From a virus (taxonomy: Duplodnaviria > Caudoviricetes), in the IMG/VR virus record IMGVR_UViG_3300011008_000038, positions 1 through 64,000 of that record: a stretch of DNA of 64,000 nt; one strand, written 5' to 3'. A program made the position numbers and the translations under genes. Below, one piece after another: positions 1 through 64,000 of this stretch. Within the stretch, counting starts at the first letter, position 1. Each line of letters begins with the position of its first letter. The notes beneath the pieces were generated by a model that saw nothing but the letters and a program-made list of their open reading frames with translations, had not been told where the DNA came from and did no database searches.

Positions 1-1278
1 AAGGAATTATTCTAAACTAATATCATTTAGATACCTACCACATTAGCTTTGGCTTTACTCTACTAACTAATATATTAGCTTTCGATAGTCGTTGAACTTA
101 ATTACTTCAATATCTTTATGTAAATAATTTTTTATGAGTAATTCCATGTATTAAATTACGAAAATGATTATTATAATTAGCATTAAATAATTTAGCAATT
201 TCTTTCATACACATCCCATTTTGATATAATTTTCTCATTTCCAATATTTCACTGTCTCTAAATTTTAAATGCAAAGATTTAATTCCATCATAATGAGTAA
301 AATCATATTGTGATGTAATATCAACCCATGATTTTTTATGTACTCGGAAATTATATAATTGATTACGGAAATTTTTATACAATGTTTTATTTTCTGGAAA
401 AATGTTAAATTTAGCAGCAATATCTTTAATATCCATATTTTTCATCATTAACTCGCAAGCTTCAATTACCATTTCCTTTATCCAATGAATTGATGATTTA
501 TACAAACCATCTTCTGCAGCTTTTCTACTATTTTCAAATGAACTAATTGCTTGTAAATTATGATAATTATTATTCCATTTAATATTATCAATATGATCAA
601 TAACATAATTTTCCGGAATTTCACCAATCCAAGTTTTATATACCAATCTATGTATAGCAATATTTGTATAATGAGGAAAGGGAAATGAAATTCTACAATA
701 TCCATCTTTATCAATATTTCTTTTTCTAAGTCTATTTCTGAATATAGAATATACTGCTCCAGAATCTGATATATAATATCCATTTAAGAAATTTGGAATT
801 TTCTTGAAAATTATATCATTAATTTTAATTTCAGAATCATTTATGAAAATTGGATCTTTAAATTTTGAAATATCTCTAATTCCATAGAATACTAAATTAC
901 TTAATTCTAAAATATAATATGTTTCTAAATTATATATAAATTTTATATCAGATATTGAAAATTGATTTATAATATCATTATTATCATTTAATATATAAAT
1001 ATTTGATAATTTATCAATTTTAAAATTAGCATGATATGGAATATCATATAAATTTTTATTTTTCATAATCATATCACATCCTTTATTTTTTATTGTGATA
1101 TGAAGTAATTAAGCTGCGTAGTTGACCTTATTTCTAAACTTGTTACTATACATATGTAAATAACTATATTATTCATATAGAGTTACACATCCATTATATT
1201 ATTACTAATATAATTTAGTATTTAGAACTTGCAGGTTCGTTCTCGCAATTAACTAAGTTAGGAGACACAGCAAAGTCT
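1..1278 (-). mobile_element. Group I intron in the topoisomerase B gene (3' end lies outside the window)
   Basis: On the minus strand the exon ends GAA GGA GAU (E-G-D). GGAGAU pairs with GUCUCC (1261-1266), giving a P1 helix with a U.G wobble at the splice site. Core elements: AAUUGCGAGAA (P), ACUACGCAGC (Q), GUUCAACGACUA (R, about 85-96). A 13-bp P6 extension (1101-1113 with 97-109) brackets the HNH ORF. Confidence 0.9.
116..1072 (-). CDS. Intron-encoded HNH homing endonuclease (NUMOD4/HNH_3-like, C-terminal HTH-like segments)
   Basis: GYYISDSGAVYS, DKDGYCRI, IHRLVYKTWIG, VIDHIDNIKWNNNYHNLQAIS are HNH_3 motifs; ORF lies in the P6 loop of the intron; SD AAAGGA upstream. Confidence 0.9.
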   Translation of the reverse strand: MIMKNKNLYDIPYHANFKIDKLSNIYILNDNNDIINQFSISDIKFIYNLETYYILELSNLVFYGIRDISKFKDPIFINDSEIKINDIIFKKIPNFLNGYYISDSGAVYSIFRNRLRKRNIDKDGYCRISFPFPHYTNIAIHRLVYKTWIGEIPENYVIDHIDNIKWNNNYHNLQAISSFENSRKAAEDGLYKSSIHWIKEMVIEACELMMKNMDIKDIAAKFNIFPENKTLYKNFRNQLYNFRVHKKSWVDITSQYDFTHYDGIKSLHLKFRDSEILEMRKLYQNGMCMKEIAKLFNANYNNHFRNLIHGITHKKLFT

Positions 1279-2613
1279 ATCTCCTTCTATAAGATAGAGT
1301 TCCTTATAGTCGGTCAGTCTAGTATTTGCACAAGGATCATAATTCCTAATTTTATATGCAGACCATTTTGTTAGATTTCCTTTTATTACCACTGATTTAA
1401 CTTTATCACTTTCACGCCTTGCTCTTGCATTCGTTTTTACAATATTTATCAATTCTCGTAACTGAGATTGATTCTTTGTAAAATATTTTTCCAATTCTTC
1501 CATAAATAAATTAACAAATACTTTTTTCAAATATTCATTAGTCAATTTATGTTTAGTTTGTCCAGTATATAATTTTTCAAAATTACTGTGTAATGAAACA
1601 GCTAAAGATAGTCCTGATTTAACATCATCCCATTTGATATCTAATTTATCTCTTTCTTTTTCAGACATGGAATTTTTACATGCTGTTTGAAGAAATCTAC
1701 AAAGCCCCTCAACACAGGCATCAAAATGATCTCCAAAATCAATAGTATTACTGCTATTACTGAAAGAGATAGCATAAGGAGAACTAACATTACTACTGAA
1801 ACAAAACACAATATCCATCCTAATAAAACGTCCAACATTCCCATTATCATATTCCTCCACAACATCATCTGATTCTATAGGTATATAATATTTCTGGCTT
1901 ATTATATCATCTTTACCATTTCTATCCAATATATCAATAAATTGCATTGGTTTATATACTTCAGAAAATTGTTTACCAGATTTATCAATATATAGAGAAT
2001 CAATTTTAATTTTGTTTTCATTTAAATATTGGAAGTTTAACAATTCAGAATGAATATCGTTCCAAATCAATTTAGTTCCTTTGCCAAGAATTTGTGATGG
2101 TTTATATTTTACGAATAAACCATGTTTTTCTTTTGAACATTTCATTGTTTCTTCTGATACTTTAATACCTTCTTCAAATACCAATGTTTTACAAACACCT
2201 TCAGAAGGTCCACGATATGATATAATTTCTGTAACTTCTCCAAGTCCACAAATTGCTACTGTACCAGCACCATTTGTACCAAGTACATCTATTTTCATAT
2301 CAGACTTATCAGATGAATCAATATTAGATCCCATATTAATTGTGGTAAATATTTCTTCTAACAAAGAAGTATCAATTCCTCGTCCATTATCTTCAACTGA
2401 AACAAATCCTGTTTGCTCATCAAATTCAATATGAATTTTATTTCCAGGAGATCGAGGATTTTTACATTCGTCAATTCCATTTGCGAACATTTCTCGAAAC
2501 GTGGACAATGCTGCTGCTGACCCAGAGTATGAGATGTACATTCTAAATTTCTTTCGAATTTTATCAATGTCAGATTCTAGTTTAATAATTTTATCATCTT
2601 GATATTTTGGCAA
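1279..2613 (-). CDS. gyrB: Type IIA topoisomerase / gyrase B-like subunit, exon 1 (GHKL ATPase, transducer, start of Toprim)
   Basis: IRKKFRMYI, EMFANGIDE, VEDNGRGI, GTNGAG, YTGQTK, and LYLIEGD cut exactly before the expected SA of EGDSA. TTG start with GGAG SD. Confidence 0.92.
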
Positions 2614-2670
2614 TTTTAAACCATCTCCTATGTATATCTATACGTATAAGAATATATAATTATTTATTTA

Positions 2671-3585
2671 TCAAAGAGATTTTAATAAAGTTTCTACTGT
2701 AAAAATATTAGTATTATTATAAATATTTCTAACTGGACTATTTAAAGTCAATTTATTATCATAACATTGAATAATGTATGCTGGTAAATTATCAGTTTGA
2801 TAAATTCTTTGTGAATCATAAAAATTTTCTATATCTGATAATAATGTACAATTTCCAGTTAAGCATTTTTTATAATAATTAGTTTGTTTAGGATCGTGAA
2901 TTGATCCATCAATATCGACAAATATATTTTCTTTTTCAGTTATTATCATAAAATCCCATCTGTGAAATGGACAAACATAATCACTACCAGTTTGAATATT
3001 ATAAGGAAATAATTTTCTGAAATTTGGATGTGAAGTTAAATTATATATTTGAAATAAAAATTTAATATCATATTTTAATAATAATCTCATAAAATCAGCT
3101 TCACTATCATAAATATTATCCAAACATTCTTTGATAAATTTTTCCAACAATTTTGGAGCTGTATTATTATGATTTTTGCAATATTCTAAATCATGTTTTA
3201 CATGATCTTCATAAGATAAATTATGATAAAAATTATTACTTTTTTTCCTCATCTTTTCTCGTTCTTTAGGATTAGTATATCTTCTTTTTTGTCCATTACT
3301 TTTATTCATACTAGCTATTTGTTTTTCTTCTAGTGACATATGATCAATGCCATCTTGTCTAAGTTTTTTCCATTCATCTATATCACTTTCTGATCTATTG
3401 TCCCAAACTTCTTTTTGTACTTTACTCTGTATTTTATTTACATGTAATTTCATACAATCTTTACAAAGCATTGGAGTATTGTTTCGAATTCTTTCATTAT
3501 ATGTACTTCGTTTAATTGTAAATTCTATTCCACAATCTTCATTTTGACATGAAACGATATAATATTTTTCATTAAGTTTTTTCAT
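2671..3585 (-). CDS. Free-standing putative homing endonuclease: N-terminal Zn ribbon plus C-terminal Vsr/EDxHD-like PD-(D/E)XK domain
   Basis: CQNEDC...LCKDC; HRWDFMII...FVDIDGSIHD; clear paralogue of 30366-31274. Confidence 0.65.
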   Translation of the reverse strand: MKKLNEKYYIVSCQNEDCGIEFTIKRSTYNERIRNNTPMLCKDCMKLHVNKIQSKVQKEVWDNRSESDIDEWKKLRQDGIDHMSLEEKQIASMNKSNGQKRRYTNPKEREKMRKKSNNFYHNLSYEDHVKHDLEYCKNHNNTAPKLLEKFIKECLDNIYDSEADFMRLLLKYDIKFLFQIYNLTSHPNFRKLFPYNIQTGSDYVCPFHRWDFMIITEKENIFVDIDGSIHDPKQTNYYKKCLTGNCTLLSDIENFYDSQRIYQTDNLPAYIIQCYDNKLTLNSPVRNIYNNTNIFTVETLLKSL

Positions 3586-3617
3586 ACATAATTATTCCTC
3601 TCAAGAATATAAATAAT

Positions 3618-3655
3618 TATAATAATCAATCAACATATGTTGATTGATTATTATA
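3618..3655. terminator. Perfect 38-bp palindrome after the DNA polymerase gene (putative terminator or processing hairpin)
   Basis: TATAATAATCAATCAACAT|ATGTTGATTGATTATTATA. Confidence 0.6.
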
Positions 3656-3659
3656 AAAA

Positions 3660-5501
3660 CTAATTATTCAATTTATTTTCAATAATTTCAACCAACTCAT
3701 CAATTTCTGGCAAATTCAAATAATTATATCCAAATGTTAACGGATTTTTACTACAGAAACAATTAACAGCTTCTCCAGTAATATCAACTGGAACTTCCTG
3801 TCCATATTTGTTTATTTCTGTATATGTTTGATTCAATGATTTATTTGAAAATTCTCCACTAATGAAATCTTCATTATTAAATTTTGCTTTGTATAATAAT
3901 GTACCAGGATCCAGATTACACGCAATCTTAATTGAAGGATAAAATGATGAGAAGTCAAAATCGATTGCATTTCTAAATAAATAATTCGTTTTCCTACCAA
4001 AGACAACTTCACCAACATTATCATTCATCAGAGGATCTGCATTGATGGCTCCTTTATATGATGTCTTGGTCTCTTCTTCATAATCTTCTCCATAAAATTC
4101 TCTATCTTCCCTTCTCTTATCTCTCAATTTTAATATATTAATGTTATTTGATTGAACCCATCCTTCTTTTTCAAAATACATTTCTCTAACGCAACGAAGT
4201 AAATGAGTTTCTTTAAATATTTTATTATATGGAGTAAGATTATTATGAGATCTCATATAGAATGTTAATAAATCATTTGTGTGTTTTTCTATCTGTCTGA
4301 TCAATAAAACATCCTTTAAGTTATATAATAAGAATTTCATCCAATCAACATATGGAAAATTAACAATATTAGTTGAACTAGCATACTCAACTTTTTTATC
4401 TTTTAATTCTTTTTCTGCAACATCATTTAGTTTATGAGATTTTAATTTATGCTCAGATTTTCTAATATTTGCATAAATTCTCATTTGACATTCATATTGA
4501 GTATATGATGAACAGAAAAATTGATCCCATTGTTTTTCGAGATCAAAGAATCTTGTATCTTTTACAAAATAACATTGTTTAGGTTCTATATCAGGATGAC
4601 AAATAATTGATATTGGATCAAATCCTAGATGTTCACATCTACCAATTATATAGGGAATGTCGAAACGCATATTCCATATATCACAAAAATCAGGTTTCTT
4701 ATCATTTATCAATCTAAAAACATCTGCAATCAAATCAATTTCTTTCTCATAATCGTTTATCTTATAATCAATACTACCATATGTTTTATCAAATTCTGAA
4801 TGTAATAATTTAATATATTCATCTTTATTTGACATCAAATATTCATGTTCATGTAATTGTTTTTCATATAATTTATATCTTTCTTTAAAAGATTCTAGAT
4901 TAGGATCTCCATGTGGTTCTTGTGGTTTTAATATAAATTGATACATTTCAGCTGGATCATCAAATCCAACAGTTATCACGTTAATTGGTGCCCATGCAGA
5001 ATCTCTTGGATTATCCATATCTATTTTATAATCGATCTGATCAACCTCAATATCAAGAAATGCTTTATACAATTTAGGTGATCTTAATTTATATTTATAA
5101 TACCAATCTCTCATAAAATAGAATTCTGGTAGAAAATCACATCCATATGCATATGGCCATTTATATAAATTATCCAATACTTTTGGATCCATTGTTTGTT
5201 CTGCAACATGTAAAATTTGTTCTCCAAATTTTCCAGCTTGTTCTGCTATAGTATAACGAACTTTACTTAACGGAACTGTATATTTTTCCATACGAGAAAT
5301 TTTTTCTTGTGGTTTCATATAATTAAAATCACGATTTTCTGGTTTAACTATATAAATATCAACATCTGGTGGCTCATTTGAAAATCTCATTCTATTATTA
5401 TCATCTCGATAAATAACATGAAAACATTCTTTTATTCCTCGTTTACGATCAGGTCTAAAATATTGTACTTTTAATAAAGTTGGATTATCTCCTCTAATCA
5501 T
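3660..5501 (-). CDS. Family-B DNA polymerase, N-terminal subunit (3'-5' exonuclease plus palm motif A); split polymerase
   Basis: ExoI FLDIEVD, ExoII IWNMRFDIPYI, ExoIII YNLKDV, YKGAINA, motif A DFDFSSFYPSI. No KxxxNSxYG or YGDTDS before the stop. Confidence 0.85.
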   Translation of the reverse strand: MIRGDNPTLLKVQYFRPDRKRGIKECFHVIYRDDNNRMRFSNEPPDVDIYIVKPENRDFNYMKPQEKISRMEKYTVPLSKVRYTIAEQAGKFGEQILHVAEQTMDPKVLDNLYKWPYAYGCDFLPEFYFMRDWYYKYKLRSPKLYKAFLDIEVDQIDYKIDMDNPRDSAWAPINVITVGFDDPAEMYQFILKPQEPHGDPNLESFKERYKLYEKQLHEHEYLMSNKDEYIKLLHSEFDKTYGSIDYKINDYEKEIDLIADVFRLINDKKPDFCDIWNMRFDIPYIIGRCEHLGFDPISIICHPDIEPKQCYFVKDTRFFDLEKQWDQFFCSSYTQYECQMRIYANIRKSEHKLKSHKLNDVAEKELKDKKVEYASSTNIVNFPYVDWMKFLLYNLKDVLLIRQIEKHTNDLLTFYMRSHNNLTPYNKIFKETHLLRCVREMYFEKEGWVQSNNINILKLRDKRREDREFYGEDYEEETKTSYKGAINADPLMNDNVGEVVFGRKTNYLFRNAIDFDFSSFYPSIKIACNLDPGTLLYKAKFNNEDFISGEFSNKSLNQTYTEINKYGQEVPVDITGEAVNCFCSKNPLTFGYNYLNLPEIDELVEIIENKLNN

Positions 5502-5544
5502 AAAATTTTCACATCTCCTATTTAATAAAATGATTACAAAAAAT

Positions 5545-5574
5545 AAAGAAAGCTGATTTAAATCAGCTTTCTTT
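5545..5574. terminator. Perfect 30-bp palindrome
   Basis: AAAGAAAGCTGATTT|AAATCAGCTTTCTTT, intergenic. Confidence 0.6.
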
Positions 5575-5586
5575 TGACAAATAATA

Positions 5587-5871
5587 TTATTTCTTTTTCT
5601 TCTTCTTTTTCTTAGATTTATCCTTTAAAAGAGATGGAAAATACATAACATATTCATCATCAGATGATTTAGATTTTTTCTTTTTCTTCTTTCTCATCTT
5701 TTGATAATCTCTGAATACATCATATATAGCTCTTGGAGATCCATTCTTTTTATAACCTAAAACATATTTCTGAAAAGAATCAATATCGAAATTTTTTAAT
5801 ATTTTCTTCTCTGGTTCTTCTGGAGTAGTTTCTGTTGTGATAATTGTTGCTACGTCATTATTTTTTTCCAT
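5587..5871 (-). CDS. Small Lys-rich hypothetical protein
   Basis: 94-aa ORF with GGAG SD and poly-Lys tracts; no recognised motif. Confidence 0.65.
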   Translation of the reverse strand: MEKNNDVATIITTETTPEEPEKKILKNFDIDSFQKYVLGYKKNGSPRAIYDVFRDYQKMRKKKKKKSKSSDDEYVMYFPSLLKDKSKKKKKKKK

Positions 5872-5887
5872 ATTAATTTAGCTCCTT

Positions 5888-6862
5888 TTATGAATTTTGA
5901 TATGATTTGAATAATGTGGCTAATGTTGATACGTTTTCATCAACTTCATCATCATGTAATTTATTCTTATAAATCTTTGCAAATTTTTTCATATTCTTTT
6001 TGGATATTACATATGATGCTATCCAACGTTGTAAAATTTCATTTCTGAATTTCTTTTTCCATCTTGCGTTACCTGGAATAAAGTCCTTCAGAAAATCTTT
6101 AATAATTCTAATGTCTTTCTTAATATCTGAATTTGATTTTGAAATTAAAAGATTATGTTTCTTTATTGTTTGTTTTGGAGATTTCATATTACTGAAGACT
6201 CTAGATCTTCCATAATATTTTTTATTTGATTTTTTAATTTTTCGATCATCATCCTCATAATCTTCATCTTCATCAGAAGTATCAAGAGCTCCATATTTGG
6301 TTAATAAATTTTTTACATATTCTTCTTCATCTTGTTGTAAATTAAATTTACGTGATTTAGTATCATTCTTCATATGAGTTTTATGTTGTAGTATTTTTAG
6401 ATCATCTGATCCATCATTTACATCATCTTCAGTATTATTGATATCGTCAAACATTTGATTCAACGTCTCTGATTCTACATATCGTAGATATTGCATTTGT
6501 TTTGAAGATACTAGCATCATCATAGTTCCATGAAGTTCATAAATTTTACGAGCTGTATCATTATCGAAATAATCATATGAACATTCAATTGTTGTATAAT
6601 GATAATGGATCGATACTGTAAAAATTGTATTTGGAACTTTAGATGTGAATATTTTAATTAAATTTCCAACAAATAGTTTTATATCCAGATATTTAAAAAC
6701 TGTGTCTGTGAAAATAACTGAATATCCCTCAGATGTTTTATTTACATTGATTGAAGTTTTATCCGAAAATTTTGATCCATCATGTGAAGTATCAAAATTA
6801 GAAATTGCTGATAAATTTCTATCACTCGGAATAATATGAATTTTTAAATTAGCACTTTCCAA
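5888..6862 (-). CDS. Hypothetical protein with acidic linker and basic C-terminus
   Basis: 324-aa ORF, TTG start with GAAGGTG SD, co-oriented with neighbours. Confidence 0.75.
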   Translation of the reverse strand: MESANLKIHIIPSDRNLSAISNFDTSHDGSKFSDKTSINVNKTSEGYSVIFTDTVFKYLDIKLFVGNLIKIFTSKVPNTIFTVSIHYHYTTIECSYDYFDNDTARKIYELHGTMMMLVSSKQMQYLRYVESETLNQMFDDINNTEDDVNDGSDDLKILQHKTHMKNDTKSRKFNLQQDEEEYVKNLLTKYGALDTSDEDEDYEDDDRKIKKSNKKYYGRSRVFSNMKSPKQTIKKHNLLISKSNSDIKKDIRIIKDFLKDFIPGNARWKKKFRNEILQRWIASYVISKKNMKKFAKIYKNKLHDDEVDENVSTLATLFKSYQNS

Positions 6863-6882
6863 TTATAACACACCTTCTTTTA

Positions 6883-7143
6883 TTAATATTCATATTCTTC
6901 ATCATAATAACTAAAATCCCATTCATCAGGATCTTTGAATATGTTTCGTTTTCCTTTACGAATTTTACGAACTAACTTTTTTGCTAGTTCTATATTTGCG
7001 AGAATTTTATCTCCTTCTTTATCCATAATATCTTTTGGTATAATCATAACATTTTCAAGCTCATCAATATATAATTCTATTGCATCTGCAAAATCTTTCA
7101 TTTCAGCTTCAAAATCTTCATCTTTTTTATTAATATTTCGCAT
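6883..7143 (-). CDS. Small hypothetical protein
   Basis: ORF 6883-7164; likely start ATG at 7143 after GGAGG. Confidence 0.65.
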   Translation of the reverse strand: MRNINKKDEDFEAEMKDFADAIELYIDELENVMIIPKDIMDKEGDKILANIELAKKLVRKIRKGKRNIFKDPDEWDFSYYDEEYEY

Positions 7144-7196
7144 GTTAGTCTGCTTTCCTCCCAATAATAAAAACTCACTTAAATGTTGATATATTA

Positions 7197-7206
7197 ATAA
7201 TATATC
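7197..7206 (-). promoter_or_regulatory. Candidate phage promoter element GATATATTAT (near-palindromic, between divergent genes)
   Basis: Matches the recurrent KATATATTAT motif; a GATATATTAA copy lies on the plus strand at 7188-7197. Confidence 0.4.
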
Positions 7207-7253
7207 ATTAACAAAACATGTTTTTTATCATCTTTAGTGGAGGTCGAATATTA

Positions 7254-8552
7254 ATGAAAATTACAAATATTGAAGAAACTGGATGCAATGATATTCTTAG
7301 ATGGGCAATATCAAATAAAGTAAATTTATTGGAAGAACCAGAATTAATTAGTTTGATTAATAATGAAACTTCTTACACAGTAACTTTTTCTAATATTAAC
7401 TTTTTTGAATTGTTTAGATTAACACAATTATTTAGAGATAAATTACGAATAATTGAAGAGAAGGAATTTATTAAAGAATTTGATGATAATTATCTTTCCT
7501 CCCTATTTAGTGGAAAATTTCACTTGGATAAAGATGGGAACTTTCATTTAGAAGGAGATATCCCAATATCCTCCTTGGCAAACAGAGCTACACAATCCTT
7601 TGTGAACTTAGCCCTGCAAATGAGCGGCAACAGTGATATTGTACAAACTGGAATGATTAGACTATACTTGCCAATGATATGTCGACGATTTGATGTAGCA
7701 ATTCCCATCGAATTTGGAGCCTTCCTTGGCACACTCGAAAATTTAGATGACCTCTATCGCATCTTCAATGAGAATTACCCGAACACACTTTCAAATGAAA
7801 TAAATAATGAAAACAGTTCTATCATACGTTCAATCGCATATAAGTTCGTTCGATCTACTGCCATAGTCCGCTATACAGATAAATCCGAGCAATTATTAAA
7901 ATTAATTAAATATGTGCCACTATCCATCTCTTCTTCAAATACCAAATTATATAAAATTGGTCAACTCGGATTTAGAAAATATGATTCACATTTACGAGCA
8001 AATTTTGGATGCTCTCTATTTAATAGATTAGATAATGACCTCTGGACTCAAAGGACCAGACAAATTAGTTTAATTGATTCAAAGTTAAAAGTTGATTTTG
8101 CTGTTCAATTACCAATGCAATATATGCAAATGATTGAAAATTCATTTAGTTCTGATATATTACCAATATCATATGGATCATCAATTCAAAATATTATCGA
8201 GAATGGATTAGCTTTCAATGGATTTAAAAATCTTGATGATGAAGAATTAAGTGAAGAAGAATATCAACAACTTACAAATGATATTGAAGCATATCATTCA
8301 CGTATAAATGAAGCTAATCAATTTGCATTAAATGTTATTTCATTATTATTACAGGATAATATTCATAATGATGAAAATAGTACATTTGCTTTACTTCCAT
8401 CAATGTATGCAACGAATGCTGTATTTACTATTGATTTAGAGAAGAAAGATTTATACTTAAACAAATTCAATGATATTGTAATAAATTCTTTATTTAAAGA
8501 AATGATAGGATTGGCCAGTTCACTATCATATGATATGGCTCAAACTAAATAA
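7254..8552 (+). CDS. Hypothetical protein, possibly a degenerate tandem ThyX-like fold
   Basis: Long ORF, GGAGG SD at 7239. SYTVTFSNINFFELFRL, RLYLPMICRRFDVAI and FALLPSMYATNAVFTIDL resemble ThyX strand and LP motifs, but the RHRxxS motif is absent. Confidence refers to the CDS; the function is weak. Confidence 0.7.
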   Translation: MKITNIEETGCNDILRWAISNKVNLLEEPELISLINNETSYTVTFSNINFFELFRLTQLFRDKLRIIEEKEFIKEFDDNYLSSLFSGKFHLDKDGNFHLEGDIPISSLANRATQSFVNLALQMSGNSDIVQTGMIRLYLPMICRRFDVAIPIEFGAFLGTLENLDDLYRIFNENYPNTLSNEINNENSSIIRSIAYKFVRSTAIVRYTDKSEQLLKLIKYVPLSISSSNTKLYKIGQLGFRKYDSHLRANFGCSLFNRLDNDLWTQRTRQISLIDSKLKVDFAVQLPMQYMQMIENSFSSDILPISYGSSIQNIIENGLAFNGFKNLDDEELSEEEYQQLTNDIEAYHSRINEANQFALNVISLLLQDNIHNDENSTFALLPSMYATNAVFTIDLEKKDLYLNKFNDIVINSLFKEMIGLASSLSYDMAQTK

Positions 8553-9444
8553 TTTTTCCAAATATTAATGATGCTACTTTACCAAAATTTTTCGTTACAA
8601 CACCAACTAATCCAACAATGGCAATTTGGCCAATTACAGCCCAATCTTTATCATCAAATTGAAAAAAATCTCCAACTTTCTTGACTACTTTGGATACTGT
8701 TTTCTTTACAGTCTTACATACCGAAGTTACAACATTTTTAACACGTTTACAAGCTCTACCAAATTTAGAACCATAGTCAACTTCTTCTTTCTTGCCACAA
8801 GCTGCTTCTAGCCATTCAATTTGGGTTCGAATATCTCGAAGACGACAATTAAGCTTAAGGATGCGTTTAGCATCCTTTGGCTTTCTTCTGTCTAACATTC
8901 CAAGTTTATCCTTAATTGCATCTCTTTCTATAATTAATTCCATTATGTTAATTTGATCTAATTTATGATTCTTTGCATTCTCAATCACTCGTTTCTCTAA
9001 TTTATCGCAATACCAATCTTTTGTAACTATGAGAGGAGGTCTTATTGCATCGGGATTACAATGTTTAATTATTGGCATCTTAAGTTCAATTGGCTTCTTT
9101 AATACTCTATAATCATAACGATGATTTTTAAGAGCTTCCTTGATATCATCTTCTCTCCAAATACTTCCTTCTGGAGATGGAAATTCTGCCCCACCCGGAT
9201 GATTTATCCAAGCTTTTACACTTTTAAACTGATCAATATCCCCTCCAACAGCATGATAGATTCTATAATCTTCTGGACTTACATTTTCATTAACACTAAA
9301 TTCTCCAACCATTTCAACTTCATTTAATGGTGGAATATATTTCTTGTTCCAGGTCCAATTAAAATCTTGTCTTTCAATTGTACCATAACCAGCACTCAAA
9401 TCGAATGCACTCTCATCTATTTTTACAGCATTTAATAATCTCAT
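8545..9444 (-). CDS. Hypothetical protein with amphipathic/hydrophobic C-terminus
   Basis: 299-aa ORF, GGGAG SD; 8-nt convergent overlap with the previous gene. Confidence 0.7.
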   Translation of the reverse strand: MRLLNAVKIDESAFDLSAGYGTIERQDFNWTWNKKYIPPLNEVEMVGEFSVNENVSPEDYRIYHAVGGDIDQFKSVKAWINHPGGAEFPSPEGSIWREDDIKEALKNHRYDYRVLKKPIELKMPIIKHCNPDAIRPPLIVTKDWYCDKLEKRVIENAKNHKLDQINIMELIIERDAIKDKLGMLDRRKPKDAKRILKLNCRLRDIRTQIEWLEAACGKKEEVDYGSKFGRACKRVKNVVTSVCKTVKKTVSKVVKKVGDFFQFDDKDWAVIGQIAIVGLVGVVTKNFGKVASLIFGKII

Positions 9445-9538
9445 GATAATTCAGTCTCCCTTTTCATATAATATAATTATAAAAACATTGTACAATATTT
9501 TTACCTATTCATACTATATTTAGAATATATCATTGAAA

Positions 9539-9570
9539 AATTGAGGAGTGTTTTGAAACACTCCTCAATT
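9539..9570. terminator. Hairpin terminator downstream of the 2871-aa gene
   Basis: AATTGAGGAGTGTTT-TG-AAACACTCCTCAATT. Confidence 0.7.
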
Positions 9571-9580
9571 ATATTATTTT

Positions 9581-12500
9581 TTATCTTCCTGTAAGCATAT
9601 GTGTTATAGATCTTAATGATGATTTATTTGTTAAATCAATTGGTATATTATTTAAATTTCGATTTGTATTATTTACTCTTCCTTTATTTAATTCCTGTGG
9701 AAATTCTAATACAGGTTTAAAATCTTTTGAATTAATTTTTCCAAGTATATCGTTTGATGCTCCTGTATTGCCAACTACTTGTTGTAATAGTGATGATATT
9801 TGTGTCAATAGTTGAATACTTTGATTATCCATTTGAATATTCTTCTTAATATCAGGATTTTCGTCTACAATTTTCTTTACTCTTGATTCTAAAGTTTCTG
9901 GTAAAGTTGTAACCAATTTATCAACTTTAGATTTATCTTTAGATAAGAATTTTTCAGTGAGTTCAGAAAATCTTTTTTCTAAATAATCAGAATCATCATA
10001 TCTTTCTATATTCTTTCTTAATTCTTCTAATTTATTCTTACGATCATCAACTTTTGGAAGTTGTTGTTTAATATCATCTTTTATTGCTTTAGCCTTTAAA
10101 ATCATATCAAGATTATCACGATTTACAATCTTGGATAATGTAGAATTATTTTTAATAAAATTACTCGATAAGATTGTATCTTTTAATGCTGATTTAAGTG
10201 AAGCTTCATTATCAATTCTTTGTTGTTTATCACGATCCGTTTGAACAAAATTATTTATTGTTCCAGATACTAAATCCATCCAATCAAATCCTGGACCTCC
10301 AATATCAAACATTGATTCATATTCATTATCTGGGCCACCAATTTCAATTTGATATTTATCTGCTCTTGCTGCTATACTGGGTGCATAATTTCGTGCTTCA
10401 GCTGGAGGACTATCTTTAAGTTTACCAGTTTTTTTATCAATCACTTTAATAAATGTTCTTCCGCGTTTGATATATGATCTAACATTTCCTGGTCCCCAAT
10501 TATATGCCATTAAGGCATCCGATAAATTACCAAAATTTTTAATATTTTTAGACATATATCTAGCACCAGCATCAATACTAGCTCTAGGATCATACTCTCT
10601 TCCGGCTATTCCATAATCACGTGCAGCACTTGGAACAAATTGCATTAATCCTTTTGCACCAGCAGGACTTTTTGCATTTGGATCTCCACCTGATTCTTGT
10701 TCAATTTGACCCAATAATATTTTTACTGGATAATTATATTTATTGGCCGTTTCTATTATATATTGACCATGTTCATTAATTAATTTTTTCATTTTAGTTG
10801 TTAAATTAGATGTATCAATTTTACTATTATTACTAACAGGTGAAAATACAGTTTTTGGAGTTTTTGGTATTCCTGCAATTATTTGTTCATTTGTATTTTT
10901 ATCACCATTTTCATTTTTAACATCATCTGAATTCATTCCAAATAATAAAGCACCTAATCCACTTGTTTTCAAAAATCTATTTTTCAAATCTTCTATCCAA
11001 CCAAATAATCCACCCAATAAATTATTATCATCTTTAGCAGGAGCACTATAATTTTCCAATGAAGGATCATACAAACTTGAATTAATTGTTCCAAGAGGAT
11101 TAATATCCCATCCATAGTGTGATGCTAATGCTGTATTTTTTGTTGCATTTTTAGGTTTTGGAGCACCCTTCATATTAATCTGGTAGTGAAGGTGTGGACC
11201 AGATGAATGTCCTGTATTTCCTAACTCACCAATTTTTTGTCCAGGTACAACATGTTTACCATCAAGACCAGATGGAATTGTGTTAGGTGCTAAGTGCATA
11301 TATGAAACAGCATATTTCCCATCATCAGATATAAGTCTAACATAGTTTCCAGAATCAGGGAATGATGCATATGGTTTTTTCTCTCCACGTTTTTCCCAAT
11401 AACCAGTTTTTACATTATTATGAACTACTGTAGCTTTACCAGATATTGTAGATAATACTCCAATTCCAGATGATTTAGAACGATCATTATTTAATGCATT
11501 TTTAAGATTATCTGGTATACCAGCAATATCAATACCAGCATGATCTGGACGATCAGATGATCTATAAGGTGATGAAATCTTTAATTTCTGTGAGAGAGGC
11601 CAACCCCACTCGGCTGCTTGTTTTGGTTCTTCTTTATTCTCCGATTCTATATTAGTAGTGTTAGTAGTTGAAATAGTATTGATATTAGTTTTCTTAGAAT
11701 CATCTAATCGTATAATAGATTTGGGTGTATTTGAAGTTTGTAATGGCTGTTCATTTTGTGATAATCCCCATTTTTTAGCAAGACGATCTTTATAATCCTG
11801 ATCCATATATGAATATTGATTATTTAAATTTGAATAATTTATGTTAGTTAAATTTTCTTCATCTGAACCACCAATATCTTCAAAATTAGATAAATTTAAT
11901 TTATTTTCATCATCATATAATTTTATATCTTTAACATCATTTATAGATAAATCATGATCTAACAGAAAATCATTTAGTAATTCTTCTTGATGTTTTTTAT
12001 TATCGTCATGTATTTTTTGATATTTTGAATTTTCAAGCAATTTATTATATTCATTATATTTATTTTGTAATTGATCTTTAATCACTTTAGCTTTATCTTC
12101 AAAAAACATTCTTCTAGGTATTGCAGTAGATGATAATAATTTATGAGCCGGAGCATTATCATAGTAAGCGGATGATCCATATGAACCATTTATAGGAGTA
12201 TAAAAATCAGTAGTTAATGTTGTTCCACCATGATTGTATTCAGGTCTATCATCAACTAAGAAAAACATTCCATTTGGTAATCTATATAAATTAGGTTTAA
12301 ATAAATAGAGTTTATTTAATTCATCATTAGAAAATTCCTGAATTTGATCAACATTACCTGTCTCATCAGTAACAGTTTTAGTATTAATTGCAGTTTGAGC
12401 TTTGGTTAATTCATTACTAAATAATTTTTTATCACTATCACTAACAAAGTATGATAAACTCTGCTCATATAAATTTTTAGCAACATCCTGATGAAGTTTT

Positions 12501-15500
12501 ATTATAGTAGCTCTATCTTCAGGTGATTTTGCATGTTTAAGTGAAATATGTGCTCTTGCTACTAATTTATCCATAGCAATTTTATATTTTTCTAAATTGG
12601 AATTTGCTGATTTGTAATCTGTATCATATGATAATTCTTCTTTAAATTTTCCAGTTAAATTTTTTTCTTCGTATCGTTGAACACCATTTACCCACATATC
12701 ACCAGCTGTTCTTTGTGTCGACGCATTACCAAGTAGGTCATCTCTTAATCCAGTCTTTGTTCGAGTACCATCACTATTAGTAGTTTCCTCTTTACGATTT
12801 TCATATCTTTCAGCTGTTTCTTGAACACTTAATCCTAATTGTTCACTAATCCATTTTCGACCTCCCAATAATGCTAATGCTCCTCCTAAAATAGGCCAAC
12901 TATAAGGTATACCTAATAATATACCACCAATAGCTGCTTCAGCTGCACCAAATCCAATATCATCAAATGATGCACTTATCTTTTCCTTCCAATTTTTACT
13001 AGTAGATCCCCAAGTATTTTTTAAACCTATAATTGCATTTTTGAAACCAAGCCCAATAGTAGCAGCGCCTAAGCCAAGATGTCCTCCTAACGAAGAAGCT
13101 GTTCCTAAAATAGCTACATCTCCGATAAGTTCACTTGGATTTTCAACTAGGCTTGTTGGTAAATATTTATTTAGTGATTCAAGATTTTTCTTATCACCTG
13201 CCCATTCAGCAAATTTTTTCATACCATATGTAATAGCAGCACTTTTTAAGAAAAATTTACCCAATGTTCCAGATCCTACTAAGAAACTTAATCCAGAAGG
13301 TCCAGTTAGGATATTCTTTATATTACTAAATAATGATGATTTTTCTTCACCATCTTGTTTTTGTTTTTTATTATCTTTTTTTCCAAACCATCCCATTATT
13401 GAACTTATTCCTTGCACAATAGCATTAGTTTTCAAATTATCTTGTTTATTCATATTTGTCGTTCTAGAATGTCTTACGAAATTATTAAATAACGAAAGCA
13501 TTTTAGAAGTTGATGTACGTTTACTAGCAAGATTCTGAGCCATTTGTGTAACATTCTGAGCAGCTTTTGCATCCAATCCATCTTCTGCCCCGATAACTTG
13601 ACCCGCTAATGATGCAACTGCTCTTGCTTGTTCATTTTCATTATTTTCAGTTGCAGGACCACCAATATTTTGTTTATTCATTAATGCAGATATCTTTATT
13701 TTAGGTCCACCACTAATTGGTTCTGGTTTGTTACCTTCTATTGCACTCACAACTTCTTCTGTTACATTTTCTAACGTAGATGTTAATTTTGTAATATCTT
13801 CATGTAATGGAGCAACAGATTCTTTGACATTAGCAACATTATCAGAAATAGCTTCCTGTGAATTATTATCAGACTCTTCTAAACTTATTTGTTCAACTGG
13901 TTGTTCTCCACTAATAGCTTGATTTGCGTCAATAGTTCCTTCTTCATTACCTTTGGTAAATTTACCAATTCTCTTAGCAGCAAATCTAGTAGCCATTAGT
14001 CCAGCACCCAATAATGGATTTGCAGCAAATAATGCTAATGGTAATACATTTTTAGTAATAGTTCCAGCAGCACCAAATAATCCACCAAGTAAACCTTTTT
14101 CTTTAAACTTATCTAATCCAAGAAATTTTCCAATTCCTTTAAATATGCCACCAAAAGCTTTACCAATTCCACTCATTATCATTCTAGGAATATATAAAAG
14201 AATATCTTTAGCTTTTGTAAGAAATTTACCTACTTCGGGAAATTGTTCAGCAAACCAATCTTTTATTCTGGTAAAACCTTCACCAATTCCTTTAAAATGA
14301 TCTTTAATCTCATCTAGTGCTGTACCAAAAACATCACGAACTTTTCCAGCTGCAAAACCAAATGCATTATGGATTTTATCAAATATAGATTCTTTATCAT
14401 TTTTACCATAAAGCATTCTCATATAAAGAACTTGACCCAAATTCTTAAATGGTGTTATATAGTAATTAAATAATCCAACTCCAACATTTTTAAGAATATC
14501 TCCAACTCCATTAAGTACTGTATCTTTTAGAGCCGTTGTATAAGGTTTTAAAATACCATCTTTATCTTTAGCATTTTTTTCGCCAAATAAGAGAGTTGAT
14601 ACATGATCATCTACATTTATTCGTGAAGCTAAATTTCCAATACCAGCTGCAATTACACCAGCAAGTGGACCTCCCATAATTAATCCAAGTATTCCACCAG
14701 TGATTGTTGAAGTTTTAACCGATGCTCTTCTATAACCTTCTTCTATAGCTAATTTTTGTAGTTTTTTAAAATCAGTATCTTTTTCTAAATTATTACCTTC
14801 TTCTTTTAATTTCTTTTGCTCATTAGCTTGTGAAATAACATAATCTCTAGTACTAGCAGAAGTTTTCGTCTCATCTTCTTCGGGTCCACCAGATGGAAGT
14901 ATATTTTGTTCATAGTGTAAATGATCTCCAGTTGATCTTCCCGATGATCCTGTTCTTCCGATAATATCTCCTACTTCAACTTTATCACCAATTTGGAGAT
15001 CTGTAGAATTCGGTTCCATGTGCATATATGAAGTTGATATTGTATCTTCGGGTCCACCTTTAGATTGTATTTCTACAAAATTACCTGTACTTGGATATTT
15101 TCCTTTATATGAATCTAAGTCACCATTATTTTCTGGAACATTTTTCAATATATCAGAAACAATTCCTGATTGTTGTGAAATAATTGGTGTATGTTTTGAT
15201 CCATCAGCCGCTGTTAAATCTGTACCGGTGTGAAAATCTAATTTTCCATCAAACATTCTATACCCAGGAGTAGAAGTTACAATAGCTTCTTTATCCAACG
15301 GATTTGTTAAATCTTCGGGTCCACCTTGTTTTTTATTAAATATAGAAGTACCTTTTTGAAATTTGGCTAAATTAATAAGTCCTTGAAATTCATCTTCATC
15401 ACCTAATTCACTAATTGAATCTTTTAAGCTATCAATATTTGCAACTCTATCATCAAATTGATATGATGTTTCATCTATTTTACTAGCACTTAAATCATTA

Positions 15501-18196
15501 ATTAATGAATTCTCTAAATATTTTAAAAAATTATTATAAACAGCTTTTGATTTACTTTCTTTAAGTTCTTTTGTATTAGTAGTATCAACTTCAAAAGCTT
15601 CACTAAGTCCAGCTTCTTCAAATGATTTTTCAACAGTAGTTTTCGCTTCAAGAAACTTTTGTTTTAATTCTTCTAATGTTTTATTCCTATCATCTAATTC
15701 TTCTTCAGTCATATTTTCTGTTGATTTCTTAGCAAACGAATCATATGTTAGTGCAGCTTTCTGATAAGTATCAAATAATTTAGCATATTCTTTTTCTTGT
15801 TCTACAAGTTGATCAGTTGCTTCATGAGGTCCTCTGTATTTGTCAATATAAGTTCCAAAACCTTTAAATGTATTATTTCCGAATATTTCATCTTTACCAT
15901 CAGCATTCCAATATTCTTTAACTTGTTTAAATATATTTCTGAATTCTCTCTTGGTTTTATCTGAGTTTCCCTGCATTAAAGCACCGAAGATTTTACCTAA
16001 ATGATTTTTTGCAAATCTTCCATATCGTTGTCCAACATTTAGATCTTCTCCATCTGCATTAAGTAATAAATTTCTTTCATTTTCTTGTTTAATTTTATTT
16101 TTATTTAATACTTCAAACATTTCAAATGGATCAGATTTATTGTCTTTCCATCTTTCTTCCGTAATTTGTTCTGGAGTCTTTTCTTCTGTTTGATTTTCTT
16201 CTTCATCTATCATCAGATCTCTAACTGTTTTAATGGCATTTGTTGCTAAAGTAGATGATGATGAAACACGAGTTATTGTTAATGGATGATATCCTTCAGG
16301 TGTATCCAATAAATTATTAGTATCAAATTCATTAGTTCTGTATCCTGTTTCACCTTTGGAATATTCTCCAACTTTAAATACATTGATACCAATATTTATT
16401 TTTCTATATATTTCATATAATGCTTTACTAATATAATCTAATGGACTAAGTAATGAATCAGCGAATGATATTTTTTCGGGAGATATATTTTCTGAGTTTT
16501 CTTTCTCTTCTTCTGTTTGATTTTCTTTATATACGACTCCATTTTGTAATGATAGTAGTCTTCTCCCAATATCATTAGATTGATTTTTATCAAAAATCCA
16601 TTTTGTATCAATATCATATATATTTTCTCTAATATTCTCAGCATCCAATAAGCTATTTGATTCTAACTTTTGTTTCTGGACACTTTTGAACAAATCAAAA
16701 TATGCATCATCTGCGTTAGCTAATGTATTTGAAACTCTTCCACTAAATGATGTGATAGCTCTTTGGAGAACGGGATCAATATCAACATTTCCTAATGCGG
16801 TTGTACGAATATATCTTTCCAGATTTCTTGGATCATTAAATTCTCCAATAGTACTGGATAAATCCATTTCATTCATTAATGATTGCATTAGCATTTCAGT
16901 AATGTATTTATCTTTTTTACTAATCGATCCAGATTTATTTCCAGCTATAGCATTTATTAAAGTATCAGATAAAGAACTCATGGTATCAGTATTTGTTAAA
17001 TTCATCATGATGGTTTTTCGCATTTCATCTGCTGTAGAAAACGTTCTTTTCTGATAATCATATTTAACATCTTTCCCACCGAGAGCAACTAAAATCTGTT
17101 GGAGATAGCCTGGAATTGTATTGACTATAGCTTCTCTAGTAATCCCATCAAATGGTACTGGTCCAACTTCAATACTTTTTCTATTCGGAGCGTATGAATC
17201 TTTTTCTGGATCTATACCAAAAATACCTGCTATTGTTTTTAATAATCCGCCATTTCCATTCTTGCCATAATTTCCAAGTGCAAGAAGTCCATCCATAATA
17301 GCCTGGTTAAGACTCTTATCAAGCTCTCCCATAACTTTTCCAATGTTTGGTAAGAAGTGATTCATTCCCAATGAAAAAGCACTACTAACCAAAAAGTCTC
17401 TGCTGAGAAATTGCTTCATAGCTAGATCATTATCTAGAAAAGTACTTATTATTTGTAATGAACCAAGCATCTGAGCAATCGTAGGATTTTTATATAAATT
17501 ATCTTGTAATATTTTTTGATACTTATCGAAATTAAATTGTCCAGATCCAAGGAAAGCATCAGTATGTCTATCAGGACCACTAACATCTTGGTTCTTATTA
17601 TTTAGAGCATTTGCTGCTATGGTAGCTTCAACCAAACTACTAGTATTTTTAGTTGTTATTTCTAATAATTTATTTAAAATTTCATTAGTTTGTGAGAATC
17701 CTTCAGCTATAGTTTTAGTTTGAGAATCAATTGAAGTTATCATAGTTGCTGAAGCAGCAATTGATGTTTCAGCTAATTTATGAGAACTTGAAACAACTGA
17801 TTTAGCAATTTTATTAGCAGATTTTGCTTCTTCTGTAATAGTTACATTTGCTAATTCATCATTATTTTCAGAATCATCTGTCGAATCAATTGAAAAATTG
17901 CTTTCAAAATCACCCAAACCAAAATCATCTAACTCAGATTCTTCCTTTGTGAACCAACCTAGAATTTTTCTAAAACTTAATTCTCGTGTGATCATTCTAT
18001 AAATCTGAGTTGTTTGTTTCAATCCTTGTCCAATTAATTCAGTACCTTTATTAATACTATTCATCAATCCTTTTGCATTGTTAACGGTATTAGGCATAGC
18101 CTCTGTAAAATAACTTGATAATGCCATACCTGTCATGGATAATGAATTATTTATTATATTCATTGCTGTACTTGTTTTAGTTTTTATTTGTGGCAT
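9581..18196 (-). CDS. Giant virion lytic / tape-measure-like protein with two M23 peptidase domains and a C-terminal SLT lytic transglycosylase
   Basis: M23-1: HTGTDL...YMHM...STGDHLHYE (about 14900-15300). M23-2: HAGIDIAG...YMHL...SSGPHLHYQI (about 11180-11545). SLT: QIEQESGG...GLMQF...GARYM...AYNWGPG (about 10490-10710). Long Gly/Ala-rich helical central region. Confidence 0.85.
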   Translation of the reverse strand: MPQIKTKTSTAMNIINNSLSMTGMALSSYFTEAMPNTVNNAKGLMNSINKGTELIGQGLKQTTQIYRMITRELSFRKILGWFTKEESELDDFGLGDFESNFSIDSTDDSENNDELANVTITEEAKSANKIAKSVVSSSHKLAETSIAASATMITSIDSQTKTIAEGFSQTNEILNKLLEITTKNTSSLVEATIAANALNNKNQDVSGPDRHTDAFLGSGQFNFDKYQKILQDNLYKNPTIAQMLGSLQIISTFLDNDLAMKQFLSRDFLVSSAFSLGMNHFLPNIGKVMGELDKSLNQAIMDGLLALGNYGKNGNGGLLKTIAGIFGIDPEKDSYAPNRKSIEVGPVPFDGITREAIVNTIPGYLQQILVALGGKDVKYDYQKRTFSTADEMRKTIMMNLTNTDTMSSLSDTLINAIAGNKSGSISKKDKYITEMLMQSLMNEMDLSSTIGEFNDPRNLERYIRTTALGNVDIDPVLQRAITSFSGRVSNTLANADDAYFDLFKSVQKQKLESNSLLDAENIRENIYDIDTKWIFDKNQSNDIGRRLLSLQNGVVYKENQTEEEKENSENISPEKISFADSLLSPLDYISKALYEIYRKINIGINVFKVGEYSKGETGYRTNEFDTNNLLDTPEGYHPLTITRVSSSSTLATNAIKTVRDLMIDEEENQTEEKTPEQITEERWKDNKSDPFEMFEVLNKNKIKQENERNLLLNADGEDLNVGQRYGRFAKNHLGKIFGALMQGNSDKTKREFRNIFKQVKEYWNADGKDEIFGNNTFKGFGTYIDKYRGPHEATDQLVEQEKEYAKLFDTYQKAALTYDSFAKKSTENMTEEELDDRNKTLEELKQKFLEAKTTVEKSFEEAGLSEAFEVDTTNTKELKESKSKAVYNNFLKYLENSLINDLSASKIDETSYQFDDRVANIDSLKDSISELGDEDEFQGLINLAKFQKGTSIFNKKQGGPEDLTNPLDKEAIVTSTPGYRMFDGKLDFHTGTDLTAADGSKHTPIISQQSGIVSDILKNVPENNGDLDSYKGKYPSTGNFVEIQSKGGPEDTISTSYMHMEPNSTDLQIGDKVEVGDIIGRTGSSGRSTGDHLHYEQNILPSGGPEEDETKTSASTRDYVISQANEQKKLKEEGNNLEKDTDFKKLQKLAIEEGYRRASVKTSTITGGILGLIMGGPLAGVIAAGIGNLASRINVDDHVSTLLFGEKNAKDKDGILKPYTTALKDTVLNGVGDILKNVGVGLFNYYITPFKNLGQVLYMRMLYGKNDKESIFDKIHNAFGFAAGKVRDVFGTALDEIKDHFKGIGEGFTRIKDWFAEQFPEVGKFLTKAKDILLYIPRMIMSGIGKAFGGIFKGIGKFLGLDKFKEKGLLGGLFGAAGTITKNVLPLALFAANPLLGAGLMATRFAAKRIGKFTKGNEEGTIDANQAISGEQPVEQISLEESDNNSQEAISDNVANVKESVAPLHEDITKLTSTLENVTEEVVSAIEGNKPEPISGGPKIKISALMNKQNIGGPATENNENEQARAVASLAGQVIGAEDGLDAKAAQNVTQMAQNLASKRTSTSKMLSLFNNFVRHSRTTNMNKQDNLKTNAIVQGISSIMGWFGKKDNKKQKQDGEEKSSLFSNIKNILTGPSGLSFLVGSGTLGKFFLKSAAITYGMKKFAEWAGDKKNLESLNKYLPTSLVENPSELIGDVAILGTASSLGGHLGLGAATIGLGFKNAIIGLKNTWGSTSKNWKEKISASFDDIGFGAAEAAIGGILLGIPYSWPILGGALALLGGRKWISEQLGLSVQETAERYENRKEETTNSDGTRTKTGLRDDLLGNASTQRTAGDMWVNGVQRYEEKNLTGKFKEELSYDTDYKSANSNLEKYKIAMDKLVARAHISLKHAKSPEDRATIIKLHQDVAKNLYEQSLSYFVSDSDKKLFSNELTKAQTAINTKTVTDETGNVDQIQEFSNDELNKLYLFKPNLYRLPNGMFFLVDDRPEYNHGGTTLTTDFYTPINGSYGSSAYYDNAPAHKLLSSTAIPRRMFFEDKAKVIKDQLQNKYNEYNKLLENSKYQKIHDDNKKHQEELLNDFLLDHDLSINDVKDIKLYDDENKLNLSNFEDIGGSDEENLTNINYSNLNNQYSYMDQDYKDRLAKKWGLSQNEQPLQTSNTPKSIIRLDDSKKTNINTISTTNTTNIESENKEEPKQAAEWGWPLSQKLKISSPYRSSDRPDHAGIDIAGIPDNLKNALNNDRSKSSGIGVLSTISGKATVVHNNVKTGYWEKRGEKKPYASFPDSGNYVRLISDDGKYAVSYMHLAPNTIPSGLDGKHVVPGQKIGELGNTGHSSGPHLHYQINMKGAPKPKNATKNTALASHYGWDINPLGTINSSLYDPSLENYSAPAKDDNNLLGGLFGWIEDLKNRFLKTSGLGALLFGMNSDDVKNENGDKNTNEQIIAGIPKTPKTVFSPVSNNSKIDTSNLTTKMKKLINEHGQYIIETANKYNYPVKILLGQIEQESGGDPNAKSPAGAKGLMQFVPSAARDYGIAGREYDPRASIDAGARYMSKNIKNFGNLSDALMAYNWGPGNVRSYIKRGRTFIKVIDKKTGKLKDSPPAEARNYAPSIAARADKYQIEIGGPDNEYESMFDIGGPGFDWMDLVSGTINNFVQTDRDKQQRIDNEASLKSALKDTILSSNFIKNNSTLSKIVNRDNLDMILKAKAIKDDIKQQLPKVDDRKNKLEELRKNIERYDDSDYLEKRFSELTEKFLSKDKSKVDKLVTTLPETLESRVKKIVDENPDIKKNIQMDNQSIQLLTQISSLLQQVVGNTGASNDILGKINSKDFKPVLEFPQELNKGRVNNTNRNLNNIPIDLTNKSSLRSITHMLTGR
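14877..15327 (-). repeat. Three identical 14-bp direct repeats TCTTCGGGTCCACC encoding GGPE-D/E
   Basis: Copies at 14877-14890, 15045-15058 and 15312-15325; the last two share 17 bp. Confidence 0.85.
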
Positions 18197-18295
18197 AATA
18201 AAGTCACCAACTTCTGTTGTAAAATATTATATAATTCAGTAATTAATTATTTGGTGGATCGAAGGGGTTATTTATAGAATGACCTAGATTATGAT

Positions 18296-18305
18296 TATAT
18301 ATTAT
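18296..18305 (+). promoter_or_regulatory. Candidate phage promoter element TATATATTAT
   Basis: 35 bp upstream of the 18340 start, in the correct orientation. Confidence 0.4.
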
Positions 18306-18339
18306 ATATGTATAAAAATAGAAAGGAGTAATAATTATT

Positions 18340-18738
18340 ATGATTACTAATGAATTATTCTTTGATGATTTTGAAGAATTGGATATTCTTGAGGAAAATT
18401 CATGTCCAAATGAAAAACATTCGAAGCTTGGACGAAATAAGTATACAAGAAAAATGAAAAAGAATTCAAAGGAAACAAAGTTATTCAATAATATTAATAA
18501 TTTTTACACCTATAGAAGTAAATGGTTCACATCAAAAGATGGGAAACATTCAACAGTTGATTATCTTCCAAACATATTAGGAAGTGGAATATACATCAGA
18601 GGCACAAGAACTGGACTTCGTGGCTTCTATAAAAGACAAGCTGCGAAGAAAGTTCGCAAACAACTTAAAGATGATTTTTTCAACACTGGTAATACATACA
18701 AAAAGATTTATGGTACTATCAATTATATGTTAATATAG
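18340..18738 (+). CDS. Small basic hypothetical protein
   Basis: 132 aa, AAAGGAG SD, YKRQAAKKVRK...GNTYKK motif; followed by a hairpin. Confidence 0.75.
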   Translation: MITNELFFDDFEELDILEENSCPNEKHSKLGRNKYTRKMKKNSKETKLFNNINNFYTYRSKWFTSKDGKHSTVDYLPNILGSGIYIRGTRTGLRGFYKRQAAKKVRKQLKDDFFNTGNTYKKIYGTINYMLI

Positions 18739-18741
18739 AAT

Positions 18742-18770
18742 ATATTGGAGGTTTTGACAACCTCCAATAT
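18742..18770 (+). terminator. Hairpin terminator
   Basis: ATATTGGAGGTT-TTGAC-AACCTCCAATAT. Confidence 0.7.
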
Positions 18771-18811
18771 TATTCTTTATTATAAATTCAAATACAAAGG
18801 AGAATGTAATT

Positions 18812-19444
18812 ATGAACAGATTCAATATTTTCGAAAATGGGATAACGAAGGTTTCGTTATCAATACGAAACCACGAAAGCGCAATGAAACTCAAAAAGTT
18901 TCTTGAAGAATTATCAGATGTTCAGATCAACAAATTTGAATCAAAACAAATTTGGGTACCGGTGACATTTGACGATGTCTACCAAACAATTTTGAATAAG
19001 TTTATCAACATTGCACATCAACGTCGACAGAATTTGAAGGAGGTTGTTATTCGCTATTCAAATTGCGACTCGACGGGATACAAGATTTACTTTTCAGATG
19101 ATGCTGAAGAAGATCTTCAGTCCCTCAATATCGAATATATGAATTTCGATAAAGAAGAATTGATGTTATTCAAAATCTTCAAACGAATTTCGAAATATCA
19201 AATCAAATTATATAAATCTGATTTGTATGCAGAGCCAGAAGAGAAGACAAACGTTCTCAACACAAGGTTATTTAAAGTTGAGAAAGTTTTCCATAAGAAA
19301 AAATTGGAAAATGAAACGTTCGATGAAACAATTGAACGTGTTATAAGGCAAGCCAGTTCTGATGAAATACTATCAGACAGTTTTACAATGGTTATGGGAG
19401 ATCGACTAGCATGTGCTATTGATCTTATGGATTTTGATCAATAA
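18812..19444 (+). CDS. Hypothetical protein
   Basis: 210 aa, AAAGGAG SD. Confidence 0.75.
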   Translation: MNRFNIFENGITKVSLSIRNHESAMKLKKFLEELSDVQINKFESKQIWVPVTFDDVYQTILNKFINIAHQRRQNLKEVVIRYSNCDSTGYKIYFSDDAEEDLQSLNIEYMNFDKEELMLFKIFKRISKYQIKLYKSDLYAEPEEKTNVLNTRLFKVEKVFHKKKLENETFDETIERVIRQASSDEILSDSFTMVMGDRLACAIDLMDFDQ

Positions 19445-19482
19445 ATATTTATGGGAGTTCGTAAGGAACTCCCATAAATATT
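19444..19482. terminator. Bidirectional hairpin terminator between convergent genes
   Basis: AATATTTATGGGAGTTC-GTAAG-GAACTCCCATAAATATT. Confidence 0.75.
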
Positions 19483-19495
19483 ATTAATTTATTTT

Positions 19496-20458
19496 TTATA
19501 TTAATTTTTCTAATTCAGGTTTTATATTTTTTATTCCCTTTGAATCTTTAACAACATCAGATGATGTAACACTAATTATATTATTTCCACTTAATAAAGC
19601 AATTACCATGAAAATAAAATATTCAATATTATCAGCGGCTAATAAAGCTGGTGAATAGTAAAAATTATTCCAAGCGTTTAAAAACGTTCCTAATTGGAGA
19701 GTTCTCATTCTTGGAGTTGAATTATTAATTATTTCCAATAGATGAGATAATTTTTCAACATTAGCTTTATCATAAATTTGTTGATTTTGTGTAGCTGTTA
19801 CTTCATCAACATATCTGTATGTACTAGTACAAAGTTTTTCAATGTTTTCTTTATTATCAGCTGATTCAAATACTCTTTCCAAAAAAAATCGATTTATCCA
19901 GTATTGGACAGAATCGAATAACTTTTTATCTGCTCCTATGGAATATTCTCTATTAATTACTCTCATAAATAATTTAGAGTATATTTCCATAAAAGTTTTT
20001 GCTAAAAATTGATTACTTGATAATCTTCTATAATCATTTTTAATTCCATTGCTAATGATTCCAGATATTAAAAAATCTCTCAAGATAGCTGCTTGAATAT
20101 TTAATATTCCATCTCTACTAGTGGTTATAAATCTATCAGCAAAGATATAAGTAACATATCCAGATGATTGTTTAAACGTTAGAAATGGAATTGCTTGAGT
20201 TAAAGATATTTTAGGATTGGGATTATAAACTAAAACAACCTTTCCATTATCAAATGCTTTAATTCCAGCTCGTGTTAAATTATCACTCATTTGTCTTAAT
20301 GTAAGATAAGATGTTTCAATATCTTCAGAACTTAAATGTTTACAAGTTTTAATTAATTCTATTGCACGTTCTTTAGCAGATCTTCCACCAAGATTATTTA
20401 TTCCATTCCATATTTCAGAATTTGTTAGTGTTGATTCTCTTAAAAATTGTATTGCCAT
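19496..20458 (-). CDS. Hypothetical protein (mainly helical)
   Basis: 320 aa, GAGGTG SD; no recognised motif. Confidence 0.75.
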   Translation of the reverse strand: MAIQFLRESTLTNSEIWNGINNLGGRSAKERAIELIKTCKHLSSEDIETSYLTLRQMSDNLTRAGIKAFDNGKVVLVYNPNPKISLTQAIPFLTFKQSSGYVTYIFADRFITTSRDGILNIQAAILRDFLISGIISNGIKNDYRRLSSNQFLAKTFMEIYSKLFMRVINREYSIGADKKLFDSVQYWINRFFLERVFESADNKENIEKLCTSTYRYVDEVTATQNQQIYDKANVEKLSHLLEIINNSTPRMRTLQLGTFLNAWNNFYYSPALLAADNIEYFIFMVIALLSGNNIISVTSSDVVKDSKGIKNIKPELEKLI

Positions 20459-20514
20459 AAATATTCACCTCATTAAATTAATAATATAAGATATTAATCA
20501 AAAGTGGGATATTT

Positions 20515-21399
20515 TTACATAAATATAGAATAATTAAATAAATCTTTTAAAGATGTGATATCATGTTCCAATAAAACTTCATATATATTATTAACTAATA
20601 CTTCTTTACGTTTTAACATATCTTCGTTAAATTTTATAATATTATAATCTCTAAGTATTGTAACTAATTTTCTAGTTAATTCAATATCTGATTTTCCATC
20701 CAAAAGTAAATTTCTAATCTTTTCAACTATCTTATTTAGATTATCATAAATATTATCTATACTATCAAATGCTTTTATAAGATTTAATGCAGTAACTTCT
20801 CCTATACCATAAATTCCTGGAATATTATCTGATCTGTCACCTTGAAGGATTTTTAAATCAATCCATTGTTCTGGAGTTAAATGATATTTTTCATAAAGCC
20901 ACTGTTTATCAATTAATTCATTATTTTTTGGAGATAATACAAATACATTATCAGATATTAATTGGTATAAATCTCTATCCGAAGATATAATTAAAACTTT
21001 CATATTATTCTCATCACAATATTTTGAAATCATACCTATTATGTCATCAGCTTCATATTCACTATTATTATATATTGGGAAACCAGCCAATATTAATAAT
21101 TGTTCTATAATTGCCATTTGCTTTGAAATATTTTCATCAATTGGTTTTCTTTGTGCTTTATAATTGGAATATAATTTTCTACGAAATGTTTTTGATCTAC
21201 CAAGATCAGATGCAAATACAATATAATCTGGATTAAAGTTATCTTTAAAATTTCTTAACTTATAAAAGAAATTCTTTATTGTGTTTACTTGTTCTCCATA
21301 TTTGTTTAATTGTGGACTTGTGTAATGTGAACAGAATACCAAGTTATTAAAATCTACTAATAATACTAATTTTTTATTATCATTCATTTTTAAAATCAT
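20515..21399 (-). CDS. 5'-3' exonuclease / flap endonuclease (T4 RNase H / PolI N-terminal type)
   Basis: LLVDFNNL, YKAQRK, YEADDIIG, SSDRDLYQL, H3TH motif GDRSDNIPGIYGIGEVTA. Confidence 0.93.
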   Translation of the reverse strand: MILKMNDNKKLVLLVDFNNLVFCSHYTSPQLNKYGEQVNTIKNFFYKLRNFKDNFNPDYIVFASDLGRSKTFRRKLYSNYKAQRKPIDENISKQMAIIEQLLILAGFPIYNNSEYEADDIIGMISKYCDENNMKVLIISSDRDLYQLISDNVFVLSPKNNELIDKQWLYEKYHLTPEQWIDLKILQGDRSDNIPGIYGIGEVTALNLIKAFDSIDNIYDNLNKIVEKIRNLLLDGKSDIELTRKLVTILRDYNIIKFNEDMLKRKEVLVNNIYEVLLEHDITSLKDLFNYSIFM

Positions 21400-21430
21400 C
21401 TCGCTTGTTAATAACTACAATAAAATATTA

Positions 21431-21464
21431 AATATAAGAGAGACCTGTTCGTCTCTCTTATATT
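21431..21464. terminator. Hairpin terminator
   Basis: AATATAAGAGAGAC-CTGTTC-GTCTCTCTTATATT. Confidence 0.65.
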
Positions 21465-21499
21465 TTTTATATGATCTGTACAATTACAATATATCATTA

Positions 21500-22261
21500 T
21501 TATTTTATTTCAATAATAAAAGGTTTTGATTCATTATTAAATTTAATATCATAAATTGTGTGAGTTAAATGACCTCTAGTACCAATCATATTTTTATCCG
21601 GATGAGTCATATCTCGAGCAATTCCAATATCACAGGTAACATTATAATCTGAACCACGTTTCCAAACTGGAGATAATACTTTATCATTAACTCTATTATG
21701 ATATTGATTAATTACATCTGGTTTTCCAGAAGTATGTAAAAATTGGTTACGTGAAAATATTGAATTCCATCCATGAATTTCATATCCATAATTTTCATCA
21801 ATAGTTTCATAACTAATAGTAATTATTTGATCATGTAATCTGGAATCTATCGGAATTGCAGCAACATCAATTTCTTCATTTGCTAATGTAACTATGTATA
21901 GATTTCCTTCATACATTACAGTTCCTTCTTGTGGATAATTTTGATTATTGTATTCAAATATAACTGATTTTGCAGTTATATCATTATTCGTTGTAGTATC
22001 TTCAGTTAATTGGAAATTAACAGGAATGTTTTTATTATATTTTAAATTCGGAAAATCAGGATGTTTTCTAAATTTATTTAACTTGTAACGAAGAATAAAT
22101 CCTTTACATACAAAAGGTTTTTCTTCTTTATTGAAAGTATTTCTAAATACTCCATTAATATTAGCAAATACTTTTTTATGTTTTCTCCAAACGCCATTTA
22201 TTAATGATGCTACTTCAGGAGGCTCTCTAAATACTCCATTTACATTAAGTCTTTCACTCAT
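21500..22261 (-). CDS. Putative tail/fibre-associated protein
   Basis: N-terminal repeats NVNGVFR / LINGVWR / ANINGVFR resemble phage fibre-tip motifs; lies downstream of the large fibre-like gene. Confidence 0.55.
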   Translation of the reverse strand: MSERLNVNGVFREPPEVASLINGVWRKHKKVFANINGVFRNTFNKEEKPFVCKGFILRYKLNKFRKHPDFPNLKYNKNIPVNFQLTEDTTTNNDITAKSVIFEYNNQNYPQEGTVMYEGNLYIVTLANEEIDVAAIPIDSRLHDQIITISYETIDENYGYEIHGWNSIFSRNQFLHTSGKPDVINQYHNRVNDKVLSPVWKRGSDYNVTCDIGIARDMTHPDKNMIGTRGHLTHTIYDIKFNNESKPFIIEIK

Positions 22262-22266
22262 ATTTT

Positions 22267-22647
22267 TTAATCCTCATTTTCTGGATAATATTCATCATAT
22301 GTTAATTGTGCAATTCTAACACTATTAACATTCTGAAATTTTTTACGTGTAATTTTTCCAGGAATTTCTCTAACTAACTTATCTTCATTAATTGCATAAA
22401 TAAATTTATTATACCCTTCTCCAATTTCTACTTTAGCATTAGCTTCTACACCATTATTGACATATGTGTATAACTTATCTGTTTTATTTGGATCTTTAAA
22501 TATTTCTTCTAATTGTTCTAATGTTGCAACTGATGGATCAACATCAATTGTCAAATTATCGCGTTCTATTTCATCATCACCAACTATAGGTTCTCCAAAT
22601 ATGATTAATACTTCTAACTGTGTTCCATCTGCAAATTCTAAAATCAT
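22267..22647 (-). CDS. Small phage protein (tail-associated?)
   Basis: 126 aa, GGAGG SD, LEFADGTQLEV start. Confidence 0.65.
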   Translation of the reverse strand: MILEFADGTQLEVLIIFGEPIVGDDEIERDNLTIDVDPSVATLEQLEEIFKDPNKTDKLYTYVNNGVEANAKVEIGEGYNKFIYAINEDKLVREIPGKITRKKFQNVNSVRIAQLTYDEYYPENED

Positions 22648-22770
22648 AATAAATTCCTCCTAATAAAATATATCGTATATTTTGATGTCATAAGTATATA
22701 TTATAATTGTGATAATATGAATAAGAAATTATTTAATATTATTAAAATTTTATTTAAGGGGGAATTGTTA

Positions 22771-23196
22771 ATGATTAATAACAATTCATTATTAAATGTC
22801 ATAGGCGCAATGAATAACTTCGCTCACAAAGGTGAAGAATGCAACATCAACACATACGACTTCAACGAATTTTCAGCACATCTCAGAGTTTCTGACTGTG
22901 GTCATACAGAATTGATTGTTTGGGACAAAACAAGAGACATTTTCAGAAAATCTCGCAAGGGATACAAGTTCACTTTCATGCCAATGAAAGACGATTGGGC
23001 ATGGGGAATTAGGGTTGAAATGTTTAATTGGAAAATTTTCAACTATGTTGTTCTGTCGAAATGCTCGAGAATTGTACTCAATTCTGACACACAATCGTTT
23101 GAAGATCATGTCGATCAATTATTTGCAAAAAAAATTGCCTATTTCCTAAAGAAAGGAATTAGAGCTATGCTTTGCGAAATGAAAGACCAGAAATAA
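22771..23196 (+). CDS. Hypothetical protein
   Basis: Likely ATG at 22771 after AAGGGGG; TATATATTAT at 22695-22704. Confidence 0.7.
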   Translation: MINNNSLLNVIGAMNNFAHKGEECNINTYDFNEFSAHLRVSDCGHTELIVWDKTRDIFRKSRKGYKFTFMPMKDDWAWGIRVEMFNWKIFNYVVLSKCSRIVLNSDTQSFEDHVDQLFAKKIAYFLKKGIRAMLCEMKDQK

Positions 23197-23218
23197 AATT
23201 TTAAAAAGAATTAATAAA

Positions 23219-23245
23219 GGAGATCTCTCTGAAAAGAGAGTCTCC
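23219..23245. terminator. Hairpin terminator with T-tract
   Basis: GGAGATCTCTCT-GAAA-AGAGAGTCTCC followed by a T run. Confidence 0.65.
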
Positions 23246-23263
23246 ATTTTTTTTATTTTTTTT

Positions 23264-26200
23264 TTATAATTGGAACCAGATATCACCCATACAAAATTCT
23301 TCTGGATTATGAGCTGATATTATTGTGTTACGTAAACTTCTTCTCTCATAATTTGTATGTTCTTCAACTTTTGTATATGATGGAATAGTTTGATCTCTAG
23401 CAATTTTACTTCCAGTAATATTTCTATCTTTTATTTTTCTTTCTGTAATAGAATTATCATATATATGAATTTCTTTAATCATTTCTTCTTGCGCTAATTT
23501 GTTTTCTCTAATTGTATGATTAAGAATTTTATCATTCGTCACAGATTCATCTAATAAATTATTAGTATGAACAGAATTATTTTCTAACATATTATGATTA
23601 ATTTTCATCCACAGAGGTTCATCATTTGCATTAATAACTCCCAATATCACATTATCAGTATTAGATGATTCAATGAATTTAGTTTTAATAATCCAATCAT
23701 CTACCATATCATGTGTTACTTTAGTATATACAGGATCAGAATTTGCATCTATTACTGCCAATACCATATTATCTTCTATTGATGTAAATAATTTTCTACT
23801 TGTAATTGCTCTATCTTGAATAAATGATGTGATAACAGAATTATCCATTAATGGATAACCTTCAAATACTTTTTCATATGTTTCATATAAAGTAACATCA
23901 GCAGCTTTAGTAAATTCAGATTCAAAATTATTTAATAATATATCATATAGTCTTTCTTCTTTAATTGGTGTAATTACTTGATTATTTATTAAAACATCTT
24001 CCATATAATCTATATTCAATTCATCATCATTTATAATATCATGAATCAATTGTCTACTAATTGAAGAAAATACATTATCTTTATAAATTATATTATCTGG
24101 AGTTAAAGGAATCGATATTCCATTCATCAATTCTAATATAGTTTCTTCTTTTATCGATGTAATGAAAGAATAATCTTTATTTCCAAAACACATACATTCA
24201 TTATCACGATATCCATTATAAATATCATAATAATTATTATCAGCTTCTTCAGGTTCTTCTTCATTATTTAAAATTCTAATTAATTTATTTTCATCTATGG
24301 ATACAAATGTAGTTTCTAAATTATCATCAGTATAATGTTTAGATGGTAAAGGTTCTATTTCTCCAAGTATAATTCCTTTAATTTGATCATATTGTATTGG
24401 TCCAATTTTATTACTATAATCAACAAATGTTGGACTATTTGGTGCAGGATTGATCTCATCATTCAATATTTTATTGAGATCTTCTTCAGTGATTCTTTGT
24501 ATACGTAAATGATTTGCATCTATTTTTTCAGGATCTGGTGGCTGTAAACAACAAATTTTAGCTTGTAACTTTTCATAAAATTCTGCACCATTTCTTACTA
24601 ATTTATCATTTACCCATTGACTATCAACAATCTCATTACCAGTTCCTAATTCATCTGATGATTCTGGAGAAGGTCTGACATCTAAAGTTGGAGAGCCTAA
24701 TAAATTTATATCTCTTTGTAATTTATTTGTGGTAACTGCAGAATTATCAATCATTTCTTCTGATATAGTTGTAAATTCTACATCATTATTTTTTATACCT
24801 AAAACTTTTGGTTTATCTTCAGTAATCTCTAATTTAGATAATGGAATTGAATGATCTTCTACTTTATCAACATTAATATCAATTTTATCAATACCTGTTA
24901 TTTCATTGATTCGTTCGTTTACCCATTTGGTATCAGCAATTGTTCCATCATTGGAAAATTTATCAGGATGCTCTTCAAGATGAGGTGAACCAAATAAAAT
25001 TAAATCTGGTAATAGTTTAGATGAACTGATTTGTTGATCTTCAATCATATCATTCTGCAACAATAAAAATTGAGGATTATCAGTATCATTCTTTACACCA
25101 ATTATTCTATTTGGAAATTCTGATTTTTGTAATCTATCTAAATCAATACCATTATCTTTAATGAAATCAGATGTTAATTTTTTCCATCTAGGAATATCAT
25201 TATCATCATTCCCAATTGTTAATATCATTGATTTTGATCCGTCATGAAACCATGTACGTTTCATTTGAACTAATTCTGAATCAGGAATTATTTCAGTTTC
25301 CGGTACTTCGAATATTTCTGGATCTAAATGATAACGTTTAATACTTCCAGTTGGAATATGTCTATCCTGAAGAAATTCATCTTCTACCATATCAGAATTT
25401 ATCTTCATATATTCTGGATGATCATTTCTATTATGAGCTGCTAACACAACATTATCATTATTTGCAGGGTATATTTTATCTTTAGTAACAGCACTTTCAC
25501 TAATCATTTGTGAAGATACTTTAGTCCATTTAGGATCAGTACTCATGTAATCAGTAGCTAATACAGAATATGAATCATCTGAATGTTGAATTTTATCCAA
25601 CGTAACTGATTGATTCTTAATATTTTGAGTATTTACTGATTCTAAAGCTAGCATATTTTCTGTTACTTTAGAATAAACAGGATGTAGTGTTGAATCCGAA
25701 GCCAACACCATATCAGCTTCATTAGCTTTATATATTTTTTCTGATGTAACAGATGATTCTTTTAAATGTCTTGGTAATATAGAATCATTATCAATTACTC
25801 TTGCTGAAACAGAATCATCTGCAAATTTAGATTCAGTAACAGTTTTATCAATTATATTATTACTTCCAACACTATTATCATCTAACATTTCATGATTAAC
25901 TTTACCCCAAACAGGATCTTGATTCGTTTCATAAACACCAAGAATTCTATTCTTAATATTAGATGAAAATAATACTCTTCCATCTACACTTCTATCAGCT
26001 AAATTAATATTGTTTAATACGGATTGATGAATTAAATCTTCAACGTAATCATGATCTGCAATTGGTATTCCATTCACTGTTGGTCTACCTATTAAATCAA
26101 TATCATCAGATAATTTTTCAGATGTAACAGATTTATCAATAAGATGTCTAGTTTCTATTAGATCATCCAATAACATATCAGATGATATTGGAGACCAAAC

Positions 26201-27544
26201 AGGATCTGTTCCATGTTGATTTACAAATAAAAAGCTTTTATCTTGATTAGATGAAAACAATTTATTTCCTGTTACAGCTCTCGAAGAAATATGTCCTTCT
26301 CTAATACTTTCACTAAAAATCTTTCCACTTGTTACACTACCTTCAGCTAATTTATCACTAGTAACACTAAAATTTTTAATTGCTCTTTCTGTTACCGATT
26401 CATCACCTAAATTGATAGCAGTAATTCCTTTATCTTTAATATGAATAGATGAAATTGCTTTATTAATAATATTACCAATCAATTCACCATTTTCACCTAT
26501 GTCAATATCAACAGTATCGGAAGTATATCCTTCTACATATAATGATGATAAATCAATATTGATTTTTCTACCAGAAACTTCAATAAAAGTCATTACATGT
26601 GTTTCTTGGTCAAATTTTACTTCATCAATTAATTCTCCAGTACCAATGATAGTTGATTCTGTTGTATTATCATTAAATACAAATATTAATTTTCCACTTA
26701 ATACATCATATTGTAAATCTACAACATATTTAAAATTTTCGACATTTATACCGAGATCACGTAATATTCTATTAATTTTATCCAATTCATTTTGAGTAGC
26801 TATAGAGATTGGTTTATTCATATCCGATGTATTATTAACATTTCCCAATCCAATTTGTTCTTTAGTTACAAAATGGGGATTATCAAAATCATTGATATGT
26901 GAATCAAAATCTTCTTGACTGGCCGCTCCTATTGATGATGGAATTAAATTATGTGGATTAGCTGAATTATTGATATGATCATTTAATATATCCGATGTAT
27001 TTGATAAATTTGTATTTAAATCATTAATATCATTATCTAATCTATCAGCTAATGAATTTATTATATTGGATAATCCTGATTGTGAAATTAGTCCAAAATC
27101 ATCATTGCCCAATTCACTATAAATAGTTGGTCTATTTATAATATTTTTCCATAATAATTTTTCTGATATTGTTCCATCAAATACACCATATTTTGTTAAT
27201 AACATTCCAACAGCTTTTTCAGTTGGAATTTTATCATCACTCCATAAATCAGGATCAACATCTATAGTATGAGTCATAGGAACTGCTCCTATAGCTCCTT
27301 CTATTCCACCATATTGTACAAGATAATTACTTGATTTAGCTGGAAATATTTTTTGTTTATATGCCAAACTTTGATAGATTTCATCTAAAATATCTTGTAA
27401 AGATTTACTATTCAGATCCATTGCTTCATGAACAGCATCTATTGTTGTTGCTGGCCATATTTCTTTATAGTTAACATTTTCAGAAGGTTTTGTATTAGTG
27501 ATTTCTGCTCGTAATAATTCAATACCTCTTTCTACAACTGGCAT
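23264..27544 (-). CDS. Large tail-fibre-like structural protein
   Basis: NPH-x-VTKEQIGLGNVNNTSDMNKPIS motif; many (S/A)VTxxKI/L repeats and PxWxKI/V motifs; six about 34-aa IxExxIxxIL repeats near the C-terminus. Confidence 0.7.
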   Translation of the reverse strand: MPVVERGIELLRAEITNTKPSENVNYKEIWPATTIDAVHEAMDLNSKSLQDILDEIYQSLAYKQKIFPAKSSNYLVQYGGIEGAIGAVPMTHTIDVDPDLWSDDKIPTEKAVGMLLTKYGVFDGTISEKLLWKNIINRPTIYSELGNDDFGLISQSGLSNIINSLADRLDNDINDLNTNLSNTSDILNDHINNSANPHNLIPSSIGAASQEDFDSHINDFDNPHFVTKEQIGLGNVNNTSDMNKPISIATQNELDKINRILRDLGINVENFKYVVDLQYDVLSGKLIFVFNDNTTESTIIGTGELIDEVKFDQETHVMTFIEVSGRKINIDLSSLYVEGYTSDTVDIDIGENGELIGNIINKAISSIHIKDKGITAINLGDESVTERAIKNFSVTSDKLAEGSVTSGKIFSESIREGHISSRAVTGNKLFSSNQDKSFLFVNQHGTDPVWSPISSDMLLDDLIETRHLIDKSVTSEKLSDDIDLIGRPTVNGIPIADHDYVEDLIHQSVLNNINLADRSVDGRVLFSSNIKNRILGVYETNQDPVWGKVNHEMLDDNSVGSNNIIDKTVTESKFADDSVSARVIDNDSILPRHLKESSVTSEKIYKANEADMVLASDSTLHPVYSKVTENMLALESVNTQNIKNQSVTLDKIQHSDDSYSVLATDYMSTDPKWTKVSSQMISESAVTKDKIYPANNDNVVLAAHNRNDHPEYMKINSDMVEDEFLQDRHIPTGSIKRYHLDPEIFEVPETEIIPDSELVQMKRTWFHDGSKSMILTIGNDDNDIPRWKKLTSDFIKDNGIDLDRLQKSEFPNRIIGVKNDTDNPQFLLLQNDMIEDQQISSSKLLPDLILFGSPHLEEHPDKFSNDGTIADTKWVNERINEITGIDKIDINVDKVEDHSIPLSKLEITEDKPKVLGIKNNDVEFTTISEEMIDNSAVTTNKLQRDINLLGSPTLDVRPSPESSDELGTGNEIVDSQWVNDKLVRNGAEFYEKLQAKICCLQPPDPEKIDANHLRIQRITEEDLNKILNDEINPAPNSPTFVDYSNKIGPIQYDQIKGIILGEIEPLPSKHYTDDNLETTFVSIDENKLIRILNNEEEPEEADNNYYDIYNGYRDNECMCFGNKDYSFITSIKEETILELMNGISIPLTPDNIIYKDNVFSSISRQLIHDIINDDELNIDYMEDVLINNQVITPIKEERLYDILLNNFESEFTKAADVTLYETYEKVFEGYPLMDNSVITSFIQDRAITSRKLFTSIEDNMVLAVIDANSDPVYTKVTHDMVDDWIIKTKFIESSNTDNVILGVINANDEPLWMKINHNMLENNSVHTNNLLDESVTNDKILNHTIRENKLAQEEMIKEIHIYDNSITERKIKDRNITGSKIARDQTIPSYTKVEEHTNYERRSLRNTIISAHNPEEFCMGDIWFQL

Positions 27545-27695
27545 TAGAAATCATCCTCCTTTGTTTATAAAATATAAATATCAAACCTAATTACATGAGA
27601 GTTTCACAAACTCAATATGTGTATAGTACAAGAAAACCAGAAGTTAATCTTTATAATTTAATATTATATATTTAAAATTGAGGAGGTATTTTATC

Positions 27696-28463
27696 ATGGC
27701 TATTACAGAACATAACTGGTTAGATCAGAAAGGTGTTCAAATTGTAAAAAAAATAATGCTAGATATTATAGCTAATAATCTCATAGAAAATTCTTTTACT
27801 AATGTATTAGATGAAAATTCTGATGATAAACATCGTTTATCTGCAGATATATTAAATTCACTAATTGAAAGTTTAAATAGAAAATTAGATAATTTAATAA
27901 TATCTGAAGAAAATACTAATTCATATTTTACTGAATTTAATATTACACCAATAATATTTTTTGAAGGCAATCCGAGTGATAAATTTACAAATCCATCAGA
28001 TGATTTTGTTTATGTGCAAATAAATGATACTAGTAAAGAAAATAATTCAATATGGTTATATCAAAAAGTAAAACATGCTGATGTTCAAAATACATTTGAA
28101 TTGGATGATAATGGAAATTTATTAATTCATACTGATAATAATGCTCCTAATGTATCATTTGAGATTACTACTGAAGGAGATTTGTTAGTAACAACAGAAT
28201 ATGATTATTGTAATTTTTCCATTATTGGAGATGATTTATACTTTACATATGATATTGATAATTCTAGTGGAATAAATATTAATAATGAAAAGTATGAATG
28301 GATTTGTATAGGAAAACAATATTATGATATAAACAATTATTGGGAAAAGGATAATCTCGAAGAACTTAAAAATGCTTTATATGCAGGATATGATGAATAT
28401 GAATTTAATAATATTGATGAAAATCATATTCATGAAAAAGTTGTTAGTGTATTTAATGAATAA
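27696..28463 (+). CDS. Fibre/decoration-like structural protein, paralogue of the 58086-60141 genes
   Basis: WLDQKGVQIV, HRLSADILNSL, PSDDFVYVQ, NYWEKDNLEELKNAL align with the 59506-60141 protein; GGAGG SD. Confidence 0.65.
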   Translation: MAITEHNWLDQKGVQIVKKIMLDIIANNLIENSFTNVLDENSDDKHRLSADILNSLIESLNRKLDNLIISEENTNSYFTEFNITPIIFFEGNPSDKFTNPSDDFVYVQINDTSKENNSIWLYQKVKHADVQNTFELDDNGNLLIHTDNNAPNVSFEITTEGDLLVTTEYDYCNFSIIGDDLYFTYDIDNSSGININNEKYEWICIGKQYYDINNYWEKDNLEELKNALYAGYDEYEFNNIDENHIHEKVVSVFNE

Positions 28464-28465
28464 GA

Positions 28466-28507
28466 ATAATTATAGATGGAACCTTTATTGGTTCCATCTA
28501 TAATTAT
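28466..28507. terminator. Bidirectional hairpin terminator
   Basis: ATAATTATAGATGGAACC-TTTATT-GGTTCCATCTATAATTAT. Confidence 0.75.
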
Positions 28508-28541
28508 ATATTTAATTAAGAAGCTTTTATTATGAAAAAAG

Positions 28542-29012
28542 TTATTCTGTGCTTTCTGAAGCATCTGCACGAAGTTCACCGATAGCTAATTTCTGAATAG
28601 TTGATATAACCAATTTTTGAGCATCTTCAACTCTAATAAATACATTACTGAGTTTTTTAATCAGTAAATCAGCAATTTGATCAACTAATTTATCAATATA
28701 TGAAATAGATTTCGTATCATCTTTATCTGTTGATACTTTATCATTGGTAGCATCAACTTTTTTTACATCTTCTGTAATATCAGATTCTTTTCTAGGTTTT
28801 AACTCCAAATCTCTTTCAGGTATTTTTTCAACATCTATTTCATTCTGTTTAAAAGGTTTTTTAACAGTTGTTTTTTTACTTGATTTAGTTGATGTTGATT
28901 TCTTTGTTTTCTTAGTAGTTGATTTAGATTTTGTTTCAGATTCTATAACAGTTTTAACTCCATCTAATCCTATAACTTCTGTTTTAACAGCACTTGATTT
29001 TTTTCTTGGCAT
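28542..29012 (-). CDS. Hypothetical protein with Lys/Thr/Ser-rich basic N-terminus
   Basis: KSKSTTKKTKKSTSTKSSKKTTVKKP; GAGG SD. Confidence 0.65.
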   Translation of the reverse strand: MPRKKSSAVKTEVIGLDGVKTVIESETKSKSTTKKTKKSTSTKSSKKTTVKKPFKQNEIDVEKIPERDLELKPRKESDITEDVKKVDATNDKVSTDKDDTKSISYIDKLVDQIADLLIKKLSNVFIRVEDAQKLVISTIQKLAIGELRADASESTE

Positions 29013-29057
29013 TTTTACATTCCTCTTTCTATTTATGTTTTCATCTTAATAAAAAAA

Positions 29058-29091
29058 TATAGAATAGATTTTATATAAAATCTATTCTATA
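29058..29091. terminator. Perfect 34-bp palindrome
   Basis: TATAGAATAGATTTTAT|ATAAAATCTATTCTATA. Confidence 0.55.
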
Positions 29092-29118
29092 ATAATTATT
29101 TAGGAAGGATTGTGTATG

Positions 29119-29415
29119 TTAATCAACATCTTGTTCAATATTTGATTCCATATTTGATGAATTATATGTTTCGGAAGATCTATAATAAGTTGCTTTCTGA
29201 GTTAATATAACATCATTAGCAACATCACGTCCACTTTTATCAGTAGCTGGTTCAATCTCAACCTTATCGTTTTCTTTCAAACCTTTAAAAAGTCTACCTT
29301 CTAAAATATCACGCCAACGAAAACGATATGTTTTATTATCTTCACCACGAACTACTCCAAAGCCCTTATTTAAATCAAACCATTCAACTGTTCCAGAAAT
29401 TCTGCTCATTTTCAA
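29119..29415 (-). CDS. Cold-shock domain protein
   Basis: SGTVEWFDLNKGFGVV (RNP-1), FKGLKENDKVEIE, GRDVANDV. Confidence 0.85.
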   Translation of the reverse strand: MKMSRISGTVEWFDLNKGFGVVRGEDNKTYRFRWRDILEGRLFKGLKENDKVEIEPATDKSGRDVANDVILTQKATYYRSSETYNSSNMESNIEQDVD

Positions 29416-29499
29416 TTATCTCCTTTTTTATTATTCAAAAAAAAAATATTATAAGAATTATATTTCCCTATATCTTGATGTATATAGGGAAATAAATTT

Positions 29500-30261
29500 T
29501 TATTTACTTAATAATTCAACAACTCTTGGATCTTGTGTTTTTACTGTTTGCTTCGGCATAATGTATACAAGATATTCAACAAGATCTTTACTAATTGGAT
29601 TGACTTCAGAGATTTTGATTTCTCCATCCAATTTACCAGTTTCAATTGTAGTTAGCATATCCTGTAAAATTAATTCTGGTCTGGCAGCAAATGCTACCCA
29701 ATCTTTTTCATCATTTCCAGTTATCAATCTAGGTCTACAATTTTCTTTAATAGATCTGATAAATTCTTCTGTCATACCTAATGTTTCTTCAAGATATTCC
29801 ATCTTTCGAAAATCTTTTAGCCAAGATTCAACATCTTCTAATCGATAGGCATATTTCTTAATTATAATATCAAATAGACTTTTCTTAAATCTGATATTCG
29901 ATCCTGTTGCTCCAATCTTGCCATACCAACCAAAATCTTGTTTATCTTCCATAGCTTCCTCACTAAATGCTATTAGTAATGAAGCATATGAAGCTCTTGG
30001 AAGATTATCATCATGATGTCTACGTTTCTTTTCTGTATATCGTGGAATAACTGTCACACGTATATTAGGTACAATGCTTCGAGCCTTTTCAATCAAAAAT
30101 TGTGAAATTTCATCGGTTGTAAATCTATAACATGCGATATACCCAAATGGTTTCTTCTTACAGCGAACATTTGGAGATAACATTTTAGCATTTACATCAA
30201 TGAGAAATTCATTCTTTTCTCCACATTTTGGACAAACTGCTTCAACTTTAATCTCAGGCAT
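29500..30261 (-). CDS. Hypothetical protein with N-terminal Zn-knuckle (CPKC)
   Basis: 253 aa, GGAGG SD, GATATATTAT at 30347-30356 upstream. Confidence 0.75.
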   Translation of the reverse strand: MPEIKVEAVCPKCGEKNEFLIDVNAKMLSPNVRCKKKPFGYIACYRFTTDEISQFLIEKARSIVPNIRVTVIPRYTEKKRRHHDDNLPRASYASLLIAFSEEAMEDKQDFGWYGKIGATGSNIRFKKSLFDIIIKKYAYRLEDVESWLKDFRKMEYLEETLGMTEEFIRSIKENCRPRLITGNDEKDWVAFAARPELILQDMLTTIETGKLDGEIKISEVNPISKDLVEYLVYIMPKQTVKTQDPRVVELLSK

Positions 30262-30346
30262 AATTATAAAAGCCTCCTTAATTATTTATTATGAATTTTA
30301 ATATATATGGTAATAACTCAAACGATATTTTATTCCATATACAAAT

Positions 30347-30356
30347 ATAATATATC
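30347..30356 (-). promoter_or_regulatory. Candidate phage promoter element GATATATTAT
   Basis: Intergenic, oriented toward the 30261 start. Confidence 0.4.
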
Positions 30357-30365
30357 ATTTAAATT

Positions 30366-31274
30366 TTAAACTAATTCTTTTATCATATTAATAAATTCTT
30401 CTAAACTAATAATATCATTATCATCATAAACATTAATAACTTTATTATTCATATTTAATATATCATTATAACATTGAATAATATATGATAATAAATTATC
30501 AGTTTGATATTTACGTTGAGAATCATCAAATGATTGTTTATCAGATAAATATCCTTTTCGTTTATTTGTAAATGTAACTATTCTATTAGTTTGATTTTTA
30601 TCATGTATACTTCCATCTATATCAACAAATATATCACATTTATTTGTTAATATTTTAAAATCCCATCTATGAAATGGTGATACATAATTACTACCGGTTA
30701 TAGGATTATATGGAAATAAATTATTAAATTCAGGATATTCAATAATATTATAATATTGATATATAAATTTAATATTATTCTCATATAATAATTTCATAAA
30801 GATTCCTTCTATTCCATTAACATCAGTTAATGATTTTTCTATAATAGTTTTTGTATATTCTATTGATCCATTATTATAGTTAATAATAAATTTTAATTCT
30901 TTAGCTACTCTATCATCATATAATAAATTATCATATGCATTTTTAATAGATATTGATGTTTTATAATGTTCATTCAATTTTTCATATCTTTTAAATGATG
31001 CTATACTATGATTTTTTCTCATTCTTTGTTTATCTTCATCTGTCATATTTTTTAATCCATTTTGTAATCTTTCGATCATCTTTTCTTTTTTTGATTGATC
31101 AGTATATAGATTTTTTAAAAATTTACTTTGTTTTTCAAATTTATATTTTTTCATACATTCGAAACATAAATTTGGATTATTTCTAAATTTTCTAACCTTA
31201 TATGTATTATTACTAATTTCGTATGAATTACCACATTTATCACAAACCATTGTATGAATTTTTTTACTGCTCAT
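30366..31274 (-). CDS. Free-standing putative homing endonuclease (Zn ribbon plus Vsr/EDxHD-like domain), paralogue of 2671-3585
   Basis: CDKC...LCFEC; FHRWDFKIL...FVDIDGSIHD...DSQRKYQTDNL. Confidence 0.65.
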   Translation of the reverse strand: MSSKKIHTMVCDKCGNSYEISNNTYKVRKFRNNPNLCFECMKKYKFEKQSKFLKNLYTDQSKKEKMIERLQNGLKNMTDEDKQRMRKNHSIASFKRYEKLNEHYKTSISIKNAYDNLLYDDRVAKELKFIINYNNGSIEYTKTIIEKSLTDVNGIEGIFMKLLYENNIKFIYQYYNIIEYPEFNNLFPYNPITGSNYVSPFHRWDFKILTNKCDIFVDIDGSIHDKNQTNRIVTFTNKRKGYLSDKQSFDDSQRKYQTDNLLSYIIQCYNDILNMNNKVINVYDDNDIISLEEFINMIKELV

Positions 31275-31338
31275 ATATAAATTACACCTTCTTCATAATA
31301 TTTTATATATAAAGAATATATAATTATAAGATAAAGAA

Positions 31339-31381
31339 TAATATTAATAGATTCTCTATTATAGAGAATCTATTAATATTA
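31339..31381. terminator. 21-bp-arm palindrome after the RNAP gene
   Basis: TAATATTAATAGATTCTCTAT-T-ATAGAGAATCTATTAATATTA. Confidence 0.6.
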
Positions 31382-31393
31382 ATTTATGAATTT

Positions 31394-32790
31394 TTATATA
31401 TCTTCAACTAATGTGTCTGGATCAATGGTTATTAAGTTTATGCTCGAGTCATGTTTAGCCTTCATACCCAAGTTAAGAGAGGTGTATGATAGTTGTATAC
31501 TAAAAAGTCCTGCCATTTGTATATTTAATTTATTGAATAATTCACCTGCACATTTGTTACAAATTTTATCATTCAAACATGTCATTGGTGATCTCATTTC
31601 AACTGTCTTACCAATATATGAATCAATATTTTCCGATGTTAATAATTTTAATTGAGATCCTTCTTTAATGTATGAATACAATAAATCTTTTTTATTTGTT
31701 TTATTTACAGTGATTGGAACTGTTCTTTTTGTTCCACAATCAGTACCAGGTTCATCAACTTGCATCATTTGTAATAAAGCCAATAATTTTTTACCAATAT
31801 AACCTGATTGTCTAACTGCTATACTCATTGGATACTGTGATGCTAATATTGATGCATACTGACTAGGTATATCTTTGATTTCCGATCCTGTCATTAACGA
31901 TGAATCAACAAAATCAAATCTATCATCTATCTTATTCATTACAGGACCTCTCATAATTGCATTATTACGATAATTATTTCCAAAATTAAGGTTACCACTA
32001 AGATATTGATTCATACCAGGATCACCTTCTAATTCTTTTTTGGCATAGTCAATTAATTCATTTACCATTGAAACCATTGCATCAAGATCATGATTATTAA
32101 TTCTTTCACCATATTTTTTCCATAATTCTTTTTTCTTTGCTTCCATTCCTGGTAATGGTTTACTCATCTTTTCACTAATCGTATGGGATAATATACCAAT
32201 TAACCAAAATACCAATGTATCACGATGATTGATATAATCATCAAATTGTGATTTAGTTATGTCATCATTCATTAAGTATTTTCCAATGAGATCATCCAAT
32301 TCTCTTATTTTACTACCAACTGTTTCATTCATATACTTTCTAATTTGAATAGTTCCTGAACCTTGTAATACAAATTTATTGAATATGAATCTACCTATTG
32401 TAGATTCTATTTTTGGTTGTCCGTCGTAAAAATAATTTGCTGGAACTATAAATTTTGACCATGGTTTATATTTACTTTCTTTTCTATTTGCATTTCTACC
32501 ATTGGTAATATCTACAGTTGCAGCAAAAAATTCAACCAACATAGATCTTGTAATATCATCAGGTTCTGTATTTAATAATCTATCAACATCTTCTTTCGAT
32601 GTATCAACTGCTTTTATTTTATCATCAATTTTTGTTAATTCATATGAAGAATCAAATGTGTCGACAATTACGAATTTACCATTAGTACCATTAATGTTTA
32701 AGCCGCTAATTTTTTTATTCATAATTTCTTCACATTCAGCATTTGCTTCATCTGACCAAATACCTCTGACTGATACTGTATCTCCGTCAT
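31394..32790 (-). CDS. rpoC: Multisubunit RNA polymerase beta'-like subunit, exon 2
   Basis: The frame is open upstream of the listed ATG 32722: (T)AT GAC GGA GAT = Y-D-G-D. Bridge helix SGYIGKKLL, DCGT, Zn site RSPMTC...CNKCAG, trigger-loop helix LNLGMKAKH. Confidence 0.9.
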
Positions 32791-34182
32791 TATTTTATAT
32801 TATAAATAAAAATATTACAACACATCTACATATATGTAATCTTAAAAAATTACTGACGAGGAGATGTGTATTAATATGTCATTATCACAATCTAAATTAG
32901 AACGTAATCGTGAATTATTAAAAAATTTTATTTATGATCAACCAATTGATCCTGCTTATAGCATACCATTTGGTTCCAAAGCTTTTGGATGCATATATTG
33001 TATTCTTAATAAAATTAATAAGAAACGCTATATTGGTGCAACATATGCTATATGGGTTGGAACAGCTCATGAAGATCCAATTACACAAATTAAAAAACGT
33101 GCAACTGATTATTTATATGACTACAATAAAGCTATAAGTGAAACTAGTTCATCACAAAAAACTTTAAGACCTATTATAGAAGCTATGGTTAAATATGGAT
33201 TTGAAAATTTTATTATATATCCAATATGTGAAACTACTGAAGATACTCATTATGATTTAGAAAAATATTTTATTAGTTTATATAAAACATTAGATCCAAA
33301 ATTTGGATATAATGTAGTATTTGGTGGAAATAGTATTAGAAAAATTGGAAGTAGAATGACTGCCGATTATAAACGTACTAGATCAGATCCAATTATTTGT
33401 ATTAATCTAAATGAGAAAAAAATTATATTTTCAGAATCTATGAAATTATTTGGTGATTACATGAATTCAAGTAAAGATATGATTAAGAATGTAAATCGTT
33501 CTGCATTATCATATAAGGGTTGGTTTGTATTTTATATTGATAAAGAAAAACGAGATTATATTCTGAATTCACAATATGACCCAAAATTCAATCCAACTAG
33601 AAAACATTCTTCAGAAGCATTAGCTTTTTATACAGGTCTACATAATTCAGTGTCACATTATTTAGATAAAGATGATAAAACAAATAATGAATATTTTTCT
33701 GATTTTGAAGTATTACCAGAATTAAAATATTCAGATTAATATTTTTTATTTAGCTTAATATTTCTATTAAGATTGGACTATCTCTTCATCCTATAATATC
33801 AAATTATAGGAGGTTGGCACTACGAAATATAGTTTTCATTTCCATATTCCTCTCAATTGAAGCAGATTCATTTCTGCTTCAATTTTTTAGTCTCTACATC
33901 TTCTCAATATTTTTTTTAAATATTGAGCTTGACACGGTATTACCAGCTATCTTATAAATAAAATAATTTATAAGACCTCAGGTTCTCTTACGAAGTGTAT
34001 TCGTTTGTTTAAATAGATGAATTGTCATAGGATTCATCCCAACTTATATAACTTCTACCGTTAGCAATATAATCAACTATATATCACACCGCTTGTTAAG
34101 CGTTCACCAACTTTTTCTTATACTGTATTACTACAGTAGATGACCATGACCATTTTCATTGAAACATAGTATCAAGGGGTTT
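32791..34182 (-). mobile_element. Group I intron (IA-like) splitting the RNAP catalytic DxDGD motif
   Basis: IGS GUCAUGGUC (34142-34150) pairs with GACU|AUGAC. GUAA-capped P2; P AAGUUGGUGAA; Q AAUACCGUGUCAAG; R GUAGAGACUA; S GAAGAGAUAGUCC; P9 CUUAAUA-GAAA-UAUUAAG. Removal gives an in-frame 955-aa protein with SGDYDGDT. Confidence 0.92.
32876..33739 (+). CDS. GIY-YIG homing endonuclease encoded antisense inside the RNAP intron
   Basis: FGCIYCILNKINKKRYIG, KKRATDY, AMVKYGFENF, LEKYFI, GYNV match the GIY-YIG catalytic fold; C-terminal NUMOD/IENR-like segment; GAGGAG SD at 32858-32863. Confidence 0.88.
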   Translation: MSLSQSKLERNRELLKNFIYDQPIDPAYSIPFGSKAFGCIYCILNKINKKRYIGATYAIWVGTAHEDPITQIKKRATDYLYDYNKAISETSSSQKTLRPIIEAMVKYGFENFIIYPICETTEDTHYDLEKYFISLYKTLDPKFGYNVVFGGNSIRKIGSRMTADYKRTRSDPIICINLNEKKIIFSESMKLFGDYMNSSKDMIKNVNRSALSYKGWFVFYIDKEKRDYILNSQYDPKFNPTRKHSSEALAFYTGLHNSVSHYLDKDDKTNNEYFSDFEVLPELKYSD

Positions 34183-35653
34183 AGTCGCCTGACATAACTC
34201 GAAGATGAGACGAAGCAACCTTTAAAGTATCAATAAAATATTTTGCGACATCCTCATCTGAAAATTTATAATCTTTTTCTAATCCAAAATATTTTGCAAC
34301 ATCTTCTGGAACATTAACATGTACTTTGGGATAATATTTATATTCTCCTCCATTGTATAAAATATGCTGATGTTCTTTTGTTGTTTCAACATTTATTTTC
34401 GTAAAAAACATACCTTTATCAATTCCAACTGGATATCTAGAAACCATTACATGTCTATTTTTACATGTGTGATAACATGCTAAATACATGACATCACATA
34501 CCGTTAGTGGTCTATTTAATTCTTTATAAACATTATTTGGTAAAATTTCTTTACCTTTAAATCTATAATACACTTCAACAATTTCTTTCTTTCCATTAGC
34601 ATATGTTTTTTGCATTTTCAACATTATTGGATCAAATCTACTATCTGCATTTAGAATGAAATTATTAATCATCTTATTAATATTCTTATCGGAGAATTGT
34701 AATTCTGGATCCACAATTAATCCTTTAACCAATTCTTTTGTTTTCGGGTCAAAAAATTCACTCTCATATTGTTTGTTAATTAAAAATCTCATAAAGAAAT
34801 CTTTAATATAAGCTTTTATGAATGGATGAAATGCAGAAGCACACTGTGAAATTGGAACTGCTGATTCTGCAAGACTTACCATAGAATCTGATATTCTTTC
34901 ATGATTATATGAAGGAGCTGCAATAACTGATCTTACTCCCCAATCTGTTGATTTACCAAGTAATGATCTACGAATAAGTCCTTGTTTAGTTGCCAATAAC
35001 TCTTTAAAATAGTTAAATATATCAACTAACAATGATTGTATTTTTGATTGTGTTGCAAATTGTTTTCTTGCAAATAATCCACCTTGTTGAAGAAGTGCAA
35101 CATTACGAATTACTGATGTGTATAAATTATTTAATTCATTTACATAATCTGAAGAATCTAATGTACCAGAAAGCATGATATCTCTATAAGAAGGTGGACA
35201 AACTAATAGTTTGTTTGTAAATACTAAATCTTTTGGCAATTTTGTAATTAGATCTTTATTAATTGTATCGGCAGATAAACTTACACTCCAATCAATCTTA
35301 TCCCAATTATCATATAAATCATCTAAACCAGTCCACGCATCTGGACCAGAATCTTCTTGGATATAATTATTTTTTATTGAAAATTTTTTCTGTCCTGAAA
35401 CTAAATAAATTATATCTTTAAATAATCTATTCTTCATGACATTTTGATATATGTGTGGATGTAGAAAATGTCTTCTCAAATCAATATATGCATATGTTGA
35501 TAGACGATCAGTTCTACTTAATCCAAATATTGAATTTGATAGAATACCTTCATCATCAAAAGTCATCTTTGTAGAAAACAGATGAGGAGATGATACTTCT
35601 TTTAATGAATTAACATCTACCAATTTATCAATATTTAATATTTCGATTTTCAA
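34183..35653 (-). CDS. rpoC: Multisubunit RNA polymerase beta'-like subunit, exon 1
   Basis: GILSNSIFG, YAYIDL, LVCPPSYRD, GLIRRSLLGKSTDWGVRSVI (beta' region C), SRYP; ends S-G-D-T( ) at the intron. TTG start. Confidence 0.92.
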
Positions 35654-35687
35654 TTATAAAACCTTCTTTCTTAATTTATGGAAAATT

Positions 35688-35731
35688 ATTATATTAAGTG
35701 AGAGGTTCTAATACCTCTCACTTAATATAAT
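35688..35731. terminator. Hairpin terminator
   Basis: ATTATATTAAGTGAGAGG-TTCTAATA-CCTCTCACTTAATATAAT. Confidence 0.7.
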
Positions 35732-35744
35732 TTAAATATAATTA

Positions 35745-36203
35745 TTATTTTTTATTATGATATCCAAAAACATGTTTTTCTATCAATGTACTAATCATGG
35801 AATTAATTTTTTCTTTTCCACCTAAAATTTCCAATGTTGATGAATTTTCATTTAATAATGAAGATGGTAATGATTGTTCTACTAAACGTTTACAAGAATT
35901 TTGTAATTCTGTAATATCATCCATTTCTAATTTACCATTATTTCGTTCCTTTAATTTCTTTGCCAATTGCATATTTGATGCTACAGCTGCTTCTACAGTG
36001 GAATCTAAGATTCCATAAACTTGTTGTCTAATTTGATTTTCTGATGATATTGCTACTAATTCTACTTTAGCTGCTATAATTCCTTTAATTTGTTTAACTA
36101 TCTTTGTACCAATATATGATAATATTCCAAGAATACTTACCACTACTGGTATTCCAATTGCCTCCCAAATATTATTTAATATTAATTTCCAATCCATTAA
36201 CAA
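35745..36203 (-). CDS. Holin-like membrane protein (LL-H type?)
   Basis: Single N-terminal hydrophobic helix (IGIPVVVSILGILSYIG), then VEAAVA and a helical C-terminus. Confidence 0.45.
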   Translation of the reverse strand: MLMDWKLILNNIWEAIGIPVVVSILGILSYIGTKIVKQIKGIIAAKVELVAISSENQIRQQVYGILDSTVEAAVASNMQLAKKLKERNNGKLEMDDITELQNSCKRLVEQSLPSSLLNENSSTLEILGGKEKINSMISTLIEKHVFGYHNKK

Positions 36204-36256
36204 TCATCCTTCCTAAATAATTATCATGATTTTAATAAATTGTCCTAAACTTCAAT

Positions 36257-36266
36257 GATATATTAT
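36257..36266 (+). promoter_or_regulatory. Candidate phage promoter element GATATATTAT
   Basis: 40 bp upstream of the 36306 ATG. Confidence 0.4.
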
Positions 36267-36305
36267 TAATATATAAATAATTTAAATCAAAGGAGATTTT
36301 TAAAA

Positions 36306-36788
36306 ATGAATTTACTTGATATTATTCATCATGCAACTTATGATCCAATTAATAATCCAATCGATACATGTATTAAAAATTTATTGGAATCTGACATGAG
36401 TGAGAAAGACATATTAGATTTCAAAACTAAATTGTTATTCCAATTATTAACTTCAATGACAAATGATAAACTTTCTGAAGAATCAGAAGCCAAATTTAAT
36501 AAAATTCATAAACAATTGAAAAGTATTAAATCTAGCATTGACGATTTACCAACAAAAAAGAAATATGATAAATTATTAAAAGACATCGATAAAAAATTTC
36601 CCAATTTTACTAAAATGGCCGAATGGCATGGATACATGCTTGGAAAGTATTATTATAGTAATTTATTGGATGGAATTCCTGATCCTTACAAAAAGGAATT
36701 AAAAAATGATTTTAAAGATCTTGATAAAATGATAAATTTATTTGGTAAACCCGATACTGAGGATAATCAACCAGTTATAGAAGTATAA
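36306..36788 (+). CDS. Hypothetical protein
   Basis: 160 aa, AAGGAG SD. Confidence 0.75.
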   Translation: MNLLDIIHHATYDPINNPIDTCIKNLLESDMSEKDILDFKTKLLFQLLTSMTNDKLSEESEAKFNKIHKQLKSIKSSIDDLPTKKKYDKLLKDIDKKFPNFTKMAEWHGYMLGKYYYSNLLDGIPDPYKKELKNDFKDLDKMINLFGKPDTEDNQPVIEV

Positions 36789-36792
36789 AAAT

Positions 36793-36831
36793 AATATAGT
36801 CGGGAGGATATTGATTCCTCCCAACTATATT
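36793..36831. terminator. Bidirectional hairpin terminator
   Basis: AATATAGTCGGGAGGA...TCCTCCCAACTATATT between convergent genes. Confidence 0.7.
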
Positions 36832-36848
36832 TAACTTATTATTATTTT

Positions 36849-39800
36849 TTAATCTAAATCATATTCTTTTTCTCTAATAATAATTCTAGCATTCTTTTCA
36901 ACATTATCAATTCTTAAATAATTTGAATCTGTTATAAAATATGCAGCTTCTGATATATTTGTAACAAATTCTCCATATTCGTTAAACATTCTAACTACGT
37001 ATCCATACCATTCATTATTACCAATGACAGATCTTTCACCTATTACATTATTTTCAATCTCTTCATTCCAAACTTCATTTAACATATCAACTATCATTTC
37101 ATCTGTAATTGGTTTAAATCCAAATTGACTAAATGTCATATTTCTATCAGCAAATGGTTTAGCTTCTAATGTTGGAGTATTTATTATTAAATATTGATAT
37201 GTTGCTTCTGTTATTTGATCCAATGTATCAGTTTCTTCAACTCTAGTAAGTATATCTGTTTCATTATTTGTATTAATCGGATACTGTTTGAATTCTTCAT
37301 TATCAACAGATACTTGTTTCCAAACTGGAGTTAATAAATACTCTTGCTCTTCTAAAGTATAATTATCTCCTTCTAAATTACCTGTTAAAGCATCATCTAA
37401 ATATGTTGTTAGATTATATCTTAAATGAGGTCTATCATATTTTGTGAATTCTACTTCTAAAAAATTATCACTAAAATATTCATTACTATCACGATTAATT
37501 TCAACAATTTCAAAATTACGTAATGATTGTAATCCGTGAAGTATTAATTTAGTTGGAGTTATTATTGTTACTTCGTTATCTAATAATCTACCATTCATCC
37601 AAAACTCATAATATTTTTTATTTAATGGCTTATTCAGTTTTCCAGTTAAATCAATATATCCATTTGAAGGAACTAAATGCTGTGTATAAACTGATCTCAT
37701 TGGATAAGGTACAACATGAAATTCTAATTTATCAAATGCTTTGTATAGATTCAAAAATGTTATATCAGTTCCACTTTCAGTTTCATTTACTAATAATGAT
37801 GGTTTGCCAGTACTTGGATTTACCAGTGGATATCTGCCTTGTTCTGTCATCAAATAAATTCTATCTGAAGGAATTTGATAATCATCAATATGAATCGTTG
37901 GACTCATAATCCAATGGTCATCTATAAATGTATAAACTCTAGAAGTTTTTGATATGATAACTTCATACTCAATTGGCTCATATAAATCATACAGGCAAAC
38001 TATTTTAATTTCTTCTGGTACAGGAGCTAATTTATTTGTTACATTATGAATATATCCATCTCCATAAACTTCTATCTTTTCTGTTACAAATTCAATATTA
38101 ATTCTAGCACATTGTTTTTGAGATTGAGAATCTCTTTGATAACATTCGAATTGTAATGTAATATTTTCTTTAGGCGGATTCACAAAATGTAATGGTTTAA
38201 ATGTTAAAATTCCACTACCATTATTTGACATATCAGCCGTTACTATACCAAATACATGTGTATCATAGAATTGATTATAACACCAAACATTTCCATTTAC
38301 AAATTCATCACCCGTTTTGGCAATAGCACAATTAACTATTTTTGTTTGAGTTTCAAATCCTCTATTAGTAGCTTTATCATCTTTAAATCTAATTTCAAAC
38401 TTAGTTGTATCTGATAAATCTTCAAATCTATTAGCAGATTTATTAAATATTTTAATATCTTCTAAATGAATTTCATTTCTATAGTGCATGTAATTAGCTA
38501 ATTTAAAGTTAATTTCATATCCATAATCATTACCAAGAATGAACGTTTCTCTCTGTTCAAATGGTAATAATTTTCTAATCTTAACTTTATTATTTGTATT
38601 TATTGAAATATTAATCGGATCAGTAATAACTTTATCTATTATTGATGATTTAATACTAATAGTAGCATTACGTTTTAAATTTTCATTTTTCATTTGACTA
38701 TACGCTGATTTGTTTAAATATAGTCTCATATCATAATTATGTATTTCATCATTATGGTATAATAAATCAAATCCATAATCAAATGTTTCCAATGTCCATA
38801 TATTAGTATCTGATAAATTTTCCCATCTTTTCAATGTATAATTATATACACTAAGATCAGATAATTTAATTTGATGAATGTATGAATTGGTATCATAAAA
38901 ATCAACATGAAATTTATTCCATTCATTATCAACAATAATCGGATCATCATAAATATATCTATTCGATCCACTAAATGTTTTGATTCTGTATGCTGTTCTG
39001 TGTCCATCATAATTTGGATCATTTTCAATAATTATCCAATCATTAATATTTCCATCTTCCCATTCATCAGTATCATATGGTAATTTATCAAATACATATC
39101 CATTCATATTACTTCCATTATTACAAATTCTTTCTCTTTTTAAAAATTGAAATTCGTTTTTAAATGATTGATTATTCGGAATTCTATCTTCATATGGAAT
39201 AATTCCATCAATAGGTTCGATAACATTTTCAATTCGATTATATTCATGACCTTTATCGTATGAACTTCCAATCAGCCAGTGAAATGTTGGATCACCGATT
39301 GATTTATTCCAGTCTATTGTTGGATATATAAATGATTTATTTCTGTCACCGATTGCCAAATCATCATATCGTTTTGCTATATATGTATATTCTTCTTTAT
39401 CTGGACCATTTATTGCATATTTGGCAATTCCATCCGAAGTTAATTTATCATAATATCCATTATTATATTCATCATCAATATTATTGACAGAATCTTTTAT
39501 AACTGAACCAGCTATAATCGCAGGATTAGTTTTTTCAACCACAATTGATGTATCATCCGTATCTAATGATTTAATTCCTTTAAATGGAGTAGAATCTAAT
39601 TCTGATACTATTGCTTTCACATATGATTCAGATCCATCTATAAAAATATCTTGTCCAGTTGAATATCCTGCTCCTGGATCTATAATTGTAAAATCATTTA
39701 TTTTATAAATAAAATAATCTTTTCCTGGAATATAAATTGAATTATTCTTGATATTCATTATTTTATTAGCTTTTATATAAATTTTATCTTTATTATCAGC

Positions 39801-42800
39801 ATGACGAATTATAAAATCAGATGTTTGTTTTCCTCCAATAAATACTTCATATGAAGTATTCAAATCATATGTATTATTTAAATCAAATCTAACTAAATCA
39901 GATTCATTATATTGATCATTAATATATTCATCGGAAGATTCATCCCATAATAACGTAAATAAGGATGATGTGATTTTTGATGATGAAATATTAACCATTA
40001 ATTTTTTACCATTTCCAACTCTTGCTATAGTTTTGTATGATCCTGAAAGTTGATTTGGTAATGCATAATTCATAATTGGAGCTACCGAAATAACTTCTCC
40101 ATTGGTATCGATTTTTCTAACTTGATATAATATTATATCATTCTCGTAATCTAATTGAACGATATCACCAATTTTATATCCTGATCCACTATTTCCAATT
40201 GTTGAAGATTTAATATAATAATAAGGATTTAATAATTCAAACAAATCAGAATTTTTTTCTATATCTCTATTTATTTTATCAATCTGATTTAATATCGGAT
40301 TATATTCTTTTGACAATAATGGAATATTATTTATCACATATTCAATACTATTAATAATAGAATTGAATAAATTATCAAATTCATCTTTATGTAAATCTTC
40401 AATATCCCAATTATAATAAATACGTAATTCATATGTAATATCTTTCAATATTGATATTAATTCTTCTCCATTACTCCAATCAGTTCCATTATTGTAAAAA
40501 TTACTTAAATTAGAATAATTATTTAAAAATCTCTCATGATAAAAATTATATTCCACAGTAGTTTTATTATTAGTTTTAGCATACTCATAACTATCAGTAA
40601 CCAATGATTCAATATTTGTTATGATACTATCAACATCAATATTATTTCTAATATCAATATATGTGTTACACAATCTATTTATTCTTTCCAATGATCTAAA
40701 TAATGTATCAACATAATCTACAGTATCCTGTTGAATATGATTTACACATTTCTCTTTAATAATATCCCATTTATTTTTTATTACTGAAATTGAATTAAGT
40801 ATAGATTCCAAATGTTTATTATTATATCGATTTGGATTTGAAAGATTCTTACCAATTTGATTTAATATATTAATAATCTCACTAATATATGATTTAGCAA
40901 GACTATCGTCTGTATAATAAATATGCTCAACTGATAATGGTTTTACTAATATTCCAATACCATCACCATTTGTAATTCCTTCAAACAAATTTAAATTATC
41001 TTTAGGATTTAACAATTGCCAATTATAATAATTCAATGATTCAATTGTAGTAGCTCTTTGTATATTATCACTTACTTCAGTAATTCTATAAAAACCTAAA
41101 TTTGGAATAAATAATTCGTCACCAAATTTATGTAGTACTCCACCGCTAACTATTTCAATATCATTTATTTTATAAAAGTCACTATAATTTGGATGAGTAT
41201 TAACTTCAAAAAATTCTTCATTAACTCTATTAAGATAATTAGCTAAGCTAATCAAAATATCATGATATGGTATTACATATGTAACAAACACATTAGTATC
41301 ATTACTAATGGAATATATCCTATCAAATACTTCAAATTCATGATTAATAAATTCTTTCCATTTATTAGATTCACTGATAGCATTTAATAATTCAGAGTTA
41401 GACCTTACACTATTATTTTTCCCAGCTATATATGATACATAATACAATATCTTATCAATATAATTTCTAATATTATTATCAAATTCTTTTTCAGTATTTC
41501 CTAAATATAATGATTCAAATTCTTCCAAGATTGAATATACTAAATTAAATGAATCTATTAATTTAATTCTAGCTTCCATATATCTTTCAATATTGAATTG
41601 TAATAAATTAATAACATCATATGCATTGTCTAATTTTGTTAAGAGATCTTTATCTTCTTTTTGATCAAAATATATCCAATATTTATTAATTTCTTTTGAT
41701 AAATTATTTAAATCATTTTTAACTTCTGATACTGTATCAATGAAATCATTAATTTCTTCTTCTGTATATGATTTATCTGGATCAAATTTTGCATGTAATA
41801 AAGATGTTGATTTGAATAATTTAGTACGTTTTTCTTTCACATCATGACCCCATGAATTTTCAAATTGGTTTATATATCCAATTAATGAAATATCATTTTC
41901 GCCAGTTTCTTTATTATAAACTTTATAAACACTTAATTCATTCATAATTCTCATAAAGTTATCAATATCGAAATTATTCATTATACTACAAATATTATCA
42001 ACTTCATACGATACTTTATTCTCCAATGCAATTTGTAATCTATCCTGAATATCTTTTTTATTCTCACAAACATCTTTACTTACAGAATCATTATGAATAT
42101 CAGATAATAAAGTATTAATATCATTTACCAATGCTTCATGTATTTTAATGGAATTTATTAATGAATTAATTTCTTCATGTCCATAAATTGCTAAGTCCAA
42201 TTTATTAATATCATTTAACAATTTATCAGAATTAGATTGTATTATTGATAAATTATTTTTTAATCTAGTATAAAATTCAATAATTAAATCATAATCTTCA
42301 ATTAATAAATTATTTAGTATCCAATCAACATCAATTTCAAGATTTCCTATATGATTTTTAATATCATTTTGTAAATTAAAAATTATTGGTATAATTCTTT
42401 CAATATCAAATGAATAGTCCGGTCTATATAAAACATTTTCTTCAATAATTTTATTTGTATCTTGTAATGTAAATTCTGAATCAAAATACTGAGGACTCCA
42501 TGTCTTATATAGATAATTTTCATATGCTGTTATTTTTTTATAATTCATAAAATTACTATTAATAGCTTCATTCATTTTATCTACTGAATAATCAAAAGGA
42601 AATTCATTATTCGATGATTTTAAATAAGTAGCTAAACCCATTTTAAAATAAGGATCTGATGATTGAATAAATAATTGATTAAATCGATTATATGATTTAT
42701 TATCTATAATATATTCAATAGCTTCCCACCGATATTTTGTATTTAATATTCCTTTATAGATTGAACGTACTCCTAGCCAATAAAATTTCTCCATAAATAT

Positions 42801-44669
42801 ATCTTGATAATTTCCTCGTTTATCAATTTCATATTTTAAAACATCATCATTCCATGAAGGTGAAGATTTTTCAATTTCTGTTGATATGTCTAATTCATTA
42901 ATAGTATCTGAATAAAAGAAAAATGTTTTAAATATTCTATTAACAATTTCTTTAGATTCATCTGATTCTGTTGGGATATATACATCAGGAAAATGATGTT
43001 CTATATTCAATGGATATGGTTTCCAAACCTTATTATCAAAATCATATTCAAATGTCCAGAAATCTGTTGATTCTATTGGTCTTCTAAATCTTAATTGATG
43101 AGATAATTCTTGTATATTTTCCCATTGAATAAATCTATTTTTAACTTGACCAATTAATTGTGAAATATAATATTTATCAACCAATAATCTTGGAATATAA
43201 ATTATTGGACTAAATTTATGAAAAAAATTTCTATTACTATTTGATTTTGTTAATAACCATTCTGAATTATCTTGTTTTATTTCCAATGATTTAATTATTT
43301 CTAAATATAAATCAAATAAATCATTATATTCAACATCAAGATCCATTTGATGTTTGTATAAAAAATCATTGTATAATTCTTTTACAATATTTCCACATGT
43401 TTTTAGTATATCACATTGATCAATAAATTCTTCAGATGTATGAGATGATTTTAAAAAGAATCTAAAATTTTCATAAGAGTTTGCTAATTCAACAGTAGCA
43501 TCTCTTAATGGTTTCAATTCAATTTCTAATTTATCATACATTTCAATTTCAGGTGAATTGAACGAATCTGACAAAACAATTGGTCTTATCATTGTTTTCC
43601 ATTCAGATTCTACATTTTCATCACCCGATCCAATATCCGCATATACTTGTTTTAATTCTCCTTCAGATGTTTTTACAAAGAAAGCTTGTTGATTTTTCAA
43701 TACAGCTACTCGATCCATATTTGATGAATATGATCTATAAATTACATCTGTTGGTAATAGGATTGGATATTCGTGAAAATATTTTGGAACAATAATACTC
43801 ATATATATCCATTCTCGTGGTTCTGAATAAATTATATTCTTATTTCTTTCACTAATATTATCTAAATTGATATACCAATTATCATTAACAGATAAAAATT
43901 CAATATTCTCTCCTATAACATCTACTGTTTTATTATCATTTCTACCTTCTTGAATCCTATTAAATGTACAAATAAAATGTTTATCTTTTAATACTCTTTG
44001 ATCCTCAATATATTCTGCTGGAATTCTCCACTTCCACTGATTTAATACTAATTCATTTGTAATCTTAATTCTACATTGAGCTATTGTATCAAATTTATAA
44101 ATATAAATAGGATAATTATTTTTTAACCATCTTTCATTAAATTTAAATTCTAAAATAGTTTCTCTATCATCAATTCTAATTTTATATTCAGAATAAATTC
44201 GTTGGTTGATGAATAATAAGATAGCAAAATGAAATACATCATAATTATTCAATATTTCAGTAATATCAATCCATTTACGAAAATATTGTTTTAATTTAAA
44301 ATTATTTCTATCTGATACATTTAAAATACTCTCAGTATTAATTCTAACTTGACATGTTGATGTATTTGATAATATTGTAACATCACTCATATGTCCAAAC
44401 CAACTATAGAAATTTACATTAGCATGATTAGAAGCTTTTAATTTATTTGAATTATTAAAATATAATTCATTTAGTGATTCATTTAACAATTCTTCATTAA
44501 ATGAATTATTCAATATAGCTTCATTTCTAATAATTGATGATCTACTACCATCGCTATCGGGTAAAACATATCCTTCTTTAGTTAAATTATCTTTATAATC
44601 ATTAACATCTGATGTATTTGGAAAATCATCATGATGATTATTATTATCATTGGGAAACATTGTTTTCAT
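36849..44669 (-). CDS. Very large putative virion structural (baseplate/tail) protein
   Basis: 2606 aa; GxGYxxG(D/Q) repeats (GNSGSGYKIGD, DPGAGYSTGQ, SGGVLHKFGD), long helical middle region, beta-rich ends. Function is inferred. Confidence 0.6.
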   Translation of the reverse strand: MKTMFPNDNNNHHDDFPNTSDVNDYKDNLTKEGYVLPDSDGSRSSIIRNEAILNNSFNEELLNESLNELYFNNSNKLKASNHANVNFYSWFGHMSDVTILSNTSTCQVRINTESILNVSDRNNFKLKQYFRKWIDITEILNNYDVFHFAILLFINQRIYSEYKIRIDDRETILEFKFNERWLKNNYPIYIYKFDTIAQCRIKITNELVLNQWKWRIPAEYIEDQRVLKDKHFICTFNRIQEGRNDNKTVDVIGENIEFLSVNDNWYINLDNISERNKNIIYSEPREWIYMSIIVPKYFHEYPILLPTDVIYRSYSSNMDRVAVLKNQQAFFVKTSEGELKQVYADIGSGDENVESEWKTMIRPIVLSDSFNSPEIEMYDKLEIELKPLRDATVELANSYENFRFFLKSSHTSEEFIDQCDILKTCGNIVKELYNDFLYKHQMDLDVEYNDLFDLYLEIIKSLEIKQDNSEWLLTKSNSNRNFFHKFSPIIYIPRLLVDKYYISQLIGQVKNRFIQWENIQELSHQLRFRRPIESTDFWTFEYDFDNKVWKPYPLNIEHHFPDVYIPTESDESKEIVNRIFKTFFFYSDTINELDISTEIEKSSPSWNDDVLKYEIDKRGNYQDIFMEKFYWLGVRSIYKGILNTKYRWEAIEYIIDNKSYNRFNQLFIQSSDPYFKMGLATYLKSSNNEFPFDYSVDKMNEAINSNFMNYKKITAYENYLYKTWSPQYFDSEFTLQDTNKIIEENVLYRPDYSFDIERIIPIIFNLQNDIKNHIGNLEIDVDWILNNLLIEDYDLIIEFYTRLKNNLSIIQSNSDKLLNDINKLDLAIYGHEEINSLINSIKIHEALVNDINTLLSDIHNDSVSKDVCENKKDIQDRLQIALENKVSYEVDNICSIMNNFDIDNFMRIMNELSVYKVYNKETGENDISLIGYINQFENSWGHDVKEKRTKLFKSTSLLHAKFDPDKSYTEEEINDFIDTVSEVKNDLNNLSKEINKYWIYFDQKEDKDLLTKLDNAYDVINLLQFNIERYMEARIKLIDSFNLVYSILEEFESLYLGNTEKEFDNNIRNYIDKILYYVSYIAGKNNSVRSNSELLNAISESNKWKEFINHEFEVFDRIYSISNDTNVFVTYVIPYHDILISLANYLNRVNEEFFEVNTHPNYSDFYKINDIEIVSGGVLHKFGDELFIPNLGFYRITEVSDNIQRATTIESLNYYNWQLLNPKDNLNLFEGITNGDGIGILVKPLSVEHIYYTDDSLAKSYISEIINILNQIGKNLSNPNRYNNKHLESILNSISVIKNKWDIIKEKCVNHIQQDTVDYVDTLFRSLERINRLCNTYIDIRNNIDVDSIITNIESLVTDSYEYAKTNNKTTVEYNFYHERFLNNYSNLSNFYNNGTDWSNGEELISILKDITYELRIYYNWDIEDLHKDEFDNLFNSIINSIEYVINNIPLLSKEYNPILNQIDKINRDIEKNSDLFELLNPYYYIKSSTIGNSGSGYKIGDIVQLDYENDIILYQVRKIDTNGEVISVAPIMNYALPNQLSGSYKTIARVGNGKKLMVNISSSKITSSLFTLLWDESSDEYINDQYNESDLVRFDLNNTYDLNTSYEVFIGGKQTSDFIIRHADNKDKIYIKANKIMNIKNNSIYIPGKDYFIYKINDFTIIDPGAGYSTGQDIFIDGSESYVKAIVSELDSTPFKGIKSLDTDDTSIVVEKTNPAIIAGSVIKDSVNNIDDEYNNGYYDKLTSDGIAKYAINGPDKEEYTYIAKRYDDLAIGDRNKSFIYPTIDWNKSIGDPTFHWLIGSSYDKGHEYNRIENVIEPIDGIIPYEDRIPNNQSFKNEFQFLKRERICNNGSNMNGYVFDKLPYDTDEWEDGNINDWIIIENDPNYDGHRTAYRIKTFSGSNRYIYDDPIIVDNEWNKFHVDFYDTNSYIHQIKLSDLSVYNYTLKRWENLSDTNIWTLETFDYGFDLLYHNDEIHNYDMRLYLNKSAYSQMKNENLKRNATISIKSSIIDKVITDPINISINTNNKVKIRKLLPFEQRETFILGNDYGYEINFKLANYMHYRNEIHLEDIKIFNKSANRFEDLSDTTKFEIRFKDDKATNRGFETQTKIVNCAIAKTGDEFVNGNVWCYNQFYDTHVFGIVTADMSNNGSGILTFKPLHFVNPPKENITLQFECYQRDSQSQKQCARINIEFVTEKIEVYGDGYIHNVTNKLAPVPEEIKIVCLYDLYEPIEYEVIISKTSRVYTFIDDHWIMSPTIHIDDYQIPSDRIYLMTEQGRYPLVNPSTGKPSLLVNETESGTDITFLNLYKAFDKLEFHVVPYPMRSVYTQHLVPSNGYIDLTGKLNKPLNKKYYEFWMNGRLLDNEVTIITPTKLILHGLQSLRNFEIVEINRDSNEYFSDNFLEVEFTKYDRPHLRYNLTTYLDDALTGNLEGDNYTLEEQEYLLTPVWKQVSVDNEEFKQYPINTNNETDILTRVEETDTLDQITEATYQYLIINTPTLEAKPFADRNMTFSQFGFKPITDEMIVDMLNEVWNEEIENNVIGERSVIGNNEWYGYVVRMFNEYGEFVTNISEAAYFITDSNYLRIDNVEKNARIIIREKEYDLD

Positions 44670-44794
44670 ATAATTATCATTCCCTTCGAGAAAATTGAAA
44701 TAAATTAAGTCAAATATTATCTATTTCGTTGAAAATGTTACCTTTCTTTAATATTAAGATATATATAATTTTTTAAATATTGGAGGTTATTGAA

Positions 44795-45694
44795 ATGAAT
44801 GTTGAAATAATTAATAATATACAAAAGAAAATAGATTCATTGGAATCATCATTCGAGAATATGAATAAAAAATTAAATGCTTTATTAATTGATAATCAAT
44901 CACTTGTTAAGAGAAATAATTTGATAAAACCATCAATAGCTACAAAGATTTCATATGACGGAAATGGATTAATATTAAAAGGTGAAGATTTAGAGGAATC
45001 TGATATTCCAACATTATCAATTGATAAGATAAAAGGATTAAGAAGAAAATTAAATAAAAAAATTAATAAATCAGAAATAAATAATTTATTAGTTAATGAA
45101 GATAGAGAATTAAAGAAAACTGATATAATTGGTACTGGATGTAAAGTAAATTATGATAGGAATGGATTAATAATAAATACATCGAATTTATTACAAGAAG
45201 ATATTCCAGAATTATCAATTGATAAAATTATTGGATTATCAAAAGAATTAGATTATATTAAATCATTAATTAATAATGCTACTGAAGAAAATAAATCAAA
45301 TGATAAAATTATTGATAATAATATTATACAATTCAATGATAATAAAAAATTAACAGAAAATGATATTCCAATATCAATAATAAATAGATTGAATAAGTTA
45401 GAAGCAAATTTTATAAAATTTGCTTCTAAACAAATATCATCAGATAAATTAATTAAACTAATAGAGAATATTAAATCAGAAAAAGATAATAATGATAATA
45501 TTATAAATACTATTAGTAAAAAAGAATCATCTAAAAATAATGATAATGAAAATATTTTAAATAGAATAAATTCATTAGAATTATCAATGCAAAAAATATT
45601 AAATCAATTTCATAAAATTTCTGAATTATTAAAATTAAATAAGAGATTAGAATCTATAGAAAATAGATTAACTAAATTAGAAAATAATAAATAA
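44795..45694 (+). CDS. Coiled-coil protein with tail-fibre-like repeats
   Basis: Repeats KISYDGNGLI...DIPTLSIDKIKGL / KVNYDRNGLI...DIPELSIDKIIGL; GGAGG SD. Confidence 0.65.
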   Translation: MNVEIINNIQKKIDSLESSFENMNKKLNALLIDNQSLVKRNNLIKPSIATKISYDGNGLILKGEDLEESDIPTLSIDKIKGLRRKLNKKINKSEINNLLVNEDRELKKTDIIGTGCKVNYDRNGLIINTSNLLQEDIPELSIDKIIGLSKELDYIKSLINNATEENKSNDKIIDNNIIQFNDNKKLTENDIPISIINRLNKLEANFIKFASKQISSDKLIKLIENIKSEKDNNDNIINTISKKESSKNNDNENILNRINSLELSMQKILNQFHKISELLKLNKRLESIENRLTKLENNK

Positions 45695-45740
45695 TTTTTA
45701 TTTTTTCAAAATTAAAAAATTGAACAATATCCCGAAGAAT

Positions 45741-45856
45741 TATTTTTACAAATAATTTGTATATCATATAAATATGATATACAAATAGTATATCATATTA
45801 TACAAATTACTACAATGTAATTTGTATAATTTTTACAAATATATATTTGTAAAAAT
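45741..45856. repeat. Cluster of three tandem inverted repeats built on TACAAA/TTTGTA
   Basis: Arms 45755-69 / 45772-86 (15 bp), 45797-810 / 45817-30 (14 bp), and a perfect 28-bp palindrome at 45829-45856. Confidence 0.8.
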
Positions 45857-45948
45857 ATATCATTGAAATTTTGACTTTCTGCAAAATTGAAAATAAAAAT
45901 ATTATTAATTATATACATAATATTATAAGCAAAAAATAAAATAATAAA

Positions 45949-45992
45949 AAATATTGATATGTATCGGAACGTTCCGATACATATCAATATTT
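45949..45992. terminator. Perfect 44-bp palindrome at the helicase stop
   Basis: AAATATTGATATGTATCGGAAC|GTTCCGATACATATCAATATTT. Confidence 0.65.
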
Positions 45993-47415
45993 ACATATTT
46001 AAATAAATTACTTCTTTAACCAATGTTTTTATTTTTTTAAATCTAGATTTAAAATACCAATTCACAGGAGGAATACAAACATCAATAATATCAAAGAAAT
46101 ATGTATCTTTATCGGAAGCATACTCTCTAAGTCTACCAATCATTTGTTGTGCTAATACTTTAGATGCTATTGGTATTCCAAGTATAACGCATCTTAATCC
46201 TTTGATATCTGTACCTGTACCTAAACTTTTTTCAGTAGATACAATTATATCTTTTTTCTTAGTAGATTCTTTTTCTTCTTTATCAATTTTAGAATGATAT
46301 GCTCCAATAGATTTATTTGTTATATCTTTTTTTAACTTATCACATACTTCTTCAACAGAATCTATTGTTGGTACAAATATCAATATCTTGCCATCTAAAT
46401 TTTCAACTTTCTTTATTATTTCAAGCATTGTGTTATACATGGTTTGATTTTGATCATTGTGATATGCATACTTAGCATATTTTGGAGTTGTGAATCCTGG
46501 AAAAGCTAATAACTTAGCTCTACTTTTCATACTAATATTACTATTAACATTTACTACGTAATATTGCACATGCTTTCTTTGTATTTTAATAGATTCATTT
46601 TCTCCAAATGTATCTATCATTTGAAAACATTTTTTAAAACAAGCTGATTCTGTTTTATCTGATCTATCAAAAGTTGCCGTAATATAAAATGTCTTCTTTG
46701 TATTTGAATAAAAATCAATTAGTAAAATATTTGCAAAATTTAAATGTGCTTCATCGTAAACTTTAATTCCTACTCTTAATTTCTTAATGAACTCATGAAA
46801 TTGATATCCTCCAACCTGCATAAGATAACTATGTAATGTTCCATGATTCACTATAAAAATATCTGTATTTTCAATATTTATAGAATCATCCATTATTTGA
46901 TTTATTATATTACTACCAGTTATATTAATAATATGCTTAGGTTTATAATCAAACATGTTTGTTAGCGTTTTCAACCATTGTGTTTTGATAATATCAGTTG
47001 GAACAATGATCAAAGTTTTAATATTTTGATTTGTTATTGCAAGTGATACACAAACAGTTTTGCCTATTCCAGTAGCTAGATTGAGAGATAATTGATTAGA
47101 ATCTTTATTTAAAAAATTAATTGCTCTTTCTTGTAATTCATTTCTAGCTTCAACAAATGCTTCATGTTCTTCACTCATTTCATCAAATGGATCTGAAAAT
47201 CTTTTATATGTGGCTTTTTCTGATAATAAATTTTCCAATTTACCAATATTCATTCCTGCTGGTAAATATAACTTATTATTCTCAATCATATATCCGCAAG
47301 CATATGTTTTATCTGCAAATTTATCAATAGCAGTAAACATATCTTCTATCAATGGAATATCTCCTTTTATATATGGATATACTTCAATATGAGTATTATA
47401 AACATCAATATTCAA
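45991..47415 (-). CDS. SF2 DNA helicase (UvsW-like)
   Basis: LATGIGKT (motif I), VYDEAH (II), ITAT (III), LGTGTDI (V), QQMIGRLR (VI). Confidence 0.9.
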   Translation of the reverse strand: MNIDVYNTHIEVYPYIKGDIPLIEDMFTAIDKFADKTYACGYMIENNKLYLPAGMNIGKLENLLSEKATYKRFSDPFDEMSEEHEAFVEARNELQERAINFLNKDSNQLSLNLATGIGKTVCVSLAITNQNIKTLIIVPTDIIKTQWLKTLTNMFDYKPKHIINITGSNIINQIMDDSINIENTDIFIVNHGTLHSYLMQVGGYQFHEFIKKLRVGIKVYDEAHLNFANILLIDFYSNTKKTFYITATFDRSDKTESACFKKCFQMIDTFGENESIKIQRKHVQYYVVNVNSNISMKSRAKLLAFPGFTTPKYAKYAYHNDQNQTMYNTMLEIIKKVENLDGKILIFVPTIDSVEEVCDKLKKDITNKSIGAYHSKIDKEEKESTKKKDIIVSTEKSLGTGTDIKGLRCVILGIPIASKVLAQQMIGRLREYASDKDTYFFDIIDVCIPPVNWYFKSRFKKIKTLVKEVIYLNM

Positions 47416-47440
47416 AATTTAATCTCACTCCTTGATAAAA

Positions 47441-47478
47441 AATTAATAGATAACCTTATAACAGGTTATCTATTAATT
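47441..47478. terminator. Hairpin
   Basis: AATTAATAGATAACCT-TATAAC-AGGTTATCTATTAATT. Confidence 0.6.
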
Positions 47479-47485
47479 TAAGTAT

Positions 47486-47986
47486 TTAAAGAATATGATA
47501 TATTTGCATTATCGTAAAATTTGTATTTGGTATTACGTTGGTAAATATTTTTTTAATGAAGAATAATGGATCAATACCATATTTTATCATATAATAGAAA
47601 TTATTAAATTCTTTCTTTAATAATCTCAACGGCATGATTTTTTTATTAATTTCAGTTTGATAATTAAATCCTTCAAGATCTATTTTTATATTGAAACCAG
47701 ATTCAACTTCAGAATCATTTAATTGTATCCAATTATTTTCATTAATTGATAAAATATGTGGTAATAAACTTTTTATTCTTTCATTATTAGAGAATTCATA
47801 TTTTTCCGGAATAACATATGGTGCCAAATCTTGATCTGGAATTATTATTACATATGAAGAATACTTTTTTCTTCGTCCGAAAATAAATCCATCCATATAT
47901 TCCAGTCCAGTAAATTTACATCTTTCAACAACGTAGTTGAAATATTCGACTGCGTCTTGAATAGTAGGTTCTTTCTTTTTTCCCAT
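47486..47986 (-). CDS. Hypothetical protein
   Basis: 166 aa, GAGGAG SD; overlaps the 3' end of the HD gene by 139 nt. Confidence 0.65.
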   Translation of the reverse strand: MGKKKEPTIQDAVEYFNYVVERCKFTGLEYMDGFIFGRRKKYSSYVIIIPDQDLAPYVIPEKYEFSNNERIKSLLPHILSINENNWIQLNDSEVESGFNIKIDLEGFNYQTEINKKIMPLRLLKKEFNNFYYMIKYGIDPLFFIKKIFTNVIPNTNFTIMQIYHIL

Positions 47987-48675
47987 ATTTTTTTCTCCTC
48001 CAATTTTATATTGATATCTGTATCATATAATTTTCGATAATATTCTTCAGCTTGAATTGAATATTTATTTTTGTATTTCATTCCATCTAATAATCTAGTA
48101 TAATATAATCCTTTATTATAATTTAATTCATCACCATTATCACCAAATACAATTTTATCCAGATCACACCATGTTTCAATTCCATTTGTAATTCTCCAAT
48201 AATTTGATGATAATTTATCACATAACATTGTAATATTAACATATTCTCTCGTATCTGCAGACAATATCTTTTCCATTATTTCAATGATTGGTATTGAATG
48301 AAACAATACAGAATACAATATTTTTCCATCTATAACATTGAATGGATAATTTGATAAAAATTCTGCACTTCGATATGCATGTGTTGAAAGTGAGTTATAC
48401 ATTGAATCTGACAAGAAAAATCGTTTTCTGTTAGATGTATTCTTTTGATAAAATGTAGAAAATTTACTTTCTCTATCCTTTAATAAATCATGACTCCATG
48501 CGATTAGTGGAAATAATTCTTTATCAAATTTAAATTTATCATATTTATCTGCAATTATGTTCATGTATTTTTCCATTACAAAACAATGCCACATGTGATA
48601 TCCAAATTCTTTTTCATTCATATGCAATAATATATTCAAATTGATTAATGTTTTTAATAAATAAAGGTTATTCAT
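47848..48675 (-). CDS. HD-domain phosphohydrolase
   Basis: H (YHMWH), HD (AWSHDLLKD), H (THAY), H (LFHS), D (LCDK); GGAGG SD. Confidence 0.75.
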   Translation of the reverse strand: MNNLYLLKTLINLNILLHMNEKEFGYHMWHCFVMEKYMNIIADKYDKFKFDKELFPLIAWSHDLLKDRESKFSTFYQKNTSNRKRFFLSDSMYNSLSTHAYRSAEFLSNYPFNVIDGKILYSVLFHSIPIIEIMEKILSADTREYVNITMLCDKLSSNYWRITNGIETWCDLDKIVFGDNGDELNYNKGLYYTRLLDGMKYKNKYSIQAEEYYRKLYDTDINIKLEEKKIWEKRKNLLFKTQSNISTTLLKDVNLLDWNIWMDLFSDEEKSILHM

Positions 48676-48734
48676 GATAAATTAGTTAACCCTCCTATAT
48701 ATAGTTATATATTAATAATATATAATTATGAAAT

Positions 48735-48744
48735 GATATATTAT
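48735..48744 (+). promoter_or_regulatory. Candidate promoter GATATATTAT (divergent TATATATTAT on the minus strand at 48715-48724)
   Basis: Back-to-back motif copies between divergent genes. Confidence 0.45.
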
Positions 48745-48778
48745 TTATAATATAATAAAGAAATGGAGATATTTATTC

Positions 48779-49432
48779 ATGTTTAAAAACAAATTCATTT
48801 TTGTTAAGCTAGCAATATTCATTAAATTATTGCTATTATTTGTGTTATGTTCAGATTCACAAGCTATTGAATTCAAACGATCTGAAATTAGACAATATGT
48901 TGGAAGTGATATAATTATATTGAATAATTACACACTTAAAAGATATTCGACACCTGATGAATATTATAAAAATTTAGATTATTATTCTTTTCTGGCATAT
49001 ATGAGTTATAAAAGTATTAAACTTAGAAATAGTCCAGCTTATAAAATAACTCATTCTAATTTAGCATACACAGATACAAATGGATATCGTAGATATAAAA
49101 TTGATATAAATAAATTTTCAATAAATAATCAAGATGATTATATTGTTGCGATTGGGAATTATTATAAAACACAAGGATCTGCTGGTGATAGATTTTTAAT
49201 TGTAACTGATAAAGCTATGTATACAATCATAGTTGGTGATGAAAAGAGTGATTATCACACAGATAAACTTCATATGGTAGAAATGAGAAAAAATAATAGA
49301 GGTAATATGATAGAATTTATTGCTGATATAAAAAGGCTAGAAAAAAGAGTTAAAAGAATGGGATCTGTAACTGCTAGTAAAAATGAAATAATTAATGGTA
49401 GAATTACACATATTTACAAAATAATTGAATAA
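48779..49432 (+). CDS. Signal-peptide-bearing exported protein (possible double-psi beta-barrel / cell-wall-associated)
   Basis: Basic N-terminus plus hydrophobic core and SQA| site; YTDTNGYR, YIVAIGNYY, GDRF, IVGDEK, MIEFIAD motifs. Confidence 0.55.
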   Translation: MFKNKFIFVKLAIFIKLLLLFVLCSDSQAIEFKRSEIRQYVGSDIIILNNYTLKRYSTPDEYYKNLDYYSFLAYMSYKSIKLRNSPAYKITHSNLAYTDTNGYRRYKIDINKFSINNQDDYIVAIGNYYKTQGSAGDRFLIVTDKAMYTIIVGDEKSDYHTDKLHMVEMRKNNRGNMIEFIADIKRLEKRVKRMGSVTASKNEIINGRITHIYKIIE

Positions 49433-49435
49433 TAT

Positions 49436-49466
49436 TAATAGGCTCTCTTTAAAAGAGAGCCTATTA
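49436..49466. terminator. 15-bp-arm palindrome between convergent genes
   Basis: TAATAGGCTCTCTTT-A-AAAGAGAGCCTATTA. Confidence 0.7.
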
Positions 49467-49471
49467 TCTTT

Positions 49472-50551
49472 TTATATCAACATTGGCAAATTAATTGGAA
49501 AATCATAAAATCTTCTTGTATTTAATTCTTCCAAAGATTTCATATCAAATTTATCAACAATTTGATTTTTAATATTTTCTATATTTGCATCATTCATTAA
49601 ATTATATTGAGTAACTATATCTGTACATTGAAATGATTCTTTAATGTTATCAGCATATTTATCTGGAAATATTTCAATAATACTATCTATTGATTTAAAA
49701 TCATTTAATAAAATATTATTATTCTTTCCATAGTTAATACAATCTAATAGTTTTTCAATCGCAAAACCTCTAGGAGATTTTATATTACGAATTTTACTTC
49801 CTTTAATTGATAATAATAATTTATAATATAATTCATTACTAAATATTGATAATTCGAATGGTGATTTATTTTTTATTATACTATAAACTATTTCATCGGG
49901 TGATATTAATATTAAAGAATTTCCAAATCTTCTGTTAATATATAGAGTATTAAAATTCCCCTGGAACATATAAAGTGAATCAAATATGTCTCCCGAAAGA
50001 ATTATATTTTTATTATCAGAAAATGTACTGATTGTATATGGAATTATACTACTATCAAACATATCAGATTCGATAAAATAACAATCAGGAACGTATGATA
50101 ATATTAATTTTAATTCTTTAATAATTATAGATTGTAGTATATCGCCAAGTTCTTTAAACGCAGCATTTTTTGTGTAAAGATTTTTATAATAATCGCGATA
50201 TTGATTATTATAAATTTTCATTTCTTGTGGAAAATTCTTTAATGATGTATAATATAAATAAATCTTTGTTTTGATATTATCTTTTTTGAAATAAGCTTTA
50301 TAATGTGCAATTAAATTTAATACACATGATTCTATTTCCAGAACCATATTTTGTTTATACAATGTAACTATTGTAGATAAGTTTTTCTGCAAAGTTAAAT
50401 TTTTCATTATACATTCAAAATTGATATATATGTTTATAGTATCATTTGAATAATATTGAAAATTTTGTTTATTTAAATAATTTTTAAATTCAACCCATTT
50501 TAGCATATATATGCCAGCACAAATACCTATTCCTGGGATATATTTTTCCAT
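49472..50551 (-). CDS. Degenerate 5'-3' exonuclease (PIN/H3TH)-like protein
   Basis: IYINFECI / FDSSIIP / LSGDIFD / KGSKIRNIKSPRGF are collinear with LVDFNNL / EADDIIG / SSDRDL / QGDRSDNIPGIYGI of the 20515-21399 protein. Confidence 0.5.
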   Translation of the reverse strand: MEKYIPGIGICAGIYMLKWVEFKNYLNKQNFQYYSNDTINIYINFECIMKNLTLQKNLSTIVTLYKQNMVLEIESCVLNLIAHYKAYFKKDNIKTKIYLYYTSLKNFPQEMKIYNNQYRDYYKNLYTKNAAFKELGDILQSIIIKELKLILSYVPDCYFIESDMFDSSIIPYTISTFSDNKNIILSGDIFDSLYMFQGNFNTLYINRRFGNSLILISPDEIVYSIIKNKSPFELSIFSNELYYKLLLSIKGSKIRNIKSPRGFAIEKLLDCINYGKNNNILLNDFKSIDSIIEIFPDKYADNIKESFQCTDIVTQYNLMNDANIENIKNQIVDKFDMKSLEELNTRRFYDFPINLPMLI

Positions 50552-50568
50552 AATATATTTTTCACTTC

Positions 50569-51528
50569 CTATATTCGTATTTTTACAATATTAATATTAT
50601 CGATTGTAACTCCCACATCTTTTGATAATGAATTCTTACAAATATAAATATTTTTAAATAACCATTTATAATCTTTTAATTTTAGTTTTAAAAACTTTTC
50701 ATTTATATTAGAATCAATATAAATATTGACACTAACATTATTTCCAGCAATTCCTTTGGCTATAGCATATTCAATTCCACTAATATAATTAGATCCTAAA
50801 GTTGCAATATATACACTATTTTCTTCTCTGAAATTTTTATATATTGATATAACATCAAATATTCCTTCAGCAATATTTAATATTATATCATCAAATAAAT
50901 TAACAGTAGTTTTTATTGTGTATAATGATTGAGTATCATTTTCAAATAATTTTAATTTTCTCCATCTGTATTTGTAATCATCTGAAAATGATCTATTTAA
51001 TAATAATGAATTATCATCAGATAAGAATGATATGCTATTATCATTATTTGGTAATATATTTCTAATATTTGGATCTGTTATTGAATCTTTTATGATATTC
51101 ATATCACAAATGATTCTAAATAATAAAAAATCATCTACATTTAGACCAGATCCTAATCGATAATTAATATAATCAATTTGTCGTTGAATTAAACTAATAT
51201 CACCTAATTCAATATTTTTATTATTCTTCAATGACATTAATCGATTATATTTTTGATTTTCTAAAACTGTATCAAATTTATCACGAATACCTAATTTGTT
51301 TAAAAAGAACTTGTTAACTGTACCTTTACTATTACATAGAAAACAATTATACAAAATAGGTTCTGATAAATTATTTGAACATTTTAGATAGCAATGAGCA
51401 TCTTTTAAATTTTTGGAAGAGTCACCACAAATTGGACATCTAATTCTGTATTCTTCTGAATTAATTTTTCTGAATACATCTGAATGAGATTGAATCTCAT
51501 TTAACATTTCAAATTTAACATTATTCAT
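50569..51528 (-). CDS. DNA primase (Zn finger plus Toprim)
   Basis: RCPICGD...CFLC; IAEGIFDVIS; IYIDSN; KDVG. Confidence 0.85.
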   Translation of the reverse strand: MNNVKFEMLNEIQSHSDVFRKINSEEYRIRCPICGDSSKNLKDAHCYLKCSNNLSEPILYNCFLCNSKGTVNKFFLNKLGIRDKFDTVLENQKYNRLMSLKNNKNIELGDISLIQRQIDYINYRLGSGLNVDDFLLFRIICDMNIIKDSITDPNIRNILPNNDNSISFLSDDNSLLLNRSFSDDYKYRWRKLKLFENDTQSLYTIKTTVNLFDDIILNIAEGIFDVISIYKNFREENSVYIATLGSNYISGIEYAIAKGIAGNNVSVNIYIDSNINEKFLKLKLKDYKWLFKNIYICKNSLSKDVGVTIDNINIVKIRI

Positions 51529-51667
51529 TTTTATTATTTAACAAAATTCCTTTCATTATGATTATAAATATATAATATATAATTTTATAATGATATATTC
51601 TTATAGAGTATAATGAAGTTTCTTATACAATAATTATTTAAAAACTATTTAGGAGGATTTTAATATT

Positions 51668-52837
51668 ATGAAAAAATCGACAGTCGTTTTAGGTCTAGGA
51701 AATTGTGGAAATCAGGTTGCGTCATTAGCAGTTAAAAAATATCCAGAATTGTTTGATGCAATTTGTATTAATTCCTCACAAGCAGATTTATCAATGATTC
51801 AAAAATGCGCAGATATGTTAACATTCAAAATTGGGGACGATGAAGAAGTTGAAGGATCTGCAAAAAATCGTACAAGAATGAAAGAATATTTAAAAGCAGA
51901 TATTATGAAAATTCTTGGAAATACAGATTTTCAGGAAATGGTATCAAGTAAGAAATATTGTTATGTTGTATCATCAGCAGGTGGTGGAACTGGTTCAGCA
52001 TCAGCTCCAATATTAATGGAAATTTTAAGAACATTTTTCCCTGATACCAACTTTATTTTAGTTGGAGTTCTTCCTGCAATGAGTTCATCAATTTGTGAAC
52101 ATGGTAATGCTGAAGAATATCTTAGAGAAGTTTACAATACTCTTGGATCTGAAACAACATATATGATCTATGATAATGATTCAACTTCAAATCTTCCTCC
52201 AGTAAAAGGTCTTGAAGTTATTAATGAAAATATTGTTGAAGATCTTAGAGTACTCACTGGAATTGATAATTATCCTGCACAGTTTGATTCTATTGATAGT
52301 GCTGATTTGGAATCAATAATTACAACACCCGGACGTTTAGTTGTTGCAAGAATTGTTAAAGGTCTTACCGAAAAGAATCTCGAAGATACTTTACTTGATG
52401 ATATTGTGATAAATGCATTTAAGAAATCATCACATGCAGAAACTGATAGAAACAAAGCAATCACAAGAATGGGTGTGATTACATATTTTACTCCCGCTGT
52501 AAATAATTTATATACAACTAATTTTGAAAAAGTATATGAATTTATCGGTACACCAATTGAACGATTTAATCATAATGCTGTAAATGATAAAAATGAATCA
52601 ATGAATTTCATGTATATTCTTGCATCTGGATTATCTCCTACGAATGATAGGGCAAGAAAGATTAAAGAAAAAATTGAAGAGTTAAAGAATTCATTAGCAT
52701 CAGATGAATCAAGTAAATATATTTATGCAGATGAAAATGTTTCATATGACGTTGCTTCTATAAGAAAGAAACAGATGAAGAAAGAGAAGCAAGTTAGTCA
52801 GTTTAATCCAATGGATATTTTCAAAAAGTTTGAATAG
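51668..52837 (+). CDS. phuZ: Tubulin/FtsZ-family GTPase (PhuZ/TubZ-like)
   Basis: LGLGNCGNQV (T1), INSSQAD, SAGGGTGSAS (T4), YDND, SIDSADL (T7); AGGAGG SD. Confidence 0.88.
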   Translation: MKKSTVVLGLGNCGNQVASLAVKKYPELFDAICINSSQADLSMIQKCADMLTFKIGDDEEVEGSAKNRTRMKEYLKADIMKILGNTDFQEMVSSKKYCYVVSSAGGGTGSASAPILMEILRTFFPDTNFILVGVLPAMSSSICEHGNAEEYLREVYNTLGSETTYMIYDNDSTSNLPPVKGLEVINENIVEDLRVLTGIDNYPAQFDSIDSADLESIITTPGRLVVARIVKGLTEKNLEDTLLDDIVINAFKKSSHAETDRNKAITRMGVITYFTPAVNNLYTTNFEKVYEFIGTPIERFNHNAVNDKNESMNFMYILASGLSPTNDRARKIKEKIEELKNSLASDESSKYIYADENVSYDVASIRKKQMKKEKQVSQFNPMDIFKKFE

Positions 52838-52857
52838 CTTTTAATTATATATTATTA

Positions 52858-52896
52858 ATTTATATCAGATACTTATTATAAGTATCTGATATAAAT
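52858..52896. terminator. 19-bp-arm palindrome
   Basis: ATTTATATCAGATACTTAT-T-ATAAGTATCTGATATAAAT. Confidence 0.6.
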
Positions 52897-52927
52897 ATTT
52901 ATTTTCAATGGAGGAAATTTTATTAAT

Positions 52928-54679
52928 ATGAATAAAACAGTTGAGAAGATTTTGAATGATCGTTTGAATAATGGTATCATAGGACCATTAACAAGATTAA
53001 TTGATGAAAATATTTCTGATATTGTAACTACGTTTGGAAGATATTTTATTAGAACTATTAGAGGAAAATTACAACGAGGAATTACAATTAATATTGGCGA
53101 GTCTTATTCAGATTGGTGGTTTGAAACAGCTTTATATTCCATATTCAATAAATATAATGATATTAAAAAATGTACTAGAGTTGAATTGGGTATTCTTGAG
53201 AACGGATATGAGAGTGAGAAAAAACCAACATATCTTTTAGAAGCTGGGCAGGCTCATAATTTAAAATATAGAAATTGGAATATTTTAGTAGTGGTTATAG
53301 CATCTAAAAATCTTATAAATTCCACTGGAAAATATAGAACAACTAGAAGTTATACAATAATAACTTCTGATACAAGTCCAAAGTTTATTAAGACTTTTGA
53401 AGAAGATATGCTTCGTGAAAGAGATAAACTTTTGAAGATTGATAAAAATAGTCCATATATAAATGTATATGCTGATTCTCATGAATATGATGGTTCTACA
53501 TATTGGTATCAGATGAGTAAACTTAATAAAAGAAAATTAGGTACTGTATATATTCCGAATGAACAAAAAAGAATATTGATAGATACTTTAAATAATTTCT
53601 TTGCTGGTAAAAAATATTACCAAGAACACGGAATACCACATAATTTAAAGATATTACTTTATGGCCCTCCTGGTCCTCAGCCTGTTGATACAATAATTCC
53701 AACTCCAAATGGTAATGTAAAATTAGATGATCTTAGACCAGGTGATGAAGTCTATTCGATTACAGGTGATAGTACAATAATAGAAGAAATTTATGAATAT
53801 GATGATCTCGATGTTTATAAGATAACATTTTCAGATGGAAGAATTTCGTATTGTGGGGAAGATCATAAATGGCCAATTAGTACATCCGAAGGCAATATTA
53901 ATAGAAAAAGTATTTGTGAAATGATTGATGAAGGAATATTAGATTTAAATAGAAATTACAAATTTAGTATACCTTCAGGTCCACAAAATTCTAATGCTGA
54001 AAAATTAGATTCTAACAGAACTATTCAGATTGTAAATATTGAAAAATGTAATTATACAAGTAGAATGAAATGTTTACATATTGAACATCCTTCTCATATT
54101 TATTTAACTAATGATTTCATTCCAACATGTAATTCTGGAAAAGATAGTTTAGTTAAGGCTATTGCATCTGAATGGAATAGAAATATTTATTACATAACTG
54201 GAGGTAAAGGTGGAAAATATATTCCAAATGCATTAACAGATACAGCTCTATTAATTAATCCATTACTATTAATATCTGATATTGATAAATATCCATTCTT
54301 AACAAATGAAGCAACTATTAATTTAGCAGATAAAGATGATTATAAAGAAGAGCAATTACAATATAAACAATTGTTTGGTAATATGATTAATGCATTAGAT
54401 GGAATACTTTCTGGAGAAGATAAATTAATCATAATGACAACGAATCATCCAGAAGTATTTAGTGAAACATTTTTACGAAATGGAAGAGTTGATTTATCAA
54501 TGCATATTGATTATATGACTCCAGAAACATTTAGGAGATATGCATATGATTTCTATGGAGTAGAACTTCCAGAAAATATTGAATTGAAAGAAAATAATTT
54601 GAGCGTTGCAAAATTAAATGCTGATGTTATTTTCTTAAAAATGTCAAAAGAAGATTTTATAAAAAAATATGTAAAATAA
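52928..54679 (+). CDS. BCS1-like AAA+ ATPase precursor containing an intein
   Basis: ILLYGPPG[intein]SGKD, LLISDID, MINALDG, IMTTNHPE, LRNGRVD. Confidence 0.85.
   Translation: MNKTVEKILNDRLNNGIIGPLTRLIDENISDIVTTFGRYFIRTIRGKLQRGITINIGESYSDWWFETALYSIFNKYNDIKKCTRVELGILENGYESEKKPTYLLEAGQAHNLKYRNWNILVVVIASKNLINSTGKYRTTRSYTIITSDTSPKFIKTFEEDMLRERDKLLKIDKNSPYINVYADSHEYDGSTYWYQMSKLNKRKLGTVYIPNEQKRILIDTLNNFFAGKKYYQEHGIPHNLKILLYGPPGPQPVDTIIPTPNGNVKLDDLRPGDEVYSITGDSTIIEEIYEYDDLDVYKITFSDGRISYCGEDHKWPISTSEGNINRKSICEMIDEGILDLNRNYKFSIPSGPQNSNAEKLDSNRTIQIVNIEKCNYTSRMKCLHIEHPSHIYLTNDFIPTCNSGKDSLVKAIASEWNRNIYYITGGKGGKYIPNALTDTALLINPLLLISDIDKYPFLTNEATINLADKDDYKEEQLQYKQLFGNMINALDGILSGEDKLIIMTTNHPEVFSETFLRNGRVDLSMHIDYMTPETFRRYAYDFYGVELPENIELKENNLSVAKLNADVIFLKMSKEDFIKKYVK
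53675..54133 (+). mobile_element. 153-aa class-3-type mini-intein (Pro1, W-C-T signature, ends Cys-Asn) in the Walker A loop
   Basis: PQPVDTIIPTPNG start; block B CGEDHKW; block F MKCL; block G FIPTCN followed by Ser+1; no endonuclease domain. Confidence 0.88.
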
Positions 54680-54687
54680 TTAATTAT

Positions 54688-54724
54688 AATATTAGAAGAC
54701 AAGATCATCTTGTCTTCTAATATT
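54688..54724. terminator. 18-bp-arm palindrome followed by T-tract
   Basis: AATATTAGAAGACAAGAT-C-ATCTTGTCTTCTAATATT. Confidence 0.7.
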
Positions 54725-54806
54725 TTTTTATTTTATTTTTTTATATGATATAAAAAAATAAAATGAATTTGTAGAAGGGTTGTCTAATTTAGACAACCCT
54801 TAATTG

Positions 54807-55202
54807 TTATTCCACATCCCAAAGTTTTTCTTTAATTTTGGGAATTGAAATTGTGAAACTACAAATTGTTGTTATTAAAAACAATAAACTTATTCCAAGA
54901 AATATTATTGCGAAAGGCATATACAACAAATATTGTTGTATTGTTAAATTTATTGAGAAAAGCATTTTCAATACAAAATATAATGCTTCAGTGGTACCCA
55001 ATGTACCACCAAGAAATATTGCAAGACCGATGATAAAATCAATTGATTTTGTCATCGTCTTTAAGTGATAATCCGAATCACTTTTTATATATCTTACAAT
55101 ATTTGTCGGAATTAATGCGATCATTGCAATTAACGAAAAAATTACTTGCAATGTGAACTTTATAAACTTTTCCAATTTACCATCTTTCCTATCTCTTTTC
55201 AT
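54807..55202 (-). CDS. Small membrane protein (about 3 TM helices)
   Basis: Three hydrophobic stretches in 131 aa. Confidence 0.55.
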   Translation of the reverse strand: MKRDRKDGKLEKFIKFTLQVIFSLIAMIALIPTNIVRYIKSDSDYHLKTMTKSIDFIIGLAIFLGGTLGTTEALYFVLKMLFSINLTIQQYLLYMPFAIIFLGISLLFLITTICSFTISIPKIKEKLWDVE

Positions 55203-55308
55203 TGGAAAAACCCCTTTTCAAAAAGATGTAGATTAACATATAATCTACTCAAATTTAAAATATATGATTATAAAGTTTACATATGCGATTATAAAGGAGA
55301 TGGACTTT

Positions 55309-56529
55309 ATGGCAATTATATTTAATGAAAAGAATGGTATAGAAGGTAATATTTTCAAATTTGAAAATAGATTACATACTAGAATGAATAAATATATTGA
55401 AAATGGAGCTCTCTTAGTTAAATATTTTTCAATAAATCAAAATTCATCCACAGTGGATAGAGGACTTCAAAGTATAGATGCATTGTTTGGATCACAAGCT
55501 CCATTGAGATATAACATTATTAATGATTTTCCATTGTTTGGATTTGGACAAACTAATCCAGAAAATGATTCAGAAAATAATATGGAAGATATTATTAATA
55601 ATGGAACATGTTTAATCATTCCATCAACTATTGTACCACAACCAAATGATTTCTTTATTATCAATCATTTAAAACAAGATGCTTTATTTAAAGTAACAGG
55701 GGTAACTTATGACTCTATGAAACAAGATGGATTCTATAAAATAGAATATGTTCTTCAAAGTACAAGTAAGGAAACAATTAATATGTTAATGCAACAAGTA
55801 GTTGATAATTATCATACTGAATTGTCAGCTATTGGAACTAGTGATATGAATCCAATTATAAAAGAAGATGATTTTATATATAGAAATAAAATTCTTCAAA
55901 TGATGAATCAAATGATGATGTCATATAGAGCATTATTTTATAATGATCGACATAATTGTTTTTTATATCATGATCCTAAATCAGGATTGGATTGGTTTGA
56001 TGTTTGTGGGAGTGAATTTATTGCAAAGCATGGATTAATGAATCCGCAGAATAGTATGCGAGTTATTGTATTAAATGATAAATTAAAAGATCCACAGTTT
56101 CCATATTATTATAATCATTCAATTTACAAATGGTTGGAATTGGATGCTCCCGATAGATTTCTTAGTAATTTCTTCTTTAGATTAAAAGCTGCATCATTTT
56201 ATAAATATTCGTCATTTGTATCATGGGAAGATAATAACATTCAAATTATAATTCCATTGTCTAAAGAAGAGCAAGGAATTAATAATACGAGAGAATATTC
56301 ATTTTTTGATAATGATCAACTTAATTCATTTTTGAACAGAAAGATTATGCCAGATGCATCAGAATATGATTTATTAATATGGAAATATATCAATAAAGAA
56401 AAATTATCATTGAATGATATTTCATTATATTTATCAGATTCTTTATTAAATTCGAATAAGTGCTTTGATGTATTTTTTTATACTCCGATTGTTATTTATA
56501 TAATTAAAAAGATAATACGAATGAATTAG
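55309..56529 (+). CDS. Putative virion protein (N-terminal head-closure-like beta-barrel?)
   Basis: AAGGAG SD; PQPNDFFII...LFKVTGV...FYKIEY resembles head-completion proteins. Function is tentative. Confidence 0.6.
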   Translation: MAIIFNEKNGIEGNIFKFENRLHTRMNKYIENGALLVKYFSINQNSSTVDRGLQSIDALFGSQAPLRYNIINDFPLFGFGQTNPENDSENNMEDIINNGTCLIIPSTIVPQPNDFFIINHLKQDALFKVTGVTYDSMKQDGFYKIEYVLQSTSKETINMLMQQVVDNYHTELSAIGTSDMNPIIKEDDFIYRNKILQMMNQMMMSYRALFYNDRHNCFLYHDPKSGLDWFDVCGSEFIAKHGLMNPQNSMRVIVLNDKLKDPQFPYYYNHSIYKWLELDAPDRFLSNFFFRLKAASFYKYSSFVSWEDNNIQIIIPLSKEEQGINNTREYSFFDNDQLNSFLNRKIMPDASEYDLLIWKYINKEKLSLNDISLYLSDSLLNSNKCFDVFFYTPIVIYIIKKIIRMN

Positions 56530-56593
56530 AAAAAACCATGGTTATAATATATTCATTTGAATCTTTATAATAGTGAAAGGAGATATTAATAAA

Positions 56594-58030
56594 ATGAGTC
56601 ATATAAATGCATTAGTAAATATTAATGGTATGCCATATTTACTTGGTGAATATCTTGATGATAGATGTTGGCAACAATTAAATGAGTATGATGTAGTAAA
56701 TGATATTACAGTTGACACATCAGAAGCTATGCGGGCCATTATTGATATTTCATTAAAAGATATTCCAACTAATCAAGATGGATCAATGTATTTAATTGGT
56801 AATTCTGCATTAGCTAATATTTTATATGGTAAAATTAATAAATACTATAATAATTATTGTGGAAAATTAGATACTATTAGAAATACTTTAAAAATTAAGG
56901 TTAATTATCAATTAGAGAATGCTCATACTGGACAAATTATTAGATCAACGGTAGAAGAATTTAGATTAAACCAAAGAAATTATTTTGTAAAAATTAATGT
57001 TGAGAATACTAATGATAATCCTATTCTTTCTAATTTTAGTAATACTATTGTATCATCCATTACTCAATTTACACATGGTAGAGAAAGAATGCTACTGAGA
57101 ATTACTAATATTCAATTATGCTATGAATGTGTGAAACCAAAACCTTATGGATTAAGAGCAGGAGAAATGATGAGATTTTCTAGATCTTTAGAATTTCCAA
57201 TTTTAGATGGTACTGAAGATTCTATTTATGAGTATCACAGAAGAATGCAAAATTCACAATTATTTCCTGATGATGGATTACATAGAGAAGGTCCAGATAT
57301 AGTTGATTTTAATCCTCCTAGATGGGCAAATACAACAGCTTTTTATCATTTTGAAAATCGATATAATTCTCTCATATTACATGAAAATGAAATATATGAC
57401 AGAAAGATTAGAGTTGTGGAAATTCCATGTGGAACGATTAATGTTAATAGATCATTCTATATTAATCCTGGTCATCAGTTAATTTTTAAATTTTCCATTT
57501 GGAAAAATGATATTGCAATTATTAATGAACCTGCTAAATTAGCAAAGGCATTACATATTTACAATAATGAATACACTCATGATTATCCATGTGATCATGA
57601 ACACAATTCTCATTCTCATCATCATGATCAATCATCAGATTTATTATATAGAATGCTTGATGATCGTCGTGATATGGATAATAAGCAAAATGATGCTATA
57701 AATAAACTAAATAACATCATAGTAAATAATATTTATCCCGTATTGAAAAAATTAAATGATGAAGTCAGCGATGATAATTTACCAAATATTGAAACTCTTC
57801 CTGTTAATGAAAATGATAATAATGATCATGATGATCAACATAATCATCATTCACCACATCATCACAATAAAAAACGAATTATGGAATTATTTAATACTGT
57901 AAAATCAATATTAATAGAGATTGAGCAGTTGAAAAATAAAGATGGTACAACATATCAAGAAATTGATGATGAAACACTACAGGAAATAATAGATAATGCA
58001 GTAGATTCAACAAAACCTGATGATATTTAA
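56594..58030 (+). CDS. Hypothetical protein with His-rich tracts
   Basis: HDYPCDHEHNSHSHHHD and DHDDQHNHHSPHHHNKK; C-terminal EIDDETLQEII helix. Confidence 0.75.
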   Translation: MSHINALVNINGMPYLLGEYLDDRCWQQLNEYDVVNDITVDTSEAMRAIIDISLKDIPTNQDGSMYLIGNSALANILYGKINKYYNNYCGKLDTIRNTLKIKVNYQLENAHTGQIIRSTVEEFRLNQRNYFVKINVENTNDNPILSNFSNTIVSSITQFTHGRERMLLRITNIQLCYECVKPKPYGLRAGEMMRFSRSLEFPILDGTEDSIYEYHRRMQNSQLFPDDGLHREGPDIVDFNPPRWANTTAFYHFENRYNSLILHENEIYDRKIRVVEIPCGTINVNRSFYINPGHQLIFKFSIWKNDIAIINEPAKLAKALHIYNNEYTHDYPCDHEHNSHSHHHDQSSDLLYRMLDDRRDMDNKQNDAINKLNNIIVNNIYPVLKKLNDEVSDDNLPNIETLPVNENDNNDHDDQHNHHSPHHHNKKRIMELFNTVKSILIEIEQLKNKDGTTYQEIDDETLQEIIDNAVDSTKPDDI

Positions 58031-58085
58031 TCATTAATTTTTTCATATATTGGATTTAAAACATTTATATAGGAAGGTGACTAAA

Positions 58086-58556
58086 ATGCCAGATGTAGAA
58101 GCACCAGTTTATGTATTAACTGAACAAAAACTTCAAAGTTTAGTTACATCAATCATGAGAAATGTTAATATTCGTATTAACGATTATATTGATACAGCTC
58201 CAATTTCTTCAACGTCTCGTGCTGACAAACTTGCTTCACCACAAGCAGTTTATAATGCATTACAAACAGTTGATTCAGTAATTCCTGTTGTTAATAATAA
58301 TAAACTTGCTGTTGGTGTAGCATTAATTCCTAATCCAAGTGATAAGGTTCTTTACATTGTTCTTGATTCAGCAGATGCAATTGATGGAACTCCGTATATT
58401 TTTATTCCTGATGAATCAAATGATGATGGTGGCAAATTTGTAAAAGTATGCCCAGCAAGTACAGAAGCACCAATAGAACATCAAGAATTTACTGATGCAC
58501 AGATAAATGCAATCGTTGAAGCAGCAGTTACTGCAACAGTACCTGTATTTGAATAA
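58086..58556 (+). CDS. Fibre/decoration-like paralogue 1
   Basis: VLTEQKLQSL, LASPQAVYNAL, PSDKVLYIV, EFTDAQINAIV; GGAAGGTG SD. Confidence 0.65.
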   Translation: MPDVEAPVYVLTEQKLQSLVTSIMRNVNIRINDYIDTAPISSTSRADKLASPQAVYNALQTVDSVIPVVNNNKLAVGVALIPNPSDKVLYIVLDSADAIDGTPYIFIPDESNDDGGKFVKVCPASTEAPIEHQEFTDAQINAIVEAAVTATVPVFE

Positions 58557-58647
58557 TAATACAAAAATCAAAATTACATTATATTAAAATATATTAATTT
58601 AAATATATTAATTTTTTATTATAATCATTGGAAAGGATGATTGAATT

Positions 58648-59409
58648 ATGAGCGTATATAATTATATGACAGCTGTAACTCTTCAGAGTTTTGCAGAAGC
58701 ATTACTTACCGGAATCAATAGTCGTATTGAAAATGATTATATGGTTCAGAGCCTTGGTGCAAATCCTGATTTTGCTACAGTAACTACTGATGCATATAGA
58801 GTTCCTTCAGTTGCTGCAGTTAAAACAGCTCTTCGCGCGGTTGCTGGTGCACACCTTAAGATTGAAACTCTTGAAGGTCAGTTTGGTGCTGGCAAAACAT
58901 ATGAAACATTAGCAGCATTAGTTCAGGCTACTACCGGTGCAGCTCCTCGTACAGATACGATCTATCTCCAGAAAGATGGTCCTTCTGATACAACCTGGAC
59001 AATGTATATCTATACGGTTCCTGAAGTTGGAGATCCTGCATGGATTGATATTGGAAACACTGATCTTTCATTTGCCGAGATTGAATCACGTCTTGATGCT
59101 CTTGAAGCTACAGTTGGTGATGCTACTGCTGGTCTTGTTAAGAAAGTTGCTGACATCGAGTCAGATCTTGATCCTGCAACTGCCGGTGGAACCGGTGCAA
59201 AAGTTGCAGCTAATGAAGCAGCAATTGGTTCTCTTACCTATGATGAAAATGATGCTTCAGTAGTAACCGGTGGTACAGGATTAGCAAAGAAAGTTTATGA
59301 TCTTGAACAGGGCAAAGTTAATGTTGCTGATATGCAGGCACTTGCTCTTGGTACAATCGTTGCAGATGCACTTGCAGCAACACCTATCACAACTCCAAGC
59401 GGAGACTAG
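58648..59409 (+). CDS. Fibre/decoration-like paralogue 2 with Gly/Ala coiled-coil repeats
   Basis: YMTAVTLQSF, VPSVAAVKTAL, PRTDTIYLQKD...WTMYIY...WIDIG; three G(L)xKKV/AKV repeats. Confidence 0.7.
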   Translation: MSVYNYMTAVTLQSFAEALLTGINSRIENDYMVQSLGANPDFATVTTDAYRVPSVAAVKTALRAVAGAHLKIETLEGQFGAGKTYETLAALVQATTGAAPRTDTIYLQKDGPSDTTWTMYIYTVPEVGDPAWIDIGNTDLSFAEIESRLDALEATVGDATAGLVKKVADIESDLDPATAGGTGAKVAANEAAIGSLTYDENDASVVTGGTGLAKKVYDLEQGKVNVADMQALALGTIVADALAATPITTPSGD

Positions 59410-59436
59410 TATTAATTAGACATAATTATACATAGT

Positions 59437-59475
59437 AATTACATATGAGGAATATCAAGTTCCTCATATGTAATT
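59437..59475 (+). terminator. Hairpin terminator with T-tract
   Basis: AATTACATATGAGGAA-TATCAAG-TTCCTCATATGTAATT. Confidence 0.7.
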
Positions 59476-59505
59476 TTTTAAGCAAAGGAGGGTGAGTTAT
59501 AAACT

Positions 59506-60141
59506 ATGCCTGTTCAGAAAACAATCTCATATTTAGATGAAGTTGGTGTACGAGCGCTAGCTCAACAGTTAGCAGCTGGTATGAATGAAAAAATCTATGA
59601 TTCAATTATTGATACACTAACTGATAGTGGAACAAGAGATGCCAATCATTCACTAAGTGCAGCAGCATTATATGCTTTACTCGGAGCATCGAATGCTACA
59701 GATAACTCATCACTAAATGGTAAAATAAATACATTATCTTCTAATCTTACAACATTACAACAAGCTGTAAATGGATATACACATTTACAAATTGAAATTG
59801 TTACTGGAGCTATAACTTCTGTTTCAAATCCTAGTACAGATAAATTATATCTCCAAAGAGATGATGTAAGTGATTCAACGTTCATTATGTATATTTACAG
59901 ACAGAATGTTGAAGTTGCTGTAACTGATATTCATGGTGATCCTGTCTATGAAAATGATGTATTACAGACACAAACTGTAAATCAATTCATTGCAATTGGA
60001 AAATCAGAAGTTAATATTTCAAATTATTGGAGTAAAGATGAAATTAGTGAATTGAAAGAAGCATTATCATTATATAATATTTCATTGATATCTAACCCAA
60101 ATACAACTATACCAAATAAAGTTAGCACAGCTTTTGCATAA
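59506..60141 (+). CDS. Fibre/decoration-like paralogue 3
   Basis: YLDEVGVRAL, HSLSAAALYAL, PSTDKLYLQRD...MYIY, NYWSKDEISELKEAL. Confidence 0.7.
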   Translation: MPVQKTISYLDEVGVRALAQQLAAGMNEKIYDSIIDTLTDSGTRDANHSLSAAALYALLGASNATDNSSLNGKINTLSSNLTTLQQAVNGYTHLQIEIVTGAITSVSNPSTDKLYLQRDDVSDSTFIMYIYRQNVEVAVTDIHGDPVYENDVLQTQTVNQFIAIGKSEVNISNYWSKDEISELKEALSLYNISLISNPNTTIPNKVSTAFA

Positions 60142-60158
60142 AAATAAAAAAATAATAT

Positions 60159-60199
60159 AATATAAGAAAGAGTATCATAATGATACTCTTTCTTATATT
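60159..60199. terminator. 20-bp-arm palindrome between convergent genes
   Basis: AATATAAGAAAGAGTATCAT-A-ATGATACTCTTTCTTATATT. Confidence 0.7.
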
Positions 60200-60205
60200 T
60201 AGTTT

Positions 60206-61504
60206 TTAATAATTTAATAAATCCATATCAAATTTATCATTTATATTTGTAAATGGTAAATGTTTATCTAATACAGGAATTATATATTTCTTTATTGATT
60301 CCCATATAGGTTTTTCTTTCATTTCTGTATTAAGATTCTTCCAATTAAATACAAATGATTCATCATCTTTAAATTTCATTCTATTTTTATTACCATCAAT
60401 AAGTCCATTATTCTTTCCATATAAAATCAAACTTCTAATGTTATCAAAACCTTTTTGAAAATTAAATACTAATTCAAATGAAATACCTTTGGAATTATTA
60501 CCAGATTGATTACTTGAAGATTTTATTGGTTCTACCATTACAATATGGCCATTAAAACCATCAGCATCAATTGTAAAATTATCAGATGTTTTTGCTATCA
60601 GTTTAGCAATATTCTGTGGATAAAATATCATGGTTCTTCCACCTGGAATTGATTCATCTTGTTTTAAAAAGTTTTGTTGTTTGGCTACTGGAATAAACGC
60701 ATTCATACTCATATTATTATTAATATGATTTACTAAGAATACATTAATATTTGCTTCTTTACACATTGGAAGAGTATCTTTAAAAAATCCTTTTAATGAT
60801 TTCGCATCTCTAGCTCCATCCGTATTCCCTCTTAATTCTCCTGCAGCATTCACCTCTTTAGCAACGTCACTACTATAAGTTTCATTTAAAACAGTTGTAA
60901 TAGAATCAATAATAATTACTGAAGGCTGTAATATCATAATATCTTTTCCAAATTCATCTGTATATGGCATTTTTATTAATAATTCATTTCTCATATTCAT
61001 TTTTTGTTGCCATAATTTAGCTATTGTTTTTTGTATATCATCCAAACCAATCATACCATTTTTAATTGCATAACGGTTATTTCTAAAATAATCAGATGGT
61101 AATTCTGTAATATTTTCTGCTCTACTAATATCAAATCTATTTTCACAATCAAAATGAATTAAGTTTGAATATGGATATTGTCTGATGATGTTTGCACCAA
61201 TCTGTACAGCTAGAGTTGTTTTACCACTTCCACTAAGACCAACTATAAGATTGAAAGTTCCATATGCTTGACCAATTCTTCGTTCTTGTGAAACTAATTG
61301 TCCTATTTCATCATGAATATTTGCAACGGTTCCAAAATAATAATCGAATAAAGTAAAACCTGTTTTGTGAAAAGCCATGATAGCATTTGTTTGAAACATA
61401 TGATTTTTATCATTTTCTCGTAAAGCTGCTATTAATGGATTGAATGTTTGGGATTTTAATTTTTCATCCAAGATATTATCTACTAAATTTTTATCCTTTG
61501 CCAT
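60206..61504 (-). CDS. recA: RecA/UvsX-like recombinase
   Basis: IVGLSGSGKTT, HFDCENRFD, IIIDSIT, LVNHIN, IPGGRTMIF. Confidence 0.85.
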   Translation of the reverse strand: MAKDKNLVDNILDEKLKSQTFNPLIAALRENDKNHMFQTNAIMAFHKTGFTLFDYYFGTVANIHDEIGQLVSQERRIGQAYGTFNLIVGLSGSGKTTLAVQIGANIIRQYPYSNLIHFDCENRFDISRAENITELPSDYFRNNRYAIKNGMIGLDDIQKTIAKLWQQKMNMRNELLIKMPYTDEFGKDIMILQPSVIIIDSITTVLNETYSSDVAKEVNAAGELRGNTDGARDAKSLKGFFKDTLPMCKEANINVFLVNHINNNMSMNAFIPVAKQQNFLKQDESIPGGRTMIFYPQNIAKLIAKTSDNFTIDADGFNGHIVMVEPIKSSSNQSGNNSKGISFELVFNFQKGFDNIRSLILYGKNNGLIDGNKNRMKFKDDESFVFNWKNLNTEMKEKPIWESIKKYIIPVLDKHLPFTNINDKFDMDLLNY

Positions 61505-61561
61505 AATATATGTTAAACCTCCAAAATTTATAATACAAGATTGTTTTTTGATTATACATAA

Positions 61562-61571
61562 ATAATATATC
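61562..61571 (-). promoter_or_regulatory. Candidate promoter GATATATTAT upstream of recA
   Basis: Intergenic, correct orientation. Confidence 0.4.
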
Positions 61572-61580
61572 TTTGAAATA

Positions 61581-62639
61581 TTATAAACTTATTCTTGGTA
61601 AATAATTATCTGTAACATATGTAGCATTTTTTTCATTTAATATTACATTATCTATTACACCTGATCCAATGATGTTAACTTCTTTGATGTGATACTTATA
61701 TTCTTTATTGAATGGAATTATTTCATTTTCATTACTATTAATCATATTCTTTATATGATTTATATAATAATAAAATCCTGGATAATTATCTTTACTATGA
61801 ATAATTTCCAATGCATATTTTCTATTATGAATTACATCTGATGGATATTTATCACTCGAATAATGATACGTTGGAAAATAATAAATTTTTGAAGGTATTG
61901 CTAAACTATATAATATTTTTTGAAATTCTTTTAATATATATTCATTTTCATGTAATATTGTATTCACATATGGAAAATATTCAGAATTATATCCAACATC
62001 AAATATTGCTCGAATAAATTGTTTTCTATCATTTAATGAAGCAAATTGATATTCAAGTGGAATAATTGGATCATTCCAATTATGAGTTTTTGCATAAAAA
62101 TTATAATTTGGGAAGAATTCTTTCCATGTGATTCTTTCATTCAAATTATTTTTATGAGCAAAAAACATTTTATTATTTTCCAATATAGTAGCATATTCTA
62201 CTTTATATTTATATGAGAATGTACTATTACCATTTACGATATCACTTGGTAATGAAATATACTTATTTTCATAATCTCCGTAAAATAATAATAATCCTGC
62301 AGTATAAGGATCAGGAAATAATAGATTCTGCAGTTCATTAAATTCAAATTCTCTCATTTCAATGTTTGAATGCACCCAATTTAAATTATCATTTAATTGC
62401 ATAATATAATTATCTCCTATATAAATCATATCATCCAATCCTATTAATTGTGATCTATTATCACTATAAATGACATTACAAATATATTTATATTCTATTG
62501 GAATAACTTTTTCTACTATTAAATATTTATTAAACCTATAATCATATAATTTATCTCCTGGATATAAGTTATCTATAAATTCAATTCCTTTATTTGTTAA
62601 TACTTTTATTTTATAATGATTATTATTTCCAAATATCAT
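61581..62639 (-). CDS. Stand-alone degenerate intein-like protein (HINT halves plus LAGLIDADG/DOD core) without exteins
   Basis: KVLTNKG...DNLYPGDKLY (block A), DPYTAGLLLFYGD (C), IPLEYQFASLNDRKQFIRAIFDVG (D/E), LKEFQKILYSL (H), ATYVTDNYLPRISL (F/G). No Cys1/Ser1 and no terminal His-Asn. Confidence 0.7.
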   Translation of the reverse strand: MIFGNNNHYKIKVLTNKGIEFIDNLYPGDKLYDYRFNKYLIVEKVIPIEYKYICNVIYSDNRSQLIGLDDMIYIGDNYIMQLNDNLNWVHSNIEMREFEFNELQNLLFPDPYTAGLLLFYGDYENKYISLPSDIVNGNSTFSYKYKVEYATILENNKMFFAHKNNLNERITWKEFFPNYNFYAKTHNWNDPIIPLEYQFASLNDRKQFIRAIFDVGYNSEYFPYVNTILHENEYILKEFQKILYSLAIPSKIYYFPTYHYSSDKYPSDVIHNRKYALEIIHSKDNYPGFYYYINHIKNMINSNENEIIPFNKEYKYHIKEVNIIGSGVIDNVILNEKNATYVTDNYLPRISL

Positions 62640-62753
62640 TTTTCTCTCAACTCCGTGTAAAATGTTCAATATATTAATTCAAAGTTTTCAACATGGATAT
62701 TAAATTGTACATGATATTTTATTATTTTTTATATAAAGGAGACTAATTATAAC

Positions 62754-63746
62754 ATGAGCAAAGAACAAGAAAATGTTTCTTCTTCGATATATAGTATTTA
62801 TGAAAAATTGATGAAAGAAAAATCTGAGAAGAAAGAAGAAAAGAAGAGACTTAAATTAGAAAAGAAATTAGAAAAATCAGAAAAGAAAAAAACCAAACAA
62901 GAGCGAGAAGAAGAATATAAAAATAATTTAGATAAGTGGGAAGAATCATTATACAATCTTACAGGTGATGAATTAGAATATTCTGAAAAACCTAAAAAGA
63001 AAAAGAAATATACTAAATGGATTGGTGAAGATGATACCGTAACAAATCTTGTTAAGAAACCTAAAAAGAAAAAAAAGATTAGTCATAAAAAAGCATTTGA
63101 AAAAGATATAGAAATTGCCCAAGCATTTTTATCTGAACAAAATAAATTGAATGCTGATCTTCAGAAACGATTTAATTTGATTGCTGGACCAGCTGACAAG
63201 AATAGTATGCCATTGAATAAAACAACTGTTGATTTATTATCGGTGTTAATGAGTGGAAGAGCAAATTCATTAGGTATTATTAGAGAAATTGGTAATCTTA
63301 AAAAGATTAGTGCGGATCTTGATATTAAACAACAACAAATTGATTTGAAAAAATATGGCGAATCTGATGGAGCTGATACAAATTTAGGTTTATCTGGATC
63401 AGATATGATGACTTCAATATTTAATAATAATATTGGATATAATTCTCCAATACAAGCACAGAATCCAAGTTTTGATAATATTCCATCAATTGATTCATCT
63501 AGATGGGAAGCCCCAGAATTGGAATCAAATTATGTTAAATATGAAAATGTTCCTCATAAAGTTGTTGTTGAACGAAATATGATTACGGGAGATATGAAAT
63601 TTAAAGCTGTTAGAACTGATAATGGTGAAGAAATCAATGACTATCCATTACCAACTACGGATGTAAATAAATTGCAAATTAATGAAGATACTAAAGTTGT
63701 TAAAGGAAAATTTGATGAATTATATCCATTGATAGATGTTCATTAG
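62754..63746 (+). CDS. Hypothetical Lys/Glu-rich protein
   Basis: 330 aa, AAAGGAG SD. Confidence 0.75.
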   Translation: MSKEQENVSSSIYSIYEKLMKEKSEKKEEKKRLKLEKKLEKSEKKKTKQEREEEYKNNLDKWEESLYNLTGDELEYSEKPKKKKKYTKWIGEDDTVTNLVKKPKKKKKISHKKAFEKDIEIAQAFLSEQNKLNADLQKRFNLIAGPADKNSMPLNKTTVDLLSVLMSGRANSLGIIREIGNLKKISADLDIKQQQIDLKKYGESDGADTNLGLSGSDMMTSIFNNNIGYNSPIQAQNPSFDNIPSIDSSRWEAPELESNYVKYENVPHKVVVERNMITGDMKFKAVRTDNGEEINDYPLPTTDVNKLQINEDTKVVKGKFDELYPLIDVH

Positions 63747-63764
63747 AAGGAGATGAATTTAATT

Positions 63765-64000
63765 ATGAGTACTTCTAATACGAAACAATCAAATCCAATT
63801 CAACAAGTATTTTTAGAAATTAATAAAATTTTAGAATTTGTTGAATTTAAAGATAAAATTAAAGCACAAGAAAATGAAACTGATGAAAGTAGAAAATTAG
63901 CAGAAATTTATATGGGTGCAGTAATTGAAGATGATACTTATCTGAGATATCATAATTGGTGGACTAAAGAAATATTCCAAGAAATAATTCCGAATGCTCG
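63765..64000 (+). CDS. Partial CDS running off the window
   Basis: AAGGAG SD, ATG at 63765, MSTSNTKQSNPIQQVFLEI... open to the end. Confidence 0.7.
   Translation, partial: MSTSNTKQSNPIQQVFLEINKILEFVEFKDKIKAQENETDESRKLAEIYMGAVIEDDTYLRYHNWWTKEIFQEIIPNA

Follow-up and report, generated by a model that had tools for sequence, protein, structure and literature searches.

Can a group I intron that interrupts the catalytic motif of an RNA polymerase gene end in adenosine? Few features of group I introns are as conserved as the terminal guanosine (omega-G), to which the textbook account of the second splicing step gives a central role. The question is raised by a split gene on the minus strand of the window (the whole 64,000-nt stretch of viral DNA analysed here), which has a GC content of 26% and is part of an 86.9-kb IMG/VR record estimated to be 32% complete. 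The explanation that best fits the locus as a whole, held here with reasonable confidence, is that the insertion is a true, mobile IA-type group I intron in the virion RNAP beta' gene of an uncultured, AT-rich giant phage of the AR9/PBS1-like kind, and that it splices at A32791 with P10 choosing the 3' site.

The two exons of the gene are as follows.

34183..35653, minus strand: exon 1 of fused virion-RNAP beta', 490 codons plus U (the first base of a Tyr codon), from translation
31394..32790, minus strand: exon 2, in which AU finishes the Tyr codon and D-G-D-T-V-S... follows, with 464 codons to the stop

By homology, the split gene is a fused virion-RNAP beta' of the AR9 g145 plus g264 type, since its best cultured matches are these two genes, both annotated as virion RNAP parts. 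Exon 1 matches the profile phrog_2986 (E 2e-62) and, among cultured phages, is closest to AR9 g145 (beta' N part), while exon 2 matches phrog_2962 (E 1.6e-51) and is closest to AR9 g264 (beta' C part); both profiles are pieces of jumbo-phage RNAP beta'. Exon 1 finishes in ...UCA GGC GAC U (protein ...V-M-S-G-D plus U), and its unspliced frame (35653-34184, minus strand) hits a stop directly (GGC GAC UAA). Exon 2 begins with AU GAC GGA GAU at 32790, the D-G-D-T-V-S frame running from 32788. The joined product has the 955 residues (490 + 1 + 464 codons) given in the initial annotation of this DNA; it is homologous to both halves of beta', and its spliced Mg site reads S-G-D-Y-D-G-D. That annotation had recognized an RNA polymerase and left its type unspecified; the polymerase stands and can now be named as a homologue of virion RNAP beta' (AR9 g145/g264). 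Assignment of the split gene to a non-virion RNAP is ruled out by the annotation of AR9, which is for the virion enzyme. In the clade of the window, beta' is one 955-aa protein (31394-35653, minus strand), and a single protein is also found in Fusobacterium phages; by contrast, AR9 and the phiKZ-like phages encode beta' in two distant genes, split after the double-psi beta-barrel. An ORF of 2,606 codons (36849-44669, minus strand) lies just upstream of the polymerase gene.

The intron boundary is narrowly constrained by the coding sequence (a slash within nucleotide letters marks a splice junction below). The bases right after exon 1 are AAACCCC..., and the intron 3' end reads ...AUAUAAAAUA, finishing at 32791 (minus strand). 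Because an in-frame UAA stands three codons upstream of GAC GGA GAU, only three joins restore D-x-D-G-D: GAC/AAU (omega U), GACU/AU (omega A) and GACUA/U (omega A). Thirteen intron-less orthologues are available for comparison. Fusobacterium phage JD-Fnp1 has an uninterrupted gene that reads G-D-L-D-G-D, and the uninterrupted genes of 12 distinct metagenomic contigs (labels L005, L006, L009, L010, L015, L018, L025, L027, L031, L036, L037 and L039-L042) read G-(A/G)-D-Y/F-D-G-D. In all 13, a single codon (Y, F or L) separates the exon matches; thus, no join that restores D-x-D-G-D is compatible with a final intron G, the three options being U, A and A.

The choice among these joins is made by the internal guide sequence, listed here with the last intron base and the nearest G.

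32791, minus strand: omega (last intron nucleotide), A, read from the sequence; G-ending sister introns have G exactly here
34142..34150, minus strand: internal guide sequence GUCAU-GGUC (5'-GUCAUGGUC-3'), at the same position relative to P2 in all relatives
32788, minus strand: nearest G, the third base of exon 2; cryptic splicing at this point would yield G-D-Y-G-D, with one catalytic Asp lost

The junction GACU/...A/AUGAC is selected because the guide pairs with both of its sides. In P1, the guide half GGUC (34142-34145) forms 4 bp with exon GACU, including a U34183.G wobble at the 5' splice site; in P10, which is contiguous with P1, GUCAU (34146-34150) forms 5 bp with AUGAC of exon 2. The guide therefore pairs 9/9 across the junction, a pairing that is equalled in length in 117 of 5000 shuffles (2.3%) of the first 110 intron bases. 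It lies just 5' of P2, in the homologous place, in 12/12 relatives. The P1 of the window has 4 contiguous bp, a mismatch and then 3 bp, while most relatives have 7 contiguous bp. Re-reading of the sequence agrees with the initial annotation that P1 and P10 point to the same site with U.G at the junction, that omega is A even after a 1-nt shift of the boundary (GACU/AU and GACUA/U alike), and that the nearest G, at +3, is in frame and would yield D-Y-G-D; the comparison of intron-bearing with the 13 intron-less orthologues supports the junction that it proposed.

The inserted element has the following parts outside of the guide.

32791..34182, minus strand: group I intron of 1,392 nt, with a partial match to Rfam RF00028 and a core homologous to 12 same-site introns
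34121..34139, minus strand: P2 hairpin CUACUGUA-GUAA-UACAGUA, every pair of which has compensatory changes across the family
34105..34111, minus strand: P3 5' strand GUUGGUG, which pairs with 33813-33820; 4/7 pairs have compensatory changes in the family
33888..33897, minus strand: J6/7 and P7 5' strand GUAGAGACUA, which includes a bulged A and contributes the G to the G-C pair that binds guanosine (G-A-GACUA)
33790..33810, minus strand: P8 hairpin, from the Rfam alignment and the family fold
33775..33789, minus strand: J8/7 and P7 3' strand AUGAAGAGAUAGUCC, with a high posterior probability in the alignment to the Rfam consensus and conserved in the family; the P7 3' strand UAGUCC is at 33775-33780
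33754..33771, minus strand: P9 hairpin CUUAAUA-GAAA-UAUUAAG, present only in the window and L002

That a group I intron interrupts the Mg-binding motif of the polymerase, as first annotated, is borne out by core motifs, covariation and the Rfam match (E 2.7e-8). The expected alignment to a group I model is obtained in part: RF00028 aligns over P8, J8/7, P7' and P9, at 40 bits, which is below the gathering score of 50. This score is reached by 0/7 relatives scanned, G-ending ones included, and the 329-nt intron L026 gives no RF00028 match even at E 0.01. The general Rfam group I model is insensitive to this intron subfamily; thus, group I membership rests on core motifs and covariation. The motifs GUAGAGACUA (J6/7-P7) and GAAGAKAUAGUCC (J8/7-P7') are invariant in 12/12 aligned same-site introns, whether A- or G-ending, and include the canonical G-binding pair of P7 that had been noted for the window. 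RNAalifold on the 12 same-site introns recovers P2, P3, P4-P6 and P8, with compensatory changes in 34/56 predicted pairs. The window intron has a P1 with U.G wobble, a P10 and a conserved core (P3-P8 pseudoknot, P4-P6, P7 and J8/7), and lacks the terminal guanosine and a gathering-level RF00028 score. Absence of omega-G does not exclude group I membership because published group I introns without it exist. Helices between P7 and P3' point to an IA-type intron. A helix closing the endonuclease insert (post-P9 with the 3' tail) was sought, and the best duplex (-16 kcal/mol) is matched by 11% of shuffles, which is not significant in AT-rich sequence.

The initial annotation treated omega-A as a single oddity, a view that does not hold once relatives are considered. 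About 80 proteins related to exon 1 end inside or just after ...G-M-G-(A/G/E)-D in a protein search, which marks the motif as an intron hot spot. The census drawn from this motif covers about 22 related introns at loci from IMG/VR and metagenomes. Among them are 13 same-site family introns, of which nine end in G (L002, L007, L008, L011, L014, L020, L029, L034 and L035, with L002 shifted by 1 nt) and four in A. Related introns occupy the analogous position of a paralogous beta' gene (phrog_2987, N-A-D/F-D-G-D), and six of these end in G. The A-ending introns are as follows.

Window: omega A, ..AAAAUA/AUGAC
L026: omega A, ..UUUACAA/AUGAC; 329 nt, endonuclease gene absent
L028: omega A, ..UCCACA/UUGAC; the boundary cannot shift at all
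L033: omega A, ..UCCAAA/UUGAC
L050=L087: omega A, ..GCACA/UUUGAU; paralogous beta' gene
L090: omega A, paralogous beta' gene

Omega-A thus occurs in five independent lineages (window, L026, L028 with L033, L050=L087, and L090), which amount to about a quarter of family members and retain an unchanged G-binding pocket; most of the approximately 22 introns end in G, and none ends in C or U. In a maximum-likelihood core tree of the same-site introns, the omega state changes at least three times. Sister pairs with near-identical cores differ at omega, as in L028 (A) versus L029 (G) and L033 (A) versus L034 (G), with L028 and L033 also differing from these G-ending core sisters in the 3' tail. Apparent plain G-to-A transitions separate L026 (..UUUACAA/) from L029 (..UUUACAG/), L050 (..CACA/) from L067 (..CACG/), and the window (..AAAAUA/AUGAC) from L008 (..AAAAAG/AUGAC). 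In the host genes of the omega-A introns, the frames flanking the intron stay open for about 470-490 and 461-464 codons. No compensation for omega-A is apparent in the core: omega-A sisters keep the same canonical G-binding P7 as the G-ending ones, P7 and J8/7 do not differ between members that end in A and those that end in G, and no core position tracks omega among the 12 aligned introns. The P10 of A-ending members is likewise no longer than that of G-ending ones, in same-site and paralogous introns.

A pathway consistent with these features would begin on the minus-strand pre-mRNA with formation of P1 between exon GACU and guide GGUC, with a U.G pair at the cleavage point. The canonical P7 pocket would hold an exogenous G, and this G would cleave after U34183; the 5' half of the guide (GUCAU) would then pair with AUGAC of exon 2 to form P10, and the exons would be ligated across A32791/A32790 to restore GAC-UAU-GAC-GGA-GAU. 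The leaving base of the second step would be A, not G. Splicing at A is inferred, as is its efficiency; P10 would be the main determinant of the 3' site, and the rate would probably suffer somewhat. For the family, the most likely reading is tolerance of A at omega with the 3' site set by P10, omega-A being a tolerated, recurrent state that would arise by G-to-A transitions. With somewhat less assurance than attaches to the locus as a whole, the family is proposed to ligate accurately with either purine at omega, the 3' choice depending on P10 and peripheral contacts and not on guanosine binding. Relaxed selection combined with a strong G-to-A mutational bias of these very AT-rich genomes would suffice for the omega pattern. 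A protein helper for omega-A splicing, raised in the initial annotation, is a purely hypothetical possibility.

Three other explanations bear on this proposal. The A at 32791 may be an assembly or sequencing error, or a minority variant, with the real intron ending in G. The window is a single metagenomic contig, and no second assembly covering its junction was found in IMG/VR, so that its A rests on one assembly; moreover, a single transition would turn ..AAAAUA/ canonical, as in sister L008 (..AAAAAG/AUGAC). Recurrence of omega-A in five independent lineages of the same intron family nevertheless makes an assembly error unlikely and points to a tolerated natural state: the four other lineages come from different assemblies and pipelines, and one of them is confirmed by two assemblies (L050 and L087) from different metagenomes that are identical over 985 nt. 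An error that hits exactly this one base of 64 kb is also improbable, and an artefact of this kind is very unlikely overall. The omega-A intron instead appears, from the comparison of relatives, to be a real, recurrent natural exception with published precedents. A less remote but still unlikely alternative is that the G-to-A change crippled ligation, leaving beta' non-functional or very poorly expressed, so that the phages are defective or persist because co-infecting relatives, G-ending or intron-less, complement them or recombine with them. In model ribozymes the terminal G matters for the second step, the G-binding site has no compensating change, and the family recombines readily, the window intron itself appearing to be a mosaic. 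On the other side, the five independent lineages have long intact frames on both sides of the intron, omega-A contigs reach 265 kb and represent the dominant genotype of each assembly, and omega is a purine only, C and U being absent, which is the pattern predicted for introns that still function. The combination of five lineages, intact hosts and purine-only omega fits poorly with a dead intron in an essential gene, and natural omega-A introns elsewhere do splice (PMC6545197).

The least probable of the alternatives, marginally below an assembly error, is that splicing occurs mainly at the +3 G (AUG/AC), yielding a beta' that lacks one catalytic Asp and making splice-site choice a switch between dead and active polymerase, as the initial annotation had suggested. 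Loss of the terminal G could in principle redirect a ribozyme to a nearby G, and the one at +3 could be used without a frameshift; the join would read ...GGCGACU + ACGGAGAU, compared with ...GGCGACU + AUGACGGAGAU for splicing at A. The switch is nonetheless disfavoured. The +3 G leaves only 1 bp of P10 with the guide, compared to 5 bp at the A site, and the G-ending sisters L008 and L014 have the same exon and the same +3 G, which is part of conserved codons. The D-Y-G-D product would also miss the universal three-Asp Mg site, and no orthologue has D-Y-G-D.

Splicing at A32791, as preferred here, can be set beside known systems. The G-ending sisters share with the window a common ribozyme family, an antisense GIY-YIG gene and the guide position, and they have U.G at the 5' site as the window does, L002 excepted (C-G, shifted by 1 nt). 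In L008 and L014, even the AUGAC 3' exon and the GUCAU guide are identical to those of the window, but the intron ends in G. Among cultured phages, the annotated jumbo phage AR9 (the window phage is uncultured) has two introns in g145, the second of which, a group I intron that encodes a homing endonuclease, interrupts the orthologous gene within this catalytic Asp motif; thus, introns in jumbo-phage RNAP genes were already known. The second AR9 intron differs in being inserted 5 nt further downstream (GAC UAC GAU/.../GGU GAU) and in ending in G (..UUUUG/), and its endonuclease (g146) is Hef-like and encoded on the sense strand, whereas that of the window is an antisense GIY-YIG. In phage T4, the td intron with I-TevI also belongs to group IA, interrupts an essential enzyme gene and encodes a GIY-YIG homing endonuclease; in contrast to that of the window, this endonuclease gene has the sense orientation and occupies a peripheral loop, and the last intron base is G.

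Group I introns without a terminal G are a rare but already documented kind. In hexacoral ND5-717, the terminal G is absent and the exons are perfectly ligated in vivo (PMC6545197). Unlike the window intron, ND5-717 is mitochondrial, strictly vertical, giant, back- or trans-spliced in some taxa, without a homing endonuclease and unrelated in sequence. The initial annotation had named hexacoral mitochondria as the source of the rare omega-A cases, which is correct but too narrow: a Coxiella burnetii 23S rRNA group I intron without canonical omega-G, one of the two Coxiella 23S introns, is described as self-splicing in the title of a paper cited in PMC3428280 (Raghavan et al. 2007, J Bacteriol 189:6572). 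The Coxiella intron, by that title, is in a bacterial rRNA gene, while that of the window is in a phage protein-coding gene. A limited literature search found no paper on omega-A introns in phages. The added value of the present family is its omega-A frequency and its natural A/G sister pairs. Repeated replacement of the terminal guanosine by A in an essential catalytic motif, with the pocket unchanged, suggests that natural introns depend on this G less strictly than model ribozymes imply. If true, the natural sisters (L028/L029, L033/L034 and the 329-nt L026) make the second-step role of omega-G directly testable. Intron-detection pipelines and databases that demand canonical ends or a gathering-score match would miss or mis-annotate such introns, and essential phage genes would be called 'split' or 'truncated'.

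The intron also includes an endonuclease gene on the opposite strand.

32864..33739, plus strand: GIY-YIG homing endonuclease gene, ORF of 291 aa, antisense, from translation and PHROG

This ORF is located between P9 and the last 73 nt of the intron and probably starts at its second ATG (32876), downstream of a GAGGAGA ribosome-binding site. Its PHROG matches are homing-endonuclease families (E 1.9e-13 to 7e-9), its Pfam GIY-YIG match (PF01541) is 20.7 bits, just under the 22.6 cut-off, and residues 43-60 form the GIY-YIG module CIYCI...RYIGAT of such enzymes. Antisense orthologues of 282-291 aa are found in the same place in 10/11 other HEG-bearing relatives, and the eleventh (L035) is truncated to 228 aa. 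In every HEG-bearing member (window, L002, L007, L008, L011, L014, L020, L028, L029, L033, L034 and L035), the GIY-YIG gene is opposite to the host-gene strand, directly after P7'/P9. The endonuclease is proposed to spread the intron into intron-less alleles. Being antisense, the gene must be transcribed from a promoter of its own, into an mRNA complementary to the intron RNA. The 3' tail was considered as an AR9-type early promoter for the endonuclease; the plus strand reads TATTTTATATTAT from 32791, and the annotated early promoters of AR9 read AAATATATATTAT. A relaxed motif occurs 5 times in the window versus 4 expected, and this promoter assignment is unsupported.

Similarity of the window intron to its relatives is patchy. 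The P1-P2 region is similar to that of L008, with an identical P2, while identity to L002 is 91% in P6-P9, 29% in P1-P2 and 48% in the 3' tail, and about 76% in the flanking exons. This pattern suggests a mosaic formed by recombination between intron variants. The closest intron relative, L002 (7465-7490, 8825-8845), is inserted 1 nt upstream (GAC/...CCAG/UAC), and the base before its 5' splice site is a C, paired as C-G with the guide (GUGAC with GUCAC) in place of the usual U.G wobble. The closest protein relative, P0005 (77% identity), ends in ...SGDNSH, which suggests a second case of the L002-type 5' splice site. An inverted repeat (AUCUCC...GGAGAU) surrounds the 3' splice site in L002 (8822-8850), L028 and L033 and is absent in the window; in this repeat the intron tail is complementary to the exon 2 G-D codons, and the resulting hairpin of 6-7 bp has the splice site in its loop.

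Other introns are also found in the beta' Asp motif. With the loci L013/L030/L032, L017/L021/L038 and AR9 (L106) included, a stretch of about 20 nt contains five or more insertion points (after AUGGGU, GGU-G, GAY, GAY-U and, in AR9, GAC-UAC-GAU), and the ribozymes are of at least three types. In L033 (4893-6349) and L034 (2303-3776), two different group I introns lie in the motif with a 7-nt mini-exon (GGUGACU) between them: a short L013-type intron follows AUG GGU/, and the family intron starts 7 nt later.

Follow-up and report, generated by a model that had tools for sequence, protein, structure and literature searches.

The window, by which we mean the whole 64,000-nt stretch of the viral record IMGVR_UViG_3300011008_000038 analyzed here, contains a virion RNA polymerase (RNAP) beta'-like gene interrupted by a group I intron, and in this intron, on the opposite strand, lies a GIY-YIG homing endonuclease gene. 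The host gene consists of two exons:

34183-35653, minus strand: exon 1 of the virion-RNAP beta'-like gene, an open reading frame (ORF) ending ...HLRVMSGD plus the base U, the first of a Tyr codon
31394-32790, minus strand: exon 2 of the virion-RNAP beta'-like gene, starting AU GAC GGA GAU, that is (Y)DGD, and continuing into the beta' C-terminal part

Both exons match jumbo-phage RNA polymerase beta' families, exon 1 PHROG 2986 (E = 2e-62) and exon 2 PHROG 2962 (E = 2e-51), and among the genes of phage AR9 exon 1 best matches g145, the beta' N-terminal subunit of that phage's virion RNA polymerase. Joining GACU of exon 1 to AUGAC of exon 2, which reads on as ...DGDTVSVRGIW, yields SGD-Y-DGD and restores the DYDGD catalytic motif. 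DxDGD is the universal metal-binding motif of RNA polymerase. As read from the joined exons, the active-site motif DxDGD in the virion RNA polymerase beta' gene of a jumbo phage is cut in two by the intron. The genome around this locus is a mosaic of short units in opposite orientations, as is typical of jumbo phages that encode an RNAP.

The group I intron

The following features of the intron could be placed:

34182-32791, minus strand: group I intron, IA-like, with P7.1/P7.2, 1392 nt, defined by the junction, guide pairing, covariation and intron-less alleles
34139-34151, minus strand: internal guide sequence GGUCAUGGUCAUC, with P10 and P1 contiguous, read from the sequence by eye
33888-33897, minus strand: R element GUAGAGACUA and P7 5' strand AGACUA, invariant in 13/13 aligned introns
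33775-33782, minus strand: S element GAUAGUCC and P7 3' strand, invariant but for one G/U position in the 13-intron alignment
33754-33771, minus strand: P9 hairpin CUUAAUAGAAAUAUUAAG, read from the sequence and common to the window and L002
32791, minus strand: omega (the last intron base), A and not G, read from the sequence and the same base in a contig of run X1

Both exon ends are paired by the guide GUCAU-GGUC at 34150-34142: P10 (GUCAU:AUGAC, with exon 2) continues straight into P1 (GGUC:GACU, with exon 1), with a U.G pair at the 5' splice site. The Rfam group I intron model (RF00028) found no match in the window, either at the gathering cut-off or at E up to 10, and the intron fold was therefore tested by comparative structure. 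RNAalifold on 13 homologous introns recovered helices P2, P3, P4, P5, P6 and P8, with compensatory changes in 44 of the 68 predicted consensus pairs. The P1 guide covaries with the exon among relatives (GCG/CGC, GCC/GGC, GGG/CCC and GCA/UGC, by eye and unscored), while P7 contributes no covariation because GUAGAGACUA and GA(G/U)AUAGUCC do not vary in the alignment. The comparative evidence shows that the intron and its ribozyme core are real, and the intron is predicted to self-splice as a group I ribozyme.

The 3' end of the intron reads ...AAAAUA, followed directly by AUGAC of exon 2, a junction fixed by P10; the G three bases downstream was not taken as the splice end, because its use would delete an Asp. 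Omega is thus A in the window, as it is in L015, and G in L002, L003, L005, L006/7, L009, L010, L016 and L017. A compensating change in the guanosine-binding helix P7 was sought in the 13-intron alignment and was absent, P7 being unchanged in all, and the window copy, with its omega-A and unchanged P7, may splice poorly. An earlier interpretation of the same DNA from its letters (the sequence-only reading) had suggested that an inverted insertion could have replaced the intron 3' end and would so explain the omega-A. This explanation fails: the same antisense ORF goes with omega-G in eight relatives, and omega-A occurs independently in L015 as a second relative.

The antisense endonuclease gene

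Two features make up the gene on the opposite strand:

32858-32863, plus strand: Shine-Dalgarno (SD) sequence GAGGAG of the endonuclease gene, with the start 12 nt downstream
32876-33739, plus strand: GIY-YIG homing endonuclease gene, 287 aa, antisense to the intron (supported by PHROG, homologues, an AF2 model and dN/dS)

The ORF as called spans 32864-33739; homologue N-termini and the SD spacing put the true start at 32876, giving 287 aa. The sequence-only reading had described a 288-aa plus-strand GIY-YIG ORF with its own GAGGAG, and of this the strand, the family and the SD hold and the length is corrected. The protein matches PHROG 314, 7168 and 5123, all labelled 'homing endonuclease' (E = 2e-13 to 7e-9), and scores 20.7 bits against Pfam PF01541 (GIY-YIG), just under the cut-off of 22.6; PF19835 (SegE_GIY-YIG) is matched weakly by 15/15 family members at E up to 0.01. 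Apart from its own entry in the database, it has 14 full-length homologues of 284-294 aa with 37-73% identity. In their alignment Y45, Y56-I57-G58, R102, E133 and N150 are invariant and would, by likeness to I-TevI, represent the catalytic set of GIY, YIG, Arg, Glu and Asn; a C-terminal block, SMKLFGDYMNSSKDMIKN..R....YKGWF.FY, is also strongly conserved.

An AlphaFold (AF2) model built on the family alignment reached a pLDDT of 84. Its top Foldseek matches are the I-TevI catalytic domain (1LN0 and 1MK0; probability 1.0, TM 0.74-0.76 of target) followed by other GIY-YIG nucleases, with E-values above 1e-3 despite the probability of 1.0. A profile search of the PDB gave a marginal match to I-TevI (E = 0.49), and no match to the I-TevI DNA-binding modules was detected in the C-terminal half. 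Pairwise dN/dS in the family is 0.08-0.44, and one copy (L018) is broken into two reading frames. Judged by these substitution patterns, the ORF is a real gene kept by purifying selection.

With regard to its position, the ORF fills the segment between P9 and the 3' splice site of the minus-strand intron, as had been proposed: the stop codon (33737-33739) lies 15 nt beyond the P9 hairpin and the start 85 nt from the 3' splice site. In several relatives the stop falls within 10-30 nt of the P7 3' strand. A helix could close the loop that bears the ORF:

32804-32817, minus strand: 3' arm UAAUAUUUUUAUUU of the helix closing the ORF-bearing loop, pairing with AAAUAAAAAAUAUUA at 33737-33751 (by eye and by duplex prediction)

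This duplex is weak in the window, where 29 of 300 shuffles were as good, and its counterparts in L002, L003, L005, L006, L009 and L015 are far better than shuffles and differ in sequence. In general the segment that directly follows P7/P9 is paired to the final ~60 nt of the intron, so that the gene is looped out of a long terminal helix that returns the 3' splice site to the core. Looping out of a helix is the usual way in which intron ORFs are accommodated, the backwards reading of this one being the exception.

Expression signals

No plus-strand gene lies within 4 kb upstream of the endonuclease, and an SD-like purine run precedes the start in 10/10 relatives in which the 5' region could be read, varying in strength and strong in most. 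From these two observations we infer that the endonuclease gene must be a transcription unit of its own. Its candidate signals are:

32796-32803, plus strand: candidate endonuclease promoter TATATTAT, AT-rich, a weak match to the AATGATATATTAT early-promoter-like motif
32812-32877, plus strand: hairpin of ACACAUCU with AGAUGUGU, covering part of the SD and the start region (-15.8 kcal/mol, z -2.4)
33855-33884, plus strand: terminator-like hairpin, a 12-bp stem followed by TTTT, 115 nt past the ORF stop and an enlarged P7.1 stem-loop on the intron strand

A recurrent early-type motif, AATGATATATTAT(T)AAT, is found at about 14 intergenic sites 21-114 nt (mostly 43-114 nt) upstream of genes of this phage and closely resembles the experimentally defined early promoter of AR9, AAATATATATTAT-N6-G (PMC5312081). 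The sequence-only reading had called for a promoter of the endonuclease's own near 32790-32850, and an AT-rich element is indeed present there, but the intron tail that contains it (TTTATATTAT, 32794-32803) matches the early motif only weakly, with a PWM score of 3.1 compared with at least 17.9 for the 14 clear sites (rank 157 of ~174,000 positions, with 30 of 500 shuffles as good). The AR9 virion RNAP reportedly tolerates little deviation from its consensus (PMC5312081). Among relatives, the early-type motif is strong in the intron tails of L005 (0/500 shuffles) and L006 (4/500), modest in that of L009 and absent from those of six others. A promoter in the intron tail is likely, and its class may differ between phages.

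Late and sigma-70 promoters were also considered. ACAACA in the tails of the window, L002, L016 and L017 resembles the AR9 element AACA-N6-T(A/G); this candidate was rejected, as the AR9 spacing fits only L016, and k-mers of the ACAACA type are not enriched upstream of the contig's genes. A sigma-70 scan gave sites no more numerous than in shuffles. The helix that covers the SD can form in the intron RNA too, and sequestration of the ribosome-binding site (RBS) was discarded as a shared feature, such a hairpin not being conserved in L002, L003 and L009. On the host-gene strand, the motif scan of the window noted no strong early motif upstream of the beta' gene. The host gene is probably late in expression, since its AR9 orthologue is a virion subunit and the other AR9 virion RNAP gene, g189, is described as late.

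The terminator-like insertion in P7.1 is confined to the window and L002 in the 13-intron alignment, and the terminator-like insertion of L009 is different, being GC-rich and located in L8. Finding one such hairpin is about what shuffles give (0.4 expected). By their form and position, the hairpins look like putative terminators placed in ribozyme loops that tolerate them. A transcript running from the intron tail to the hairpin ending at 33884 would be complementary to the P7 3' strand, P8, P3', P9 and the 3' splice site.

Distribution and mobility of the unit

A search with the endonuclease family retrieved 18 loci. Thirteen of these (L002, L003, L005, L006/7, L009, L010, L011, L012, L013, L015, L016, L017 and L018), from uncultured phages in different metagenomes put together by different assemblers, have the antisense layout with the same exons and ribozyme and with the ORF directly adjoining, their exons being 45-78% identical to those of the window. 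The antisense orientation that had been noticed in the window is therefore real, its recurrence at 13 other metagenomic loci being beyond chance.

Close relatives also include uninterrupted alleles. In L025/26, L027, L030 and L052, recovered in the exon 2 search, the gene is contiguous at the exact insertion site (GGT GCx GAY TAY GAY GGT GAY); these intron-less alleles came from an alignment query, exon 2 as a single-protein query having returned only two distant loci. On the exon tree intron-plus and intron-less alleles are interleaved, intron-bearing L003 being sister to intron-less L027 with full support, and the exons of intron-bearing L016 are nearly identical to those of L037, which is without this intron. 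Such presence/absence polymorphism between near-identical phages points to recent movement or precise loss. The comparison with related phages that the sequence-only reading had proposed turned up neither an ORF-less copy of this intron at this site nor one with a sense ORF, and showed 3' termini that are mostly omega-G. Among close relatives the intron and the gene are thus either both there or both missing, which would fit a unit that is still homing or is precisely lost.

The same endonuclease clade is found antisense in a second ribozyme backbone (GUUCAGAGACUA...GAAGAUAUAGUCC), again directly after the P7 3' strand, in L014 and L008. These type-B introns occupy the homologous NAD-F-DGD site of a paralogous beta' gene (PHROG 2987), and on the endonuclease tree their copies are nested among the virion-RNAP copies, which suggests that the endonuclease cassette moved between backbones and paralogues while staying antisense. 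Across jumbo-phage RNA polymerases, at least three different introns are inserted within ~10 nt at the DFDGD codons.

With a 20-nt core motif, 64 viral contigs containing the ribozyme family were located. Where its members bear an ORF, this is mostly a sense ORF in L6, and these ORFs include GIY-YIG genes 27-36% identical to the window endonuclease (L019, L073, L098, L115 and L131). The antisense post-P7 layout is, among these contigs, confined to the window's clade and L120, whose antisense ORF is also GIY-YIG (30% identity). An unannotated member of the ribozyme family lies in a different gene of Enterocloster phages in GenBank.

Function of the gene and alternative explanations

We consider it likely, on the strength of the features described above, that the ORF on the plus strand encodes a functional GIY-YIG homing endonuclease and forms an autonomous backwards unit in the P9 loop of a group I intron that is mobile. 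The gene would be transcribed from its own phage-type promoter in the intron 3' tail and translated from its own SD, and in this phage transcription would end at the plus-strand terminator-like hairpin within P7.1. The enzyme would cut beta' alleles that lack the intron in co-infecting relatives, and the intron would be copied into them along with its gene (homing); the enzyme might also serve competition, as for PhiPA3 gp210. The backwards orientation would separate expression of the endonuclease from that of the probably late host gene and would keep ribosomes off the intron RNA, leaving the ribozyme free to fold. The cost would be potential pairing of sense and antisense RNA over the 3' half of the intron, which timing, low expression or termination could limit; temporal separation of the two transcripts would act in this way.

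A different function for the orientation, in line with a suggestion of the sequence-only reading, is a mainly regulatory one, the endonuclease mRNA, antisense to ~1 kb of pre-mRNA, blocking or timing the splicing of the virion RNAP beta' transcript. A transcript from ~32810 to 33884 would indeed cover the 3' half of the catalytic core in antisense, and the layout is stable across deep divergence; however, plain inheritance of a mobile unit would conserve the layout equally well, intron-less relatives manage without such control and the ORF evolves as a protein-coding gene, and we regard a mainly regulatory role as unlikely. A broader proposal combines braking with mobility. Here the backwards cassettes would be a distinct, stable design of phage intron, in which an early nuclease lies antisense in the last loop of a late-gene intron, its transcript brakes virion RNAP splicing until late infection, and the cassette, which extends from the P7 3' strand as far as the DGD codons, moves between backbones and two RNAP paralogues. 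We offer this as a speculative proposal that, taken whole, is improbable.

It is more doubtful still that we are dealing with a decaying or silent passenger gene, an endonuclease trapped by an inversion without a promoter and no longer expressed. The weak promoter match in the window, the split reading frame of L018 and the omega-A, which suggests a declining copy, would all suit such a history. Against it, the homologues retain their full length and, at 37-73% identity, keep the catalytic residues invariant, dN/dS is well under 1, SD-like runs are kept, and the polymorphism in near-identical phages implies recent movement or precise loss.

An artefact, in which an assembler inverted the ORF segment at short inverted repeats at its borders, has next to no probability. 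AT-rich inverted repeats do flank the ORF (32804-32817 with 33737-51, by eye), with flanking pairs in relatives too, and one relative contig, L004, has the look of a chimera formed through duplication of the endonuclease gene: the end of a paralogue-type exon 1 is joined to a virion-type exon 2 through that gene, inside which the same-sample contig L011 begins, and L004 is probably a chimeric assembly over two copies in one phage. The same orientation nevertheless recurs in the 13 loci from various metagenomes and assemblers, which excludes an inversion of this kind, and the relatives searched yielded no sense-oriented version of the intron. In addition, a separate 228-nt contig of run X1 is identical over 32707-32934 and so runs without a difference from exon 2 across the 3' splice site into the beginning of the ORF, though it is probably from the source sample. 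Low-depth contigs, likewise probably from the source sample, span the 3' splice site with the ORF start and also the 5' splice site; among those listed, 33773-33839 is uncovered.

Finally, a free-standing endonuclease gene between two separate RNAP subunit genes, with no intron at all, might be suggested by the natural split of jumbo-phage beta' genes (PMC7598289) and by the Rfam result, but this can be dismissed as extremely improbable, given that the split would sit within the DxDGD motif, that the ribozyme core covaries and P1/P10 suit the junction, and that the gene is uninterrupted in relatives.

Comparison with known systems

That endonucleases of phage introns as a rule face the same way as their introns is borne out by the AR9 orthologous gene, which has sense endonucleases, and by the ribozyme family, with its mostly sense L6 ORFs. 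The HNH gene at 116-1072 of the window, which the sequence-only reading had cited as co-oriented with its own intron, points the same way as the neighbouring gyrase B-like gene. In the literature searched, with incomplete coverage of subscription journals, we found no case of an antisense or opposite-strand endonuclease in a phage or bacterial group I intron: a 2014 review on group I introns in bacteria says nothing of orientation, a review of T4 discusses antisense solely for the free-standing segD, and the words orientation, antisense and opposite are absent from the report on PhiPA3 gp210 (PMC11620839).

The closest phage systems share parts of the arrangement. The T4 introns nrdD (sunY)/I-TevII and td/I-TevI are, like the intron described here, phage group IA introns with an ORF looped out of a peripheral stem, and the sunY ORF is located near the intron 3' end. 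The window endonuclease has, according to its model, the catalytic fold of I-TevI, but the T4 intron ORFs are co-oriented with the intron and the window ORF is antisense. Expression of the T4 intron ORFs is set apart from that of the host gene by their own (late) promoter and by RBS-sequestering hairpins (PMC2988022). The AR9 introns in virion RNAP genes (g145 with g146 and g147; g189 with g190) come from the same kind of phage and an orthologous host gene, but their endonucleases are on the sense strand and their insertion sites are other than that of the window. PhiPA3 gp210 belongs to an intron that, as here, interrupts a virion RNAP gene of a jumbo phage at codons for catalytic Asp, and it targets the intron-less allele of a competing phage (PMC11620839); it differs in being an HNH nickase in the beta gene at a different site, compared with a GIY-YIG enzyme in the beta' gene.

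In the literature covered, phage and bacterial group I intron endonuclease genes are described as co-oriented, which means that their expression must be squared with ribozyme folding, as by the late promoters and RBS hairpins of T4. A conserved backwards family offers a natural system for the study of convergent transcription, antisense pairing and splicing inside an essential gene. The DFDGD codons of jumbo-phage RNA polymerases emerge as a hotspot of mobile introns, with one endonuclease clade serving both RNAP paralogues, and this hotspot bears on intron-mediated competition of co-infecting jumbo phages. Gene callers and annotators will take such loci for two RNAP fragments and an unrelated gene on the opposite strand.

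Antisense homing endonuclease genes with their own promoters are known from group I introns in the nuclear rDNA of protists and fungi (PMC3073962, PMC9548176). I-DirII of Didymium (S956-2) and the His-Cys box genes of L2066 introns likewise lie on the strand opposite to the intron and have their own promoter, which is presumed here. The I-DirII type is eukaryotic and resides in Pol I-transcribed rRNA genes, with a His-Cys box enzyme, a Pol II promoter, spliceosomal introns and poly(A), whereas the window has a protein-coding phage host gene, a GIY-YIG enzyme, a bacterial-type SD and phage-type promoter candidates. The conserved backwards family shows that the antisense layout of intron endonucleases, known from nuclear rDNA introns, also arose in phages.

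Introns at the DxDGD codons

The DxDGD codons of the virion RNA polymerase (RNAP) beta'-like gene are a hotspot for intron insertion. A second intron found at this locus in relatives, a small group I intron without an ORF, lies 7-8 nt upstream of the main-intron site, from which it is separated by a micro-exon, GGUGACU or GGCCGAUU, and a further, different ORF-less intron was detected a few codons upstream in another related viral locus.

ORF-less introns at or near the DxDGD codons
L017:2330-2560, minus strand, small intron (main intron also present)
L012:2290-2400, small intron (main intron also present)
L037:5800-6000, small intron only
L028:5620-6000, further, different intron, a few codons upstream

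The main intron ends in A at window position 32791 and, independently, at L015:3917, the final base being G in eight relatives. The guanosine-binding helix P7 is the same in all of them, and therefore no compensating change is seen for the terminal A.

Orientation and copies of the endonuclease gene

A related intron occupies the paralogous beta' gene, which carries a NAD-F-DGD site (L019:3690-4910), and holds in its loop L6 a sense-oriented GIY-YIG gene with 33% identity to the antisense endonuclease of the window; both orientations thus occur at the homologous site. In Enterocloster phage CB473P3 (OP172757.1; L001:3540-4180), an unannotated group I intron lies between CDS 00068 and 00069. 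It interrupts another gene, shares its ribozyme family with the main intron, and contains a small sense ORF resembling an HTH remnant; just upstream is a second interruption with an I-HmuI-like gene.

At L004:3860-5360, the endonuclease gene bridges a paralogue-type exon end (..PGLNAD) and the virion-type exon 2, and a contig from the same sample (L011:1-925) begins within the endonuclease gene. L004 is probably a chimeric assembly, which would imply that the endonuclease gene is present twice in one phage, in nearly identical form, once in each RNAP paralogue. A further homologue (L018:39-898) is broken near residue 80 into two reading frames, the break being due either to decay of the gene or to an error in sequencing.

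Downstream ORF, intergenic motif and comparison with AR9

Immediately 3' of the RNAP gene is an ORF with CxxC...CxxC near its N-terminus, for which we found no Pfam match and no clear PHROG match. The motif AATGATATATTAT(T)AAT recurs between genes, mostly 43-114 nt 5' of gene starts and frequently in back-to-back pairs.

Downstream ORF and motif sites
Window 30366-31274, minus strand, 302-aa ORF
Window 7205(-), 18297(+), 30355(-), 36258(+), 48723(-), 48736(+), 51580(-), 52847(+), 61570(-), motif
Contig 68174(-), 69197(-), motif

This motif strongly resembles the early (virion RNAP) promoter of phage AR9, AAATATATATTAT. The AR9 orthologue of the window RNAP gene, g145 (L021; AR9 118211-123163), is joined from three pieces and has two endonuclease genes, g147 and g146, on the sense strand. 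The first of its introns does not share the insertion site of the window intron; it follows a position equivalent to about residue 409 in window exon 1.
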